Shown here piece after piece: positions 1-64,000 of a DNA stretch of 64,000 nucleotides. Below the pieces are notes generated by a model. The model was not told where the DNA came from. It ran no database searches and worked only from the letters and a program-made list of their open reading frames with translations. The position numbers and the translations under genes were made by a program. The stretch is from a virus, in the IMG/VR virus record IMGVR_UViG_3300020411_001722, positions 1-64,000 of that record. The stretch is one strand, 5' to 3'. Positions within the stretch are counted from its first letter, which is position 1; every line of letters starts with the position of its first letter.

Positions 1-3000
1 TATCCAACGTTGGAAGAATCACTCATATCAAAGATATAATTATGATTCCTTGTTAGCATCAATGTAGGATGCTTGGTGTATATGTCTACTCTAGCAATAC
101 TTCCATTAACAAATGCTGGTTCAGCACTAGGGATAGCACGAGTAGTGAATGTGAAATCTCTAGATGAGAATACTTCCTTAACGAAGAATGAACCATTAAA
201 TTCATTAGTAGAGAATCCCTCAGTAAATAGAATATTACCAGCATCAAAATTGTGCCTTGAGTTAGCAACACAATAAACATCTTCAGTTCTTGTTTGACCA
301 CCAGTTGTTAATAGAATAGTCTTATCAAGAATTGCCTGAATTGTTACTTTCTTAATACTGTTGATATTATTAATCTGTAAAACAGTTGGTTCATCTACTT
401 TAGGATTAACTGTAATAGTTCCACCAAGACTTAGACTATCATTAACAATAGAATTAGAATCATGATAGATTTCATTAACTTGGATCTGATAATATGCTTC
501 AGCAGGATCAAATGTTTTAAATCTAGCGTAATTGCTAAGAGGATCAAATGTCTTCTGCCATTCCCAAGTTACAGTACCATCAGTTGCAGTACCAGTAGTA
601 TGTGTAGGAGCAACCTTAGAAGTACGACCACTTACTGTACACTTATAAAGTTGTCTACCATTATAAACTAGATCACCAATTTCATGTATAACTAACTGCT
701 TCCATGCTGGTTCTCTAGGAACAGGATATGCAGTATTAGCAAGGTCAAGTTCTAATGCATCAGTTGCATTACTTGTATAATCCCATGAAACACCACCATC
801 AGATTGATTACCAGTACTATGTGAAGGTCTATTTGGACCAGAAGTAGCATTTGTAGTAGCAGAGTAGAATTTACCATTTGCATATACAACATCTCCAGCA
901 GTGTATGCAGTGGCAGCCTTCCATTCCGCTTCTACACGTTCGGCCGTGAACACTATGTCGGAGATTACATTTGATGCAGTATCAGCAGCAGTAGTAGTTT
1001 TGAATTTGTCTGTAGTATTAAATGTTGCTCCTGCAGGATATATTTTACCAACCTTATATGTGTTTCCAAGACCAGGAGTTGCAATTTCACCTTCTGGTAC
1101 TTCTACGATAGTTCCAAATGCACCGACAACATCAGAATCATTATACTGTTGTAAGATAGTTCCCTTAGTAAATTTAACGTCCTGATTAAATACCATCTTT
1201 TGAACGCTATCAATCTTAGTATAAGAAGCGTCCTTCATATAATACTTCGGTGTAACAACAGGACTAATCTTTAACTTCTTACCACCTGGAGTTGGTACAG
1301 TAGAAGTCTTAGATCCATACACAAATGGATCATTATCAAAGGTATAAGTTCCAGGTGTGAGTTGACTATTTACATCAGAGTAATCAAGTATTTGTAATCC
1401 ACCAGGTCCAATTGTCCAATTGGTTACTACAGGTCCAGTAGTTGAGTTATATGTCCAATTTGTATCCTCAGCAATAATAGCAGAAGTATGATCACTCAAT
1501 CCACTTAAGGTATATGTTCCACGTTTTAAATGCTCTCTATCAAGTTTTACGAGTGCAATACTGTTGTTATTAGTACGTACAGCAATCTCTTCTGTAGGAA
1601 CAGTGAATGATGATCCAGTATACTGAGCAGTTGCATCTACAACAAAGTCATCAACATTACCAAGTAATGATGTAGTTGCAGTAGGAGTTAATAAACCTCC
1701 AACATATACATTATCTATTGGTATATCTGTAGTTGTAGACCACTGTCCAATCTGAGTACCATTACTAAAGACGGTATATGTGAAATTACCGAGAGTTGGT
1801 TCATCCTTAACAAAAGCAATATGAACCCAAGCATCAGCAGCAAAGTTAGTCCAAATAGTTGCACTAGCGGTCTCCATGACCTCTACACCAGCAGCAGCAA
1901 TTTTAACCTTACCGTAATCACCACTAGTCTGATCACCATCAATGAAAAGTCTTAATTCATTAGAAGGATTGGAAGCATCATTAGGTTCAGTGAAGAAGAA
2001 TGTTGGATAACTGTTAGCAGCAGTATGAATACTACTCTCAATTCTAAACCATGCTTGAAGTGTCCATTCCTTACCGTTTAAATTGAGGTCTGTAATACTA
2101 TAATGGTTTTCTGCTTGGAACTTAATTGAATCAGTACCAAACTTCTTAATAGTGCCATCAATAATAGCATTTGTTGCATTATAAAGAGATGCAGTACCAT
2201 TATTCTGTTTTGTTTGATCAAATACGTTAATTACACTTGCAATATTGAAGGTTATATCAGAATAACCATAATTACCAACTTGAGAATCAGTTACAGTAAG
2301 TACTTCACTAGCCTTGTAATTACGACCAGTTTTATTCATCTCAATAGTCGTTGCACCATTAGCAGCAACATTAACATTGATAGATGCATTAACACCAGAT
2401 CCACCAGCAGCACTAATATTTGTATACTGTATTGCCTGTAAAGTTGCAACGTCAAATGTTAGGTTAGCACCACCAAAGTTACCAATCTGAGCATCAGTTA
2501 CCGTGAATACATTACCTAATTGATGTTCTTGACCAGGATTAACAACTGTAATTGCTGATGCAGCACCACTACCATCAATTGTAATATTAAATGTAGCATT
2601 CTCACCATTACCATTACTTGTAGGTGCAACTCCGTTGTATTGATGACCTTGTATGGAAGCAACGTCCATAACAAGAGCACCAGCACCCTGTCCACCTAGA
2701 GTAGAATCCAATATTGTTACTTGATTTGATAAAGCAAAATTCTGTCCACGATTGGTTGCAGTCAATGTTGTGAAAGCACCCAAATTATCAATTACTACAT
2801 CAAATACAGCATTAATACCAGATCCATTAGTAGACCATGCAGTTATACCTGAATATGTAATTCCTTGAGTTCCAGTTACCTCAAATGTGAAGTTAGCAGC
2901 ACCACGATTACCAATACTAGCGTCAGCAATAGTGATAACTTCACCTACAGCATATCCACGACCAGCATTAGCAATTACAAGAGAAGTGATAGCACCACTG

Positions 3001-6000
3001 CTATCCACAGTAATATCGAATGTGCCACCAGCACCGTTACCAGTGGTACTAAGTGGAGCGACCCCATTGTATAGAGCACCACCAGATACAGTAGCAACAT
3101 TGCAAGTAATTGCAGCAGCACCATTATTACCAACATTGGCATCAGCGATAGTTAATGTGTCTCCAGCCTGATATCCATTTCCTGGGTTAGTAACGTTTAA
3201 ATTAGCAACAGAACCATCTGTATTAATCGTAACTTGGAACGTACATCCTGTACCACTACCGTTAGTAGAAGTTGGTACATTACTGTATAATGGAGGTGCC
3301 TTCAGAGTATTTACCTGGAAGTCTATATTTGCAGCACCGCTATTACCTAAATTACTATCTTGGATCTGTAATTGATCATCTTCTGCATAACCTAATCCAG
3401 CAGCAGTTGCAACAGCAAGTGTTACAGCACCATTGGCATCAATAGTGACATCAAAGGTTGCTCCACTACCATTACCAGTTGTTGAGGTTGCAGCAACACC
3501 ACTATATGTTTGAGGAGCAACGATTGTAGCAACATCACATGTTAGAGCAGGAGCACCGTTATTTCCTAAAACTGAGTCTGCAATTGTAATGGTATTATCT
3601 ACTGCATATGCCAAACCTCCGTTATTACCTACAGTTACAGCAGTTGCAGCACCAGAACCATCGATAGTAACATTCAATTTCAATGCATTGTTACCATTAC
3701 CAGAGTTGGTAGTAGCAACGTTATTGTACTGGAATCCACCCAATCCACTTACATCAAAAGTGACATTAGGTGCACCACTATTACCTATAGCAGAATCAGC
3801 AATTGAAAGTGTTTCTGTATTATAATATCCAATACCACCATCATTAATGACAAGTGATACATCACCTGTAGATGAAACGTTAACATCAAATGCTGCATTA
3901 TTACCTGTTGAAGCACCATCAGTACTTGTTGCAGAGACATTCGTATAAGAGAATCCACCAATAGATGCAACATCAAAAGTAACATCTGGTGCACCACCTC
4001 CACCTAACTGTGAGTCAGCAACAGTGATTGTTTCGTTTATAGCAAAGGATATACCACCATTAACGATGTTTATAACAGGTTGACCATTTGACTGAATGTC
4101 AATATTGAATACTGCAGTCTGACCATTTGCAGCACTTGACCATGTTACAGCATTATATTGACCAGGAGTACGAAGACCATTAGGACCACTAACATTACCA
4201 ATAGAAAGAATTTTACCACCACGTAATGTATTGGCAGCAGAAATATTACTCATTAGAGTAATTCTTCCACCTCTTCTCTGAGCAGCAGCACCAATTGTAT
4301 CAACTGTTCCTACAACTCCACCACGTAGAGGATCAGCAGCAGAAATATTATCTACTGTATTAACTGCACCACCACGAAGAGCATCAGCACCAGAAATATT
4401 ATTAACAGTTGAAACTGTACCTGCACGAAGTACTTCTGCTTGAGATTGATTACCAGTGGTTTGAATAACTCCACCACGACGTAGATCAGCACCAACACCA
4501 GTTGTTAGGTTACCAATATTTGTTGCTCTTTGTTGATCAGCACCAGAAATACTACCAACACTTGCAACACCAGCACCACGAGTAGCAGATGTACCAGTAA
4601 TTGTATCGATAGATGCAATAAATCCACCAGCACCAGTGTCAGTGGTACCATTAAACCTATAAGAAGCAACCTGATCTGATACTTGCTTATTGCTTATAGT
4701 AATTACGTCACCAGAGTTATCAATGACATGTGATTTTGCTTGTAGTCCAACTGTACCTACAGATTCAATGGTAGATTGCTTAATCATCGTACCATCAAAC
4801 TTGATGTAGTTTAAACCTACCTTACGATCATTTTCAGCATACTTAACATCAGTTATAAGAACAATATTTCCAAAAATGTCAATACCTATATCTGCATGCC
4901 TAATAGATTCGAAAGTTACACTAGGAGCAAGGATTCTATAGAAATCCCAAACAGGATTATTTGCATTAATTTGAGTTCTAGGAAGTTTTGCTAATCCAAC
5001 AGCAGAATTTTTCTGTGCAGCATTATTGTAGATATCCCAAACCAAATATAGATCATCATATTCATCAATTGTAAATCTAGGATTCTGAGGTCTTCCTCCA
5101 GATGGATTGATGTTTTTAACGTAATTAATCTCTATGTTACTACCATCAAACCAGAATTCACCTAGTAAGATATAGTAATCAGTCATATTCATACCAACGA
5201 ACTGATATGTAGAATTACCAAGATAATGAACTTGGTACATACGTTCGTCATCATCTTCAGAAGAGAATTTCCTCTTCTCTCTCATTTCACCATTCTCATT
5301 CAACTGAATGACCCACATATCATCTGGGTCAGGAGAATTGGTATCTGTATAACCACAAATATAAACACGCTCATCTTCACCAAGAGTAACACCCATTCCA
5401 TAATCACGACGTGTTACACCAGAAACACCAGCAATTTCCTTCTGGTACATTACTTGTCCTTCTGGACTATTAGCATTATCAAAACCAGACTCATACTTAA
5501 CTAAAAGGATATCTGGAGCAAAGTTTGCACTTACGTTATCATATTCAGTCTCACCAATAACATAGATGATATCATTCTCACCACGCTCATCCAAATACAT
5601 GTTATTGTAACGAGCAGTCTTAATTGTTCCTGAAATTGGTTCTAATGTACGATCCCAGATTAAATCACCCAAATCATCGAATTTTGCAATCCATGCAGAC
5701 TCAGTACCATCTGGTTTAGTTACAGAACCACAAACGTAGGTATAACGTAATGAACTTTGAATAGAATGCTTTACATTGAAACTAGAGGTTGATTCTTTAT
5801 ATTCATCAAAGAAATAACGAGTTTTCTTAAATACCTGTGGATGAGATACACGAATTTGTGGTGGATTAGCAGTACTGTAAGAATTACCAGAGTTGGTGAT
5901 ATTTACCTTATTTGCTTGTCCAGTTTGTGTAACATCAATACTAATAAGAGCATCCTGACCACTTTCAGCAATTAGTTCATATGTTGGTGGAATTTGCTCA

Positions 6001-9000
6001 TTATAACCAACACCAGTTTGAGATATTGCAATATCTTCAATACCCGAAACAACCTTAGTATAATACTTCTTATTTGTGTTATCTGGTATTACAGTTGAAG
6101 AAACGATAACTTCGTCACCTACACTTAGGTCATGGTTAGAAGTAGTAGTGATTTTACCGTAAACTATATCATCTTCAATTAATTTACTATATCCAAGTAT
6201 TGTAATACCTTCTACAGAAGAAACCTCTGCAGATGCACCAAAACCATCAGTTCCAGTATTATCAAAGAAAATAACGTCTTGAACCTGATATGATACACCA
6301 GGATTCTCAATAACGAATCCATCTATCTGTGCAGACTCAAATTTCGTAGTTGTTTCAACTTCGATGTCAACTCTAGACTCAGTAGAGACAGTTGGGAAAT
6401 AATCGTAAATTTGAAGGGTTGATTCTTCAGTAATTGGGATAGATTCCAATTGTTCGTTAGAATCGATCAATCCATCATTATTAGTATCCTGAATTTCAAG
6501 AATTATTGGATATCCCTCTAATTCGGTTGTTATAGTATCAGGTTCCTTATTAGGTGCACGATCAACGTCAATATCAACATTAGCGTATGGATCACGGTAA
6601 CGAACAACACCTGAAGGTATATTGTCCTGTGTTGCTTCCTGACTCAAGTTCCATGTGTCTGGTTGTGAGTAGAACTGTGGACCAAGGATATATGGGAACA
6701 ATGCAACACCAGAATTTGATTCATCGATGGTTACAAAGTAAGCATAGGTACCATCTGGGTAATCTGGTGTTTTACAGAAACGACCATTATAGATATCAAG
6801 ATCACCTAACTGGAAAGCATATTCATAGTCATCTACAAATGATCCTGCAGGATATGTACCTTCAGGAGCAGGTGACTGTTCAGCACCATTAACTATAGGA
6901 GGTAATGGAGGTCCATCACCACGAGTAGGTGTTGGGTTAGAATCAATCTCATAAACCAATGCATCCTTAAGTCTATATGAAGTACGTAGTCTTCTTAGAC
7001 CACTATTTTGATCTGTAGGATCAATATAACCATATGGACCATAAATTGGGTTTCCATCAAATGCCCATCCCAAAATTGGGGAATGTTCGTTATTTTGGGC
7101 AACTTCTTGGAAAGTATTAGTTTGTGGATCTAAGAATACGTTATCACCAACAACATAACGCAATTCCTTTGGATCTACTAAGTGAGCATACTCACCACCA
7201 AATTGGTTGTTATATCCAGTAAATACATAACCTCTAGCAAAATCATAGTTGGAAGATAGGTTATGTTGAAGGTTTTGAGTCCATTGGAAGACATTTGACT
7301 GGAATTCAGAATTTTCACCAACTGCTTCCAAACGAATAGTGGTTAATCCTTGAGTATAGTTAATACCCTTGTTTAAAATCTGAATAGTGGTAACTTTACC
7401 CTTATCTTCACCAATAGTACCAATAACTGCTTTAGCAACAGAACCAAAACCATCACCATTGATTACAACGTTAGGTGCAGTGGTATAACCGTTACCAGAG
7501 TTGATGATAGCGATAGATACGATTCTACCGTTAATAACAATAGGTTGTGCTAATGCACCTTCACCAGAATTTAATTTAACATCAGGAAGTGAAGTATATC
7601 CAGAACCACCACTAGAAAGAATTACAGATTGAATAGGACCACGAACTTGAGCAGTTGCAGTTGCACCAGTACCGTTACCACCTGTAATAGAGATTAGAGG
7701 TTGCGAAGTATATCCAGTGCCAGGTTGTTCAACAAGAACTCTACTTACTCGACCACCTGTAATGACTGCTTGTGCAGTAGCACCAGTTCCACCACCACCA
7801 ACGACAGATACAAGAGGTTGTGTTGTATAACCAGTTCCACCAGTGTCAACTTCAATACTAAACAGAGATCCGTTTACAACTACCTCTGCAGCAGCACCAG
7901 TTCCACCACCACCTGTTATTTCTAAATTTGGTTTGCTACCAGCATCATATCCAGTACCACCATTAAGAATTTCAATGCTAGTAATAGGACCATAACGTAC
8001 AAAAGTGCTAGACTTGTAAGACCAGATAGAAACACCGTTTACCCATGTTCCAATTGGAGAATTGGGAGCAATTGTCTCACGTTTTGATACTGTAGTAACA
8101 ACTCTAGGGAAACGTAGCAATTTACGCTGGTTTCCTGGAATTAATGCAGTTCCAGTGAAAGGACCAACCTTATAGTTAGGTAAACCAGTTGCAGCAACAT
8201 AAACGTACTCTTTATTAAAGAAAGTGTTCTGTACGTTTGATGTAAATGGAGTTACAGCAGTATTAATTGAAGAAATATCAGATTTACCTCTATTAAGGTC
8301 TACTGATAGTAAAATATTTCCCTGCGGAATAATATCCGTAGGAGCAAGCATTTGATAAGAGAATGTATAGTCATCTAGACGAGCAGTAACCTGAAAAGTA
8401 CCATTATAGACTGTTGGGTTAGCACCATAGACAGTAACAAGGTCTTCTACCAATAATCCGTGTGGATTGCTAGTTACAATGGTTGCAGTTTGATTATTGT
8501 CTCCACCAGGATTTACAGAGTCAACTCTAATTAGTTTTTTAACGTTATAGAGCCAAGAATCGAGTTTTTTGTCTGCTTCACTAGATCCAAGTGCAGCAAC
8601 AGTTAATTTATCACCTTCTAGGTAATATGAACCAGTATCATCAAGAAGTGTGCTTCCTGCTTCAGCAATACCTAAAATACGGAGTTTACATTCGGTTGGT
8701 AGACCTTTATTTACGTAAACATAGATTTCTGACTGAACAATTGTTCCTGGATCCCAATCTTCAACAATTGAGTTCTTAGAACGAGTACATTCGATAAATT
8801 GGTTCAAAGAACGCTCTTTATACTGTACTTGCTCAACATCGTTAAGTCTAATAGTACCATTTCTCTCTGGCCATCCAATTGTGGAGTCAACGGTAATAAT
8901 TTGATCAGTTTGACTTAAATATTCAACTAATTTCGTTTTATATGGAATTATGAAATTTCCAGTTAGTGTTTCTTCGGAAATCGCCAATTCATAGATTACA

Positions 9001-11438
9001 TCAGTACCCTCAATGATAGAAATCACGTTTTCTATCAATGCAGACGCATCTCCCACATTAGGATCGACTTCATCTGCAGTTTGAGTCAATTGACCATCAA
9101 TAAGGTTTAAAGGATCACCCTCAATTAGACTTGCACGAAGAATTGTGTCAACTACCCAAGTTGCAGCAGAAGGAGATATAACTTCATCCTTTGGATAGTA
9201 AACATCAACCTGTTCACCGAATAAAATCTTGAATAAGAACTGCGAAGCGGTTTTAGTACCCTTAGAAACGTAGAAATCACGAATCTTCTTGATAACCTGT
9301 ACAGGATTGACTTTTGTGTAATCTACATTAAGCGTAGGTAGGTATTGCCGACGCAATTTGTCAAATACCTGATAAATGAAGAGTGTATCAATAGAAGTGA
9401 TTGCGCTACCAGCACTATGATTGCTTAAACGTAAATCTGCCTCTGTTGCAAAGATCTGATTACCGTAATTATCATATGAAATGGTTCCACTAGTACCACG
9501 CACACATCCTACTAATGCAGAAGGTTTATATTCTTGTCCCGCAGTTGTTATATCAAATCCTGTAACTTCATCAAACCCTACATCAACAGAAGAACGTGCT
9601 GCAGCAGGTTCCGCAATATAAACCTTTGGTGGATTAGCAGGATCATACTTTGTACCAAAATTAGTAATACTAATATCAGTAATCTCACCATTAAAGATAG
9701 TTGCAACCGCAGTTGCGCCAGAACCACCTATTGCTACTCCAGCAGCATCCTTTCTATCATCTACAATGTATACAGATGGCGCATCTGTATAACCAGTACC
9801 ACCAGTTAATAGTTCAATATCCGTAACTTCACCGCCACCTATTACAGTACCATCTACATCTAGTAATTGATCCGTAACAGTTACACCCAGTACTTGCGCA
9901 CCAATTGGTTGAATAATACGTGCTCTAGGAGGTGTTAGATATCCTCTTCCCCTATTAGTGATTATGACACTAGAAATCTGTCCTTCTGGAGTTAATAGTG
10001 TAGAGGCAGCTGCCTGTATTCCTCCTACTGGTGGTGGATCTATGTAAATGTATGGAGGATTTTCATATCCTTGACCATTTTTACCTGCAGGTATAGTAAT
10101 ACTTCCTACAACAAGTCTACCTTCCGAATCAATAGTAGGATCAGTAATTTCTGCTCCACCAGGATTCTTAAATGATACAGAAGGTACAAAATCATACCCA
10201 GAACCAGAATTAGTGATAGTAACACTAGAAACCAATCCAGTAGCATCATCAACTGTTAATGATGCAGTTGCCTGAGTACCATTAGGGTTACTTGGGGGTG
10301 CAATTTCAATACTTGGTGGGTTATATGTTGTATATCCTTGTCCACCATCAATTAACTGTATATCTTTAACACCACCAACTAGAGTACGTGCTGTAGCACC
10401 AACACCACCAAGGTCAGATGGTGTAATAGTAACCTTTGGTGCAAAATCTAGACGATAACCACTACCACCCTCTTTAACAATAAGGTCAATTAACGCACCA
10501 GCATCATTAACACTAGAAACAACTTCAGCACCAGATCCAACAGCAAGTGAGGTATACTCAATTGATCGAATATGGATTGTCTCTGAAGAAGATAACTCAG
10601 TTCCAATAAATTCTATGTAATTACCATCAGTAGCAGTCTCATATAGGACATAATCAGTATATGCTTCTAAGAACTGACCATTCCTATTAACAAACAAACC
10701 AATCGCTGATACAGGAGTATAGAACCCTGCATTAAAACGAAGTTTATGTGTTTTAGACGCATCAATAGGTGTGATGGTATCTAAGGTATCGATAACAGTA
10801 CCAGCAAACCCAACCATATAAACGATAGAGGTTGATGCAATATTATCAGTACCAATTCTTGCTCTAGGTGTCGTTAAGAAGCGAATATTACTACCTTCTA
10901 TAACGTAGTCTGTACCAGGTATCTGAGCAATTCCATAAACCCTTACAAGAAGGTGTTCTGCTGATACTGGTGTAACTGGTTCTCCTAAAAACCTTAATGG
11001 GAATGTATTTTCTACTCCATCAAACTGACTGAATGGCGATTCTAAGGTTTGTCTCTTCTTATTGAATTCATTAAGTGAAATGCCAGGTGTCAAAATAGCA
11101 TCAGGACCCCTAGTGATGCTTTCATAGTAAATTACTTCATTATCAATGAGAACGCTTCCATCATTCTCAACAAAACCATCAATTGACTCTACTTCTATTA
11201 ACGACTCATCAAATCCTATATTTTTTAAAAGTGTTGTCCCTGCAGATAACGTTTTCGATGTATATGAATCAACATCAAGGTATAGATTGATGTTGTTTAG
11301 TATATCGTAAGGCTTACCAGTCTTTTCCTGTGACTTATAATATTCAAACAGAAAATTGACAAATTGTTGGTCTTCCTCTCTAATAAAGTCGGGTACTTGG
11401 TACTTGACCCTATCAGAAACACTTATGTTTTTACGCAT
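1..11438 (-). CDS. gp7: Giant baseplate wedge initiator (gp7-like), >3810 aa, 3' end beyond window
   Basis: Not in the ORF track because no stop lies in the window. Manual translation from ATG at 11438 gives MRKNISVSDRVKYQVPDFIREEDQQFVNFLFEYYKSQE. The same frame was verified at 6453-6488, 2232-4680, 550-935 and 3-44. Lies directly after gp6. Contains GSGY-x-P-x-V repeats, a YHYH-like HSPILGWAFDGNPIYGPYG motif, a propeller-like region, LamG and CBM-like modules. Confidence 0.85.
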   Translation of the reverse strand, partial: MRKNISVSDRVKYQVPDFIREEDQQFVNFLFEYYKSQEKTGKPYDILNNINLYLDVDSYTSKTLSAGTTLLKNIGFDESLIEVESIDGFVENDGSVLIDNEVIYYESITRGPDAILTPGISLNEFNKKRQTLESPFSQFDGVENTFPLRFLGEPVTPVSAEHLLVRVYGIAQIPGTDYVIEGSNIRFLTTPRARIGTDNIASTSIVYMVGFAGTVIDTLDTITPIDASKTHKLRFNAGFYTPVSAIGLFVNRNGQFLEAYTDYVLYETATDGNYIEFIGTELSSSETIHIRSIEYTSLAVGSGAEVVSSVNDAGALIDLIVKEGGSGYRLDFAPKVTITPSDLGGVGATARTLVGGVKDIQLIDGGQGYTTYNPPSIEIAPPSNPNGTQATASLTVDDATGLVSSVTITNSGSGYDFVPSVSFKNPGGAEITDPTIDSEGRLVVGSITIPAGKNGQGYENPPYIYIDPPPVGGIQAAASTLLTPEGQISSVIITNRGRGYLTPPRARIIQPIGAQVLGVTVTDQLLDVDGTVIGGGEVTDIELLTGGTGYTDAPSVYIVDDRKDAAGVAIGGSGATAVATIFNGEITDISITNFGTKYDPANPPKVYIAEPAAARSSVDVGFDEVTGFDITTAGQEYKPSALVGCVRGTSGTISYDNYGNQIFATEADLRLSNHSAGSAITSIDTLFIYQVFDKLRRQYLPTLNVDYTKVNPVQVIKKIRDFYVSKGTKTASQFLFKILFGEQVDVYYPKDEVISPSAATWVVDTILRASLIEGDPLNLIDGQLTQTADEVDPNVGDASALIENVISIIEGTDVIYELAISEETLTGNFIIPYKTKLVEYLSQTDQIITVDSTIGWPERNGTIRLNDVEQVQYKERSLNQFIECTRSKNSIVEDWDPGTIVQSEIYVYVNKGLPTECKLRILGIAEAGSTLLDDTGSYYLEGDKLTVAALGSSEADKKLDSWLYNVKKLIRVDSVNPGGDNNQTATIVTSNPHGLLVEDLVTVYGANPTVYNGTFQVTARLDDYTFSYQMLAPTDIIPQGNILLSVDLNRGKSDISSINTAVTPFTSNVQNTFFNKEYVYVAATGLPNYKVGPFTGTALIPGNQRKLLRFPRVVTTVSKRETIAPNSPIGTWVNGVSIWSYKSSTFVRYGPITSIEILNGGTGYDAGSKPNLEITGGGGTGAAAEVVVNGSLFSIEVDTGGTGYTTQPLVSVVGGGGTGATAQAVITGGRVSRVLVEQPGTGYTSQPLISITGGNGTGATATAQVRGPIQSVILSSGGSGYTSLPDVKLNSGEGALAQPIVINGRIVSIAIINSGNGYTTAPNVVINGDGFGSVAKAVIGTIGEDKGKVTTIQILNKGINYTQGLTTIRLEAVGENSEFQSNVFQWTQNLQHNLSSNYDFARGYVFTGYNNQFGGEYAHLVDPKELRYVVGDNVFLDPQTNTFQEVAQNNEHSPILGWAFDGNPIYGPYGYIDPTDQNSGLRRLRTSYRLKDALVYEIDSNPTPTRGDGPPLPPIVNGAEQSPAPEGTYPAGSFVDDYEYAFQLGDLDIYNGRFCKTPDYPDGTYAYFVTIDESNSGVALFPYILGPQFYSQPDTWNLSQEATQDNIPSGVVRYRDPYANVDIDVDRAPNKEPDTITTELEGYPIILEIQDTNNDGLIDSNEQLESIPITEESTLQIYDYFPTVSTESRVDIEVETTTKFESAQIDGFVIENPGVSYQVQDVIFFDNTGTDGFGASAEVSSVEGITILGYSKLIEDDIVYGKITTTSNHDLSVGDEVIVSSTVIPDNTNKKYYTKVVSGIEDIAISQTGVGYNEQIPPTYELIAESGQDALISIDVTQTGQANKVNITNSGNSYSTANPPQIRVSHPQVFKKTRYFFDEYKESTSSFNVKHSIQSSLRYTYVCGSVTKPDGTESAWIAKFDDLGDLIWDRTLEPISGTIKTARYNNMYLDERGENDIIYVIGETEYDNVSANFAPDILLVKYESGFDNANSPEGQVMYQKEIAGVSGVTRRDYGMGVTLGEDERVYICGYTDTNSPDPDDMWVIQLNENGEMREKRKFSSEDDDERMYQVHYLGNSTYQFVGMNMTDYYILLGEFWFDGSNIEINYVKNINPSGGRPQNPRFTIDEYDDLYLVWDIYNNAAQKNSAVGLAKLPRTQINANNPVWDFYRILAPSVTFESIRHADIGIDIFGNIVLITDVKYAENDRKVGLNYIKFDGTMIKQSTIESVGTVGLQAKSHVIDNSGDVITISNKQVSDQVASYRFNGTTDTGAGGFIASIDTITGTSATRGAGVASVGSISGADQQRATNIGNLTTGVGADLRRGGVIQTTGNQSQAEVLRAGTVSTVNNISGADALRGGAVNTVDNISAADPLRGGVVGTVDTIGAAAQRRGGRITLMSNISAANTLRGGKILSIGNVSGPNGLRTPGQYNAVTWSSAANGQTAVFNIDIQSNGQPVINIVNGGISFAINETITVADSQLGGGGAPDVTFDVASIGGFSYTNVSATSTDGASTGNNAAFDVNVSSTGDVSLVINDGGIGYYNTETLSIADSAIGNSGAPNVTFDVSGLGGFQYNNVATTNSGNGNNALKLNVTIDGSGAATAVTVGNNGGLAYAVDNTITIADSVLGNNGAPALTCDVATIVAPQTYSGVAATSTTGNGSGATFDVTIDANGAVTLAVATAAGLGYAEDDQLQIQDSNLGNSGAANIDFQVNTLKAPPLYSNVPTSTNGSGTGCTFQVTINTDGSVANLNVTNPGNGYQAGDTLTIADANVGNNGAAAITCNVATVSGGALYNGVAPLSTTGNGAGGTFDITVDSSGAITSLVIANAGRGYAVGEVITIADASIGNRGAANFTFEVTGTQGITYSGITAWSTNGSGINAVFDVVIDNLGAFTTLTATNRGQNFALSNQVTILDSTLGGQGAGALVMDVASIQGHQYNGVAPTSNGNGENATFNITIDGSGAASAITVVNPGQEHQLGNVFTVTDAQIGNFGGANLTFDVATLQAIQYTNISAAGGSGVNASINVNVAANGATTIEMNKTGRNYKASEVLTVTDSQVGNYGYSDITFNIASVINVFDQTKQNNGTASLYNATNAIIDGTIKKFGTDSIKFQAENHYSITDLNLNGKEWTLQAWFRIESSIHTAANSYPTFFFTEPNDASNPSNELRLFIDGDQTSGDYGKVKIAAAGVEVMETASATIWTNFAADAWVHIAFVKDEPTLGNFTYTVFSNGTQIGQWSTTTDIPIDNVYVGGLLTPTATTSLLGNVDDFVVDATAQYTGSSFTVPTEEIAVRTNNNSIALVKLDREHLKRGTYTLSGLSDHTSAIIAEDTNWTYNSTTGPVVTNWTIGPGGLQILDYSDVNSQLTPGTYTFDNDPFVYGSKTSTVPTPGGKKLKISPVVTPKYYMKDASYTKIDSVQKMVFNQDVKFTKGTILQQYNDSDVVGAFGTIVEVPEGEIATPGLGNTYKVGKIYPAGATFNTTDKFKTTTAADTASNVISDIVFTAERVEAEWKAATAYTAGDVVYANGKFYSATTNATSGPNRPSHSTGNQSDGGVSWDYTSNATDALELDLANTAYPVPREPAWKQLVIHEIGDLVYNGRQLYKCTVSGRTSKVAPTHTTGTATDGTVTWEWQKTFDPLSNYARFKTFDPAEAYYQIQVNEIYHDSNSIVNDSLSLGGTITVNPKVDEPTVLQINNINSIKKVTIQAILDKTILLTTGGQTRTEDVYCVANSRHNFDAGNILFTEGFSTNEFNGSFFVKEVFSSRDFTFTTRAIPSAEPAFVNGSIARVDIYTKHPTLMLTRNHNYIFDMSDSSNVG
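2232..4622 (-). repeat. Protein repeat block in gp7: 9 x ~17-aa segments (4161-4622) followed by 9 x ~71-aa segments (2232-4160)
   Basis: Manual translation. Heads resemble TVSTVNNISGADALRGG; bodies resemble xYxxV...GxGATFxVxIDxxG...GxGYxxxxxITIADxxLGxxGAxxLTFDVxxI. Confidence 0.9.
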
Positions 11439-11441
11439 CTC

Positions 11442-13538
11442 TTAGAAGCAGGAGTCGAATTCTGGATACGCAAAGGTATCCGAAGGATAATCAATGATAT
11501 TTATGTCGGTAGGACCATAGTTCCAACCGTCGAAGTTGTTAGGATCAAACGGAGAAGTTACCGCAGGATTTGTGTTATAATCTATGGGGAACACGTTAGG
11601 GTTGAATATAATTGGATCAACTCCTGGTGGAATTACAATAGAAACAGAATATGGGTTTGCTGCTATAGGTAATCTTGTACTACCATCAGGTGTACCAGCA
11701 ATTGCTAAAGGTCCAACGCAAACATGTCCTGTTGCATAATCAACTGTTCCAACATCACTATTTAAGATTAATTCTTTCTCATTTCTAGTTGTAACAAGCA
11801 TCATCTTACCTTTACCATCATCACGGATGTTTACAGGTACCAATGTCTCTGTATCTTCTGAAGTTAAAGTTGTTGATAACTGAGAAGTAGAAACACCCTC
11901 TGCAACAACATCTGCTAACTTAGCGGTATATCCAGTTGCATAGAAAGTACCAGATTTTACACTAGAATATGAAGGAGAACAGGTTGTACCAGTTGGAGTA
12001 TCGTCTCCTCCAGAAGGATCAGTAGGTTGTCCAGAATGTTCATTAGGATCATGTAATGGATTACCAAAATCCAAACATTCTGTAAATACACTACCAAAAA
12101 CAAAATTTTCCAAATTCTGACCCAAGGTTATTTGAGTAACACTACCAGAAATGGCATCATCAGTGTTATCAAGCATTGAGGTATATTTTGAACCTTCAAG
12201 ACGACCACCAAACCTATCAGTTTGACCAGCATCATTGAATCTATCAATATTTCTCAAAAGATCAGTTTCAAGTTCAGATGAACTCTTTCCAGTAGCATTA
12301 CCATCATAATATACCCAAGATTTTGGAATTAGATAGTAAGAAACAGGGTCAGTAATCACTGGCTCAATTGCTGCCATTGAATACTTCAATAAATCGTTCT
12401 TTATGCTAGTCTTAGTTGTAGCATTCAGTTTTGTCCCTGCTTTAGATCTAATAGCAATGAATACTTTACCGTAAACAGGTGGACTTAACTTCTCACCACC
12501 ATAAGCGGTTATTGACGCTGCTTGAGGATATATGGTTGAAACAATGTATTCATAGTCTGCTTCAGTAACCGCCCTGTTCTGCGTCGCATACGCCCTAGGA
12601 GCGTTGAATTTGATGCTTAGGGGTGTTTCCCTAGATTCACCGTCCTGTGCTGCATCTATGGTCGTTACCTTGATGTTCTGAGGAGGTATAGGTCTACCTT
12701 CTGAGTCAATTATAAGTCCAGTGAAGGCAAAATCAGTACATCCATTCGCTTCTTCTCCAACTGTACGTACATAATGTAAATCTACTATCTCACCATCAAC
12801 TAATTTACGTCCTAGAACACCATCACCAAAAATAACTTTATATCTAAGATCATCTACTTCCTCTAAGAAGTAAATACGACTATTAGAGTCCAAATTAACT
12901 GCATTACCTACAGGAGAGTAAATATCAATCTCTTGTGACTGAACATTTGGACGTACTTGAACTTTAAGTAGTTCAGTATCAATATTTTCAGATGGTATAA
13001 TGAAATCTTGGTCTTTAGTATCATCTACAGTGTAGTTGAAATCTAATAGATTACCTTGATAGAAAATAATCTTGCTAAAATTAGCAAGACCAGTTGTAGG
13101 GTTAACTGAAACCTGAATATCATTACGAACACAGAAAACGTAACTGTCAACTACGTTTCTTGATATAAAGACATCACCTTTCTTAAGGGTAACTGTAGAA
13201 GGAAAATTAGTACCACCACCAACAGCAGAAGTTTGAACATCAATTGCTACACATGCCCTTGCAGCTTTGATGGATCTTGGTGTATAATTTAATTGTTTAG
13301 CAATACGTACAATATTATCTCTAACAGTAGCAGATTCCAAGAAGGTCTCGTTCAATGCCATATTTGCATTGAATGCACTGTAATACGTATTGTATGCTAG
13401 AATGTCAATAAGGTATGCAGCACTAGATCCCTCAAAATCATAATCAGTAAATTCTGATCTAGTTCTTAAATACGATTTTATCGACTCCTTAATTTCATAG
13501 AAATCGAGTGAAGTAAGTTGTGAAGGAACGGCTGGCAT
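11442..13538 (-). CDS. gp6: Baseplate wedge subunit gp6
   Basis: N-terminus LDFYEIKESIKSYLR..FTDYDFEGS..LAYNTYY..ETFLESAT.R and QNRAVT..DY motifs typical of T4 gp6; lies between gp25 and gp7. Confidence 0.95.
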   Translation of the reverse strand: MPAVPSQLTSLDFYEIKESIKSYLRTRSEFTDYDFEGSSAAYLIDILAYNTYYSAFNANMALNETFLESATVRDNIVRIAKQLNYTPRSIKAARACVAIDVQTSAVGGGTNFPSTVTLKKGDVFISRNVVDSYVFCVRNDIQVSVNPTTGLANFSKIIFYQGNLLDFNYTVDDTKDQDFIIPSENIDTELLKVQVRPNVQSQEIDIYSPVGNAVNLDSNSRIYFLEEVDDLRYKVIFGDGVLGRKLVDGEIVDLHYVRTVGEEANGCTDFAFTGLIIDSEGRPIPPQNIKVTTIDAAQDGESRETPLSIKFNAPRAYATQNRAVTEADYEYIVSTIYPQAASITAYGGEKLSPPVYGKVFIAIRSKAGTKLNATTKTSIKNDLLKYSMAAIEPVITDPVSYYLIPKSWVYYDGNATGKSSSELETDLLRNIDRFNDAGQTDRFGGRLEGSKYTSMLDNTDDAISGSVTQITLGQNLENFVFGSVFTECLDFGNPLHDPNEHSGQPTDPSGGDDTPTGTTCSPSYSSVKSGTFYATGYTAKLADVVAEGVSTSQLSTTLTSEDTETLVPVNIRDDGKGKMMLVTTRNEKELILNSDVGTVDYATGHVCVGPLAIAGTPDGSTRLPIAANPYSVSIVIPPGVDPIIFNPNVFPIDYNTNPAVTSPFDPNNFDGWNYGPTDINIIDYPSDTFAYPEFDSCF

Positions 13539-13539
13539 G

Positions 13540-13953
13540 CTAAGCTCTCTCTAAGAGAAAATCGACTGTTTGTAGTATAGTTTGTCCCGTAATACGATAA
13601 TCAAGAGCAATATTTAATTCATTAACATCTTCATCAGCTTGAACACGAACATCAGTCAATTCAACTCTTGGTTCTAAGCGTTCAATGACGTTTCGTATCT
13701 CAGTTCTCATTTCTTCCGCTAAAAATACGTCAAAAGGTTCAAAAAGAAGTCCTTTAATACGTGAACCTATAGCTGGTTGAAATGGACGGTCACCAAAGTT
13801 GGTTAACATCAAATTTCTGATGGATTGCTTAATAGCATTCTCATTTTTCACGGCACCAAAGTCTTTAGTGTTGGGATTTGCAGCAAAAGAAATCGCTAGG
13901 TCTTTAAAACCCCTACTTAGAAATTTTTCTGATCGAAATCTGTAGGCTGGCAT
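13540..13953 (-). CDS. gp25: Baseplate wedge subunit gp25 (sheath initiator)
   Basis: AIKQSIRNLMLT..GDRPFQP.IGS....LFEP...EPRV motif of the GPW/gp25 family. Confidence 0.95.
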   Translation of the reverse strand: MPAYRFRSEKFLSRGFKDLAISFAANPNTKDFGAVKNENAIKQSIRNLMLTNFGDRPFQPAIGSRIKGLLFEPFDVFLAEEMRTEIRNVIERLEPRVELTDVRVQADEDVNELNIALDYRITGQTILQTVDFLLERA

Positions 13954-13974
13954 TTTATTTGCTATCTATAGATT

Positions 13975-13981
13975 TATTTAT
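13975..13981 (-). promoter_or_regulatory. T4-type late promoter (ATAAATA) upstream of gp25
   Basis: ATAAATA about 20 nt upstream of the gp25 ATG. Confidence 0.7.
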
Positions 13982-14277
13982 CACACTTTGTAGAAAGTAT
14001 ACTTTAAGAACAATTCTTGACCCTTCTTAATTGGTTTAATAGTTCTCATATGATATATCTTACCCCACTCTTCTTGCTCAAAGACTTTAACGCAGTTTGG
14101 ATCATCAGAATGATTTACAAACCCACCTAAAGGAGTTCTCATAATCTCTTCATCCACTACTACATGAGATATACCAAGATAAACATCATCAGGTATATCC
14201 TCCAAAGCAAATAAGCCCTGTCCAGCGACAGGGCTATCTTTTATGTGTAAACAGTTAGGTAATGCTTTGTAAGTCAC
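13981..14277 (-). CDS. Minimal SET-domain protein (lysine methyltransferase family)
   Basis: GQGLFA (GxG), FVNHSDDPN (NHS motif) and IKKGQELFLKY (GEEL..Y motif). Confidence 0.85.
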   Translation of the reverse strand: MTYKALPNCLHIKDSPVAGQGLFALEDIPDDVYLGISHVVVDEEIMRTPLGGFVNHSDDPNCVKVFEQEEWGKIYHMRTIKPIKKGQELFLKYTFYKV

Positions 14278-14420
14278 CTTCCTTGACCTCTATATTTCTT
14301 CTTAGCAGCGTTTCTTGACGATGCAGCGTACTTAGTGTTCTGACTATCGCCTTGACGACTCTTTTTAGGTTTTGTAGGAACGTAATTTCCCGTATTACTC
14401 CATACTCCCTTTGCAGCCAT
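14274..14420 (-). CDS. Small basic K/R-rich peptide, 48 aa
   Basis: Manual translation MAAKGVWSNTGNYVPTKPKKSRQGDSQNTKYAASSRNAAKKKYRGQGR. Its stop overlaps the SET GTG start (GTGA). Confidence 0.75.
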   Translation of the reverse strand: MAAKGVWSNTGNYVPTKPKKSRQGDSQNTKYAASSRNAAKKKYRGQGR

Positions 14421-14449
14421 AATAAAATTGGTTAACTGTACTAATTATA

Positions 14450-14983
14450 TCATGAAGCAAGCACTGTTGCACTACCCCATGCAACACAACTCGAACATGG
14501 ATATGACCAACCCGTAAATCCGACTCCCAAGGGGTCAAGCAATCTACCTATAGGTAACTTCAAAGCAAACACTGTAAGCGTAGTGGTGAACAGGGTTCTC
14601 GGATGCCCTATTCCACCAGCATCCTCAATTGTAAGTAGTGAACAGACAATTGGTGTAGGAACAGGGCAAGTTGATTTACCACAAGGACACCAATAGATGA
14701 TAATATTTGTACACGGACTAGGATGTGGTATAAATGTATCACCCAAAAGGTATATGGGTAAGAAATGTACTAGAACCGTTGCTCTGATAGGAGTTAGAGG
14801 TGTAAGCGGTACTGTAGCGAGTGGTGGCCACCAACAAGTGAACTCTTTTACCTTAATTGTGTAAGGAATGGGTGGAGTTCCGCAACTTTGATTACTATGC
14901 ACCGTTGAAGGTAAACATAATCCGTGTCCACTGCAAGGTAAACCATTATGTGCGGCTACTGGTTTTAAAAATCCGTATGCCAT
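14450..14983 (-). CDS. PAAR-like baseplate spike-tip protein (gp5.4-like), Cys-rich
   Basis: GH..C.P, GD..IPH, GH, IGRL.DP..C....GS.TV pattern of PAAR proteins; position near gp25. Confidence 0.7.
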   Translation of the reverse strand: MAYGFLKPVAAHNGLPCSGHGLCLPSTVHSNQSCGTPPIPYTIKVKEFTCWWPPLATVPLTPLTPIRATVLVHFLPIYLLGDTFIPHPSPCTNIIIYWCPCGKSTCPVPTPIVCSLLTIEDAGGIGHPRTLFTTTLTVFALKLPIGRLLDPLGVGFTGWSYPCSSCVAWGSATVLAS

Positions 14984-17900
14984 TAGAAACCATCTCCTAT
15001 AATTTCACCAATATCCGTTTCACACTCAGAGAAATACGGATTACTCAAATATTGAACCGCTTTAGAGTAAGTAATCGTCGCACCTGTCAAATAATTACGC
15101 ACTTTCATTTCTCCTCGGTACGGTCCCATAACCATTTGGTTAGTTCCAGTTATTCTTCCAGGTTGAACTGCGATAGAAGAATCCAACACTTCATTTAGTG
15201 CTACGCAAGCAGCAAATAATTCTGAGGTTGCACCATATGTTTGACCAGGAATAGGATCACCATCTGCATCATATCCGCACCAAACTTCTAAAGGTCCGTC
15301 AGCAGCAACCACGTCACGAACGAAAGTATCCCAACATCTATTAGGTGGTTGTCCACCAGACCACGGTAAAACATCAATTTCCGTGTAATCGAACGTATGT
15401 TCCGTACCTGAACCTGGAACTTCTGGGTCAGCATGTGCTACCCATGTTGCAACACCCGCTTGAGTGCTCACATTTCCCTGTAACCAACCTTGTAATTGCT
15501 CTAATTCTGTATATCCAGATCTATTATAGTCAAATGTGTTCTCATCTAGTCCAGTTGGCACGAAAACTATGCCTCCAGACTGAGGATCACGGTAACAACG
15601 ACCTTCAACTGGTCCTCTCCAGCAATTCCAGCACTTTTCACCGTTAGGAACAGTCCTAGTTGGGGTTAACTTGGCTGCTGGCATGTCATTGCGAAGGAAA
15701 TCCATGAATTCTTGCCCCTGTGACCCCGTTGTATGCCCCTCTACGAGCATCGAAACGTTAAAAGAGGCATTATCATTCTTCGAGGCACAATATTTGTGTA
15801 TCATCCACCCATAAGCGGTCTCTTTAGGTTCATCATTTGGGTCTAATGGTTCAGATAACCCTTTATAGGAGCAAGGAATGTCGAAAAATCGACTTGCGGT
15901 GTAAGTTTTTGGTTGAGGAAGGACAATACAGTTCTTTCCTTTGTTAAAACCATACAAACCACCATGATTTACTGCCTCTCTGTCAGCAGTTTTACCTGCT
16001 AGGACTGCATCAGGCCAAACTTCTTGATAGAAAGTAGCAATATTTGGTGAATATTTGTTCATTTCCGTAAATTGGTCATCTTTTGGCAGTGCATCAGAGA
16101 CAATTCCAGGAAAATTATGGTTTAAACACGCAGCAGGTAGGTCTTGACACAGTGTAGTCTGCTCTGAATCCGATACTTCGGTGATTTTTAGGTAACCTTC
16201 TGGTATATCTACCTTTACACCCGCTTCAATTTCTTCAAATGGACGTGCCATTAGCACATCGATGTCAAAACCATCCTCAGAAGACATATATTCCTTCACA
16301 TGTTTGTACTGACCTTCGTCTTGCTTCGCTCCAGACATGTCTGTACCTTCAAAACCCTTACTTACTCTATCTGGAATGACTACAGCAATGTATGGTGGGT
16401 GGTCTGCAGTGTACCCTGCACCCCTTTCTTCGACTATAACACCAATAATTGACCCTGAGTCATCAAGTTCACTAACTCTAACCACCGCTTGTTTCTGCTG
16501 TACCGCCTTTCCTCTGTTAAATACCACCTGTTTTGCGGTAGCATCATCACTAGCAGCCAAAGTATTGGAACCTTTTTCAATAGCATTGAACATTTGGACA
16601 TCATAATTCTTCGTAGATATGAGATCATCACCCTGTTCTTGCTCTTCTGCGGGGTAACTGGGTATAACTTGACTATCAACCTTGTTCTGATTGTACATTT
16701 CTGACGCTAAATCACCGCCAGTGAACTCTTCCATGATTCCAGGAGAGCTAACTGCCAGTTGAATGTTCTCCATATTGTACCCTCTACCCGAATTTACGAT
16801 AATTACATCCACTAATTCCCCATTATCGTTGATCACAGGCTCCAATTTTGCTTCATCTAGCGTCCTCATAGCAACCAAAGCGTCACTATTGACCTCTACT
16901 CGGTAGTAAGATATGTTTTTTCTGAACTCATACACCCCAAAGAACGCACATTTATCAAAAATACCGTATCCAGCGAGTGCAATTATGGTTGCACCGTCCT
17001 CTGCAGTGTAAGTTTGACGGTAAACGAAGTCTTCACCTGCTGGCATATCGCTATCCATCTCATTTAATTCCATGAAACCTGCTTTTTGCTTGTCTCCAAA
17101 GTAACGAATCTCGGAAATTAACCACCCATTGATCATTTCTCCACGCTTAAACGCACCAGTAGATGATGTATAGCGGAATAGTAGGCGGGTTGTATGTGTA
17201 TCAGCGACCCAGAAGGACTCATTTACACCTGAAGAGTTACCATCAGACAGTTCTATGGTCGAAGAAGTGGTCTGCCAACAGTCTTCACGGATAGAATAGA
17301 AGTGAGAATGGTAAGTATAGTTAGGAATACACTCTGGACAACCCGATGAGTCCTCTGCATTAGGGCAACATGCTGCATCTGAGAGAGTATACTGTATAGA
17401 ATAGATCGGACCGTTCCAAGGAAAGGACGTATCATACAAATAATAGACAAATTGGGAGTCATACATGTCCTCGAAACCCAAATATCGAGGAACAGAACCC
17501 TTAACAGCACCGTTCAGACCATAAGACCACTCAAAAAGTGCATCTTCAGTCAACATTTCAGCAAAATCTGGGTCACCCCAACCGTTTACAGCAGGAGTTC
17601 CCTCCCAACGGTTGCCATTTTGATCCATTTGCTGTCTGTACATGAAGTATGTGTACTGACTATTGCCATTATAATTACTGTCATCCTCTGGACGGTAGTC
17701 ATACCAACCACTTTTGTCCACACATTGACCACAAGGACCAATTTTACCTACATCTATTACTGTTTTCTGCCTACGATCCTCAACCATAAGGATTCTAAGG
17801 ATACCATTACAGTCATTTCCATGTCCATCCTTCAAACATAACCATTGTCCACCATCTCTAACCTCAATTGGACTGTTAGAAGGGTGTAAATTAGTGTATG

Positions 17901-18834
17901 TAATTGGATATGTGCCTGGTGTTAACCCACTTATCGTCTCAGACTGGTTTCCTTTCTTACCAGATCTTGTCCAAGTCTTAGTACCAATCTGGAGTGAGTC
18001 TAAATTGACACCCGCTATACTTGTACTATCATTCCAACGGTATTCAATAACAATATTTCCACTACTTGAACCTGTTACAATTAAATTATTTCCTGTAGAA
18101 TCAAAGTATGCACCTAATGTAGGGGAAGGATATGCTGTAGTATATGCCCATCCTATAATTCCTTGATATACATACTGTCCTTGCTGTGCATCTTTCGGAG
18201 GAATTGGTCCTCCTGATAGGTTTACCTCAACTGAGGGATCGGTTGTATAGAAATCGTTTTGATGTGTTGCTGAATAATAATGATATAAGGGTACTTCACC
18301 ACCCCCGTAGACCTGTGCTGCCTGTTGACCTGCTGCCATATATCCTATGACACCAGTATTGACGTATCCTGCCTCTGTAACGTTACCAGTTATTTTAGTG
18401 TTCTTTAGGGTAGAACTATAATGTCTATGAAATGGGACTGCTGTACCCTCTTCTGGGGTGTCTAGCATGTAGAATATAGGAGCATTCCTTCTTGGTTGAG
18501 GATGGTATGCTTTTATCTCCTTTCCTTTATTCTTCTCTCCAGGATAATCATCCTTAGTTAATTTATTTTCTACCCAGTAATCATGGTTTGCAGCAGTACC
18601 ACCTTTATAGAAACGGTAGATACCCATTCTTTCGGTACCTACTATTACATCTTGCTCGTCTCCAATATAGTGGACGTTATCCTTCCCTAAAGGAAGGGAA
18701 CCTGGACCTTCATCATAAAATTCAATTTGATATCCATCAGGAACACCCTCATACCCATCCCAAGTTCTTAAGAAGTCCTTTGCTTCTATGGGATTACGGT
18801 ATGATCTAGATGTTTCTAATATATACGCTGGCAC
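14983..18834 (-). CDS. Large virion structural protein, 1283 aa
   Basis: Long ORF with VPLYHYY..DFYTT (DUF5648-like) and NSGRGY / ERGAGY repeats shared with gp7; AATAAATA late promoter at 18864-18871. Confidence 0.65.
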   Translation of the reverse strand: MPAYILETSRSYRNPIEAKDFLRTWDGYEGVPDGYQIEFYDEGPGSLPLGKDNVHYIGDEQDVIVGTERMGIYRFYKGGTAANHDYWVENKLTKDDYPGEKNKGKEIKAYHPQPRRNAPIFYMLDTPEEGTAVPFHRHYSSTLKNTKITGNVTEAGYVNTGVIGYMAAGQQAAQVYGGGEVPLYHYYSATHQNDFYTTDPSVEVNLSGGPIPPKDAQQGQYVYQGIIGWAYTTAYPSPTLGAYFDSTGNNLIVTGSSSGNIVIEYRWNDSTSIAGVNLDSLQIGTKTWTRSGKKGNQSETISGLTPGTYPITYTNLHPSNSPIEVRDGGQWLCLKDGHGNDCNGILRILMVEDRRQKTVIDVGKIGPCGQCVDKSGWYDYRPEDDSNYNGNSQYTYFMYRQQMDQNGNRWEGTPAVNGWGDPDFAEMLTEDALFEWSYGLNGAVKGSVPRYLGFEDMYDSQFVYYLYDTSFPWNGPIYSIQYTLSDAACCPNAEDSSGCPECIPNYTYHSHFYSIREDCWQTTSSTIELSDGNSSGVNESFWVADTHTTRLLFRYTSSTGAFKRGEMINGWLISEIRYFGDKQKAGFMELNEMDSDMPAGEDFVYRQTYTAEDGATIIALAGYGIFDKCAFFGVYEFRKNISYYRVEVNSDALVAMRTLDEAKLEPVINDNGELVDVIIVNSGRGYNMENIQLAVSSPGIMEEFTGGDLASEMYNQNKVDSQVIPSYPAEEQEQGDDLISTKNYDVQMFNAIEKGSNTLAASDDATAKQVVFNRGKAVQQKQAVVRVSELDDSGSIIGVIVEERGAGYTADHPPYIAVVIPDRVSKGFEGTDMSGAKQDEGQYKHVKEYMSSEDGFDIDVLMARPFEEIEAGVKVDIPEGYLKITEVSDSEQTTLCQDLPAACLNHNFPGIVSDALPKDDQFTEMNKYSPNIATFYQEVWPDAVLAGKTADREAVNHGGLYGFNKGKNCIVLPQPKTYTASRFFDIPCSYKGLSEPLDPNDEPKETAYGWMIHKYCASKNDNASFNVSMLVEGHTTGSQGQEFMDFLRNDMPAAKLTPTRTVPNGEKCWNCWRGPVEGRCYRDPQSGGIVFVPTGLDENTFDYNRSGYTELEQLQGWLQGNVSTQAGVATWVAHADPEVPGSGTEHTFDYTEIDVLPWSGGQPPNRCWDTFVRDVVAADGPLEVWCGYDADGDPIPGQTYGATSELFAACVALNEVLDSSIAVQPGRITGTNQMVMGPYRGEMKVRNYLTGATITYSKAVQYLSNPYFSECETDIGEIIGDGF

Positions 18835-18837
18835 AAG

Positions 18838-19134
18838 TTAGATTCCAAGTACAGTCTCAATTGTATTTATTCTCTCATAGAGATCTTCGAAGACGGAGGC
18901 GAGATTTTTATACTCGTCTTCACCAGGAGGTTTATATTGAATCATCTCTGGACCAGGTGGAGGCATCTTATTAAACGCTTCCTCCAGCACCGACAACCTA
19001 CTGGATAGGTTTTCTAACCCACTAGCGACAAATTCAAAGTTCTTACTAACTTGAGTCATTGCATCCTGTATGTCTACATACTTGGTTTCTTCAATTGTTC
19101 TGTCTTTCATTTTTAAAGATCTCGTTATTTCCAT
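18838..19134 (-). CDS. Hypothetical coiled-coil protein
   Basis: ORF track; heptad pattern; operon spacing. Confidence 0.6.
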   Translation of the reverse strand: MEITRSLKMKDRTIEETKYVDIQDAMTQVSKNFEFVASGLENLSSRLSVLEEAFNKMPPPGPEMIQYKPPGEDEYKNLASVFEDLYERINTIETVLGI

Positions 19135-19155
19135 TGAGTTCCACTCGCCATTTTT

Positions 19156-19320
19156 TTATGGTTCGTACTTTTCCAAGCACAATGTACCAAACTCCTCTTC
19201 AGTATACTCTAAAGTGTCCCCATCTGTCCACCCTAGTTCATCTGTAAGGTCTGTAGGTAAAGTGACAGATAGATTACCATCGTCATCCTCTACTAATTGT
19301 AGAGTATATCTTTTACTCAT
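19156..19320 (-). CDS. AbrB/MazE/SpoVT-like small DNA-binding protein, 54 aa
   Basis: Manual translation MSKRYTLQLVEDDDGNLSVTLPTDLTDELGWTDGDTLEY.., matching the LP...LGW..GD.L swapped-hairpin signature. Confidence 0.7.
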   Translation of the reverse strand: MSKRYTLQLVEDDDGNLSVTLPTDLTDELGWTDGDTLEYTEEEFGTLCLEKYEP

Positions 19321-19353
19321 ACTCTTATTTCCTTAACTGTAGGTATGTATGTA

Positions 19354-19824
19354 TTATCGAACTCCACCAACACAAGCAGTTTGATATAATGAATAAGACT
19401 TATGTGTAATATCACATATCTCACTAGTCTCCTTATATAACTGATGTAAAATAAAACCATCACCTAGGTATATCGCTCCATGATTAGGTGCACGATCCAC
19501 TGGTACTGAGTAACCTCCTATCAACGGGTCAGTGTATACACGATATAACATAAGGTCATGTTCTTTTATAACATCTAAGTCCAACATATCACCCCACGCA
19601 CTCTTCCATGCATACACACCGTTCTCAGCATCCAACGCTGCTTGGTTGAAACTGTAGATCTTAAGTTCAGAAAAGTCTGCGAGAGTTCTCTTATCTGGGT
19701 GATATTTTTTAAAGTACTTTTGAATAACGTCGTAACAACCTGGGTACCTTCTTCCAGACCAAGGGAGATCAATTAGGTCTGCGAATTTATTTTTTAACTC
19801 GGAAAGTTTTTCGGAGCGATTCAT
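19354..19824 (-). CDS. NlpC/P60-family cysteine peptidase (lambda gpK-like)
   Basis: GCYDVIQKYF (catalytic Cys) and PNHGAIYLGDGFILHQ (catalytic His pair). Confidence 0.8.
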   Translation of the reverse strand: MNRSEKLSELKNKFADLIDLPWSGRRYPGCYDVIQKYFKKYHPDKRTLADFSELKIYSFNQAALDAENGVYAWKSAWGDMLDLDVIKEHDLMLYRVYTDPLIGGYSVPVDRAPNHGAIYLGDGFILHQLYKETSEICDITHKSYSLYQTACVGGVR

Positions 19825-20029
19825 ATATGATCTTCAATAATTCTCTACTAGTTATACTAACATAATGAAATTCCTCCCGTAGAGAAACCCCTAGGGAGGA
19901 TTTTTTATATAAATTTATTTTTTTATTTCGATAACTCACTCTCGATCCTATACTTTTGTAGGTTAACACAATTGCAAAAATTAATATAGCAAAATATCAA
20001 TTAGTGCATGAACAGTTTGTGTTAATTAG

Positions 20030-20221
20030 TCATGCTAATTGCACGTCATAACACATACCTTCAGCAATGAAATAATCACATAATTGTTGATACTGAAGCA
20101 GGTCATTGTGTAGGTCACAATCTATCAAGAACTGTGCCATCTCTATTTGTTCATCAGGGGGCAAATTACCCTCATCATAAATGTCTAATAAGACCTGCAA
20201 TCTCTTTGGAATTGTTGTCAC
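20030..20221 (-). CDS. Hypothetical acidic early protein
   Basis: ORF track; abuts neighbour. Confidence 0.65.
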   Translation of the reverse strand: MTTIPKRLQVLLDIYDEGNLPPDEQIEMAQFLIDCDLHNDLLQYQQLCDYFIAEGMCYDVQLA

Positions 20222-20403
20222 TAACCCTCCTCCAAATTAGGGTTACTATGTGTTATCGCATCTTTCAACGCTGAGTGATAAGAACTAAACGGACCATTCT
20301 TTACACATTGTGGGTAATTATATGCCCAAAAGTGTTTAGAACGTGTTTCCCACAATTTAACATCTACAGGGGGTGAAGTTTCGAGTGTAATTGTTTTAGT
20401 CAT
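20221..20403 (-). CDS. Hypothetical protein
   Basis: ORF track; operon spacing. Confidence 0.6.
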   Translation of the reverse strand: MTKTITLETSPPVDVKLWETRSKHFWAYNYPQCVKNGPFSSYHSALKDAITHSNPNLEEG

Positions 20404-20451
20404 TTGAGGGCAATTAGGGCAGGTGAGTAATAAGCAAAATGGGCAAATTAG

Positions 20452-20637
20452 TCAAAACTCGTTATTACTTTTCTTCCTTATACTGTGCGCAGGTTTGTTA
20501 TACTTAACAGTATAATCTGCGGATGAGTTAGTATCATCGAACCTGTACTTATTAGAGCGAGAATTGTTTCTCTTTTCTCTAATACTTTTCGCCCTATGTG
20601 ATGAATAGGGGTCATTCCGTTTGTAAGTCCTTCCCAT
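20452..20637 (-). CDS. Small basic hypothetical protein
   Basis: ORF track; preceded by a consensus promoter at 20678-20706. Confidence 0.65.
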   Translation of the reverse strand: MGRTYKRNDPYSSHRAKSIREKRNNSRSNKYRFDDTNSSADYTVKYNKPAHSIRKKSNNEF

Positions 20638-20677
20638 TGAAAATTGAGGCAGTAATTAACATTTTGGAACTGAACGT

Positions 20678-20706
20678 ATTATATAGCATTAGTGAGCAAA
20701 TTGCAA
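20678..20706 (-). promoter_or_regulatory. Sigma70-type promoter TTGCAA-17-TATAAT
   Basis: -35 at 20701-20706, -10 at 20678-20683, 17-nt spacer. Confidence 0.75.
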
Positions 20707-20751
20707 TACCTTCAGTGATAGTCAGGGTTTCGAAATATGCTCTGCTATGTG

Positions 20752-20780
20752 TTGACAACTCTCTGTCGATATGCTACAGT
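20752..20780 (+). promoter_or_regulatory. Divergent plus-strand promoter TTGACA-17-(TG)nTACAGT with no downstream ORF
   Basis: TTGACA at 20752-20757; extended -10 TGcTACAGT ending at 20780. Confidence 0.6.
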
Positions 20781-20799
20781 TAGAGACAACAATTAACCG

Positions 20800-20916
20800 C
20801 ATACTTTTAGAAACAATATAACACAAACCTATGTTTTTTTAAGTATTAATTTTAACGTGTAATTTAACAAGGTTTGTGGAAAAAACTGTGGAAAACTTAC
20901 GCATAATTGTTGATAA
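20800..20916. other. Candidate replication origin: AT-rich tract plus three DnaA-box-like 9-mers
   Basis: TTTTCCACA (minus strand) at 20875-20883 and 20887-20895, TTATCAACA at 20908-20916; AT-rich tract 20800-20870. Confidence 0.5.
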
Positions 20917-21552
20917 CTAAGCGGGTGCAATATTCACTGTTAATGTTATTCTTTCTCCTGTAGGGTTTGATTCATAACCTCGTGTAAGATTAGAGGGAAA
21001 AATAACAACATCTCCTTCGCTGTAAGGTATAAAACATTCAGGCATATTAAAGATTGATTCTTTACTACAAGGCACCTGTAATACGGGAAAGAAAGATGAT
21101 ACAATATGCCTTCTAAATTTAAGAGGTGAATGTAATTTAGAGTCGTAATTTACAAAATAAACTAATGAATAGAGGCAATTACTTGACTCATGTGGTGCAT
21201 AGATAGCACCCTCATCTGCGAGTTCTAAGTAACACTCACTGACTTGTAATCTTGATTGATAATTATTAGCATTATTGTTGTGCTTATCTATCAACAACAT
21301 CAAGGCATCTTTCAATTCGGGGATATCATTTAATACCTCATTATCCTTGCCAATTGTTGTTACATTGTGGGAAATCATTCTCCTGGAATGATCTGGAACT
21401 AATTCCTTAGTTGTCATCCACTTAAGCAAATCTTGCTTGAATTGTTGATGATTAGGAAGTGTAAATGATGAGACTGCTTGTGGAAAAATACCAAATGTTT
21501 GGTTCTTTTGTAATACTTCCTTTTCGAGATTGTCGCTTAATTCATTAGACAT
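20917..21552 (-). CDS. TIGR02466-like 2OG-Fe(II) oxygenase-fold protein, metal ligands degenerate
   Basis: IFPQ N-terminus and EGDVVIFPS..RITLTVN; HES in place of HxH/D and R in place of the distal His. Confidence 0.7.
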   Translation of the reverse strand: MSNELSDNLEKEVLQKNQTFGIFPQAVSSFTLPNHQQFKQDLLKWMTTKELVPDHSRRMISHNVTTIGKDNEVLNDIPELKDALMLLIDKHNNNANNYQSRLQVSECYLELADEGAIYAPHESSNCLYSLVYFVNYDSKLHSPLKFRRHIVSSFFPVLQVPCSKESIFNMPECFIPYSEGDVVIFPSNLTRGYESNPTGERITLTVNIAPA

Positions 21553-21570
21553 AGTAGATGAAATTAGAGT

Positions 21571-21738
21571 TTAGTTTGTTGTAATTAACCAATCGTACTT
21601 ATCAATTGATTGTTTACAATCAGGGCAGGTTAATCCTGAGAAGTTGAAGTGATAAACTGTGCGGGAAGAATTACATTTAGGACATGTAATTTGCTTGCCA
21701 TTCTTACCACTTCGTGTGTAACGATTGACATTGTTCAT
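21571..21738 (-). CDS. Small zinc-ribbon protein, 55 aa
   Basis: Manual translation MNNVNRYTRSGKNGKQITCPKC...LTCPDCKQ.. with two CxxC motifs. Confidence 0.75.
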   Translation of the reverse strand: MNNVNRYTRSGKNGKQITCPKCNSSRTVYHFNFSGLTCPDCKQSIDKYDWLITTN

Positions 21739-21749
21739 TGTTATCTATA

Positions 21750-21953
21750 TCAGTAATTGCGGAGAGTTCTATACGGTTTGTACTGATAATTAACAGGGGT
21801 TTGTAATACTTTCTCAGTCTGATGTATGACCTCTAAAGTATCATTTAGTTGGTCGTAATCCTTCAAGAGTTCTTGATAGATTTGTGGGGTCAATGGTTGC
21901 ATGATTTTGTTAATGAAAAGGTGAAAAAAATTGGCGTTGGTATCAAATAGCAT
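21750..21953 (-). CDS. Hypothetical protein (start probably the internal MQPL)
   Basis: ORF track. Confidence 0.5.
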   Translation of the reverse strand: MLFDTNANFFHLFINKIMQPLTPQIYQELLKDYDQLNDTLEVIHQTEKVLQTPVNYQYKPYRTLRNY

Positions 21954-21959
21954 GAAAGA

Positions 21960-22412
21960 TTATCTCATATAGAGATAACCTCCCGCCCAACCTGTGTTTA
22001 CTGAATTATGTAAAAACTCTCTCTGATTGATAATTCTCATGTCATATCTTACATGTTTGGCAGGTGATTTCCAAGAAGCAGGTTTGTAAACTTCACCTGT
22101 ATTCTTATCAATAAATGCATGTACAGATCCGTCTCTGTACTCGTTTCTGTCCTGAAATGTGTCATAGTCCTGCTGTATGACCTTGTAATACTTTTTACCA
22201 TTTTGTACCCTGAAACGCATTAGGTTTGCTGTACCGTCTTCTACTGCCTTCAACTGTGCTTGACAGTAAGAAGATCCACCGTCTCTAGCATTCATAGACT
22301 GCATAGAGCGAACATGATAATCTCTGTAATTACGCTCAAGTGCTTTGCATAGTCCTTCAGTCCACTCAAGGACTTTAGTTTGTGTTTTGAGAGTTTCAGT
22401 TGAAATGGTCAT
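21960..22412 (-). CDS. Conserved cyanophage early hypothetical protein
   Basis: KYYKV...SVHAFIDK.TGEVYKPASWKSPAK..RY...WAGGYLY motif typical of a phage early protein family; has its own promoter. Confidence 0.8.
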   Translation of the reverse strand: MTISTETLKTQTKVLEWTEGLCKALERNYRDYHVRSMQSMNARDGGSSYCQAQLKAVEDGTANLMRFRVQNGKKYYKVIQQDYDTFQDRNEYRDGSVHAFIDKNTGEVYKPASWKSPAKHVRYDMRIINQREFLHNSVNTGWAGGYLYMR

Positions 22413-22441
22413 TTAAGGCAATGTTGTTTGTTGATATAATC

Positions 22442-22500
22442 ATTATAGGGCATATAGGCAAGAGGACAAGAAAAAGTGTGACAGTTTGCCGACTGCCACA
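22442..22500 (-). promoter_or_regulatory. Early promoter with 9-6-9 palindrome (copy 1)
   Basis: TGTGACAGT-ttgccg-ACTGCCACA at 22477-22500; TATAAT at 22442-22447, 29 nt away. Confidence 0.8.
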
Positions 22501-22521
22501 CCATAACTAACAACAAACAAA

Positions 22522-22662
22522 TTAAGCGTTTAAGATAGTTGCGTTCGATAATTTGTGAAACAAACTATCAACAACTGTTTCCTCCTGTTTATTAAGATCT
22601 TCACCTTGTATGCCTGACTCAATGTAAAATAGAATTGTATCTATTTCTTCTTGAGTTAACAT
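22522..22662 (-). CDS. Small hypothetical protein, 46 aa
   Basis: Manual translation MLTQEEIDTILFYIESG... Confidence 0.55.
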   Translation of the reverse strand: MLTQEEIDTILFYIESGIQGEDLNKQEETVVDSLFHKLSNATILNA

Positions 22663-22696
22663 AACTGATGCAAGATTTAACTGAGTGAGTGTTACT

Positions 22697-22801
22697 TTAA
22701 TAGTTAAATTCCTCCGCTAAATCTTCGAGCAATGCCAAAATGTCATTGCCATCTACACAATCTTCAAACAATTCATCAAGAAATGCTGGAGAGTATGCCA
22801 T
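22697..22801 (-). CDS. Small acidic peptide, 34 aa
   Basis: Manual translation MAYSPAFLDECFEDCVDGNDILALLEDLAEEFNY; GAGG Shine-Dalgarno upstream. Confidence 0.55.
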   Translation of the reverse strand: MAYSPAFLDELFEDCVDGNDILALLEDLAEEFNY

Positions 22802-22863
22802 AATTAAGACCTCAAAGTGTGTGAATAATGTGTAACTTTAGGGCGAACACATTCCCATATTAA

Positions 22864-23130
22864 TTACCTATATTCTGCTTCACATGGTGGATCGTCATCA
22901 TAACTTACCTCAACATATTGTCGAGATACATTATCAATTAGTTCATCCAATGTGTCTTCGTCAAATGTAAATCTAATCTCATCTTTGAGTTCATTTGTTG
23001 ATAGTCTGCTAAAGTCATCTATCAAGGTATTTCTAACAAATTCCTCCAAAGATTTGTAGTCCATACTATCAACACATAGATCTACATACTGTTCAATTAG
23101 TTCATCAAATTGTGCAGGATTTAGTGTCAT
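22864..23130 (-). CDS. Acidic hypothetical early protein
   Basis: ORF track. Confidence 0.7.
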   Translation of the reverse strand: MTLNPAQFDELIEQYVDLCVDSMDYKSLEEFVRNTLIDDFSRLSTNELKDEIRFTFDEDTLDELIDNVSRQYVEVSYDDDPPCEAEYR

Positions 23131-23167
23131 TTGTGTAAAGAAATAGTAGACAATAAAAAGAGATAGA

Positions 23168-23515
23168 CTATGCTATCTCAAGTTGTGGAGTGTCCAAAAG
23201 GATCATGCCATCAGTAAATGATGTGACCTGACCACGAAATGAGACAAACCAATCAAAGTTTTTTTGGAATACCCTTGCCCCATACTTGACCTCTTCCAAT
23301 AGTGCATTTAATCTTGACTTAGTTGTGACGGTCTCATAACCGCATGAGTCAAGTTTAACAGCATTTGTGGAGTGGTCTACTGTTGCAATTAGGTGACCAT
23401 GTAGACGAACCTGAGAGCAGTCTGTATGCTCATTGTAGGTAACTTGAGTATTAGAACCACACCAGTTGCCTTTGTTGGATACTGCGAAGTTCATTTGTCT
23501 TTCAAGTTTTCTCAT
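23168..23515 (-). CDS. Conserved phage early hypothetical protein (TTKSRLNAL family)
   Basis: MRKLERQM..LHGHLIA..G.ETVTTKSRLNALL..FQKNFDW motif; has its own promoter. Confidence 0.8.
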   Translation of the reverse strand: MRKLERQMNFAVSNKGNWCGSNTQVTYNEHTDCSQVRLHGHLIATVDHSTNAVKLDSCGYETVTTKSRLNALLEEVKYGARVFQKNFDWFVSFRGQVTSFTDGMILLDTPQLEIA

Positions 23516-23546
23516 GGATTAAATGCTTTGTTTGTTTGACTCTTTA

Positions 23547-23605
23547 ATAATAACCGATAATCACCAGTGTTCAACAAACTGTGTGCCACTTTCTTGACTG
23601 GCATA
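23547..23605 (-). promoter_or_regulatory. Early promoter with 9-6-9 palindrome (copy 2)
   Basis: TGTGCCACT-ttcttg-ACTGGCATA at 23582-23605; TATTAT at 23547-23552, 29 nt away. Confidence 0.75.
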
Positions 23606-23770
23606 GTAATTGTCGGTTACGCTCTGAAGTTCCGCATAGATGCGCTGCACCTCTAGGGACGGTATGTAATCTGTCCCACAATCCTCCGCAACTTGGTCTA
23701 AGTAATACAAAATGGTGGAGATTTCACCGCCAGTTAGATTAACTTTGTGCGTGGTATGTTCATAACTCAT
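23561..23770 (-). CDS. Hypothetical protein
   Basis: ORF track. Confidence 0.65.
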   Translation of the reverse strand: MSYEHTTHKVNLTGGEISTILYYLDQVAEDCGTDYIPSLEVQRIYAELQSVTDNYYASQESGTQFVEHW

Positions 23771-23772
23771 TG

Positions 23773-24042
23773 TTAAATAACCTCCACAATTACATGGTCT
23801 TTATCTAACTCTGAGAATTTACGGTGATTAACAACAAGTGCGTAAATGTTGAGTAGTTCCCTAACATCTACCTCACTGTAATCATCCCAGTCTGATACAT
23901 AATCAGCATTATCAAAATCAATCTTATTATCTACAAATAGTGGTGCAGATTGTAGATCATTGTATTCATTAACCCAAAATGCACGTCCAAAAACATCACT
24001 TCTATAAATCAATTGATCTGCAATTGTTGTTGATTTAGTCAT
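23773..24042 (-). CDS. Hypothetical protein (start likely MTKS at 24042)
   Basis: ORF track; start trimmed to fit the upstream ORF. Confidence 0.65.
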   Translation of the reverse strand: MTKSTTIADQLIYRSDVFGRAFWVNEYNDLQSAPLFVDNKIDFDNADYVSDWDDYSEVDVRELLNIYALVVNHRKFSELDKDHVIVEVI

Positions 24043-24181
24043 TGGAATTACCCTCCATAGATAAGATTTTATCAAACACATTTGTTTGATTAGGTGTTAA
24101 CTCAAAGTCCATATCTCTGAGTATATCGTATAACTTAACGAACTCATATAGTTCGTCATTTGTAACATGAATTGTTCTCAT
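24035..24181 (-). CDS. Small hypothetical protein, 48 aa
   Basis: Manual translation MRTIHVTNDELYEFVKLYDILRDMDFELT... Confidence 0.55.
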   Translation of the reverse strand: MRTIHVTNDELYEFVKLYDILRDMDFELTPNQTNVFDKILSMEGNSND

Positions 24182-24182
24182 A

Positions 24183-24386
24183 TTACAACCTATTAGTATA
24201 ACTGGAGTGGTTAATTAGATCCCATGTTTCACAAAAACATGTTAACCAATTACGTTGAGATGATGTTAGTTCATTATCATCTTTATCAACATTAGAATAT
24301 AACAAATCAGATGCACATTGCAACTCTAAGTTATTCCTAATGCAGAAATCTTCTAATACATCAGACATCCAATCTAAGTTATTCAT
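24183..24386 (-). CDS. Hypothetical protein
   Basis: ORF track; GGAGG Shine-Dalgarno. Confidence 0.7.
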   Translation of the reverse strand: MNNLDWMSDVLEDFCIRNNLELQCASDLLYSNVDKDDNELTSSQRNWLTCFCETWDLINHSSYTNRL

Positions 24387-24528
24387 TGTTAGAAACCTCC
24401 TGAGAATAATAAAGTTTATCTAATAACGAGTCGATACAATCTTTCTCGTTATCTTCTAAGAATACTCGCTGATTGAGTATTGATTTGAATACAACTCCGT
24501 ATTCTAATCTTGTTAGTTTCATTGGCAT
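24379..24528 (-). CDS. Small hypothetical protein, 49 aa
   Basis: Manual translation MPMKLTRLEYGVVFKSILNQR...; fills the gap with short overlaps on both sides. Confidence 0.55.
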   Translation of the reverse strand: MPMKLTRLEYGVVFKSILNQRVFLEDNEKDCIDSLLDKLYYSQEVSNNE

Positions 24529-24665
24529 AATTCCTCGAAACGTTGATAAACAATGGACTCAATTTCTTTTTGAGTATACATTGTAATATTTCCTGTTTGA
24601 GTTGCCTCGTCTATGAATTCCTCATAGATTGTTTCAAGAAGTGCTTCATGATGTAGAGTGCTCAT
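24519..24665 (-). CDS. Small hypothetical protein (MSTLHHEALLETIYEE..), 48 aa
   Basis: Manual translation; ATGA overlap with the upstream ORF. Confidence 0.65.
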   Translation of the reverse strand: MSTLHHEALLETIYEEFIDEATQTGNITMYTQKEIESIVYQRFEELCQ

Positions 24666-24853
24666 GCTGTCACCTCATTAAGAATTGTTGCAACCTGATT
24701 GTTTCTTGTGTCACTGTACTCAATGCCCTGATCGAGTAGAAAGTCCCATGCTAGTTCGTAGTCAGGGAGTTGACCATCTTCGGCATTGATGAAGAGATAA
24801 CCAAGATAACCTCTTAGGTCGTCTAGGATTTCAGTTGAAATACACATTGGCAA
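24662..24853 (-). CDS. Hypothetical acidic protein
   Basis: ORF track; first gene after promoter copy 3. Confidence 0.6.
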   Translation of the reverse strand: MPMCISTEILDDLRGYLGYLFINAEDGQLPDYELAWDFLLDQGIEYSDTRNNQVATILNEVTA

Positions 24854-24878
24854 AGGTGTGTTTGTTGTTTACTCTTAT

Positions 24879-24937
24879 ATTATACCAATAAAAAACCCCC
24901 TGAGTAGGGGGTGTGTGTCAGTTTGTGGACTGTCACA
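24879..24937 (-). promoter_or_regulatory. Early promoter with 9-6-9 palindrome (copy 3)
   Basis: TGTGTCAGT-ttgtgg-ACTGTCACA at 24914-24937; TATAAT at 24879-24884, 29 nt away. Confidence 0.8.
24890..24912 (-). terminator. Intrinsic terminator ACCCCC-TACTCA-GGGGGT-TTTTT
   Basis: 6-bp GC stem followed by a U tract on the minus strand, 25 nt after the stop at 24938. Confidence 0.8.
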
Positions 24938-25225
24938 TCATTTGGAGAATTCTGCCTGATAACGATCTTTTGCGTAGTTTACAAATGTTACGATTTGTTT
25001 CGAAATCGCATTGTAAGCAAACTTGAGATCTTTACCTAGTAGATCAACCTCATAGGAGTGGATCTGCCATCTGATGATGATGTCCTTTTTGTAGTCTTCC
25101 AATGTTAAAAGTGGAGTGGGTGCCTTGACTTCAAGGGTTTCAACTACTCCTCTTTTTGCTACCGCTTTCTTCGCTACAGTGGTTTTCTTCGCTGTTGCTG
25201 AAGTTCTTTTGCGGGTTGCTGGCAT
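24938..25225 (-). CDS. Hypothetical protein with K/A-rich N-terminus (MPATRKRTSATAKK..)
   Basis: ORF track 24938..25255; a TATAAT at 25254-25259 suggests the true start is the ATG at 25225. Confidence 0.7.
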   Translation of the reverse strand: MPATRKRTSATAKKTTVAKKAVAKRGVVETLEVKAPTPLLTLEDYKKDIIIRWQIHSYEVDLLGKDLKFAYNAISKQIVTFVNYAKDRYQAEFSK

Positions 25226-25306
25226 AGGATCAGGAATTTCGTTGGACTCGCTCATTATAAAACCTCATTGGGTAATTTGGGTTAAAATCGTAACAAATTG
25301 AAATAA

Positions 25307-25657
25307 TTACATTTTATCTAAATCTTTTCCATGCTTCATTGTACTAATTAAATGGTCAACTTTCTCGCTATAGTTATCATCTTTCATTTCATTCTCCCAT
25401 GCAAAGTATTTCTCTAATTCAGAATATGCTGCGGGACTAACACCTTGTTGGTTATCTTTCTCTGCTAATCTATACACTCTGTACTCACCAATTAGTGATA
25501 ACAAATCAAATACTTCATCCTTAATTGTATCACCTTCAACGTAATTCTCTACTTCAAGTATATAACTTGATAGAGAATCCATCATTAAATCTAACTGTCT
25601 AACAGTTAATCTGTTTTCATTGTTTTCTCTTAACTCTTCAGGAATTTGGTAGGTCAT
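25307..25657 (-). CDS. Hypothetical protein
   Basis: ORF track. Confidence 0.7.
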   Translation of the reverse strand: MTYQIPEELRENNENRLTVRQLDLMMDSLSSYILEVENYVEGDTIKDEVFDLLSLIGEYRVYRLAEKDNQQGVSPAAYSELEKYFAWENEMKDDNYSEKVDHLISTMKHGKDLDKM

Positions 25658-25658
25658 A

Positions 25659-25844
25659 TTATTGAAAGAATGAAAGTTGTCTCTCTAATTCATATTTAAC
25701 ACTTGCAAGATGTTGTTCACAAGCATTATACCATTTGTTATGTTTAAGTATTTCTAAACACGCATCTACCATCTCAAGACAATCTTCTGTCTCTTCATAA
25801 GTATTACCAAACATGCCAAATACTTCTTCTTCGTTGTTATTCAT
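25659..25844 (-). CDS. Hypothetical protein
   Basis: ORF track. Confidence 0.65.
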   Translation of the reverse strand: MNNNEEEVFGMFGNTYEETEDCLEMVDACLEILKHNKWYNACEQHLASVKYELERQLSFFQ

Positions 25845-26017
25845 TTGTCAAAATTCCTCATTGATGAATAGAATTGTTCAGATAATATGTGTTCAATATT
25901 ATCTATCTGATCATCATTAAGTATATCCACATAATGATATATTATTTCTTTTAATAAAGAATCGTCGCTTTTTACAGCATTAAATAACTCTTTCTCTATT
26001 AAATCTTTGGATCTCAT
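25841..26017 (-). CDS. Small hypothetical protein, 58 aa
   Basis: Manual translation MRSKDLIEKELFNAVKSDD...; overlaps neighbours by 1 and 4 nt. Confidence 0.6.
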   Translation of the reverse strand: MRSKDLIEKELFNAVKSDDSLLKEIIYHYVDILNDDQIDNIEHILSEQFYSSMRNFDK

Positions 26018-26232
26018 TAACTCAAACCCCAGTTAATTTGTAGATAATCATCATCATGTACTCTTGAATCTTCATCAATTAAAAATATAAATTCCTCACT
26101 AAAATACTCAGTAGATATACCACCGAGTTCTTCGCATGAGTGCATGATATCATCAATATCTTTTACTCTCCAGAAACCTAACTCCTCAATCAGGAAATCA
26201 ATGTCCTTGATGATCTGTTCGGCAATGTTCAT
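26017..26232 (-). CDS. Acidic hypothetical protein
   Basis: ORF track; first gene after promoter copy 4. Confidence 0.7.
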   Translation of the reverse strand: MNIAEQIIKDIDFLIEELGFWRVKDIDDIMHSCEELGGISTEYFSEEFIFLIDEDSRVHDDDYLQINWGLS

Positions 26233-26256
26233 GGATTTAATTCATTTGATACATGT

Positions 26257-26314
26257 ATTATACTGGTTATCGTAGCATAATACTATTGATGTGTCCAGTA
26301 TATCAAGTGTCACA
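26257..26314 (-). promoter_or_regulatory. Early promoter with 9-6-9 palindrome (copy 4)
   Basis: GTGTCCAGT-atatca-AGTGTCACA at 26291-26314; TATAAT at 26257-26262, 28 nt away. Confidence 0.75.
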
Positions 26315-26558
26315 TATCATTTCGTAATGTATGGCAATACTCTATGATACGCTCCCTTACGTTCATGAGTTCATTGTAACACCTCTGATTATGAGCACAT
26401 GCTCTAAGAGCATTATCAGGTTTATGCACTGACTCAATGAAGAGATCAAGTGCTCTCTGATACTTTATTTCTGGTGCTTCATCATCATGTATGCTATTTT
26501 GATCTTTCATTGCTAATAGGTATTGTTGTAAGAGATAAGGGTACTGATTGTCTGACAT
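26310..26558 (-). CDS. Conserved cyanophage hypothetical protein
   Basis: ORF track; RALDLFIESVHKPD..LR.CAHNQ.CYNELM motif. Confidence 0.75.
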   Translation of the reverse strand: MSDNQYPYLLQQYLLAMKDQNSIHDDEAPEIKYQRALDLFIESVHKPDNALRACAHNQRCYNELMNVRERIIEYCHTLRNDM

Positions 26559-26603
26559 ACTCCCTCGTGCGTGTACGTGCGAGCATATAGGGGCAAATGG
26601 GCA

Positions 26604-27158
26604 TTAGGGCACATTGCTTAATCCTTTTGGATCATGCTCATCTAGTGTGTAGTTTAGATGCCAAATGTATCCTAGACTATACCTAACTGGTGATTTAGTA
26701 GGTGGTAGTCCTTGATGCCATATTGTAGAGTTGAATAAGATCAATCTACCTTGCTTAAATGGTACTCTATAAGTCTCCTCTAGTTCTGTATTATAGAATA
26801 CAGTGTCACCATCACCTACTACTTGATAGATGCCACTGATCCTTGTGTTACTATTAGAATCAGTATGTGGTTGTGCATTTAGTCCTTGTGTCTGACAATT
26901 AAGTAAACACCTATCTAAATGATCTATTTTATAATCTAATAGTATATCATTACATACACATTGATGTAAGTAATCAATAAAGAAAAAGGGTGGACATGGT
27001 GCCACCCATACTTCTCTTTCTACTAAATTACAACCAAAAAACCTACTTGTTTCATAGTCACCATAAGGTGAGTTAGTATATGTAACAGGTACAATAGGTA
27101 TTTCAGATGCAACCTTATCTATTAACCAATCTGGTAAGTAACCATCAATAACTTTCAT
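26604..27158 (-). CDS. 2OG-Fe(II) oxygenase superfamily protein
   Basis: PHTD (HxD), GRLILFNS..WHQG (distal His), RYSL (2OG-binding Arg). Confidence 0.85.
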   Translation of the reverse strand: MKVIDGYLPDWLIDKVASEIPIVPVTYTNSPYGDYETSRFFGCNLVEREVWVAPCPPFFFIDYLHQCVCNDILLDYKIDHLDRCLLNCQTQGLNAQPHTDSNSNTRISGIYQVVGDGDTVFYNTELEETYRVPFKQGRLILFNSTIWHQGLPPTKSPVRYSLGYIWHLNYTLDEHDPKGLSNVP

Positions 27159-27161
27159 ACT

Positions 27162-28379
27162 TTAAACTAATGCTAGAGGGGGAATACCTTTGTTGAAGAT
27201 AGCATCAACTACATTCTGTATTCTACTATGTGTTTTCTTTCCATATGACTTATGTACTGGAATAGTGACATAACCACATGGTTTCTTATACATTGCGAAG
27301 CAACCTGCTGCTACTTCACCATTACGAATTCTTTGTGAATCCTCCTTATGTAGACGTATAACACGACCTACAGTTTGTGCCATCTCAACAACATTTAAGT
27401 TGCGTAATAATATAGAATGAGTTAAACCAGATACATTAATTCCTTCAGATAATATACTGTAATGGAAGATAACAAACTTCTTATTGTTATCTGAACCCCA
27501 CTCATTTAATGTTCTAAAGAACTCAGTACGATTAACTTTAGTTGCATTAACATAAGCACCAAACTTACTGGTAATATGTAATACATCATACCCCTGCTTA
27601 TATAATTCTTTGAGTAGCATTGTCTTAGTAATAATATTACCAAGAATACGAGATGATGGTACTGATACCAATATCTTTGATGCTTGACTCTCAGGTAACG
27701 AATCAACTACATCTTCAATAGTCTTTGCATGATGCACGTGTGCATTTTCACGACTAAAATGTGTATTTGTTTCGTATGTAATTACTTTAGGTGGTATGAT
27801 TGCACCAGACTTGATTAACTCTTGTGCTGGTACTGAAATTAGTATGTCACCATATACATCACTGTTGTTCATACCTCTGTAACTTGAGTTAGAGGTCTTA
27901 GGTGTAGCAGTGAAGAAATATGCTCTAGTAGCAACAACTTGTGCTGTTGGATAAAAGAACTGTTTTGATGTGCTATTATGTGCCTCATCAAAATATATGG
28001 AATCAATATGTATACCTGACTCAACAATCTTATGAAGTGAGTGGTATGTTGTAAAGATTATACGATTATAATCTCTATTTGTATAGTGCCAATCATTGAT
28101 TGCGTCACTATTTGTTGTGTTAATAAATCTTGTTCTGCCTGAATGACAATGAATGACTTTGGCATCAATGTGTGCATCAAAGTCTTCACATAACTGCTGT
28201 GCTAGTAATATTCTAGGTGCAACAACCACAATGGATTGTCTATTAGAAGCACATAGTTGTTGTGCATGTTTAATCATAACAAAAGTCTTACCACCACCTG
28301 TAGGGATGATAACCTGACCTTTATTAGATACAGTCATTGCCTCCAGTGCCCTATTTTGATGTGGACGTAGAGTAATCAC
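27162..28379 (-). CDS. SF2 DEAH-box helicase (ResIII-like)
   Basis: LRPHQ Q-motif, PTGGGKT, DEAH, TATP, SEGIN, QTVGRVIR. Confidence 0.92.
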   Translation of the reverse strand: MITLRPHQNRALEAMTVSNKGQVIIPTGGGKTFVMIKHAQQLCASNRQSIVVVAPRILLAQQLCEDFDAHIDAKVIHCHSGRTRFINTTNSDAINDWHYTNRDYNRIIFTTYHSLHKIVESGIHIDSIYFDEAHNSTSKQFFYPTAQVVATRAYFFTATPKTSNSSYRGMNNSDVYGDILISVPAQELIKSGAIIPPKVITYETNTHFSRENAHVHHAKTIEDVVDSLPESQASKILVSVPSSRILGNIITKTMLLKELYKQGYDVLHITSKFGAYVNATKVNRTEFFRTLNEWGSDNNKKFVIFHYSILSEGINVSGLTHSILLRNLNVVEMAQTVGRVIRLHKEDSQRIRNGEVAAGCFAMYKKPCGYVTIPVHKSYGKKTHSRIQNVVDAIFNKGIPPLALV

Positions 28380-28402
28380 TTAAAACATGAAATAAAGAAC
28401 GG

Positions 28403-28550
28403 GTTGAGGGAACGGGGCATTGACCTAGGTTTCACCTAGATGCCCAAATTTACCTACTGGGAATCGCTTACACCTGAACCCCTACTACTCATATCTTAGT
28501 AGGATAACCCCACAAATGAGTTTCGGGCAGTAGAACCGTTATCCCTCAAC
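28403..28550 (-). ncRNA. Structured ncRNA ~148 nt (candidate manA-like cyanophage RNA motif)
   Basis: Terminal helix GTTGAGGGA(TA)ACG/CGTTCCCTCAAC; inner helices CTACTG/CAGTAG, CTACT/AGTAG and GGGCAT-CTAGGT-GAAA-CCTAG..ATGCCC; TATAAT promoter 6 nt upstream. Family name is from memory, not searched. Confidence 0.7.
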
Positions 28551-28556
28551 AAATAT

Positions 28557-28615
28557 ATTATAGACCAAACATGACCTGTTCCAACAGTGAGTGTGCTGGT
28601 TCCTCATCTGGCACA
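28557..28615 (-). promoter_or_regulatory. Early promoter with 9-6-9 palindrome (copy 5), embedded in the MTase 3' end, driving the ncRNA/helicase
   Basis: TGTGCTGGT-tcctca-TCTGGCACA at 28592-28615; TTGGAA at 28579-28584; TATAAT at 28557-28562, 29 nt from the palindrome. Confidence 0.7.
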
Positions 28616-29508
28616 CGCTGTTGTATCAACTCACCATATCCCTCGTGCAGTTCACAACCAATATAATCTCTACCCAACTCACGTGCCACCATAGCAGTGG
28701 TACCTGATCCCATGAATGGATCTAGTACAATATCCCCTTCCTCGCTTCCTGCCTTGATACAGGGTTCAATCAGATCAGGTGGATAACATGCGAAGTGTGC
28801 ACCTTTATATGGTTTATTGGTCACTGACCAGACAGAGCGTTTATTCTTTGTTGGATATGATTTCGTAAGACCTGAATGTGGTTGTAGTCCTGATCCTTCG
28901 TTGTGATACTTTCCTTTTGTTCTGTCTCTGGTTCCCCAGTCTTTTGCTGGTTCTTTGATTGCTTCATTGTTATAGTAATATTTTCTATTCTTACTCAATA
29001 AGAAGATATATTCATGTGACTTAGTACATCTATCTCTTACTGACTCTGGCATAGGATTTGGTTTATGCCATATAATATCTTGCCTTAAATACCATCCATC
29101 TGCTCTTAATGCAAATGCTAACATCCAAGGTATACCAATTAAATCTTTTTCTTTGAGTCCTTCGAGTCTGTTTCCTCTACGAGGACACACATCTGGTAGG
29201 TCTTGCTTAGTAGTTGATACTGTTTGTTTTGCCAGTCCTTGTCCTCTGCCTGGTCTGTAATTATAGTAAGAATCGCCAATATTAACCCAAAGAGTTCCAT
29301 CATCTGTGAGCACATTTTTCACCTCCCTGAATACCTTCACCAGTTCATCAATATATTCCTCTGGTGTTTGCTCTTGACCTATTTGTTCACCTTCTCCACC
29401 ATAATCACGTAATCCATAATAAGGTGGTGATGTAACACACATACGTGCTTTCTCATCAAATTGTGATAATGTCTCTCGACAATCACCAAATAATACTGTA
29501 TTTCGCAT
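28558..29508 (-). CDS. DNA N4-cytosine/N6-adenine methyltransferase (beta class)
   Basis: TSPPY catalytic motif N-terminal and VLDPFMGSGTT SAM-binding motif C-terminal. Confidence 0.95.
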   Translation of the reverse strand: MRNTVLFGDCRETLSQFDEKARMCVTSPPYYGLRDYGGEGEQIGQEQTPEEYIDELVKVFREVKNVLTDDGTLWVNIGDSYYNYRPGRGQGLAKQTVSTTKQDLPDVCPRRGNRLEGLKEKDLIGIPWMLAFALRADGWYLRQDIIWHKPNPMPESVRDRCTKSHEYIFLLSKNRKYYYNNEAIKEPAKDWGTRDRTKGKYHNEGSGLQPHSGLTKSYPTKNKRSVWSVTNKPYKGAHFACYPPDLIEPCIKAGSEEGDIVLDPFMGSGTTAMVARELGRDYIGCELHEGYGELIQQRVPDEEPAHSLLEQVMFGL

Positions 29509-29849
29509 TAGCGTTTTTTGACTGGTGGTAACATGTCATTTCCTGGATGATCTCCTACAGGTCTCCAGTAATTACGTTTGTTTTGGAAGTGTTGATCCTC
29601 AATTTCAAGTTCATCCCAAGCACACTCAGGACATACAACATTAACCTCATTCCATTTACTTTTAGCATGTTGAGCAACCTCTGGTGGTTTCTCCCAACGG
29701 TGAATACATATGGTTATGTACTCGTCACTTATGAAATTAATATAACCTTCTTCACCTCTCCAGCGTACTCTTCTACCCTTTTCGAGTGATTTAAGAATGT
29801 TCCTTAACTCCAACGCAACTGCCTCCGATAATAGAATAGGTATGGTCAT
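29508..29849 (-). CDS. Hypothetical protein
   Basis: ORF track; G.INFI..EYITICI motif. Confidence 0.7.
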   Translation of the reverse strand: MTIPILLSEAVALELRNILKSLEKGRRVRWRGEEGYINFISDEYITICIHRWEKPPEVAQHAKSKWNEVNVVCPECAWDELEIEDQHFQNKRNYWRPVGDHPGNDMLPPVKKR

Positions 29850-30385
29850 TATGTCAACTTAATGTAACGGTTCTCTAACTCTGGTGGAATCGGATCTGTC
29901 TCACCTATGAATATATCCATTGCCATACTGATCCGTATATTATCTGTAGGATTCTCAGGTACACCATGCTGCATCTCACTAGGAAATACTGTCATCTCAC
30001 CTATACAGTTCTTATACTTCACACGCTCATACCACGTGCCTATCTCAGGGTCACCACGTAAGAATATATTAGCAGAGGTGTGACCTCTACCATGTGCATG
30101 TGGTTTAATACCTTCACCCTTCCTAAATGTATTTGCCCAACACTGAACAGTACATTTACCAAAGATTGCAATTAACTTAGGTACAACAATAGATTTAACT
30201 GGATCATCCTTTAAGTAGTTATAACACCAATGCCTACCAGATAATGAGTCAGGTGCAACTTGACCTTTACCTTTAAATACATCATCACCCATTGCTTTAA
30301 CATCATCCTCAATGTCAAGTATATGGTCAGCAATAATATTACTCTCAATAGAGGTTAAGAAATCGTAAGAAGTAATAGCAGTCAT
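29849..30385 (-). CDS. 2OG-Fe(II) oxygenase-like protein
   Basis: WAN..PHAH..GEMTVFPS..QHGV..RISMAMD. Confidence 0.85.
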   Translation of the reverse strand: MTAITSYDFLTSIESNIIADHILDIEDDVKAMGDDVFKGKGQVAPDSLSGRHWCYNYLKDDPVKSIVVPKLIAIFGKCTVQCWANTFRKGEGIKPHAHGRGHTSANIFLRGDPEIGTWYERVKYKNCIGEMTVFPSEMQHGVPENPTDNIRISMAMDIFIGETDPIPPELENRYIKLT

Positions 30386-31011
30386 AATGTTAGTAAATTA
30401 GTAAAGTCTCCATATGAACCATCCAACCAATAATTAAATGCTACAGAGTAACGGTGTTCATGTGATGTATTAGGTGCAACTGAATGTACACATGTAGATG
30501 GAAATAATGCTATCAATCCGTTTCTAGGTTTTATTGCCCATTCACTAGAATTTAATAGATTCATCTCATTTAATTTTGGCATGAATACTGGACTAATATA
30601 TGTTGGGTGATTAGTATCATTATGAAATGATAAATTACCTGAATTCTCATTGCATTGAATATATATTACCCCACTATAAAGACTATGAGCATGACTGTGA
30701 CTATGTGCACTATCACCATTTAAATGTCTAGTTGCCCATGAGCATGTATGTCTCAATGTATATTTTCTATCTACTGATAATTCACCATGTACAAAGAAGT
30801 CTAAATGTTTCTCAACTATTGCTCTAAGTTCTGGTATATTTTCTAATACTGTTTGACTCTCTGTACATGCACCATTATATTGTTTAATATCATCAATATA
30901 ATCTAAATCTTTAACACGTTGGAGTATTTCTGGTGTGATTATATCTTGTGCAAGATATAATGGTGTGGAGAACATAGGCATGATCTCCCATTTATCTGAG
31001 GGTGGTTTCAT
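30382..31011 (-). CDS. TIGR02466-family 2OG-Fe(II) oxygenase
   Basis: MFSTP, HSHAHSLYSGVIY, LFPS..HSV, RYSVAFN. Confidence 0.88.
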   Translation of the reverse strand: MKPPSDKWEIMPMFSTPLYLAQDIITPEILQRVKDLDYIDDIKQYNGACTESQTVLENIPELRAIVEKHLDFFVHGELSVDRKYTLRHTCSWATRHLNGDSAHSHSHAHSLYSGVIYIQCNENSGNLSFHNDTNHPTYISPVFMPKLNEMNLLNSSEWAIKPRNGLIALFPSTCVHSVAPNTSHEHRYSVAFNYWLDGSYGDFTNLLTL

Positions 31012-31136
31012 AATATACGTTGTGCTAATGATCTAGCATGTGCATTGTGTTCAAGTAATTTGTGCATCCATATTCTCTCTTCGAGAGTAACAGTACGTTG
31101 CAACTTAATTCTATATAATATTTCACATAACCTCAA
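31008..31136 (-). CDS. Small hypothetical protein, 42 aa (TTG start)
   Basis: Manual translation (M)RLCEILYRIKLQRTVTLEERIWMHKLLEHN..; fills the gap. Confidence 0.5.
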   Translation of the reverse strand: MRLCEILYRIKLQRTVTLEERIWMHKLLEHNAHARSLAQRIL

Positions 31137-31137
31137 C

Positions 31138-31797
31138 CTATATTCCCTGCTTAACATAATTCCAATCTGGTTCTCGATATGAATCCATTATTAATCGTCT
31201 AGTAGGTGCACTAAAGTCACCACACAACATAATATTAAAACCTAGAGAATATCTATCCTCAGTATTATTATTAATACCAGTATAATGATCTACATGAGAT
31301 GGAAAACATACAATCATACCATTCTCAGGTCTAATATTCCATTTACGACTGTTCTGTATATTATCCTCCCACACTGGTGGATCTAATGTACCTGTATTCC
31401 ATGTAGCATGATTATATGATGCTTCAAATATAAGATCCCCACTATCTTCTGGAACATCAAGATATAAACAACCAGTGAACATACTATTTGTATGTCCATG
31501 TCTATTAGCACTATGACCTGTAGGATGTTTGTTAACCCAACTACACACAATATCCATGTGCATATGATCCTCAATTGCTAAGAATTTATAGATATATTCT
31601 GCACAATGTTCAATGCAAAGTTGTTTTAAATCTGGATATTTCTCCAGTATTTGTTCATCAACTGTACAACTTCCATCTAATTGTTTAGGATAGTCATGAT
31701 ATTCTTCATTCTTGATATCATCAAGAGTTTTTCTTGATATTCTATTTTCATATGTTCTAACCGATAATGGTGTAGAAAATAGTGGGAATACTTCCAT
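31138..31797 (-). CDS. TIGR02466-family 2OG-Fe(II) oxygenase
   Basis: LFSTP, HGHTNSMFTGCLY, FPSHVDH, RYSLGFN. Confidence 0.88.
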   Translation of the reverse strand: MEVFPLFSTPLSVRTYENRISRKTLDDIKNEEYHDYPKQLDGSCTVDEQILEKYPDLKQLCIEHCAEYIYKFLAIEDHMHMDIVCSWVNKHPTGHSANRHGHTNSMFTGCLYLDVPEDSGDLIFEASYNHATWNTGTLDPPVWEDNIQNSRKWNIRPENGMIVCFPSHVDHYTGINNNTEDRYSLGFNIMLCGDFSAPTRRLIMDSYREPDWNYVKQGI

Positions 31798-32039
31798 TAT
31801 GTTTCTGGATGTCTGTGTACATTCTTAAGTGGTGAATCATACCGTAGATGCAGCACTTCACCTATTTCCATGATATAATCCTTTTCTTCCTGTGTTAGTT
31901 CACCATGCTTCTGGTGTAAATCCTTAATCAGTAATAATACTGCTTTCTTAAGCAATCCCTTAGCACCCTTTGTAATATATGGACTATGAAGTCCTAAAGG
32001 ATAAGTTGTCATAGTGTAACTCCCAGTGTTTTGACCCAT
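31797..32039 (-). CDS. Hypothetical protein
   Basis: ORF track. Confidence 0.6.
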   Translation of the reverse strand: MGQNTGSYTMTTYPLGLHSPYITKGAKGLLKKAVLLLIKDLHQKHGELTQEEKDYIMEIGEVLHLRYDSPLKNVHRHPET

Positions 32040-32063
32040 ATTATATCTATAAGAACCCCCCAG

Positions 32064-32777
32064 TCAAATGTTTATGTTGGTAAGAGTATATTCCCTACGA
32101 TCTGACTGTGGCATATCTAAACCATGCCACAACGGAATACTCATACTCAAACGAGCATTTTTGGACGGATGGGCACAGTGATAACTGCGGGATGGTATGT
32201 ATATCATATCACCTGGTGTCAAGACCACATCCATTAATGGTTCACCTAAGTATGATTCATCACCATTGAATATAAATGAACCATGTTTAATCAGTGTGCT
32301 ACACCTCTCATTATATACTTTCCAGTGTGTCTCACCTATGAGTTGCATAATAAAATTTGATGGTTGATCCCAGTGTATATTAAATGACTTAGATCCCTTA
32401 CCAGTAGCACCATACAAATGTATATCACAATGTATATCAAATGTTTTCTCTATTTTATCTAACAACTCATCACAATGTCTATTGTGGTGACCATACATTC
32501 CTATAACAAATGTATCATTATTATTAACATGTTTAAATATCTCATCTTTCCTAGGATGTTGAGCATTTAACCATGTTTCTGTTGCTTGTGCAAGATGAAC
32601 CTTATTACTCTTCTTATCTAATATTTCAACATGATAGTTCCAAGGATTGTTGAGACAATCCTGTACATCCTTCCATGTAGCATAGTCCTCTGGTGTGTCG
32701 CATACCTTCTCAAATACTAAAGGTACATCACCAACATAATAATGTTCAGGATTTAGAAAGGTAGTTGAAATGGACAT
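32064..32777 (-). CDS. JmjC/cupin_4-family oxygenase
   Basis: SFNIHWD..NFIMQLIGETHWKVY..LTPGDMIYIP..YH..RLSMS, a ROX/cupin_4 pattern. Confidence 0.85.
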   Translation of the reverse strand: MSISTTFLNPEHYYVGDVPLVFEKVCDTPEDYATWKDVQDCLNNPWNYHVEILDKKSNKVHLAQATETWLNAQHPRKDEIFKHVNNNDTFVIGMYGHHNRHCDELLDKIEKTFDIHCDIHLYGATGKGSKSFNIHWDQPSNFIMQLIGETHWKVYNERCSTLIKHGSFIFNGDESYLGEPLMDVVLTPGDMIYIPSRSYHCAHPSKNARLSMSIPLWHGLDMPQSDRREYTLTNINI

Positions 32778-33514
32778 TTACCCTCCTCATCTTTATTCAA
32801 TCTGTTCATAATAATACTCCATGATTTAAATGGTTGCCAGTCCTTAAACTCTCTGTCTTGCCACAATCTTCTAACCATGTCCTTACCTTCAGGTATAGAT
32901 CTCTCTAACCTGAAATCACTGGTCTTATGTGGCATGTCATCAAAGAATCGAACAGTACATAATGGTTCACCACGTCTAATAAGTATATCCTTATCAAAAG
33001 TCTTAATGACCATACCTATAGTCATAGGTCTTAACCAATTTGATATTGGAAAATGACCTGACACTACTTCAAAATTATGTTGTGATGGGTGTCCAGTAAA
33101 CTCTACCCATACCTTCTTATGCTTAGTCCAGAATAAATGTAAGTATTGTATCTCTACCTCTGGATACTCTCCATCCCACCATCCATTTCTAACTTGAAAT
33201 AATCTATTAAACTGATCCTGACCATTACATTTATCAGAACCAATCATCTTATTCGTACTATCAATACGAAAATGTATATCAATAGGTGTATACAATGTAT
33301 ATCTATTCTTCATCCAACTCTTATTTGCTGGACAATGATAGTGGTCATGTGTATTGTCTAGATCATCCCTATGTGGTGTAGGTTCAATAATATAATCATC
33401 AGGAAATGTAGGACGTTGAAAATCCTCCCAACCTGAGATACCCAACCTACCTTGTGTACTATCAGGGATAGTTGATGTCCAATTAATTACTTTACTCATG
33501 TGCGTTACCATCAA
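32753..33514 (-). CDS. Hypothetical protein, dUTPase-like beta-clip fold (DUF6065-like)
   Basis: CPA..P.D, G.F.I..W.RP and RRGEPL..VRF pattern. Confidence 0.55.
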   Translation of the reverse strand: MMVTHMSKVINWTSTIPDSTQGRLGISGWEDFQRPTFPDDYIIEPTPHRDDLDNTHDHYHCPANKSWMKNRYTLYTPIDIHFRIDSTNKMIGSDKCNGQDQFNRLFQVRNGWWDGEYPEVEIQYLHLFWTKHKKVWVEFTGHPSQHNFEVVSGHFPISNWLRPMTIGMVIKTFDKDILIRRGEPLCTVRFFDDMPHKTSDFRLERSIPEGKDMVRRLWQDREFKDWQPFKSWSIIMNRLNKDEEGKCPFQLPF

Positions 33515-34169
33515 TCCACATAGTAGTTGCCTTTGGATCTAGACCACGTTTAACTATAAGATTAAATGCTAATGATATACGTTCCTCATCAGTATTATTT
33601 GTTGATACATCATGTGGAACCCAACCAGGAAATAATATAAGTTTATTTACCATTGGTGGATATGTATAAGAACCCCAAGTACATGGTGTATCACCTTTAC
33701 TACCAGTAGAATAAGATCCCATACTTTTATATAAATGTGTCTCTAACAGATTACGTCTCACACTTAAACTACCACAGTCACCCTCTGGTACTTGTATATA
33801 AGTAGCACCACCAAATACAACACCAGGATGTGTATGAACTGATATCTTATCGCCAGGTGGTGTGAATACAAACCAGAAATTATCCATCTCAACATGTGAG
33901 TTGAATGGTGCCATATCATAATAACATTCCTTTGCTTTAGTCTCAACCTGATCGATCATATCACCTACAGGGCAAGAATGACCACGATAATCATCTGCAT
34001 TAAGATATTTTGATTCGTAACTTCCACCATCCATTTGAGTGAGTGCATCAACAATACGTCTATCACCTCTCACCTCACGTTGTGACTGTGCAAAGTCAAG
34101 TAGACCTTCAATCTGAAGATCTATATCACCATGCCACACTGGTGTTGGAAATAAGAATTCACACTCCAT
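33492..34169 (-). CDS. TIGR02466-family 2OG-Fe(II) oxygenase
   Basis: LFPTPVW, HTHPG, LFPGWVPHDV, RISLAFN; start trimmed to MECEFLF. Confidence 0.88.
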   Translation of the reverse strand: MECEFLFPTPVWHGDIDLQIEGLLDFAQSQREVRGDRRIVDALTQMDGGSYESKYLNADDYRGHSCPVGDMIDQVETKAKECYYDMAPFNSHVEMDNFWFVFTPPGDKISVHTHPGVVFGGATYIQVPEGDCGSLSVRRNLLETHLYKSMGSYSTGSKGDTPCTWGSYTYPPMVNKLILFPGWVPHDVSTNNTDEERISLAFNLIVKRGLDPKATTMWIDGNAHE

Positions 34170-34836
34170 AATGTTTAGCAACCTCTCCAAAATATGCTGA
34201 CTCATTCTCTATTTGAGGAGTCAAATTAAATGATACTGATATACGATCTTCTACATTATGACCTGCTTCTACACCATGTGGTAACCATGCAGGGAAGAAC
34301 ATTAAACGACCAGCGACAGGTGGATATGCCATCTGACTCCAACACCAAGGTGTATCCTCACCACCTTCACATGATGACTGCATGACACCAGCAGATGCAA
34401 AGAGAAAAGCAGATGTATGATCCCTATGGAATATTAAATCACCACTATCAGGTGGTGTTTTAACATAATATACACCAGACAATACAGAACCAGGATGTGT
34501 ATGAGTTACATTATAATCTCCACTATTAGAGTTATTAATGTTCATCCATATATTTGCTAACCTGACGTTACAACCCCAAGGTTTAAACCTAGCATGTATA
34601 TCTTCACCTAATGCTTTAATTCTTCTTGCTAAATCACCTAACGCATGGTCAGAATCCAGCATGTCCTCACCATCAAAATCAGGTGATTGAAAACCACCTA
34701 CATTTGATCTGGACATGCCCTTACCTTTATCTCTTACACTATAACAAAATGAGGCAATTGCGTCATTATCAACATCTAACTCTGTCCACCATATAGGTGT
34801 AGGAAAGAGTAATTCCTCCATCAAGTTGTCTGCCAT
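34159..34836 (-). CDS. TIGR02466-family 2OG-Fe(II) oxygenase
   Basis: LFPTPIW, SNVGGFQS, HTHPGSVLSGVYY, FPAWLPHGV, RISVSFN. Confidence 0.92.
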   Translation of the reverse strand: MADNLMEELLFPTPIWWTELDVDNDAIASFCYSVRDKGKGMSRSNVGGFQSPDFDGEDMLDSDHALGDLARRIKALGEDIHARFKPWGCNVRLANIWMNINNSNSGDYNVTHTHPGSVLSGVYYVKTPPDSGDLIFHRDHTSAFLFASAGVMQSSCEGGEDTPWCWSQMAYPPVAGRLMFFPAWLPHGVEAGHNVEDRISVSFNLTPQIENESAYFGEVAKHYGV

Positions 34837-35309
34837 TACACACCAGTTTTAACATCTGGTGCATTTGGATCAGGTACCCAATCTGCTAGATCTTCAAAAC
34901 CTGCTTTACCTTTAACTCTAACCTTTGGTGATGGTTTCTTAGGTATCTCTACATATGTCCTTGCTTCTTCACCCTTAACCTGTGTTAGAAACAAGTTCAA
35001 TGCATCAAGACCACCTTCAAGTTTAACCACTTCATCTCTTAATGATTGTACTTCTCTAAGGTCAAATGTATTATTACCTTGCTGTGGTTTATTACATATT
35101 GCATCCACCTGACTCTTAAGAACCAAATACCTATCATATTTAATAGCGTGTTGTGCTTTAAGATTTTCAAACAACTGATCAAATGTAATTAGATCAGTTT
35201 CCTCTCTTGGTGCCAGATCAGGATCATTTTTGAGTTCTAGATCTTCAATCTTGGTTACTTCTTCAGTCATAATAGTTCTTAATAATTTTTGAGTTGTTTC
35301 TAACGACAC
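34836..35309 (-). CDS. Hypothetical coiled-coil protein
   Basis: ORF track. Confidence 0.6.
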   Translation of the reverse strand: MSLETTQKLLRTIMTEEVTKIEDLELKNDPDLAPREETDLITFDQLFENLKAQHAIKYDRYLVLKSQVDAICNKPQQGNNTFDLREVQSLRDEVVKLEGGLDALNLFLTQVKGEEARTYVEIPKKPSPKVRVKGKAGFEDLADWVPDPNAPDVKTGV

Positions 35310-35982
35310 TGGGTGTGTCAGGTTTGAATTTAGTATCCATACTATAATTTATAGCATTTTCAAACCTCATATCTTTAGCAGTTGCATCTTCTACAACATA
35401 GTCCCAAGATCTTATTGAATCTCTAAGAATAGGTGTGAGTTGTAAGAGTGGTGTTCCCGCCTCAATTAAGGTTTCTCCCTCCTTAATATGCCAGTATAGT
35501 TGTGCATTTAATTGTGGAACCTTAGATGGATCTAATAGACCTGTTGCTGCGGTAAACCGTTTCTCTCCATTATATAGCACTGGAGACTGTATGAATACTA
35601 TGTCTTTACGTGCTGACACCCTCCAAGTAGTACCAATCTTAATTACAGAATTAATACTATTAGGTGGTGCTGAAGATTTTGCTTGCTTACCATCATGTAC
35701 ACCAATAAATCCTGAATCACTATCAAGTAGAGTTGGTGCTTCCCAATCTACTGACTCCATATCACCATTGGTCTTGATTATTAAATCACATGGCATAGGT
35801 AATATAAAACCTAGATTACCATATAATTTAATACCTGGGCATTTACTGGCATGTTTCTGCTTAGTAGCATGTTCACATGCACCAATACTCCTCTTTAACT
35901 TAGTTGCAGGGATTATTGGGTGGCAATCCTTGACACCAGGGCAAGTTGACCAAAATCTAATTGGTGGTTTCTTCTTGAACAT
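35263..35982 (-). CDS. Hypothetical protein, dUTPase-like beta-clip fold
   Basis: KCPGI...GFILPMPCD and IEAGTPLLQL.P pattern. Confidence 0.6.
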   Translation of the reverse strand: MFKKKPPIRFWSTCPGVKDCHPIIPATKLKRSIGACEHATKQKHASKCPGIKLYGNLGFILPMPCDLIIKTNGDMESVDWEAPTLLDSDSGFIGVHDGKQAKSSAPPNSINSVIKIGTTWRVSARKDIVFIQSPVLYNGEKRFTAATGLLDPSKVPQLNAQLYWHIKEGETLIEAGTPLLQLTPILRDSIRSWDYVVEDATAKDMRFENAINYSMDTKFKPDTPSVVRNNSKIIKNYYD

Positions 35983-37525
35983 TGTATATGTTATCCAATA
36001 AGTATTGCCAAGACGATTTACATCCGTTGATGTATTCTAACGCTTCTGCCTGTGCTTTGTCAACTACCTTATCCCACTCCTCAACTGGTGCTTCACCATA
36101 TTTAAAAGTCTTATGCTTCATTCCTATAGATCTAAGAGGTGAATAGTTATTACCAGCAAGTACATATAAATCTCCTGCAAATTGTTCAGGAAAATCATAA
36201 GTCTTATACTTACATACACTTAGATCTCTAAAAGGATTATCCTCTGGATGTGGCATATTTGTATGATCTCGATGATAATCAATATCCTCAGTCACATGCC
36301 TCCAATACTTTGTATCTCTACGCATTGAAAATGCATAATGCCATGCAATAAAGTCAGAGAAACCTTCCATCTCTCTACTTGCTGCTTCATTAAATAAATC
36401 CTTTTCAATACTACCTATAACACCCTCACGATTCTCTAGAGTACCAATCAATCTGATTATATTCTCATGTGTTGTTAATAATCCTGTTGATTCTAATGGT
36501 TCTAAGAAACCATATGATAACCCAATCGCTACAACATTCTTATACCATGCTGACTCATGCTTACCATTTTTAATATCAATAGTCTTTAACTCAGGTGGCA
36601 TATAATGTGGATATACTTCCTCTATATGCTCACGAAATTCTTTCTCTGCACCCTCTTGATCCTGATATAAATCAGACCAAACATATCCTGCACCAGTTCT
36701 ATTCCATAAAGGAACACTCCATGCCCAACCATTACCTAAAGCATATCCATTAGTAAAGTTCTTTACTTCACCTGTATCATCACCCCAATGAGGTATTCTA
36801 CACACTGTTGCTTTATTATTAGGAAGAATATCTTTATATGAATGATGCTTCACACACATATATTCTTCAAGTAACAGTGATTTAAATCCTGTACAATCAA
36901 TAAACAAATCTGCTGTGAAATCACCAGCAGATGTCTTTAAGGTTTCAATACCTCTATCAGACTCAGTAAAATCTAATACATCTGCTGATACATGTTTAAT
37001 ATTCTTACATACATTATTCTTTAACCACTGACCAAACTTAATTGAATCCATATGATAAGAATAATCCTTACCAAAGGAACCCCACCTACCCTCACTATCT
37101 AATTTATTCTCTTCCATTAGCAAGGTATTACCATTTACTAACCTTGCAAAGGTATTAGGATTACCATACTTTTCTGGATATGCATCTCTCAAATACCAAA
37201 AAGTTTGTAATCCTGCTGGTAATGATTCATCAGATGGTTCAACAAATGGATAATCCCAATATGTACCATCATTCTTATAGAAATTAGTAAATCTTATTCC
37301 TACCTTATAGGTAGCATCACATTCTTGCATCCACTCCTTATCTTCTATTCCAAGAAGTCGCATGAAAAAATTAATATGCCCCAAAGTAGATTCCCCGACT
37401 CCTATGGTAGGAACGTTCGGGGATTCTATTAGAGTTACATTGTAGTCAGGGAGCATCCTTTCAAATGCTGCTGCGGTCATCCATCCAGAGGATCCACCGC
37501 CCACGATAATAACATTACGAATCAT
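35957..37525 (-). CDS. prnA: Flavin-dependent tryptophan-halogenase family protein
   Basis: GGGSSG FAD motif, IGVGEST, ATYK (catalytic Lys), FIDCTG, GWAWSVPL (WxWxIP), FLEPLESTG. Confidence 0.92.
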   Translation of the reverse strand: MIRNVIIVGGGSSGWMTAAAFERMLPDYNVTLIESPNVPTIGVGESTLGHINFFMRLLGIEDKEWMQECDATYKVGIRFTNFYKNDGTYWDYPFVEPSDESLPAGLQTFWYLRDAYPEKYGNPNTFARLVNGNTLLMEENKLDSEGRWGSFGKDYSYHMDSIKFGQWLKNNVCKNIKHVSADVLDFTESDRGIETLKTSAGDFTADLFIDCTGFKSLLLEEYMCVKHHSYKDILPNNKATVCRIPHWGDDTGEVKNFTNGYALGNGWAWSVPLWNRTGAGYVWSDLYQDQEGAEKEFREHIEEVYPHYMPPELKTIDIKNGKHESAWYKNVVAIGLSYGFLEPLESTGLLTTHENIIRLIGTLENREGVIGSIEKDLFNEAASREMEGFSDFIAWHYAFSMRRDTKYWRHVTEDIDYHRDHTNMPHPEDNPFRDLSVCKYKTYDFPEQFAGDLYVLAGNNYSPLRSIGMKHKTFKYGEAPVEEWDKVVDKAQAEALEYINGCKSSWQYLLDNIYNVQEETTN

Positions 37526-37532
37526 AAATCAA

Positions 37533-38114
37533 TTAGTTGTAGTCTTCGTCTTTCTCCTCTCTTGGTAATACTGGTTCAGTTTCAGCATTGTCCCATTTAC
37601 ATCCATCACCTTCAACCATATATTTTACATAGGTTTGGTACTGTTTGTCAATCTTTAATGAAGGATACTCTGCTTCTGCCTCTTCACGAGTCCACCATGC
37701 AGGTATTAAATCATTGTGTTCCCAAGGTTGGTATGGATCCCAAGGTTTTCCAGTTTCAGGATCGATCTGGATGTCACCATACTTCTCTTTTGCTTCTATC
37801 TTTACAGATTCAATTGCTCTAAAGAATTTACCTTTCTTAGCATCCTCACCAAATAGTCCATCCTTTATATCATCATAGATACGTGCAAGTTGTGAACCCT
37901 GATCACCATATCCTACAACTCTTGCTTGTAATGGATCTACGTGGTTATGATTTGGAATCCACTCATTGAATTCCATTTTCCAGTCGAGTGTTACCTCGTC
38001 AGGTGCGTCTACCCAATGGAGTTTAGCACCAGGACCAGTATATACATCAAACTCATCTCCAGGTTCGACGATATCTGTTATATGTCCAGATTGTTGAATT
38101 AATGCTCTTTTCAT
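37533..38114 (-). CDS. Probable tail-fibre assembly chaperone
   Basis: Follows a fibre gene; R..Y....QL..IY.DI..G pattern. Confidence 0.5.
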   Translation of the reverse strand: MKRALIQQSGHITDIVEPGDEFDVYTGPGAKLHWVDAPDEVTLDWKMEFNEWIPNHNHVDPLQARVVGYGDQGSQLARIYDDIKDGLFGEDAKKGKFFRAIESVKIEAKEKYGDIQIDPETGKPWDPYQPWEHNDLIPAWWTREEAEAEYPSLKIDKQYQTYVKYMVEGDGCKWDNAETEPVLPREEKDEDYN

Positions 38115-38115
38115 T

Positions 38116-38919
38116 TTAGTTAAAGTTGTAGACTACGATGTAACCTTGACGACCATTTCCACCTCGCTCACTGTTACGTCCTGATGAACCACCAGCACCC
38201 CAAGCAGCGTGTGATCTATAGTTGTGTGCCCACTGTTGTTGGAAGTGTGATGTTGGTGCAGCACCACCCCAGAAGGAAGTACCACCAAATCCCATACCTG
38301 GTTGGGAGTTCTTGTGACCATCACCTGATCCACCGTAAACCTGTACAGCACCCTGATTAGGTGATCCACCTAATGAACCTGAGTGTTGTCTTTGTCTGTT
38401 AGCACCCTGTCCACCACCAGATGAACAATAGTTACCGAATGATGAGGTACCACCGTTACCACCTTGAGATGAATATCCAACACCATTACCTTCACCACCA
38501 ACAGTAACGTTGATTGAGTTTATATTCGATACATCAATAATCTGTTCAGTATGTGCACCAGCACCAGCAGTTTCACCATAACCTGATGAACCACCGCCAC
38601 CACCTGTACATTTGACCCAAATCCTCTTAACTCCAGAAGGTTTGTTCCATGTAGTGTTGTTATTATATGTGTTAATAGAAATCGGTCCACCACCACCTTG
38701 AACAGTTCCCCATGACATGTTAGTGCCGTCTGTGGTCAAATACTTACCTGCTTGACCAGACTGTGATGGGATAATTTGTCCAGATGAACCACTGATAGTA
38801 CCATTGATTTGCAGGTTTGTAACCGTCAATGTACCATTCGCAGTTATACTTCCACTAGAAAAGGAAAATCCACCTTGTCCAGCGAGGTCTTTAACCGATG
38901 CAACTTTTAGGGTACTCAT
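38116..38919 (-). CDS. Gly-rich short tail fibre/adhesin
   Basis: MSTLKV N-terminus, PSQSGQAGKYLTTDG..SW, W.KPSGVKRI.V...GGGGG glycine-rich domain. Confidence 0.75.
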   Translation of the reverse strand: MSTLKVASVKDLAGQGGFSFSSGSITANGTLTVTNLQINGTISGSSGQIIPSQSGQAGKYLTTDGTNMSWGTVQGGGGPISINTYNNNTTWNKPSGVKRIWVKCTGGGGGSSGYGETAGAGAHTEQIIDVSNINSINVTVGGEGNGVGYSSQGGNGGTSSFGNYCSSGGGQGANRQRQHSGSLGGSPNQGAVQVYGGSGDGHKNSQPGMGFGGTSFWGGAAPTSHFQQQWAHNYRSHAAWGAGGSSGRNSERGGNGRQGYIVVYNFN

Positions 38920-38945
38920 TCTTTACTTTGAACCTCTTACGTTTT

Positions 38946-38953
38946 TATTTATA
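38946..38953 (-). promoter_or_regulatory. T4 late promoter TATAAATA
   Basis: Perfect consensus 26 nt upstream of the start at 38919. Confidence 0.85.
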
Positions 38954-38967
38954 ATAATTCTTTGGTA

Positions 38968-40677
38968 TTAATGGACCCAAAGCGTCCAGTCATTTGTATA
39001 ACGATACTCACCGTAGGCATCAGTGGTACCCCAAATTATCCAAGGATCATTAGTGGTTTCACTACCAAATCCATTTGGTCCATAGTTTGCAGAGTGTGAG
39101 TTATTACCACTACCTAGGTTGCCAGGATCAATAACATGCATGTCTTGACTCCAACTACCACTGTTACCAGTCCAGATCACTGCCCAGTATCCAGATCCAT
39201 TATTCTCATAAGGACTGTTGTTAATAATACCACTGAAGTTCTGGTTAAAGTTACCAAAGTCAGCAGTGTGCCAACCACCTGCCTGATATGAAGCATTATA
39301 CTTAACTCTAGTTAGTCTTGGAAGACCAATTCTAATTGTAGATAATGAGTTACCACCTTGATGGTTTTGCTCTCTACCTATTCTATGGAGTCCTTGACTA
39401 ATAGTAGAATTAGATGTGCTATCAGTGGAATTGTTATGGAAAGCAGGTCTTATACTCTCTGGTGAACCATATACTGTATATGGAATATTATTATAGTTTT
39501 GACCAAAGAATGAATCATCAAACTTTGCCCATCCTGCATGTCCAGAACCAAATCTATCACTAGCATCATACTCCATTTCTAAAGCAGTGCCATGAACTTT
39601 CAACCATACTGTACTACCAGTATGACCCTCTGATGCTGCTTGTCTAGCAGAATCGGCAGGATTACTTTGGGATCCACCTTTTCTACTACCTCCACCTCCA
39701 CCAGTCTGGAGATTTTTTGGAACAATAACTAAGAGACCACCGCCTCCACGACCACCTGAGTTTCCACCTCTACCCACATTTGTATTAGGGAAATATGGAG
39801 ATGATTGACCAGCAGCGTTACCTCCTCGACTTCCTCGTGCCCAACTAGCACTACCGACACGACCTATATATCCTGATCCACCGCCACCTGCACCTGGACC
39901 TGAGGAACCGCCACCGCCTCCTCCGTAGTATCCACCACCGCCACCTGCTCCTTGACTTCCTCCAGTACCACCTCTCATGGCACCAGAGCAGCAAGCGTTA
40001 GCACCAGCGTTACCGTTGGATCCACCACCAGACTGGGATCCACCACCACCGCCACGTGAGCAGCAGTTTGATGCTTGGTCTCCTGATGAACCACCGCCAC
40101 CACCGCCATATGCAGTGTCACCTGATCCACCACCACCGCCTCCAGCGATGATAATTGCTTGTCCTGTTGAAATACTAGTTGAAAGGAATATTCCTGTTAG
40201 TCCTCCTCCACCACCACCATCATTATTACTATTACTATTGGTACCAGAGTTACCAGCACGAGTATTATATCCGTTATATTGATTATTGTCTGAAGGAGAC
40301 TGGTTACCTCCCTCACCTGCTCCACCTATTATGACTCCGTATGCATTACCTGCATTAAATGTATATGTTCCTGAAGCAAATCCACCACCTCCACCAGTCT
40401 GACTACTAGTTCTCTTAGTTCCACCACCACCAGCACCCCATGCATATATGGTAGTTTCAGTTTCCTCACTGAATGTGATAGTTGTGTTATACCATCCAGA
40501 TCCACCATTATTTTCTGCGTTCCATGAAATTGGTGAATCATTTGCTAAGGTATACTCATTATTAATTTGACCACTTATAGTTAATTTATAAGTACGTCCA
40601 CCACCAGCAGCACCACCACCTGCTGCTTTCACACCAGATGACATGGGTCTATATGCTCCAGAAAATCCAAATTTCAT
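38968..40677 (-). CDS. Gly-rich fibre/receptor-binding protein
   Basis: WGAGGGG..GGGGGYYGGGGG..GGGGSGY polyglycine domain plus a C-terminal globular domain. Confidence 0.75.
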   Translation of the reverse strand: MKFGFSGAYRPMSSGVKAAGGGAAGGGRTYKLTISGQINNEYTLANDSPISWNAENNGGSGWYNTTITFSEETETTIYAWGAGGGGTKRTSSQTGGGGGFASGTYTFNAGNAYGVIIGGAGEGGNQSPSDNNQYNGYNTRAGNSGTNSNSNNDGGGGGGLTGIFLSTSISTGQAIIIAGGGGGGSGDTAYGGGGGGSSGDQASNCCSRGGGGGSQSGGGSNGNAGANACCSGAMRGGTGGSQGAGGGGGYYGGGGGGSSGPGAGGGGSGYIGRVGSASWARGSRGGNAAGQSSPYFPNTNVGRGGNSGGRGGGGLLVIVPKNLQTGGGGGSRKGGSQSNPADSARQAASEGHTGSTVWLKVHGTALEMEYDASDRFGSGHAGWAKFDDSFFGQNYNNIPYTVYGSPESIRPAFHNNSTDSTSNSTISQGLHRIGREQNHQGGNSLSTIRIGLPRLTRVKYNASYQAGGWHTADFGNFNQNFSGIINNSPYENNGSGYWAVIWTGNSGSWSQDMHVIDPGNLGSGNNSHSANYGPNGFGSETTNDPWIIWGTTDAYGEYRYTNDWTLWVH

Positions 40678-40683
40678 AGGTAT

Positions 40684-41550
40684 CTACGTGCTATATTCAG
40701 ATGAAGAACCGAAAATAATAAAGTTTTGTCCAACTGGTTGTCCATCATAGGAAGTATTAATCCATGAGAATGACTGTATCAAATGTGTACCTGCCATTGA
40801 TGGTGCTTGTCCACCTGCCCAAATTACTGTTTGATCCACACCATTAATCTGTAGATTATTACAAGCACCAACTGCACCATCATTAGCATTAACAATAGTA
40901 AGACCGTATCCTGCTTGCTCTAATTGTACGTTGGTTAAATTAAGAGTATAGTCACCACCACCAGTCCTCCTCATATATATGAGGTTACCATCATTAAAAC
41001 TATGTGTCTGACTACTACTTGCTGAAGAATAATATTTAACTATCTCCTTAGTTTCAGAGAAATGGAATGTACCAGTAGCAGTAAGTTTATCTGTAGTAAT
41101 ATCTGTTGAACTAATAACTGTCTGATCGTTGGTACCCATAACCATCCACGTGGCACCATTCTCTACGGTAACCGTGAAACCATTTTGTATTGTTACAGGA
41201 CCAGCAGTAAATCCATTAGTAAACTCAGCACCACCGTTAGCAGTAGGACCAACTGTTACGTTCTCTGCAATAGTTGTTCCGTTAGTTCTAATAATTGAGT
41301 TCTCACCAACAGCAGGACCACCACCACCGACACTTGCCCAACCAGCAGCACCAGAAGCAGCATCCTGTAAATATATCTGTGCTTTATCTTCTGTCGTATT
41401 ATATACTAAAGTTCCAAATGCAGGAGTACCAAGTGCATCACGTTGTGATGTGTTTAAGTCTGGTAAGTTGACCTGCTCTGTTACATCCATTGCAGTTACA
41501 ATGGCACGAGTAGCAGCATCAATCTGATTACCAATTATTTTTGTTGTCAT
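40684..41550 (-). CDS. Tail fibre-associated structural protein
   Basis: LP...QRDAL..P..G.LVYNT and IIRTN..TI.EN.T...NG.TAGP.TI motifs common in cyanophage fibres. Confidence 0.65.
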   Translation of the reverse strand: MTTKIIGNQIDAATRAIVTAMDVTEQVNLPDLNTSQRDALGTPAFGTLVYNTTEDKAQIYLQDAASGAAGWASVGGGGPAVGENSIIRTNGTTIAENVTVGPTANGGAEFTNGFTAGPVTIQNGFTVTVENGATWMVMGTNDQTVISSTDITTDKLTATGTFHFSETKEIVKYYSSASSSQTHSFNDGNLIYMRRTGGGDYTLNLTNVQLEQAGYGLTIVNANDGAVGACNNLQINGVDQTVIWAGGQAPSMAGTHLIQSFSWINTSYDGQPVGQNFIIFGSSSEYST

Positions 41551-41572
41551 GAGTTGTGCCTCGTGAAATTAA

Positions 41573-44500
41573 TTAGATAACAAGTTCACGTATTTGTACC
41601 TTATCACCTGTAGCAGGTGGAGTACCAACACTGAAATCAACAGCATTACCAGTAACAGTGTAATCAACGCCAGGTACCTGACAAACACCATTTAAGAATA
41701 CTAATAATGAATATGCTGTATGTCCAGCAGTTATAGCAAATGAGGATGTAGAACCATCACCATTGTACATAACACCATTATTACTGTTAGCAATACCAGT
41801 TGCCAATGAATAGTTATCCACACAACCATACTTACCAGTAACATCTAGATCACCAGTAATGGTTGTATTACCATTTACTCTCAATCTATTTGATGCATCT
41901 GCTGATTCACCTAGACCGAAGTGAGTAGTACCACCGAATCTAGTAGTCTTAATATCCTCAGAATCAGAAACACCAAACTTATACCAGATACCTTGATCGT
42001 ATATCCAACCTAATGGTGTACCTGGAGTCCAGTCAATGTTATAACAAATATCACCATTATTAAATGCAGTACCCGCTTGAACGTCAGGTAATCCAGTTCC
42101 CAATTCTTCAGCAAGGAAGAACTGTTTCAATACAGTACCATCATCATTAGAAAATGTCTGCTTAATAGTTTGGATATTCTCCTGTGATGTTATCTTCTTC
42201 TGGAAGGTAACAGGACCAGAGAATACTGATTCCAACTGGTTAGCAGCACCACCAATAACAGTTAATTTATCAGTAAGAACGATTTCACTAAACGTCTCGA
42301 TCTCACCTTCTTCACCCACAACATTTAATTGTGCAATATCTTCTGAAGTTATCTGACCTGTAACTGGGTTAATAACTTGGTTACCAATGAATAGTTCACC
42401 ATCACTGTTAACACCAGTATAGTATGCAACACCTGCTTCTTCTTTTAACTGCTGAGATAATCTAACCTCTGCCTGAGTTAAAACTTGTACCTGTGTTGAT
42501 GGGAACGCTGTACTGTAGTTACCTGGACCAAAACCAAGATATTCAAATGTGTGACCTGATGCTCTTAGAATTGAATATCTTCTCAATTCAGTTAACAATG
42601 GTGATACTGATAGGTCAGCATTTAATTTCAATGCTATCTTTCTTTCTTCCTCATCACCTAAACCTGCAACAACACTAACATTATTCAATGTGTTAGCAGA
42701 CGTACTATATCCTAAGTTATTTTCAGTTTCAAGTAAGAAGAACTGTGCTGCTTCCCTAGTAATTGAAAGTAATGTATTTTCTGCTGGAGTTGGTGATGCA
42801 CCATCTGTAGTTTTAACAAGACCAATGATCTGATTGTCTGCAACAGATACAGCAGCAGCAGGATCAGCAGCAGGATTATCTCTATCAAATGCAGGATATA
42901 CATCCGACGTTTGTTGAGAGAACGCCATATCATTGAAGTTATCAGTAGATGGTGTTACTGATGCTGATAGTATAGTTAGATAATATACACCGTCAGTTAC
43001 ACCTCTTTCAAATGGTATATGTGTCTCAACTTCAAAGATATAATATACCTTAGAATATTGTGGTGAGTTAGTCTCGGATGAACGTGGTTGTAATACGAAA
43101 CCAGTAATAGGTTCACGAGGTACAGGGAATGCATCCTTATCAAGAACATATCTAAATCTGTATGTTCTATCCTTCAAGTTACGTGGGTCAGGTAGACGAC
43201 GTACAAATGTTGGTGGAGTAAATGCTAAGTTTTGATATAAACTATTTGCTAATAGTGTTGTATAGATCGTATTAGCAGAAGAATCAACAGAAATATACCA
43301 GTTATTCTGTGCTGGATCCCATTTAATAGGTGAGTTCTCATCACCTGGTTTTTGACCTGTTACAGTAGGACCAGCAGGGTTAATATTTGCGTAGTGAGTA
43401 GTAGGATTATCTGCACCTGATGCTTTCAGTAATACATATACCTTATCTGGTTCAGATACACTATCACGACGTGCACCTATAGTATATCCCTGTACTTTAC
43501 TTGGTGGTTTCGCTGTTTCAGACGTATAACCATAGAGATATAGTTTAGATGAGTCAGCAGCAGATCTGATCTTTGCAATATCTAATGATACCCAGTTAAT
43601 AGGTACCTCTGCTACGTCAGCTAATGACTTAGGTGGAATTATATGTGTTACGGAACCTGCTTTGTCTTTAGTAAATGCAGAATCCCTGAAACCTTTGGAT
43701 CGTAAGGATGTGTTACCGAAGTTTGAGTTAGAGTTCGTGATAGAGAGGTCACCACCACTGTCTGCGAAGAAGTGGTCTCCGAATCCAACAGCGAACACAG
43801 ATACGACTTGTATGAATGCTCCATTTGATGCCTTAATATGTACACTTCGCCAACCCTTTCGGTGTTTTGCTAGACCATTAATATGCGAACCTGATCCTTG
43901 TGCTTGTGGTTCATATGCACTTGTAGATTGGTTATACAATACAAATGCTCTGTCATCCTTTTGTAGTGAGATACCAGTGAACTGTGCCACAACCATTGAT
44001 TTAAAACCAGTTGCCTTAGCACCATCTGCATGCATACCACATATACCCCATACTGATCTTAGTGAACAGTTAAAGACATATGGTGATGCAGAGTCAACAG
44101 TATCAATCTCAACCTTAACTAGGATATTAGAACCAAGAGCATTACCTGATGGTTCAGATGCCATCTGATAGGTAAACTGGTTACCTTGAGCAGACGTAAT
44201 TAAGAATGATCCATTATATAAGAGTTGGTCTTGTTCTGTAGGACCAGTAACACCAGAGATGTTAACTGCAACACCCACAGAGAAACCGTGGTTCTTGGGG
44301 TTACCAAGTTCATCCACAGTAAATGCTGTTGCGGTCTGACCATTTCTAACAATCTGAGATATAGCAAATTCGTCAGAAATTGGACCAACAATTCTATTTT
44401 CCTCAACCCTTGCCTGTATCTGATCCTGTGCAACGAGACCAGAAGAATCAGGAATAGTAGCATAACCTTTAGAGATCTTCTGATAGTATAAATCTAGATC

Positions 44501-45145
44501 ATCTGTAGTTGCAAAGGTGAAGCAAGTTATCTTGTGGTGGGAATAGTTAGGAGCGATAGTTGCAATATCGTCACCACGATAATAAACGCCATTATTATCT
44601 CCATCAAAAAATGACATCTGCCAGAAGTAGGCAGCACCAGTTAATTTAAATATACCTGACGCTAATGGTTCATTGGCAGCAGTAATACCTAAACTACCAG
44701 AAGTAGTAGGATATGGTACATACTTAGGAACAATCTTTGTACGTCTTAAGTCTGATCCAACAACAGAACAACCTCTAGGTACAATAACTCCACCTTCAGC
44801 AGAATTAAACTTATAAAGTATATTTGATGAAGATGTGATATCGAAGTTTGTATTAGCATCAAAAGGTTGAATCTGATTATAATCAGTTACACCTGGACGA
44901 TTATCAATTACATATTCAGATGGATAGAGATAGATTGAAAATGCATCAAATTCATCATTACTTAATCCAACTCTATATGAAAATCGTGCTACTTCTAGGA
45001 AAGCACGTTGCAACGTCTTAAACGGACGTAACGCAGAGTTACCTCTATTATCGTATGCATCCGATGCATCAAAGTCGTCGGGGTTAACGTATATAATACG
45101 ACCAGTCCTCGACGTTATGATATTTTTAAGACGTGTGAGTGCCAT
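41573..45145 (-). CDS. Long tail fibre protein
   Basis: MALTRLKN..GRIIYVNP.D.DA.D...GNS..RPFKTLQRA cyanophage fibre N-terminus; KATGFKSMVVAQFTG; AATAAATA late promoter at 45165-45172. Confidence 0.8.
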   Translation of the reverse strand: MALTRLKNIITSRTGRIIYVNPDDFDASDAYDNRGNSALRPFKTLQRAFLEVARFSYRVGLSNDEFDAFSIYLYPSEYVIDNRPGVTDYNQIQPFDANTNFDITSSSNILYKFNSAEGGVIVPRGCSVVGSDLRRTKIVPKYVPYPTTSGSLGITAANEPLASGIFKLTGAAYFWQMSFFDGDNNGVYYRGDDIATIAPNYSHHKITCFTFATTDDLDLYYQKISKGYATIPDSSGLVAQDQIQARVEENRIVGPISDEFAISQIVRNGQTATAFTVDELGNPKNHGFSVGVAVNISGVTGPTEQDQLLYNGSFLITSAQGNQFTYQMASEPSGNALGSNILVKVEIDTVDSASPYVFNCSLRSVWGICGMHADGAKATGFKSMVVAQFTGISLQKDDRAFVLYNQSTSAYEPQAQGSGSHINGLAKHRKGWRSVHIKASNGAFIQVVSVFAVGFGDHFFADSGGDLSITNSNSNFGNTSLRSKGFRDSAFTKDKAGSVTHIIPPKSLADVAEVPINWVSLDIAKIRSAADSSKLYLYGYTSETAKPPSKVQGYTIGARRDSVSEPDKVYVLLKASGADNPTTHYANINPAGPTVTGQKPGDENSPIKWDPAQNNWYISVDSSANTIYTTLLANSLYQNLAFTPPTFVRRLPDPRNLKDRTYRFRYVLDKDAFPVPREPITGFVLQPRSSETNSPQYSKVYYIFEVETHIPFERGVTDGVYYLTILSASVTPSTDNFNDMAFSQQTSDVYPAFDRDNPAADPAAAVSVADNQIIGLVKTTDGASPTPAENTLLSITREAAQFFLLETENNLGYSTSANTLNNVSVVAGLGDEEERKIALKLNADLSVSPLLTELRRYSILRASGHTFEYLGFGPGNYSTAFPSTQVQVLTQAEVRLSQQLKEEAGVAYYTGVNSDGELFIGNQVINPVTGQITSEDIAQLNVVGEEGEIETFSEIVLTDKLTVIGGAANQLESVFSGPVTFQKKITSQENIQTIKQTFSNDDGTVLKQFFLAEELGTGLPDVQAGTAFNNGDICYNIDWTPGTPLGWIYDQGIWYKFGVSDSEDIKTTRFGGTTHFGLGESADASNRLRVNGNTTITGDLDVTGKYGCVDNYSLATGIANSNNGVMYNGDGSTSSFAITAGHTAYSLLVFLNGVCQVPGVDYTVTGNAVDFSVGTPPATGDKVQIRELVI

Positions 45146-45178
45146 TAATCTGTTCCTTCAGAGGTATTTATTGTGGAG

Positions 45179-47368
45179 TTATTCCTTCGGTAGGTGAATA
45201 ATAGTGTAATCTGATGATGCAGTTTCAAAACCTTGAACTACAACACTAACACCTGTACCTGATGCCCTTGCAATCAAATTCTGACCAGGACCAACGACAA
45301 TTGCAGCATCACGTTGTTGTGTATTTGCAGCAACATCTAAGTCATAATGTAGATAATCTTGATCTTCAATTGCAGTAACGTCAACATGAACACCAGTCGA
45401 AACAGTATCAACATCAAATGTCAAGTTCGCTGCTCCACCAGCACCAAGAACTGAGTCAGCAATAGTAATAGTTTCAGAGTTAACAAACCCCTTACCACCA
45501 TCTACTATAGTTACAGTAGCAGCACCAGAACCATCAACTACAACATTAAATGTTGCATTAGTTCCACTGTTCTGTGCGGAATATGCTACAGAATTATATG
45601 TACCAGCAGTTCTACTACCATCTGCACCACTCTGAGAAGTAATGGTTAAAATCTTACCAGTAACAACCTCTGTCAATACACGATTAGCAGCAATTTTAGT
45701 AGGAGTATCATATAACAAATCACCATTTGCAAATGCTTGAGATCCGTGCTGTAAAGATACCTTCAATAATGCATTAGCAGCGTCATAAGCATGTACATAA
45801 CCATAAGGTCCAGGAGTTATACCACCTGATTGTACTGTTTGAGTACTACCACCAATGGTGAATGTATCAGCAACAGCAAATGGTTGTGCTTGTAAATCAT
45901 AGATAAAGATCTCTTCATATGCAGGTGCCAATACTGTAGAGAATTCAAAACCAGCACCCTCGTCAGCAGCAGGACCACCAGCAGTACCAGCGTCACTATA
46001 TGCATATAAGGTTGTAGGTATGTTATCATCAATAGTTATTTGAGAATAAGAACCCGCTTGACCAGCAGTACCAACTTTCTGAACACCAGTAGTAAATTCT
46101 GTACCAGTTGGGGAGTTTGCACCCTCTTCATTATCACTGGAGAATTTCAATGGGTGACCAGTATTACTTGCATCAACCTGATCAAACTTATAAACACGCT
46201 CATTATTTAAAATGATTGGTTCAACGATCTCATGATCTGTAGCAGCAACACCAGTAGTTGATAATACGAAACTAGGTGTTACTTGAACACTCTCTGACCC
46301 AACTATAAAGTTACAGGTTGCAGTTGCATTACTTGTACCAAAGGTAAGGTTTTCTCCCTCTGTGAAATAGTTCACGAGATAATCACCACCATCTGTAAGT
46401 ACAGTAACAGCAGTACCATTATTATGATCTACATCCGCAGTACCATACATACCACGTGTTACAGTTAAGTCATTACCATTGACATCTGTAACTTCTAGAA
46501 TTTCATTTTCACATATAATAAATGCACCCGTAAGGAATCCCGTTGCATCTGTTATAGTTAAAGTTACATCACCAGCAGCATAAGTTGCACCTTCATTAAT
46601 TGTCGAAGCAGTTGCAGAAACACTATATGCTTTCACAAATTCTCCTTCTTTAATTGCTCTAGCAGTGGTTGCATGTGCACCACGTGTTACAGTCAATGTA
46701 TTAGTAGATGTGTTAATACCACCACTATCAATAGTAATAATTTCAGTGTCAGCAGCACTCTTTAAACCAACAGTCAACTTCATTGCATCTGCAAGACCCG
46801 TGTTACGGGAAACTTTTATTGAAGTTGTACCTGAAGCAACGTCAGCAATCTCAATATGTGCTGTTTCATCTGCAGCAAGATAACCACGATTAGTTGCAGT
46901 TAATCCTGAAGTTGCACCTGTGATGGTTTCTCCACCAACAGGAATACCAACAACACTATCAAGTGTAATATCAGAGATATCTACAAACTTAGTATAGTAT
47001 GTGATGGTATCCGTAGGTTTAAATACATCGAGAATTTTTGCCTGTGCACCATTATTAGTGGTGATCTGTGCACCAGGAATTGCTTCCTGATATGTAAATC
47101 CTGGACTGAGTTTTAGTTTATATCCACTAATAGGATTACCCTTTGTGAACTCATGGGTGGAAGCAACACCACCATTGGAGTTCTCTTGTGGTCCCGATAC
47201 TCGAAGAATTTGATCATAATCTCTTAATGCGAGACGATAATCCAGCACACCTGCTGTGCGGTTGGCAGCAGTAACGAGCACACTTGCTGTGTGATCAATA
47301 TCTGCTGTATAAACCACTGTATTCGTAGTAGCGGCAAGATTTGTTGCTTTAAGTCTTCCTGCTGTCAT
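45179..47368 (-). CDS. Virion structural protein with repeats and one intact copy of the gp7 nested domain (45401-45655)
   Basis: LTVTRG..GT repeats, YKFDQ.DASNTGHPLKFS module, KILTITSQSGADGSRTAGTYNSV...LTFDVDTV. Confidence 0.7.
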   Translation of the reverse strand: MTAGRLKATNLAATTNTVVYTADIDHTASVLVTAANRTAGVLDYRLALRDYDQILRVSGPQENSNGGVASTHEFTKGNPISGYKLKLSPGFTYQEAIPGAQITTNNGAQAKILDVFKPTDTITYYTKFVDISDITLDSVVGIPVGGETITGATSGLTATNRGYLAADETAHIEIADVASGTTSIKVSRNTGLADAMKLTVGLKSAADTEIITIDSGGINTSTNTLTVTRGAHATTARAIKEGEFVKAYSVSATASTINEGATYAAGDVTLTITDATGFLTGAFIICENEILEVTDVNGNDLTVTRGMYGTADVDHNNGTAVTVLTDGGDYLVNYFTEGENLTFGTSNATATCNFIVGSESVQVTPSFVLSTTGVAATDHEIVEPIILNNERVYKFDQVDASNTGHPLKFSSDNEEGANSPTGTEFTTGVQKVGTAGQAGSYSQITIDDNIPTTLYAYSDAGTAGGPAADEGAGFEFSTVLAPAYEEIFIYDLQAQPFAVADTFTIGGSTQTVQSGGITPGPYGYVHAYDAANALLKVSLQHGSQAFANGDLLYDTPTKIAANRVLTEVVTGKILTITSQSGADGSRTAGTYNSVAYSAQNSGTNATFNVVVDGSGAATVTIVDGGKGFVNSETITIADSVLGAGGAANLTFDVDTVSTGVHVDVTAIEDQDYLHYDLDVAANTQQRDAAIVVGPGQNLIARASGTGVSVVVQGFETASSDYTIIHLPKE

Positions 47369-47371
47369 TTG

Positions 47372-48706
47372 TTACCAACCTGCTTGGAAATAAGATTGTA
47401 GTCGTACTGAACCTGCTAATACAGGTGCAGCTAAAGGTCCACCGAAACTAATAGCAACGTCACTTATATTGTTCGTTGATAGTAAAGTTGCGTCTGCATT
47501 TGGAAACTGTATCGTTACCGCATCGGTGATATTACTTGTGTCAATTGATACACGACCATTAACCTCGGCAGGGTTATCAAAACTTGTGTTCTGTAAGATC
47601 TTGTTATTGACTATTTGTGTTGCCTGTTCAGCAACCAAAACGTTTGAGTTACCTCCATTATTTAGAGGATATGCAATACTTCCTTCTGGGAATGTATAGT
47701 CTAAAGTGGAGTTCGTATTTAAGTTTGTAAGATTAATATTAATCTTCTTAGTTACGTCTGCTGTATCCTGTAGAACTGCACCAGCATATGCTTTGTTAGT
47801 TAATGTCTGTGTTGATGCTTCACCAACAACAATAACGTTAAGGTCTGGCCACGTAACTGTTCTATCCTGTGTAATTAAACTTTGATCAAAGATAATTTTC
47901 TCAGTAGGATTATTAGGATCAGTAGATGGAGTTCCAGAGAACGTAGGGTTAACCAAGTTCTTGCTACTAACATTCTGCTCTGTAATATCATCCAATAAAG
48001 TTGATTGAGTCTGAGCAGCACCAAAGTCAGGTAACTTATAAGTATGTGTACCTGGTGCTTCCCATGAGTCAGTTTCAAACTTCGCTACTTTAGATGCGTT
48101 TGATGAACCAATAACCTGAAAGTCTTGGTCTTTAATCAAGATCGTCTTATTACTAATAGTCTGGACAGTATTGTCTGCTAAGAGAGTAGTAGATGTTAAT
48201 GTACCAACATTCGGCATGTCGATACGACGTGTACCTGTCTGCGCAGATACCGTGTCAGCATTAAAGTAGAATTTCTTACCTGGGTTTTGTGCACCTTGAA
48301 CAATAGTATTCTGGTCTGTAAATTGTGAAACACCATTCACAGTGAAAAATCCAGATCCCTGTGGAGTAATCTGGAAATTAGAATTGGATGATGCACTATC
48401 AATGACCCTTGCGGAAACAGTACTTGATCCATCATTGTTCGCTGTTCTATCATAATATACCGAAGCACTACCAAAAGTAAGACCAATCTCATTAACTGAT
48501 GATTGATATATTCCTGTATCTCGGTCAAGGTCAAAAGCTAGACCAGGGGCAGCAGCATCACCTGCTGCTACACCCCTGAACAATTGATTGATTTTTGCTT
48601 TTCTGTTAGGTATTAGAGGATCGGAGATCACGATAGGCATCACTGCCTCGCCTGTTACCAAATCATCTCCAATCGTATCTAACTGCGATATTCTTTTAGT
48701 TGCCAC
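47372..48706 (-). CDS. Virion structural/fibre protein
   Basis: ATKRISQL N-terminus, G..AAPGLAF..D.DTGIY and QTLTNK repeats; TATAAATA at 48733-48740. Confidence 0.7.
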   Translation of the reverse strand: MATKRISQLDTIGDDLVTGEAVMPIVISDPLIPNRKAKINQLFRGVAAGDAAAPGLAFDLDRDTGIYQSSVNEIGLTFGSASVYYDRTANNDGSSTVSARVIDSASSNSNFQITPQGSGFFTVNGVSQFTDQNTIVQGAQNPGKKFYFNADTVSAQTGTRRIDMPNVGTLTSTTLLADNTVQTISNKTILIKDQDFQVIGSSNASKVAKFETDSWEAPGTHTYKLPDFGAAQTQSTLLDDITEQNVSSKNLVNPTFSGTPSTDPNNPTEKIIFDQSLITQDRTVTWPDLNVIVVGEASTQTLTNKAYAGAVLQDTADVTKKININLTNLNTNSTLDYTFPEGSIAYPLNNGGNSNVLVAEQATQIVNNKILQNTSFDNPAEVNGRVSIDTSNITDAVTIQFPNADATLLSTNNISDVAISFGGPLAAPVLAGSVRLQSYFQAGW

Positions 48707-48732
48707 AGGGTACAGATATTATTCTACTGATT

Positions 48733-48740
48733 TATTTATA
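48733..48740 (-). promoter_or_regulatory. T4 late promoter TATAAATA
   Basis: Perfect consensus overlapping the HNH stop codon. Confidence 0.8.
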
Positions 48741-49263
48741 CACGACTTTTCTTAAGATCGTTTGCTTTACGCATCCACTGATTAGTTGTGTAATCCTTCT
48801 CAGTAAGATTGTCTCCGTAGTTGTTCAATTTGTTGTCATCTGCGTGATCAACTACAGGTGTCTCTGGCCAACGACCATTGTGTAGTGCAAATGCGACTGT
48901 GTGGAATTGAATGTTACGCTGTACAATTTTACCCGAAAAAGTTTTTCCAGTTACCTGTACTGTACGATAGGTTTTCGCACCGTTCCAACCACCCTTAACT
49001 AGGTCACCGTTCTTCTTGTAGATGTTACCACGGCACTCAGCAGGTTTTCCCCACTTAGCAACGTATGAAGGTGGACCAATTTGCTCTACAGTTGCACGAA
49101 GGTCATAGCGTGATTGTAGATCTCTTACATCTAATTCTCTGTACTTGTTGATCTTCTTGAATACTCCTGCATCCTCAAGGAGTGCTCTGATGTCATAACC
49201 CGCTTCCTTTAATGCTTTTGCGGACTCTACGAGAGTATTGATTTGTGAAGTCATGTCGTTCAT
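48736..49263 (-). mobile_element. Free-standing HNH homing endonuclease
   Basis: FHTVAF...P..VVDHADDNKLNNY.DNL (HNH_3 motif); start set at ATG 49263, downstream of its promoter. Confidence 0.8.
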
Positions 49264-49278
49264 TGATTTGATACCTAT

Positions 49279-49336
49279 AGTATAACCCAAAAGTTAAGAC
49301 TATGCAACTCAAGTGGACGGTTCTTCATCTGTCCTC
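49279..49336 (-). promoter_or_regulatory. Promoter TTGCAT-17-TATACT with degenerate 9-6-9 palindrome (copy 6)
   Basis: -10 at 49279-49284, -35 at 49302-49307; GTGGACGGT-tcttca-TCTGTCCTC at 49313-49336, 28 nt from the -10. Confidence 0.65.
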
Positions 49337-49452
49337 TTCATATTATCAATAACTGTCTGATAATCCTCCGCACTATCAAGGATTGCCTTCTTAAGATCTT
49401 CTAAAGACCAAGGTTCATTCTCCTTTCCTTCTGAGGGGGTCGTTGTGCTCAT
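49309..49452 (-). CDS. Small hypothetical protein, 47 aa
   Basis: Manual translation MSTTTPSEGKENEPWSLEDLKKAILDSAEDYQ... Confidence 0.5.
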   Translation of the reverse strand: MSTTTPSEGKENEPWSLEDLKKAILDSAEDYQTVIDNMKRTDEEPST

Positions 49453-49615
49453 GCATTACCTTGTCAATTTTCCTTTCTATATCTATGAGACATGCTTCCA
49501 TATTCTCAGCATTACCTGTATAGAACTCCTGCTCATAAGCAATTAGAGTCCAATGGAAGTCATCATGATATGAAATCTTGATATCAAGAGTTAAGTTCTG
49601 CTTCAAGTTCTCCAA
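49415..49615 (-). CDS. Hypothetical protein
   Basis: ORF track. Confidence 0.55.
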   Translation of the reverse strand: MENLKQNLTLDIKISYHDDFHWTLIAYEQEFYTGNAENMEACLIDIERKIDKVMHEHNDPLRRKGE

Positions 49616-49868
49616 GGGTTTCTCTCACATAATTTTGGGTTCCGACTGGATCAATAAATTCTTCTGGATTGGTAGGTAAGTCGGGTACCTCTCCTATAGG
49701 TGGATTAACTTCCCGACTAGGAAGTGGCACCATCATTACTCTGGATCCATCTTCTCTAATGATCTTGATGGATGTTCCTCTTGTTACGAGGTTTAGGCAG
49801 AATCCAAGATTTTCTACAATTTCAGTTTCACTGACTTCTACTACATTATTCATTTGTATACAAAGCAA
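49584..49868 (-). CDS. Hypothetical protein (weak Phd/YefM-like pattern)
   Basis: ORF track; V...E..ENL...L.LV.RG..I.I......VMVP pattern. Confidence 0.55.
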   Translation of the reverse strand: MLCIQMNNVVEVSETEIVENLGFCLNLVTRGTSIKIIREDGSRVMMVPLPSREVNPPIGEVPDLPTNPEEFIDPVGTQNYVRETLGELEAELNS

Positions 49869-50047
49869 ATATCTTCACTGGGTAAACTCTCCACAATGTT
49901 AGTAATTGTTTCTTGAAATCCGTCAGCACCCTCCTCGTCAAACTTCCATTGAATTTGTTCCTCAACACCATCACTAGCGAGTAGTGTCAGTGTTCTTCGA
50001 GGAATATTAATCCAAACGTGCTCTAGAGTAGACTCACTATCGGGCAT
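49850..50047 (-). CDS. Hypothetical protein
   Basis: ORF track; promoter directly upstream. Confidence 0.65.
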   Translation of the reverse strand: MPDSESTLEHVWINIPRRTLTLLASDGVEEQIQWKFDEEGADGFQETITNIVESLPSEDICFVYK

Positions 50048-50070
50048 AGATCAATCTCTGTTGTGGATTC

Positions 50071-50099
50071 AGTATACACTAATTCAGGAGTAATGGCAA
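50071..50099 (-). promoter_or_regulatory. Sigma70-type promoter TTGCCA-17-TATACT in the gp5 3' end
   Basis: -35 at 50094-50099, -10 at 50071-50076. Confidence 0.65.
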
Positions 50100-52853
50100 C
50101 CCATACACCTGATTTGGACCTACAGCACACCCAAATGCAGCAAATCCAGTGTTGACTCCATAGGAGCAAAGTCCAGTGGTAGTCTGGTTTATGATGGCAC
50201 CACTGCCACATGTTACAATTTCACCGATACCACCAGTAGGGGTGGATACAAACGTGAAGTGAACGCCTGGTTGACCACCAGTCATAATGTCTGCAAACGC
50301 AGTAGGAACCACATTTGCTATGGACATACGAATCTGAGCAGCAGGTACAGAACCAATTCCAGGTTGGTCAGTTGTTACATCAACAATAGCACCCTTAACA
50401 ATATTATATTGTCCAGATAGAGTACTCATTGCATCAAACAATGCAACAAACTCAAAACGACCACAGTTTAAGAATGAAGTAATCCACTGTGCTTCATTAA
50501 CTATCTCACCATCTGCACTATTAGTAATGTTATTACCTTCTATCTTAATCTGGTTACCATTCAACTTAAGGTTAGTAATGGCAGCAATATGAACTTGGTT
50601 ACCTTGTATCCTAACGTCACCAGAATATGCTATATCATGGTCACCAGACTTACGATCACCAGAACGCTGTTCAGTATCATCTGTAGTTGCAGTTTGTAGG
50701 GTTGAATATTTCATAGGTGGACTTACCCTACCAGAACCCTCTGGAATCATAGGTTTAAGATTTGAATAAAACTCCTCATCCTCCCTAAGAATCCTTTCTT
50801 CAAGTGTTTCAATACGACGTTGATGTGTTGCTAGATCACTGAAACGTATCATTTCAGAAGAACTGCTACTATCACTACTACCACCACTATCACTACTACC
50901 ACCACTGGTTGATGATCCAGAATCACCATCTAATGATGCTGAATCTGTTTTAGATGATCCAGATGCCTCTGCCTGTGGTCCATTACCTTGACTATTATTA
51001 ATTGCACCCTCAACTTCTATATGCCAGTTACCATGAACCTTAAGATGATAATCACCCTCAACTGTATGAATTAAATTCTTTTTAACGTTTACAGCATAGT
51101 CACGTGAGATAATCTTTGTTTGGTTATTAGGTACGTTGGTATGAATATTACCTTGGTTATCTTGGAAGTTGGATACACCACCTGGTCCTTGTTCAGCAAA
51201 GAACTCTTTACCCTTAGTAGCATTGTGTATGATACGACTACCATCAAGGAATGACTGTACTTGCGTTACACGTGTATTGATACCCATGAATAGACTATCA
51301 ATATAACCAGAAGCACTAGATATACCACCTTGATTAGTACCACTACCACCTGTAGATTCAGACCATGACTTAAGACTGGTTGGAACTGCTCCACCAGTAA
51401 TAAACTCGGTTACATTTTCGCAATCAGTGGATCCTATTAGTGGGAACCACTGTTTAGTCTTCGGTTTCTTTATTTTCCTCCCACAATCCTTCTTGAATAA
51501 TGCTCCAAGGATTGCCATGATGATACCAAGAAGACTTCCCCAATCAAGATTAGAGAAATCAACCTTGAATAACTTATCAAGTTGACCTGCTATCTTACCA
51601 ATATTTTCAACTGCATTTTTAACTGCTGATATACCAGCAACAACAGTAGCAGCAACATCACGAACCTTACTTATTGCACTACTGATCTCACCTAAGATTT
51701 TATCTGTTACACCCTGTACCTTAGAAGCAATTGTAGATACAACACTGGTTATCTTTTGAGACACCATACCTACAATTTGATCTGCAAATGCCGTAACATT
51801 AGTTAATGCACCTGATACCAGACTCAACCATGCAGGGTGTGGCATACAGAACATATCCAATATCATCCCTATAAGACTCAAAATTGCAGTGATAACACTA
51901 ATAGGAATAAATTTTGATATTGCTTTGACTACTGCATTTACAATCTTGACCATTACTTGTGCCAAGAATTCCTTTAATGGTGCAAGAATAGCAGATATTG
52001 CTGAAGAAATATAATTAGCAATATTACCTAGATGTTCTAAGATCTTATCACCATTTACCCTGTGACCAGTAATCATAGAGATAAACTGACCATCACTTGC
52101 AGTTGCAAGACTTGCTGTCATATTACCCATCTCGGTCAACATACGAGTTAGACCTTTCTCAAATCCTCCTCCACCTGGACCTTCTGCACCATTAGCAACC
52201 TCTTGTGATTCTGTAGGTGGTTTAATTGGGTTAGTTACAGAGTTACCTGGAGTTGTAATCTCAGCAGTGCTTAAACCTGCACCCCTAGATTCCTCTTGTC
52301 CACCTTGAGGTGTTGCTGATACCTGTGATTGATCTTTAACGAAAGGACCACCACCGAAATTCTTTTCTCCTGTTAATGTCTCTTGCTGTGGAGTATTGGT
52401 TTGATGTTTATCAGCATTACTAATATCAGCAATGGTAGTTGCCTTTGTTGTCTCCGTTGCACCCTTCTCTTTACCACTTGCAGACTTCTGATCATCTGCT
52501 TGACGGAATCCACGGAATGAACCCATAACTACGGGTAATTGTGCTTCTTCCCCGTCTAAGAAGAATCCTAAAACAAATGCACCAGGTTGTAGTTCTGTTG
52601 TTGTACCAGCGTTCTTCGTTTGTGGTTTATCAGTTGGGAGAAGAACAGTTGCCCAAGGTAAATTCTCTGTAGGTAATGTCTTAGTATATGAATCTGCACC
52701 ATTATTTGAATTGGCACCAGTGTACCAACCAATGATACGAACCTTGACCCTACCTAGGTCAGAAGGATCATCTATATTTTCAACCTCGCCTACCCACCAC
52801 GTGAATCCATCACGTCCAGCGAAGTCAGTTTTATAACCTTGAAATCCTTCCAT
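50079..52853 (-). CDS. gp5: Baseplate central spike gp5 (OB fold plus beta-helix, no lysozyme)
   Basis: GRDGFTWWVGEVE..DDP..LGRVKVRIIG..LPWA..GFFLDG...Q.PVVMG gp5 OB fold; V.GDYHL.V.GN beta-helix repeats; AATAAATA at 52875-52882. Confidence 0.92.
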   Translation of the reverse strand: MEGFQGYKTDFAGRDGFTWWVGEVENIDDPSDLGRVKVRIIGWYTGANSNNGADSYTKTLPTENLPWATVLLPTDKPQTKNAGTTTELQPGAFVLGFFLDGEEAQLPVVMGSFRGFRQADDQKSASGKEKGATETTKATTIADISNADKHQTNTPQQETLTGEKNFGGGPFVKDQSQVSATPQGGQEESRGAGLSTAEITTPGNSVTNPIKPPTESQEVANGAEGPGGGGFEKGLTRMLTEMGNMTASLATASDGQFISMITGHRVNGDKILEHLGNIANYISSAISAILAPLKEFLAQVMVKIVNAVVKAISKFIPISVITAILSLIGMILDMFCMPHPAWLSLVSGALTNVTAFADQIVGMVSQKITSVVSTIASKVQGVTDKILGEISSAISKVRDVAATVVAGISAVKNAVENIGKIAGQLDKLFKVDFSNLDWGSLLGIIMAILGALFKKDCGRKIKKPKTKQWFPLIGSTDCENVTEFITGGAVPTSLKSWSESTGGSGTNQGGISSASGYIDSLFMGINTRVTQVQSFLDGSRIIHNATKGKEFFAEQGPGGVSNFQDNQGNIHTNVPNNQTKIISRDYAVNVKKNLIHTVEGDYHLKVHGNWHIEVEGAINNSQGNGPQAEASGSSKTDSASLDGDSGSSTSGGSSDSGGSSDSSSSSEMIRFSDLATHQRRIETLEERILREDEEFYSNLKPMIPEGSGRVSPPMKYSTLQTATTDDTEQRSGDRKSGDHDIAYSGDVRIQGNQVHIAAITNLKLNGNQIKIEGNNITNSADGEIVNEAQWITSFLNCGRFEFVALFDAMSTLSGQYNIVKGAIVDVTTDQPGIGSVPAAQIRMSIANVVPTAFADIMTGGQPGVHFTFVSTPTGGIGEIVTCGSGAIINQTTTGLCSYGVNTGFAAFGCAVGPNQVYGLPLLLN

Positions 52854-52866
52854 TAATAATACAACC

Positions 52867-53343
52867 CTACGATTTATTTATTCGAGTGAACATGAACTCA
52901 CCTTCCTCTTCGGATTTACCCCATTTAAATTCTTTAGTTACAAGATCAAGTCCAGTGTCCCTAGACCTATACTCAGTACCATTGAAACGAACATGAGATT
53001 TAACCAGTGAATTATTTAGAATACAATCCTTACTAGGTTCACCCCACCACCATCCATTAAAAAATCCCCAATGCCAATCACATGCTGGTTCACCTGTTAA
53101 TGTATTAAGTGAAGTAGTATGGCAATTACCATCCTCATCATATCTATACGACAAATGAAAGACCCCATATGGATCCTCTTCTCCCTTATATTTGTACCAC
53201 GATTTAAGTTCTACTATACCATCTTCAACTAAAGAATTTCTAATGATGATATGTGGCCAAAGAGAAGGGTTACTCTGTGCCTGTTTCTTGTTCTCGTACT
53301 TCCCCTGAATCATCAGGTGGAACTGGTCGCATTGTGTAATCAT
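52867..53343 (-). CDS. cpeT: CpeT/CpcT-type phycobilin lyase (auxiliary metabolic gene)
   Basis: GKYENKKQAQSNP..WPHI...SWY.Y...PY...C.W...YRSRDTG.D....KWG...F.F pattern. Confidence 0.85.
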   Translation of the reverse strand: MITQCDQFHLMIQGKYENKKQAQSNPSLWPHIIIRNSLVEDGIVELKSWYKYKGEEDPYGVFHLSYRYDEDGNCHTTSLNTLTGEPACDWHWGFFNGWWWGEPSKDCILNNSLVKSHVRFNGTEYRSRDTGLDLVTKEFKWGKSEEEGEFMFTRINKS

Positions 53344-53908
53344 ACCAACCTGTTGCTATTATCTTAGTTTCATTAGGTGCAGGTATTCCCTGATGAAAAT
53401 GTGTCCAATCTGCTGGCCAAAGTATTGTTAAACCTTTAACTGGTTTTATCTTTGCTTCTTGTGTTGGAAAGTATGTATATCCTCCTTCATCTACTGTATT
53501 TAAATAAGTCATCCATGCCATTACTCTCTGAGAAACCTCATATTGACTTGCCATCTTTTCAGTATGCATCTGAAAGAAACCTCCACCAGGTTCATACTTC
53601 TGAACATTAAAAGGTGAAATAAGATCCCAAGAGATCTTACCAAAGAAAGGATATCTATTAATATATTCTACCGTAACTTCCCCTAATTGGTCAAGATAAT
53701 CCTGTACTCTCTTATCCTTTAAATGTACAGGAATAGTCATATCTATGGAATCTTTTACCTTCTTATCAACCCCATGTCCACACGATCCTGGTTCTCTCAG
53801 TAAATAATCGCATGTATTATAAAAGTCCACGAGACCATCGCAGACTTCTTCAGGGATTTTAGCACCCGCAATAAAACTCTTGGGTGCATCTACTTCAATC
53901 AGATCCAT
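53270..53908 (-). CDS. 2OG-Fe(II) oxygenase (prolyl-4-hydroxylase-like)
   Basis: QKYEPGGGF..HTE..R.MAWMTYLN.V.EGG.T.F..WPADWTH.H.G..K.IATGW. Confidence 0.9.
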   Translation of the reverse strand: MDLIEVDAPKSFIAGAKIPEEVCDGLVDFYNTCDYLLREPGSCGHGVDKKVKDSIDMTIPVHLKDKRVQDYLDQLGEVTVEYINRYPFFGKISWDLISPFNVQKYEPGGGFFQMHTEKMASQYEVSQRVMAWMTYLNTVDEGGYTYFPTQEAKIKPVKGLTILWPADWTHFHQGIPAPNETKIIATGWYDYTMRPVPPDDSGEVREQETGTE

Positions 53909-53921
53909 AATAAATTAAAAG

Positions 53922-54179
53922 TTATTCGTCGTAAACTCTACACTCCTCAGCGTCAGGATGATTATCACAATAGATCTCAAGTTTAGAGTCCTGATGTCTT
54001 AAGTGCCAGTCATTAATACCAGTCTCAGGTTCATCATTCTTATGATACTCTTCATAATAAGCATGGGATGATTCTAAGTCTGCCTTAGTATACTCTATCT
54101 TACCATGATTAATATGTTCCTTGCCATCTTTAGGATCAAGGTAAACTTCGTGGTCTAAATCGTGCTTAATGTCTGCCAT
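53922..54179 (-). CDS. cp12: CP12-domain protein
   Basis: C-terminal LEIYCDNHPDAEECRVYDE CP12 signature; CTAAATA late-like promoter at 54201-54207. Confidence 0.75.
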   Translation of the reverse strand: MADIKHDLDHEVYLDPKDGKEHINHGKIEYTKADLESSHAYYEEYHKNDEPETGINDWHLRHQDSKLEIYCDNHPDAEECRVYDE

Positions 54180-54209
54180 AGAACTAATAGCGTACTTAAA
54201 TATTTAGTA

Positions 54210-55607
54210 TTATACCCTAACGCTATCTCTTGTGAGTTCTAATGTTGTGGATACACCATCTTTCTGCCAAACATGAGAGACACCTGCAACCAAATACTTA
54301 CCAGAATATGTCTTATCTTCTTCAACCTTACCACTATCAGATCTACCTAAAGGTATCATAACATCAACAACACTTCCTGCAGCAATACCAGTATTACCTG
54401 GTATCTCTATTCGTAATGATATTGCTCTTATCATCTGATACCTTGCCATAGCATAAGTACCAACATCTAAGGTAGCAGATATTGCTGTTGCTGCTCCAGC
54501 ATTAGGATCACCCGCAGGTTTTCCACCTGATTCTTTCTGATCCTTTAAACCTGGAAGTATTCTCATCTTTTGACGAGTTGGAAAATAATCCTCATACTCC
54601 TGTAGATGTGGCATTGGAGTACCCTTTTCAAGAGTATCCATCTTCCTAAACTGTTGTGAAAGTGTTGATTCACGAGGTCCAGTTATTGTACCACCTCCAC
54701 CACCAGAAGTATCCATTGCAATTGCTGAACGTGTCATTGCTGGTAACATAATACCTGCAGTAACATTCTTAATAACACCTGTTCTTAATTTCTCTAAGAT
54801 ATTAGTACGATCAGGGAATGAAATATTGTTTATAAGATAATAATTCCTTTCAGTATTACTGATAGATACGTTGGACTGCTCCATTGTATATTTGTACATT
54901 GGTTCTTGACCACATAAGCGATCAATACTTGTAAAATTGAATCCATATTTATTTTCAAAGAATATAAAACCTGATTGTTGTTGTGATCCTTGACCAGCAT
55001 TGGTACGTGTTACCTTATCGCAGATATAATTAATAAAATCAACAGGTCTCCAGTTAGGAGAAACGAAATTAATACTAGAACAGGATTCAATCGCTCCTGC
55101 GTGTTTGATTTTGTTTCCACCATGTAATTTCTCTTTAATAGCCCACTTAACGATACCTTCCTTTGCTGAGGTACCATCACCAGCAGGACCGAATGTGCCG
55201 AAAATTCTATTTACCTCATTGTTGAATGACTCTGTACTAACACAGTTCAACGTATAGGCACAAGTTCTTTCGGACTTTACAACATTACTTATCTTAAATA
55301 TTTGTCCTTCCCATTTAAGACCTTGATTTTTTGATGCATCAGTGGTGATATCAAGATGAACTATCTCTCCACCACGTAATATATTTAAAAAATCAACTGA
55401 TTCTATAATGGATATATCCAATCTACAAAATGGTGCATCAATTGATTCATACCATATAAATTCTGCTGCTACTTGTCGTAGATCAAAACTATTTTTAGAA
55501 TCCTTCTTAAATCTTGCTGCTATGTCACCACTAGCTTGACGGTTAGTACCACTAGGAATGGTAACCGTAAGATCTTTAAGTTCATAATCTCTTGCTTGCT
55601 GTGACAT
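54210..55607 (-). CDS. Baseplate hub protein (gp27/gpD-like)
   Basis: YESI..P, F.FFEN..GFNF.SID.L, IEIPGN....AG and SGKYLV..V.H motifs. Confidence 0.75.
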   Translation of the reverse strand: MSQQARDYELKDLTVTIPSGTNRQASGDIAARFKKDSKNSFDLRQVAAEFIWYESIDAPFCRLDISIIESVDFLNILRGGEIVHLDITTDASKNQGLKWEGQIFKISNVVKSERTCAYTLNCVSTESFNNEVNRIFGTFGPAGDGTSAKEGIVKWAIKEKLHGGNKIKHAGAIESCSSINFVSPNWRPVDFINYICDKVTRTNAGQGSQQQSGFIFFENKYGFNFTSIDRLCGQEPMYKYTMEQSNVSISNTERNYYLINNISFPDRTNILEKLRTGVIKNVTAGIMLPAMTRSAIAMDTSGGGGGTITGPRESTLSQQFRKMDTLEKGTPMPHLQEYEDYFPTRQKMRILPGLKDQKESGGKPAGDPNAGAATAISATLDVGTYAMARYQMIRAISLRIEIPGNTGIAAGSVVDVMIPLGRSDSGKVEEDKTYSGKYLVAGVSHVWQKDGVSTTLELTRDSVRV

Positions 55608-55608
55608 A

Positions 55609-58086
55609 TTAAGTGAGCATTCCTACTGGAGTGTGATTTTCATTCATCAAACCAAATTTAGGTATCATGAATTCTGCTGCTGCTTGTTGCTTCTTAGGTA
55701 AACCTATAAGTTGAGGTTTACCACCTCCACCTCCACCTACTGCTGGTTGATCTATTGGTTTTAACTCTGATACAGAGACGTTTGCTTGTGCTGCTGCATT
55801 CTCTAATCTCTCATCTTGTGCTTTTTGTGATTGATTAATTCTCTCACCAACACCTGTATTACTTGATGGTGGATTAAAGTTCATATAATCAGCACCATGA
55901 TCCTTACCTTTAATTAGATTAATAATCGTATCAGCACGACGACCAACTTGACCATACCACGCACTATCTTTAAGTTCTTCACCTGCTTTATTATAGTCAC
56001 CTTCTGCAAATGCTTTCCTGAATGCTGGAAATCCATCTGCCCACGCTGGTCCCATATTAAATGTAAGATCAATTAATGCTGCTTTCTGTGCTTCTGTTGC
56101 CTTCTTCCATCCTTTAATCCTTTCTGCTGCTTGCTTATGATGGGTAAAGTCAGCATCAAATAATTTATCTGCTTCCTGCTTAGTTATAGTATCAGGAATA
56201 GACTCATTATTCTCAATTAGATGTCCGTAACCTATAGTGGGGAATCCTAAACTATCCTGATATTTCTGAAGACGTAACCCCTCATGGAGTTTAATCATCT
56301 CCTTAGCAAAACCAAACTGTCCTCCTTCTTCAAAACCAGGAAGTTTATACCCTGCTAATGCTGCTTCCTTCATCCTCTTCCCAGTTAGAGAAGGATCCTT
56401 TCTAGTTGCAGGTGTATCAAATGGTATAACAAATCCACCTTTACTCATCTGAGCAACATATTCCAAACCATGACCAATAAAATCTGTACCTCTACCATCT
56501 AGAGATACAGCATAACCTTCTTGAGGTCCATTAATCCATCCTCCTGCTGCTAATGCTGCTACAGCAGTTGCAGTCATAAGTTTTCCACCCTTTGCTTTAC
56601 CATCATTATCACCATCCTTCACTGTAGCAGTATCACTACCTGATGTTTCCTCACCTCTTATTGCTGCCATAACCTTCTTGACGGCATCAAATACTTTAAA
56701 GAAAGGCATAAGATAAATCTCCAATCCTGTCTGAACTAAATTCTTGAGTTTTGCTATGTATGGTGATAAGAAGTCTTTAATAGTGGTGAATATCTCTCCA
56801 AAGAATCCAAAGGTTGCATCCAATTGTTTCTTGAAGAATCCAATTACATTACCAAATATCTTCTTGATCTGATCAAACATCCCAAGAATGGGTTTCATAA
56901 TAAAATCAAAACCCTTCTTCAGTGTAGCACCAATTCCACCACCTTTAGCTTTCTTACTACCCTCCTCAGCATCCTTTGCAACTTTTGCTTTAATATCCTG
57001 CGCAGCACTCTCTATAAATGCTTTAGATTCATCTGTACCACCTTCTGGACCATAGTGTTTAAAGTCTTCATCTCTTGGGGTAACAGTAGAAAGTATATCA
57101 TCTTCAGTAAATGAATCTGAGTCTTGTTCCTCATCACCACGATTCATCATCTTATTAATACCCCATCCAGCAAGGGCAACACCACCCATTATCAATGCTG
57201 CTTTAGGGTTCTTTATTGCAAATTTACCAACCTTAAACAACCCTTTGGCTGCTATCTTACCTAAGTTGAGTATAAACTTACCTAAACCTTTCAGTAAACT
57301 CATTACAGGTTTAAGTACCGCTTTTGGTTTAGTGATTAATGCAAACAACCCTGCCTTTATTAACGCAGGACCAGCAAATATACCACCCAAAACCATAAAG
57401 AACTTGAACAATCCAAATATCCCCTTAAAGGACTTAGGATTCTCCATAAAATCACTAATACCACCCAGAGCAACCCCTGTTAACCAACTAGCAATCTTAT
57501 ATACAAATTTACCAATTTTAGCGATGGCTTCAACCATCTTCTGAACTTTTTCTGGGTTCTTCGATATCCAATCAAGTGCTGCATATCCTACTAATTTGAA
57601 GAAGAATGAACCTAACTTCTGTAGGAATCCCATTATTCCTTGACCGACCTTCCCTGCTACAAAACCAGCAACATATCCAGTTCTAGCAGCAAGAAGGTTA
57701 GCACCCTCCATCTTTGCTTCTGCTGCATCATCTGCTGCTCTACCTAATGCCTTCTCCTTATCTCTCTTATCATCTCTTTCTCTCTGTGCTTGATCACTAA
57801 GTGCTGCATCCTGTGCATTGGCAATCTTATCTTGTTGTTGTATCTGAAGATTAACAGATTCCTTGAAAGAACTGTTCATACTCTCCATCATAAGTGCCAT
57901 GCTATTCATTGTGGCACCAAGACGATTCAATGCAAATGACATCTGCTTGAATCCAGAGTTTGCACTAGTAACGATCTGTTTAGTGTCAGACTCACCAAGC
58001 TTACGACTTTCGATTCCCTTAAAGGAAACCATCTTATAAAGTTTTGCTTTTGATTCTTTATTTGGTGCAGTTTTCGCCATTAACAA
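55609..58086 (-). CDS. Tape-measure/hub-associated protein with C-terminal T4-type (GH24) lysozyme domain
   Basis: Amphipathic helical N-terminal region; IKLHEGLRLQKYQDSLGFPTIGYGH (E-x8-D-x5-T triad), LTFNMG, DSAWYGQVGRRA. Confidence 0.8.
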   Translation of the reverse strand: MLMAKTAPNKESKAKLYKMVSFKGIESRKLGESDTKQIVTSANSGFKQMSFALNRLGATMNSMALMMESMNSSFKESVNLQIQQQDKIANAQDAALSDQAQRERDDKRDKEKALGRAADDAAEAKMEGANLLAARTGYVAGFVAGKVGQGIMGFLQKLGSFFFKLVGYAALDWISKNPEKVQKMVEAIAKIGKFVYKIASWLTGVALGGISDFMENPKSFKGIFGLFKFFMVLGGIFAGPALIKAGLFALITKPKAVLKPVMSLLKGLGKFILNLGKIAAKGLFKVGKFAIKNPKAALIMGGVALAGWGINKMMNRGDEEQDSDSFTEDDILSTVTPRDEDFKHYGPEGGTDESKAFIESAAQDIKAKVAKDAEEGSKKAKGGGIGATLKKGFDFIMKPILGMFDQIKKIFGNVIGFFKKQLDATFGFFGEIFTTIKDFLSPYIAKLKNLVQTGLEIYLMPFFKVFDAVKKVMAAIRGEETSGSDTATVKDGDNDGKAKGGKLMTATAVAALAAGGWINGPQEGYAVSLDGRGTDFIGHGLEYVAQMSKGGFVIPFDTPATRKDPSLTGKRMKEAALAGYKLPGFEEGGQFGFAKEMIKLHEGLRLQKYQDSLGFPTIGYGHLIENNESIPDTITKQEADKLFDADFTHHKQAAERIKGWKKATEAQKAALIDLTFNMGPAWADGFPAFRKAFAEGDYNKAGEELKDSAWYGQVGRRADTIINLIKGKDHGADYMNFNPPSSNTGVGERINQSQKAQDERLENAAAQANVSVSELKPIDQPAVGGGGGGKPQLIGLPKKQQAAAEFMIPKFGLMNENHTPVGMLT

Positions 58087-60464
58087 TTAACCGTGGCTGA
58101 TGGGTTAGGTCTCATAATAACTAACTCAGATGTTGATTGAGATACAGTCTGTTGTCTAATCTTTTGTATTAATATTGCTGCACTACCACCTTGAACTTGA
58201 CGGTCAAAACTTCTAGCATTGCTATTGAAGGATAGTGAACTCATACTATTACTAGTGTTATTTATTGAAGGTCCAGGACTAATAGATGGTCCCCAATCTT
58301 TCATACCAGTAGGAACATCTGCACCTGTATCAACACTATAATCTGGTTTAAATGTCTTTGGTGGAGTAGTAAAGTTCTCAATTAACTCACCTGCACTTAA
58401 AGGATTCTTCTTTATACCCTCAATAGTAGTCTTAAACTTCTCAACATTAAACCCTTTAACTTTTAATTTACCAGTCTTAGCATCAACATGTATAAGGGTT
58501 CTCTCTGTATTAAATTTTAAAAACTCTTCAGCTCTACGTATTGCTGTTAATTCTTTTGCATGACTCTCATCAAATACTACATCAGGAACATTTACCTTAC
58601 CTTGAGTAATATCTTCTACAGTAATATTCGCTGGTGCTTTAGGATGATTGATAATATCTTGATGATTTTCAACCACGATATCCATATCTACTGCACCAAT
58701 CTTCTCCTTAAAGAAGGATTTAATTATAGTCTTTTGCTCAGATAAAGACTCCCTTAAATCATTAAATTCATCTACTTTATAGACTAATTGAGGTGGTAAT
58801 ATTTTACCTACAGTATCGTTTATTAATTTACCACCATCCATCTTCTCTTCTGGTTTCTTCTTAAACCAGTTTAAAGGATTAACTGCATTTAATACTTGAC
58901 CTGTTTTCTCCTTTACTCCACCCACAAAATTCATTACTGCCTTGGCACCATTAATAATCTTCATGACACCTTTCACAAGAACATCTACAGCAGCATCAGC
59001 TATAAACTCAATGAACGGTTTAATGTAATCAAGACCTTTCTGTATTATATCAACAAACATAAAGATGAAATCCAATGCAGGTTTCATCACCTTAATTTGA
59101 ATCGCTACTATCTTCCTAATTAAATTCTGTACAAATTCTCGCATCTTTCCTAAGAATTTGAAGAATCCTTTAAATGCACCTTCAATAATAGGACCAAGTT
59201 TTTCACCTACCCATCCACCTACCCACTCTCCAACTATACTACCCAGTATAGGTGCAAATGGACCAATAAATGGACCTAAGAAAGCAGTAGCAATTGCTGC
59301 ACCTGCCATACCACCTGCTGCCTTACCTACACCAAGACCTACTGCTTCTGCATTAGTCTTACCTGCTGCTATTGCCTCCTGATATGCACTAACACCAGAG
59401 AATACAGCACCAACACCAGCACCAATTTTAGCAAATTTGGTAAGACCTTTCATCTTACCTAACTTACCAGTCCACTTACCTAACTTAGATTGTAACTTCT
59501 TACTCTTATCACCAAGTCTTTTAACTTTTTGTGCCCATTTATTATTCCTTATCTTACCGCCAAATCTTTTTCTAGACGCATCCTTACCAAAACGTCTTTG
59601 ATATCTCTTTCTTGCTTCCTTCGAAGCATTTCTAGTTCTCTGATTTCTATTAGGTCTTTGATTAGGACCACCACCATCTTCACCCTGATCACGTAATGCT
59701 GTGAATAGATTAGATAATGCCTTAAAATCTCCAACTAACTTCCAAGGCATGAATACCCTAGATGCAAACCATAGTCCACCCAATCCTCCAATTAATTGGA
59801 GTACACCTTTTAATCCTGAAAAAGTCTTCTCAATAAGATTTTTATTAGGATCCAATATATCCCCAAAGGATGTTAATGAATCACCAATATTACCAATCCC
59901 CCATGAGAGGATTTTCATTCCAAATTTACCCCATCCGATAAAGAAGTTAATAGCATTCTCTACCTTCTCAGGATTCTTTTCAATCCATTCGAGAGTTGTG
60001 AACAACCCTAAAGCAATTGCTAACCCCTTTAGAGGTTTAAGTATTGCACCAATGAATCTAAATAAACCTAAAAATTTCGATAACTTACCTTCCTTTTCCT
60101 TATCTATTGCTTCCTGTGATGCTTTCTCATCTTCAGGAGTCAAATCTGTTTCCTGAAGATTTTCAGCAGCAGTATCCTGTTTCTTGTTGAGAAGTTTTTC
60201 CTCAACTCTCTTTCTCTGTTGATAACGCTTCTCTGCTTCTTTAGCAGTATTATTGATTACCTTAACTCTATCCTTGGTATGATCTTGTAGATATTCCGAT
60301 TGAAACTCATGCAACGTATGAATGCTTTTAGTTGAATTCGCAATGCCTGTAAGAGAAATACCAAGGTTATTGACCTGCTTGACATTAGTCACAAACCCAC
60401 TAGAAAACCCCTTCCCTTGAGGAAGTTTTACTGGTTGGTATTTGTAGACTGATAGTTTTGCCAT
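58080..60464 (-). CDS. Tape-measure-like protein
   Basis: Long amphipathic helices, G/A-rich hydrophobic segment, K/R-rich patch; position after gp51. Confidence 0.55.
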   Translation of the reverse strand: MAKLSVYKYQPVKLPQGKGFSSGFVTNVKQVNNLGISLTGIANSTKSIHTLHEFQSEYLQDHTKDRVKVINNTAKEAEKRYQQRKRVEEKLLNKKQDTAAENLQETDLTPEDEKASQEAIDKEKEGKLSKFLGLFRFIGAILKPLKGLAIALGLFTTLEWIEKNPEKVENAINFFIGWGKFGMKILSWGIGNIGDSLTSFGDILDPNKNLIEKTFSGLKGVLQLIGGLGGLWFASRVFMPWKLVGDFKALSNLFTALRDQGEDGGGPNQRPNRNQRTRNASKEARKRYQRRFGKDASRKRFGGKIRNNKWAQKVKRLGDKSKKLQSKLGKWTGKLGKMKGLTKFAKIGAGVGAVFSGVSAYQEAIAAGKTNAEAVGLGVGKAAGGMAGAAIATAFLGPFIGPFAPILGSIVGEWVGGWVGEKLGPIIEGAFKGFFKFLGKMREFVQNLIRKIVAIQIKVMKPALDFIFMFVDIIQKGLDYIKPFIEFIADAAVDVLVKGVMKIINGAKAVMNFVGGVKEKTGQVLNAVNPLNWFKKKPEEKMDGGKLINDTVGKILPPQLVYKVDEFNDLRESLSEQKTIIKSFFKEKIGAVDMDIVVENHQDIINHPKAPANITVEDITQGKVNVPDVVFDESHAKELTAIRRAEEFLKFNTERTLIHVDAKTGKLKVKGFNVEKFKTTIEGIKKNPLSAGELIENFTTPPKTFKPDYSVDTGADVPTGMKDWGPSISPGPSINNTSNSMSSLSFNSNARSFDRQVQGGSAAILIQKIRQQTVSQSTSELVIMRPNPSATVNC

Positions 60465-60647
60465 CTATAGTGATTTTCGTTCCTGTGCTTTTTGTCTCCT
60501 TTCCTCCTCTTGCAAGTGAGCAAGGAGTAAATTCACGTAAACATCACGTTCCCAAGGTATCATATTCTCCAGTTCTGTTAAACTGTACTTATGATGTTGC
60601 ATTAATGCGAAATTCACCTTAAACATATTCATAAGGGAATCATGCAT
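60465..60647 (-). CDS. gp51: Baseplate hub assembly catalyst gp51
   Basis: NFALMQHHKYSLTELENMIPWERDVY..LL signature. Confidence 0.9.
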   Translation of the reverse strand: MHDSLMNMFKVNFALMQHHKYSLTELENMIPWERDVYVNLLLAHLQEEERRQKAQERKSL

Positions 60648-60652
60648 GAGTG

Positions 60653-61357
60653 CTATCCGAAAAAAGCAGCAAGTCCTTCCAGTGGAATAGTACTTTCTAC
60701 ATTAGTTTTAGGATTAGTAACAACCAAATCATGCTTAAGTTTAGGTATAGTGTCAAAGAATTTTTGAACCTGTTGGAATTGTTCAGAATTCAAATCACCA
60801 ATGAAATCTAATGCTTCTTTTAGAGTAAAGGAATCATAAACCTCATCTGCATCATATACTTTATCAATGCACTGAGCAGCAAGTTTAAACATATCCTCGA
60901 TATTAGGATCATCCCTTAAGTTCTGATCGATGAATAGATCCAATGATGGATACTTCATAACGATACCAACTGTTTCGGATAATTTAATATCTTTGGTATG
61001 CTCATCATCTTGTTGTATTTCAATTTGCTCCAGAGGTAATTTCACATCAACAGTTGTTTTATTATCATCTGGGCAAGTTACGGTAAACTCACTAATTTCA
61101 CCAACTGCTTTTGCACGAATACGTAGAAATAGGTATTCAATCTCAAAAGTTGGAATTTTATTCAAATTCGCTTTTAGATCTGTGCAATTTTTGATTATAG
61201 TCTTTACTGCATTGACCATTTCTTTCTCTTTTTGAGATTCCATGGCTAAGTACAGTAATTTCTCCTCCTTAACAAGAAAAGGTCGATATTTGACCTTTAA
61301 GTTCGATACAGGTAATTCGCATTCGTATTCAGGTATCGCTAACTTTGGTAATGCCAT
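60653..61357 (-). CDS. gp26: Baseplate hub subunit gp26
   Basis: MALPK...YRPFLVKEEK.L..EYLFL.IRAKAVGE..CPDD..LEGL..FF; CTAAATA at 61379-61385. Confidence 0.92.
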   Translation of the reverse strand: MALPKLAIPEYECELPVSNLKVKYRPFLVKEEKLLYLAMESQKEKEMVNAVKTIIKNCTDLKANLNKIPTFEIEYLFLRIRAKAVGEISEFTVTCPDDNKTTVDVKLPLEQIEIQQDDEHTKDIKLSETVGIVMKYPSLDLFIDQNLRDDPNIEDMFKLAAQCIDKVYDADEVYDSFTLKEALDFIGDLNSEQFQQVQKFFDTIPKLKHDLVVTNPKTNVESTIPLEGLAAFFG

Positions 61358-61389
61358 AATTTAACATAGTATTGTAGTTATTTAGTAGG

Positions 61390-62142
61390 TCAAATTCCGA
61401 AATCATTTACCTCCGCTTGTTCTGCCCTACCTGCCCCAAGACCTAGATTTTCTAATACTTGGTTTCTAGGACTAAAGTCAATTATCCTATCTCTCTTACC
61501 TGCTCCAAATCCAACATCAGTCATCACCTGATCAAAACGATATCTCTCATATGACCACTCAATATCCATCTTCATAAGTGTTGCTTGTTCATTGTTTAAA
61601 TTCATCACACTGATATTAGTTGGAAAAGCACCATATAGATTCCAAACACCTGTAACTCTATTCAATCTACTCCTAGGTGGTGGTGAACTCTTCGAACTAC
61701 TATCCTGATAAACTATATTACTTCCCAATTCCCACTTTTGTATGATTAGATTAGTTACGTACTGATCATAAAAAGCAGTTCTATTTTCCTGATCTCCTGC
61801 CATCTCATTCATCCAATGTTCAAAGACATGTCTTAGGAATAGATCTTTAGATACAAGGAATGAAATAGTAATAGGACTATTAACTTGTCCTGTGGCATAC
61901 TTTCTCTGCATACCAAAATCTTTAACTTCCGCAGTAGTAACCTGTCTACTAGGTACAGTTACATCATCTGCTGCGAAATTGACATATTCATACCATTTAC
62001 GCCACTGATATACCTCATTATCTCTAAGAATCGCTGGCATACCACAGAATACTGAATATAGATTAGATCTAGCGGGTTCCGCACCTCCAGTACGGACCCA
62101 ATCCATAAATTCTGTAAATGAATTTGGGGTTGTAAATGCCAT
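61390..62142 (-). CDS. Tail tube initiator (gp54/gp19-like)
   Basis: ARSNLY.V..V..P.RQ...F..W..Y..Y...L.GAFPT.I tube-fold pattern; position between gp2 and gp26. Confidence 0.7.
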   Translation of the reverse strand: MAFTTPNSFTEFMDWVRTGGAEPARSNLYSVFCGMPAILRDNEVYQWRKWYEYVNFAADDVTVPSRQVTTAEVKDFGMQRKYATGQVNSPITISFLVSKDLFLRHVFEHWMNEMAGDQENRTAFYDQYVTNLIIQKWELGSNIVYQDSSSKSSPPPRSRLNRVTGVWNLYGAFPTNISVMNLNNEQATLMKMDIEWSYERYRFDQVMTDVGFGAGKRDRIIDFSPRNQVLENLGLGAGRAEQAEVNDFGI

Positions 62143-62618
62143 TATGTACGACTCCAGATGTGACTACTAGGCACCTCCATCCATCTACCCACAACGCTCA
62201 TAACGAACTGTTCTAATGGTAATGGAATCATATCAATAAATTCTTCTCTTGGCACCACTTTAATATTTGTAGCATTAGACATAAAGTATTTATGGTGACA
62301 CTGCAAAGGGTATTGCCTACCACCCAAAGACCATGATTTACCAACTGCTTTTCTCATCTCTGGTCTTAAATAATGGAGATTACCACCTTGAAATTGGAGA
62401 TTTTGCATATCTCTATCATATATCTGAACCATAGGATATTGGTCATACCAAGGTAACTTATCTGGTGATGTTGCTGCACCATATCTGAAAAATATAATAT
62501 CACCAGATAGGAAACCACCAGTATAGTCCTGCAGACCATAAAACATCTGTGAGCGATACCAGTCCTTTGACTGTGAGGATCCCTCTGCAAGATCTTTTAC
62601 ATCCTGAAATATACTCAT
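62142..62618 (-). CDS. gp2: DNA end protector protein gp2
   Basis: LPWYDQYP...GGNLHYL.P..R...HKY...LPLEQF signature. Confidence 0.85.
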   Translation of the reverse strand: MSIFQDVKDLAEGSSQSKDWYRSQMFYGLQDYTGGFLSGDIIFFRYGAATSPDKLPWYDQYPMVQIYDRDMQNLQFQGGNLHYLRPEMRKAVGKSWSLGGRQYPLQCHHKYFMSNATNIKVVPREEFIDMIPLPLEQFVMSVVGRWMEVPSSHIWSRT

Positions 62619-63049
62619 ACCTTTAATTCTTTTTCTGTGAGTATCATAAATTCCATTTTGCGATCTTTACAGTATTCCCGTGCTGCTTTCCACTTCGCTT
62701 GATTAATCCCGTATGTTCTTACCTCAGCAAGATACCTCGGTCCCTTACGTGGTTTCGGTTTTCTAGTTTGAGCATAAGGTTTGACCTCAATGACTCTTTT
62801 CTTGGGTCTTCCCGTTTTGCTTCTAGATTCAACATAGAAATCAGGGAAATAGCGATGAGGACGACGATCCACGGGGCTAATATAGGGAATAATAACTTCT
62901 TCACTTGACCATTTGATAACATTTGCATTCTGATCACACCAATTCATAAATTTTAACTCCCACAAAGACCTATAAATAATATTTGTAGGATCACCTTTAT
63001 ATTTTGTAGGATTTGATGGTTTGAATTTTCCTTTATAGCCTTTTTTCAT
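62615..63049 (-). CDS. gp4: Head completion nuclease gp4
   Basis: GKFKP.NP.KYKGDPTNIIYRSLWE..HRYFPDF..IEVKP..NQAKW.AA. Confidence 0.95.
   Translation of the reverse strand: MKKGYKGKFKPSNPTKYKGDPTNIIYRSLWELKFMNWCDQNANVIKWSSEEVIIPYISPVDRRPHRYFPDFYVESRSKTGRPKKRVIEVKPYAQTRKPKPRKGPRYLAEVRTYGINQAKWKAAREYCKDRKMEFMILTEKELKV
62971..62978 (+). promoter_or_regulatory. T4 late promoter TATAAATA for gp48, inside gp4
   Basis: Perfect consensus 69 nt upstream of the gp48 ATG. Confidence 0.7.
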
Positions 63050-64000
63050 GGCATTCGTATTTCCAAGATTAAAACCACTTGGAGCCTCATCAGATGGTTC
63101 CAGGAAAAGTATTGGTCGAAAATCCAGTTATCCAACTGAATCGATGGATTACTTAAAAATCGATATTTTCGATTCTAAGAAGAATAATCCATATAACTAT
63201 GTAGGTGCCAATGCTGGAACTGGGCGTTCTGCTGGTGTTGCTAAAGACTCGATATTTCTATATTTACCAGGTAATTTATCAGAACAATATACAACAAGAT
63301 ATAATCAACAAACAGCAATCGGTGCTGCTGGTGTTGCTGCTATCGGAAACATGGGTCAGGGAACTACTGAAGGAATTGGTGAAAAGATATCTGCTGCTGC
63401 TACTCAAGTTAAAACTAACCTTGCTGCACAAATTGCTGCTGATGCAGTAAACCTATCAAACCTAGGTAATACGAATTTAAGTCCTAATGATCTTGCTGCC
63501 TTAACTAAAAAGGCAATAATGAACCCATATGAGGAAACCACATTTCAGGGAACTGATTATAGAAATCATTCATTTGATTTCAAAATGGTACCAAAGAGTA
63601 TGGAAGACGTACAAACGATTAAGAATATTATTCATAAACTACGTATATCCATGCTACCTGGTAAAAACTCTACTGCTGGTATAAGTGATGGTCAATCACA
63701 AGACATTTTCACTCAACTTGAAGAAGGTGGTAGAGGTAGAGGAGATCGTTGGTTAACAATTCCAGATTTCTTCCATTTAAGTATTGTGAGATATAGAGGT
63801 TCGCAAGAAAGAGCTAATGAAGCAATGGATAGACCAGCAACATTAGGATATATCATGCAATTTCCAACAAAATGCGTTCTATCTGGAATGAACGTTAATC
63901 TAACTCCAGATGGTCAACTTTCTACTCTAAGAAATGGTGCCACTGGTGATAACGATGAGTATGATTATGGTCCTAATGCATATAACCTATCGTTGACATT
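63048..64000 (+). CDS. gp48: Baseplate tail-tube cap gp48 (3' end beyond window)
   Basis: Manual translation MAFVFPRLKP..DYLKIDI..IFLYLP..NPYEETTFQG..RNHSFDFKMVPKS..L.IPDFF..CVL..M.VN.TPDG; divergent from gp4. Confidence 0.85.
   Translation, partial: MAFVFPRLKPLGASSDGSRKSIGRKSSYPTESMDYLKIDIFDSKKNNPYNYVGANAGTGRSAGVAKDSIFLYLPGNLSEQYTTRYNQQTAIGAAGVAAIGNMGQGTTEGIGEKISAAATQVKTNLAAQIAADAVNLSNLGNTNLSPNDLAALTKKAIMNPYEETTFQGTDYRNHSFDFKMVPKSMEDVQTIKNIIHKLRISMLPGKNSTAGISDGQSQDIFTQLEEGGRGRGDRWLTIPDFFHLSIVRYRGSQERANEAMDRPATLGYIMQFPTKCVLSGMNVNLTPDGQLSTLRNGATGDNDEYDYGPNAYNLSLT

What the first reader, a model, noticed from the sequence alone, without database searches (positions are those of the whole stretch)
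2232..4622. Nine-level Russian-doll (nested) domain stalk in gp7: 9 first-strands followed by 9 domain bodies
Seen: reading N to C there are nine ~17-aa segments in a row (FIASIDTITGTSATRGAG, VASVGSISGADQQRAT, NIGNLTTGVGADLRRGG, VIQTTGNQSQAEVLRAG, TVSTVNNISGADALRGG, AVNTVDNISAADPLRGG, VVGTVDTIGAAAQRRGG, RITLMSNISAANTLRGG, KILSIGNVSGPNGLRTPG; 4161-4622). They are followed by exactly nine ~71-aa segments, each starting xYxxV and ending ..LG..GA..(L/V)TFDV..I (ends near 3960, 3741, 3522, 3303, 3087, 2868, 2652, 2439, 2232). Only head 9 is contiguous with a body (LRTPG-QYNAV). That contiguous head+body matches the intact single domain in gene 45179-47368 (KILTITSQSGADGSRTAG-TYNSV...LTFDVDTV). Inference: each domain has been inserted into the R-x-G|x-Y loop of the previous one, so head n pairs with body 10-n. 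The chain would run out as one extended strand and fold back through nine beta-domains, forming a rigid looped stalk with both ends at the base. The equal 9/9 count is what nested insertion predicts, and ordinary tandem duplication would not give it. Length changes would need coordinated gain or loss at two separate places in the gene, which would be an unusual way to build and tune a phage appendage.
Basis: partly seen in the sequence, partly recalled or inferred. Interest (0 to 1): 0.92.

Follow-up and report, generated by a model that had tools for sequence, protein, structure and literature searches.

The report
Nine-deep self-nested domain stalk
A giant baseplate-type protein of a T4-like cyanophage carries an 804-residue insert in which nine copies of a small beta domain appear to sit one inside the next, so the chain runs out as nine single strands and returns through nine domain bodies, nested more deeply and regularly than the solved cases I found.

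Summary
In detail: nine ~17-aa heads (nt 4622-4161) are followed by nine ~71-aa bodies (nt 4160-2223) in a minus-strand ORF of more than 3812 aa. Only head 9 abuts a body. Head 9 plus body 1 matches the complete single domain in gene 45179-47368.

The nested reading is supported on several lines.
- AlphaFold2 of H8-H9-B1-B2 gave pLDDT 90 and pTM 0.75. Solved one-domain folds align either to H9+B1 or to H8+B2, skipping the inner domain.
- Heads H7-H8 docked on bodies B2-B3 scored 0.47 against 0.01 for the best control (weak support).
- 62 orthologues lack the block, which is one clean insertion into a short loop.
- Sister cyanophage arrays nest before the last strand. All 39 have equal core and tail counts (3/3 to 6/6), in mirror-image order.

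Weak points: the whole-array fold failed, I could not read model coordinates, and this protein's orthologues show only 0 or 9 levels.

The closest solved precedent is the recursively nested Si3 insertion of cyanobacterial RNA polymerase. I rate this a new variant of a known kind, in an unnamed domain family. This scan has already noted the same 9/9 architecture in other genomes.

The parts
3..11438 (-). Giant virion/baseplate-type structural protein (more than 3812 aa; C-terminal end off the window)
   Evidence: ORF list and translation. phrog_701 'virion structural protein' E=0 and phrog_2885 'baseplate wedge subunit' E=1e-195. The orthologue in S-SZBM1 is annotated 'baseplate wedge initiator'.
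4638..4673 (-). Host segment just before the insert (..QVASYRFNGTTD), conserved in array-less orthologues
   Evidence: Alignment A3 with S-SZBM1, P-RSM6 and P-TIM40.
2223..4634 (-). The whole nested block (aa 2269-3072, 804 aa), a single insertion relative to array-less orthologues
   Evidence: A3 shows one gap between 'YRF(D/N)xxxD' and 'FDxTKQ'. 62 of 68 IMG/VR orthologues lack it.
4161..4622 (-). Nine head strands H1-H9. Boundaries (high to low nt): 4622, 4568, 4520, 4469, 4418, 4367, 4316, 4265, 4214, ending at 4161
   Evidence: Tandem Repeats Finder reports a 51-bp period over H4-H7.
4215..4265 (-). H8, modelled as a beta strand that belongs with body B2
   Evidence: AF2 strand at residues 2-6, pLDDT about 81. 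VIA alignments span model residues 1..178 with only 66-87 residues aligned.
3951..4214 (-). Innermost complete domain: H9 contiguous with B1
   Evidence: 45% identical to the single domain at 45374-45655. pLDDT 88-97. VIA matches to model residues 16..105.
3732..3950 (-). Body B2 (five strands, no first strand of its own)
3510..3731 (-). Body B3
3291..3509 (-). Body B4
3075..3290 (-). Body B5
2859..3074 (-). Body B6
2643..2858 (-). Body B7
2430..2642 (-). Body B8
2223..2429 (-). Body B9 (outermost, proposed partner of H1)
1638..2111 (-). Laminin_G_3 / concanavalin-like domain (PF13385), starting about 35 aa after the insert
   Evidence: Pfam 33.9 bits against a cut-off of 27.6, residues 47-204 of window:1239-2249.
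45374..45655 (-). Uninterrupted single copy of the domain (head+core+tail) in the 729-aa fibre-like gene 45179-47368
   Evidence: The gene matches phrog_693 'tail fiber protein' at E=7e-90.

Best explanation
The block is a recursive self-insertion of one small six-stranded beta domain of about 88 aa. The domain consists of head strand H, four core strands with a short helical turn, and tail strand T. Each copy is inserted into the loop between H and the core of the copy outside it. The chain therefore lays down nine H strands on the way out. It turns in the only uninterrupted copy (H9+B1) and returns through nine bodies, with B(10-n) completed by H(n).

Adjacent domains are joined twice: once by the head-to-head loop going out, and once by the tail strand of one body running straight into the first strand of the next coming back. 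Both ends of the 804-aa block meet. This lets it sit as one insertion in a short loop at the start of a LamG-like domain of a giant baseplate-type protein.

Shown here: the anatomy; the clean insertion; a confident model in which H8+B2 form a domain equivalent to H9+B1; and equal, mirror-ordered counts in sister arrays. Inferred: pairing at levels 1-6; that the result is a stiff hairpin rod of roughly 20-25 nm; and that it projects from the baseplate as a spacer or host-surface contact.
For: 1. The head is an integral part of the domain. Single-domain homologues align from the head onward, and the H9 strand has pLDDT 96. Bodies B2-B9 have no head of their own.

2. AF2 of H8-H9-B1-B2 used 38 rows, of which only three orthologue rows span H8 and B2. 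It gave mean pLDDT 90.0, pTM 0.75 and all five models at 86.7-90. H8 is a strand at pLDDT about 81.

3. In the VIA search, solved single domains of about 90 aa align either to model residues 16..105 (79-81 residues aligned) or to 1..178 with only 66-87 aligned. The same folds do both: eRF3 3j5y_B at 15..104 against 5lzt_jj at 1..177, and EF-Tu 4r71_A against 4iw3_B. No good match spans 1..105. H8+B2 is therefore a discontinuous domain equivalent to H9+B1.

4. Complex prediction with B2B3 plus H7H8 gave 'weak support'. The score was 0.47 and the best of 3 controls 0.01. That mark was reached by 58 of 80 solved complexes and 2 of 110 mismatched pairs. At 0.60 or under it was reached by only 7 of the 80, and by both of the mismatches that passed. 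The runs agree in at least 98% of contacts and the partner's pLDDT is at least 72. My own alignments were used, so these counts hold only roughly.

5. The array is one clean insertion between residues that are adjacent in S-SZBM1, P-RSM6 and P-TIM40, and it is absent from 62 of 68 orthologues.

6. The same domain family nests at other loops.
- (head+core) x n followed by n tails in P-SSM4 (6/6), S-TIM4 (4/4), S-MbCM6 (2/2) and P0008 (3/3).
- 39 distinct orthologous arrays: 3/3 (19), 4/4 (15), 5/5 (3) and 6/6 (2), with no mismatch.
- Unit types in the order D-C-(C'')-B..-A are mirrored by tail types a-b..-(c'')-c-d.
- P0012 reads as a balanced bracket word of 9 opens and 9 closes, and P0052 as 4/4.
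- A whole domain sits inside the core hairpin in L017, L022 and L033.

7. The three observed insertion sites (H|b1, b2|b3, b4|T) are exactly the loops that lie opposite the termini in a six-strand up-down order (inferred from the strand order).
Against: - The fold of the whole array was poor: mean pLDDT 57.9 and heads below 50. Nothing is shown directly for levels 1-6.
- I could not read model coordinates, so the H8-B2 pairing is deduced from aligned ranges, pLDDT and DSSP strands rather than from contacts.
- The docking score is only a weak pass, and it concerns two pieces of one chain.
- Head-to-head and body-to-body similarity matrices correlate better under parallel indexing (r=0.56, P=0.002) than under nested indexing (r=0.24, P=0.13). 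I cannot explain this.
- Whether the strand before the insert belongs to the LamG fold is not shown. The 'ends must meet' argument is therefore suggestive, not strict.
- No experimental structure exists.
Confidence: 0.82

Rival explanations
1. Two independent repeat arrays. The nine heads form a separate beta meander or solenoid (or a flexible linker), and the nine bodies are self-sufficient domains in ordinary tandem. The equal number is a coincidence.
For: The whole-array AF2 model gave the heads low confidence. In the two-level model, H8 and H9 could in principle pair with each other, since I could not read contacts. Some family members carry (core+tail) tandems with only cryptic heads, for example P0015 and P0021.
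Against: The head is conserved as part of the single domain. VIA alignments group H8 with B2 and not with H9+B1. Heads dock on bodies when H9 and B1 are absent, and body pLDDT rises from about 60 to 81-85 (weak support). Counts are equal in every array examined, including 39 sister arrays spanning four count classes. A linear array of about 25 nm could hardly be inserted between adjacent residues of a host.
Confidence: 0.07
2. Intermolecular strand exchange. The heads of one copy complete the bodies of a neighbouring copy, as in donor-strand exchange of pili, so that copies in the baseplate are cross-linked or polymerised.
For: The principle of an incomplete beta domain completed by a donated strand is the same. 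Baseplate proteins are present in multiple copies. The parallel-index similarity signal would fit a parallel, staggered exchange.
Against: H9 is joined to B1 by the same short loop as in the single domain, which forces an intramolecular start. AF2 builds the two-level nest confidently within one chain. The block is a clean loop insertion whose ends should meet. Mirror-ordered types in sister arrays fit hairpin pairing.
Confidence: 0.06
3. Heads do complete bodies within one chain, but in a non-nested order, for example H(n) with B(n), or a cyclic ring of nine domains rather than a hairpin rod.
For: The Mantel-type test favours parallel indexing (r=0.56, P=0.002).
Against: H9-B1 contiguity and the modelled H8+B2 domain fix the first two levels in nested order. 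There is no linker long enough to return from H9 to a body beside H1. Per-unit divergence correlates slightly better with the nested order, though not significantly.
Confidence: 0.03

Closest known systems
Si3 insertion in the trigger loop of cyanobacterial RNA polymerase beta' (RpoC2)
   Same: One small beta domain (the sandwich-barrel hybrid motif, SBHM) is inserted recursively into copies of itself. This gives an elongated multi-domain body whose two ends return to one loop of a host. It has eight SBHMs, four of them built from distant chain segments (PMC10895346). An ECOD/AlphaFold survey describes it as a six-level nest (PMC13114784).
   Different: The fold family is different (no SBHM match). 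Nesting in Si3 is irregular and branched, with several continuous domains. Here all nine levels use the same loop, so the sequence separates cleanly into nine first strands and nine bodies. The host is a phage virion protein, and the same family also nests at two other loops with variable depth.
Sister arrays in cyanophage 'YadA domain-containing structural protein' (P-SSM4 PSSM4_087, S-TIM4 ORF_108) and S-MbCM6_084-type virion proteins
   Same: They carry the same domain family (E=5e-19 by tblastn; core HMM hits). They obey the same rule that the number of split-off strands equals the number of domains.
   Different: The insertion point is before the last strand, so the pattern is (head+core) x n followed by n tails. 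The depth varies from 2 to 6 between orthologues.
Donor-strand complementation in chaperone-usher pilus subunits
   Same: A beta domain that lacks one strand is completed by a strand encoded elsewhere.
   Different: In pili the strand comes from another polypeptide and builds a polymer. Here it most likely comes from the same chain. Fold similarity is negligible (CssA 4b9i_A, Z=2.6).
Ordinary tandem rods of small beta domains (phage fibre and decoration proteins, bacterial adhesins) and simple A1-B-A2 domain insertions
   Same: They are rods made of small beta domains, and a single-level insertion of one domain into a loop of another is common. Members of this family also occur as plain tandems (P0011 and P0014).
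   Different: In a plain tandem every unit is complete and the two ends lie far apart. Here eight of the nine units are split by about 90 to 780 residues, and the ends coincide.

Membership tests
Recursive (nested) self-insertion architecture, as in Si3 of cyanobacterial RNAP | A domain's sequence is interrupted by a complete copy of the same domain, repeatedly | tested here: met
   Sequence anatomy. The modelled discontinuous domain H8+B2 encloses H9+B1. Levels 1-6 are inferred by regularity. Relatives show unambiguous one-level nests.
Recursive (nested) self-insertion architecture, as in Si3 of cyanobacterial RNAP | The two ends of the nested block return to one point of a host protein | tested here: met
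   There is a single clean gap against three array-less orthologues, and the block is absent in 62 of 68 orthologues.
Sandwich-barrel hybrid motif (SBHM) fold of Si3 | The domain has the SBHM fold | tested here: inconclusive
   No SBHM or RNAP chain appeared among the Foldseek or VIA matches. The best Z was 4.3, to small beta barrels of phage baseplate, needle and sheath proteins and EF-Tu-like domains. There was no Pfam hit.
Laminin_G_3 / concanavalin A-like domain (PF13385) as host | Pfam match above the gathering score next to the insert | tested here: met
   33.9 bits against a cut-off of 27.6, starting about 35 aa after the insert.
Laminin_G_3 / concanavalin A-like domain (PF13385) as host | The insertion point lies inside the folded domain, so that the strand before it belongs to the jelly roll | tested here: inconclusive
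   The Pfam model starts after the insertion point. A profile search of solved structures gave nothing usable.
T4 gp7-type baseplate wedge initiator | Sequence match to a curated baseplate-wedge family | tested here: inconclusive
   Pfam Baseplate_wedge PF23786 scored 25.9 bits, below the cut-off of 27. PHROG 'baseplate wedge subunit' families match strongly (phrog_2885 at 1e-195). The S-SZBM1 orthologue is annotated 'baseplate wedge initiator'.
T4 gp7-type baseplate wedge initiator | Location in the baseplate of the virion | not testable with these tools
   This needs virion proteomics or cryo-EM.
Ordinary tandem repeat array | Each repeat unit is a complete, contiguous domain | tested here: not met
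   Bodies B2-B9 lack the head strand that all single-domain homologues have, and the nine heads lie together upstream.
Donor-strand complementation (chaperone-usher pilins) | The missing strand is supplied by another polypeptide | not testable with these tools
   The one-chain model is confident, but oligomeric exchange cannot be excluded by computation here.

The most novel reading that the evidence does not exclude
The block may be one instance of a family-wide 'nesting grammar'. An unnamed six-stranded domain of about 88 aa multiplies by inserting into any of its own three distal loops (after strand 1, in the strand 3/4 hairpin, or before strand 6). Selection keeps the numbers of split-off strands and cores balanced. 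The products would be hairpin rods of tunable length, from 2 to at least 9 levels. Because their ends coincide, such rods could act as plug-in projections in loops of unrelated virion proteins: a LamG loop of the giant baseplate protein, fibre-like proteins, and a protein with a sheath-like N-terminus.
Probability: 0.55. Interest if true: 0.85.

Novelty: new variant of a known kind. Interest (0 to 1): 0.78.

Why it matters
Recursive domain insertion is known from very few solved cases, and those are irregular. This case is regular and nine levels deep, and the whole family can be read from sequence like balanced brackets. That makes several open questions testable.
- How does such a chain fold, given that the outermost domain cannot close until about 780 residues later?
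- How are the two separated repeat tracts kept equal in number?
- Does double-stranded linkage between domains make a stiffer rod than a plain tandem?

For phage biology it points to a way of adding a long projection to a baseplate or fibre protein without disturbing the host domain. For annotation and structure prediction it is a warning: runs of short 'linker-like' repeats next to arrays of domains that look truncated may be halves of the same domains.

Tried and rejected
- AF2 of the whole 822-aa block with 7 orthologue rows gave mean pLDDT 57.9 and heads below 50. It is unusable for pairing.
- Pfam gave no family for the block.
- Foldseek against the PDB gave nothing at E<=0.001. The VIA wide search gave nothing at Z>=5, so the fold remains unnamed. 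BFVD returned only uncharacterised cyanophage proteins. The ESM Atlas returned only unnamed clusters.
- Mixed alignments of paralogous triples and head fragments were misplaced by MAFFT and were discarded.
- I threaded each head onto each body using mutual-information pairs learned from 126 contiguous domains. The nested order did not stand out (P=0.13-0.77).
- Per-unit divergence of heads against bodies gave r=0.1-0.35 for the nested order and -0.3 to -0.05 for the parallel order. With n=9 this is not significant.
- Count variation within this protein's own orthologues: only 0/0 (62) or 9/9 (4 complete, 2 cut by contig ends). The test was uninformative.
- A profile search of solved structures, meant to place the insertion inside the LamG fold, returned only a chance match.
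- P0013's 9/9 array is not one-to-one orthologous to this one, so module transfer is not shown.
Full report
**What is there.** The left end of the window is occupied by one minus-strand ORF, 3..11438 (3812 aa), whose C-terminal end runs off the window. It is a giant T4-like cyanophage virion protein. It matches phrog_701 at E=0 and 'baseplate wedge subunit' phrog_2885 at 1e-195. All database relatives are Synechococcus or Prochlorococcus myoviruses, and the S-SZBM1 orthologue is annotated 'baseplate wedge initiator'. The curated Pfam Baseplate_wedge model scores just below its cut-off (25.9 against 27), so the 'gp7' label rests on annotation by relatives.

**The repeats.** Residues 2273-2426 are nine ~17-aa heads. 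Residues 2427-3072 are nine ~71-aa bodies. The heads share h-x-(S/T)-h-x-x-h-S-x-A-x-x-x-R-G-G with an invariant R. The bodies share seven invariant columns. Only H9 abuts a body.
- H9+B1 is 45% identical over its full length to an uninterrupted domain in the fibre-like gene 45179-47368.
- HMMs of head and body find nothing else in the window.
- No Pfam family covers the block.

**The head belongs to the domain.** A search of 1.84 billion cluster representatives found 234 relatives. Single-domain relatives align to the query exactly over H9+B1, starting at the head. Bodies B2-B9 therefore lack a conserved strand of their own domain, and eight spare copies of that strand lie upstream.

**Structure prediction.** The whole block with seven orthologue rows folded poorly (mean pLDDT 57.9, heads below 50). 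I then folded the two innermost levels, H8-H9-B1-B2 (window 3732-4265), with a checked alignment of 38 rows. Single-domain relatives lie on H9+B1, body pairs lie on B1B2, and only three orthologue rows span H8 and B2.
- The result was mean pLDDT 90.0 and pTM 0.75, with all five models at 86.7-90. H8 is a beta strand at pLDDT about 81.
- Each domain reads head, four core strands with a short helical turn, then tail. The tail strand of B1 runs straight into the first strand of B2.
  - Solved one-domain folds of about 90 residues align either to model residues 16..105 (H9+B1, 79-81 residues aligned) or to 1..178 with only 66-87 residues aligned. The second pattern is what H8 plus B2 without the inner domain would give (10+73=83 for the top hit).
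  - The same folds appear in both modes: eRF3 at 15..104 in 3j5y_B and at 1..177 in 5lzt_jj, and EF-Tu in 4r71_A against 4iw3_B.
  - No good match spans 1..105.
  - In the model, H8+B2 is therefore a discontinuous domain equivalent to H9+B1.
- All Z scores are 4.3 or less and Foldseek finds nothing in the PDB, so the fold has no close solved relative.

**Docking.** Heads H7-H8 (34 aa) against bodies B2-B3, with H9 and B1 left out, gave 'weak support'. The score was 0.47 and the best of three controls 0.01. That mark was reached by 58 of 80 solved complexes and 2 of 110 mismatched pairs. At 0.60 or under it was reached by only 7 of the 80, and by both mismatches that passed. The runs agree in at least 98% of contacts and the partner's pLDDT is at least 72. 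My own alignments were used, so the counts hold only roughly. The pLDDT of the bodies was 81-85 with the heads and 59-60 with unrelated peptides. These are two pieces of one chain, so this shows compatibility, not affinity.

**The block is one insertion.** Orthologues in S-SZBM1, P-RSM6 and P-TIM40 align on both sides. They have nothing between '..YRF(D/N)xxxD' and 'FDxTKQ..', where this protein has 804 residues. Of 68 orthologues fetched from IMG/VR, 62 lack the block, four complete ones have 9 heads and 9 bodies, and two are cut by contig ends. A Laminin_G_3 domain starts about 35 residues after the insertion point. I could confirm the clean insertion but not that the preceding strand is part of the jelly roll. 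Either way, 804 residues placed between neighbouring residues of a conserved protein fit a structure whose ends coincide. Nesting gives that; a linear nine-domain rod does not.

**Comparative evidence from the family.** The same domain occurs in several arrangements.
- *Plain tandems.* P0011 and P0014.
- *Nesting before the last strand.* In the 'YadA domain-containing structural protein' of P-SSM4 and S-TIM4, and in S-MbCM6_084-type proteins, the pattern is (head+core) x n followed by n short tail strands: 6/6, 4/4, 2/2 and 3/3.
  - Among 39 distinct complete arrays of the P-SSM4/S-TIM4 orthologue group, the counts are 3/3 (19), 4/4 (15), 5/5 (3) and 6/6 (2), with no mismatch.
  - Unit types occur in the order D-C-(C'')-B..-A, and tail types in the mirror order a-b..-(c'')-c-d.
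  - Extra B units lie next to the innermost unit and extra b tails next to the first tail. Where the last unit is B-like, the first tail is b-like. This mirror order is what hairpin pairing predicts, and the opposite of parallel pairing.
- *Balanced bracket words.* Taking head+core as an opening bracket and a tail as a closing one, P0012 reads as a balanced word of nine opens and nine closes that never goes negative. P0052 reads as 4/4.
- *Nesting in the core hairpin.* In L017, L022 and L033 a whole domain sits inside the hairpin of another, whose two halves match the two halves of the core model.
- *A second head-first array.* P0013, a protein with a sheath-like N-terminus, has its own nine heads of a different motif and nine bodies. 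They are not one-to-one orthologous to those here.

With the strand order, the three insertion sites (after strand 1, between strands 3 and 4, before strand 6) are the three loops at the end opposite the termini. Insertions there would stack domains in a line. This last point is inference.

**What speaks against, or is unexplained.**
- Levels 1-6 are extrapolated.
- Pairing is inferred from aligned ranges and not from contacts.
- Head-to-head and body-to-body similarity matrices correlate better under parallel indexing (r=0.56, P=0.002) than under nested indexing (r=0.24, P=0.13). This may only reflect which units are most consensus-like, but I cannot explain it.
- A covariation threading test and a rate-correlation test were uninformative.
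- Exchange of strands between copies of the protein cannot be excluded by computation.

**Comparison with what is known.** The nearest solved precedent is Si3 in the trigger loop of cyanobacterial RNA polymerase. It has eight sandwich-barrel hybrid motifs, four of them assembled from distant chain segments (PMC10895346). A 2026 survey of 48,551 insertion events describes it as a six-level recursive insertion and singles it out as its example of extreme complexity (PMC13114784). The present block works on the same principle. It uses a different, unnamed fold, is deeper and strictly regular, sits in a phage virion protein, and belongs to a family that nests at three loops with variable depth. 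My literature searches found no description of it, nor any structure of a marine T4-like cyanophage baseplate. Earlier entries of this scan describe the same 9/9 architecture in other genomes and reached the same reading. This window is therefore a further orthologue, not a first sighting.

**Verdict.** The nested interpretation is supported at about 0.8 confidence. The function (a stiff hairpin projection from the baseplate protein, acting as a spacer or surface contact) is inference. I class it as a new variant of a known kind, of high interest for protein architecture and phage structure.

Noticed in passing
L017:~2300-2900 (ORF residues 70-250); likewise L022 and L033: A third nesting site. 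In a family of cyanophage structural proteins a complete head+core+tail domain is inserted into the hairpin between core strands of another copy. The two halves of the outer copy match core-model positions 2-32 and about 21-54.
   Followed up: partly
P0012 residues 1336-2110; P0052 residues 1344-1670: These are mixed arrays. If head+core is read as an opening bracket and a tail strand as a closing one, they form balanced words: 9/9 in P0012 and 4/4 in P0052. In P0012 recent duplications appear to add an open in one place and a net close in another.
   Followed up: partly
P0013 residues 490-1290: A 2075-aa protein with a tail-sheath-like N-terminus has nine head-like units of a different motif (x-F-G-Q-A-I-D-T-I, period 15-18 aa) followed by nine bodies. 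The bodies resemble each other more than they resemble the bodies in this window, so this looks like an independent or homogenised 9/9 array in another host protein.
   Followed up: partly
window 2223-4622: Similarity among heads mirrors similarity among bodies better when the units are indexed in parallel (H5, H6, H8 with B5, B6, B8; r=0.56, P=0.002) than when indexed as nested. This is unexplained. It may reflect which units are closest to consensus, or independent gene conversion in the two tracts.
   Followed up: partly
window 10383-10559, 10191-10304 and 5862-5969 (aa 294-352, 379-416, 1824-1859 of the giant protein): The many GGxGY-type ~40-aa repeats elsewhere in the giant protein give weak hits to the body model (14-16 bits). 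The core of the nested domain may therefore derive from this widespread hairpin repeat.
   Followed up: no
window 7002-7274 (aa 1389-1479): A YHYH domain (PF14240; 29.5 bits against a cut-off of 25) lies inside the giant structural protein.
   Followed up: no
P0021 residues 180-530; P0024 residues 500-750: These are (core+tail) tandems of 4 and 3 units, preceded by about the same number of short alternating-hydrophobic strands (for example VGTVSVS, INAVTVT, VGVFTFS, VGNFTIS). They may be shallower head-first nests with degenerate heads.
   Followed up: no
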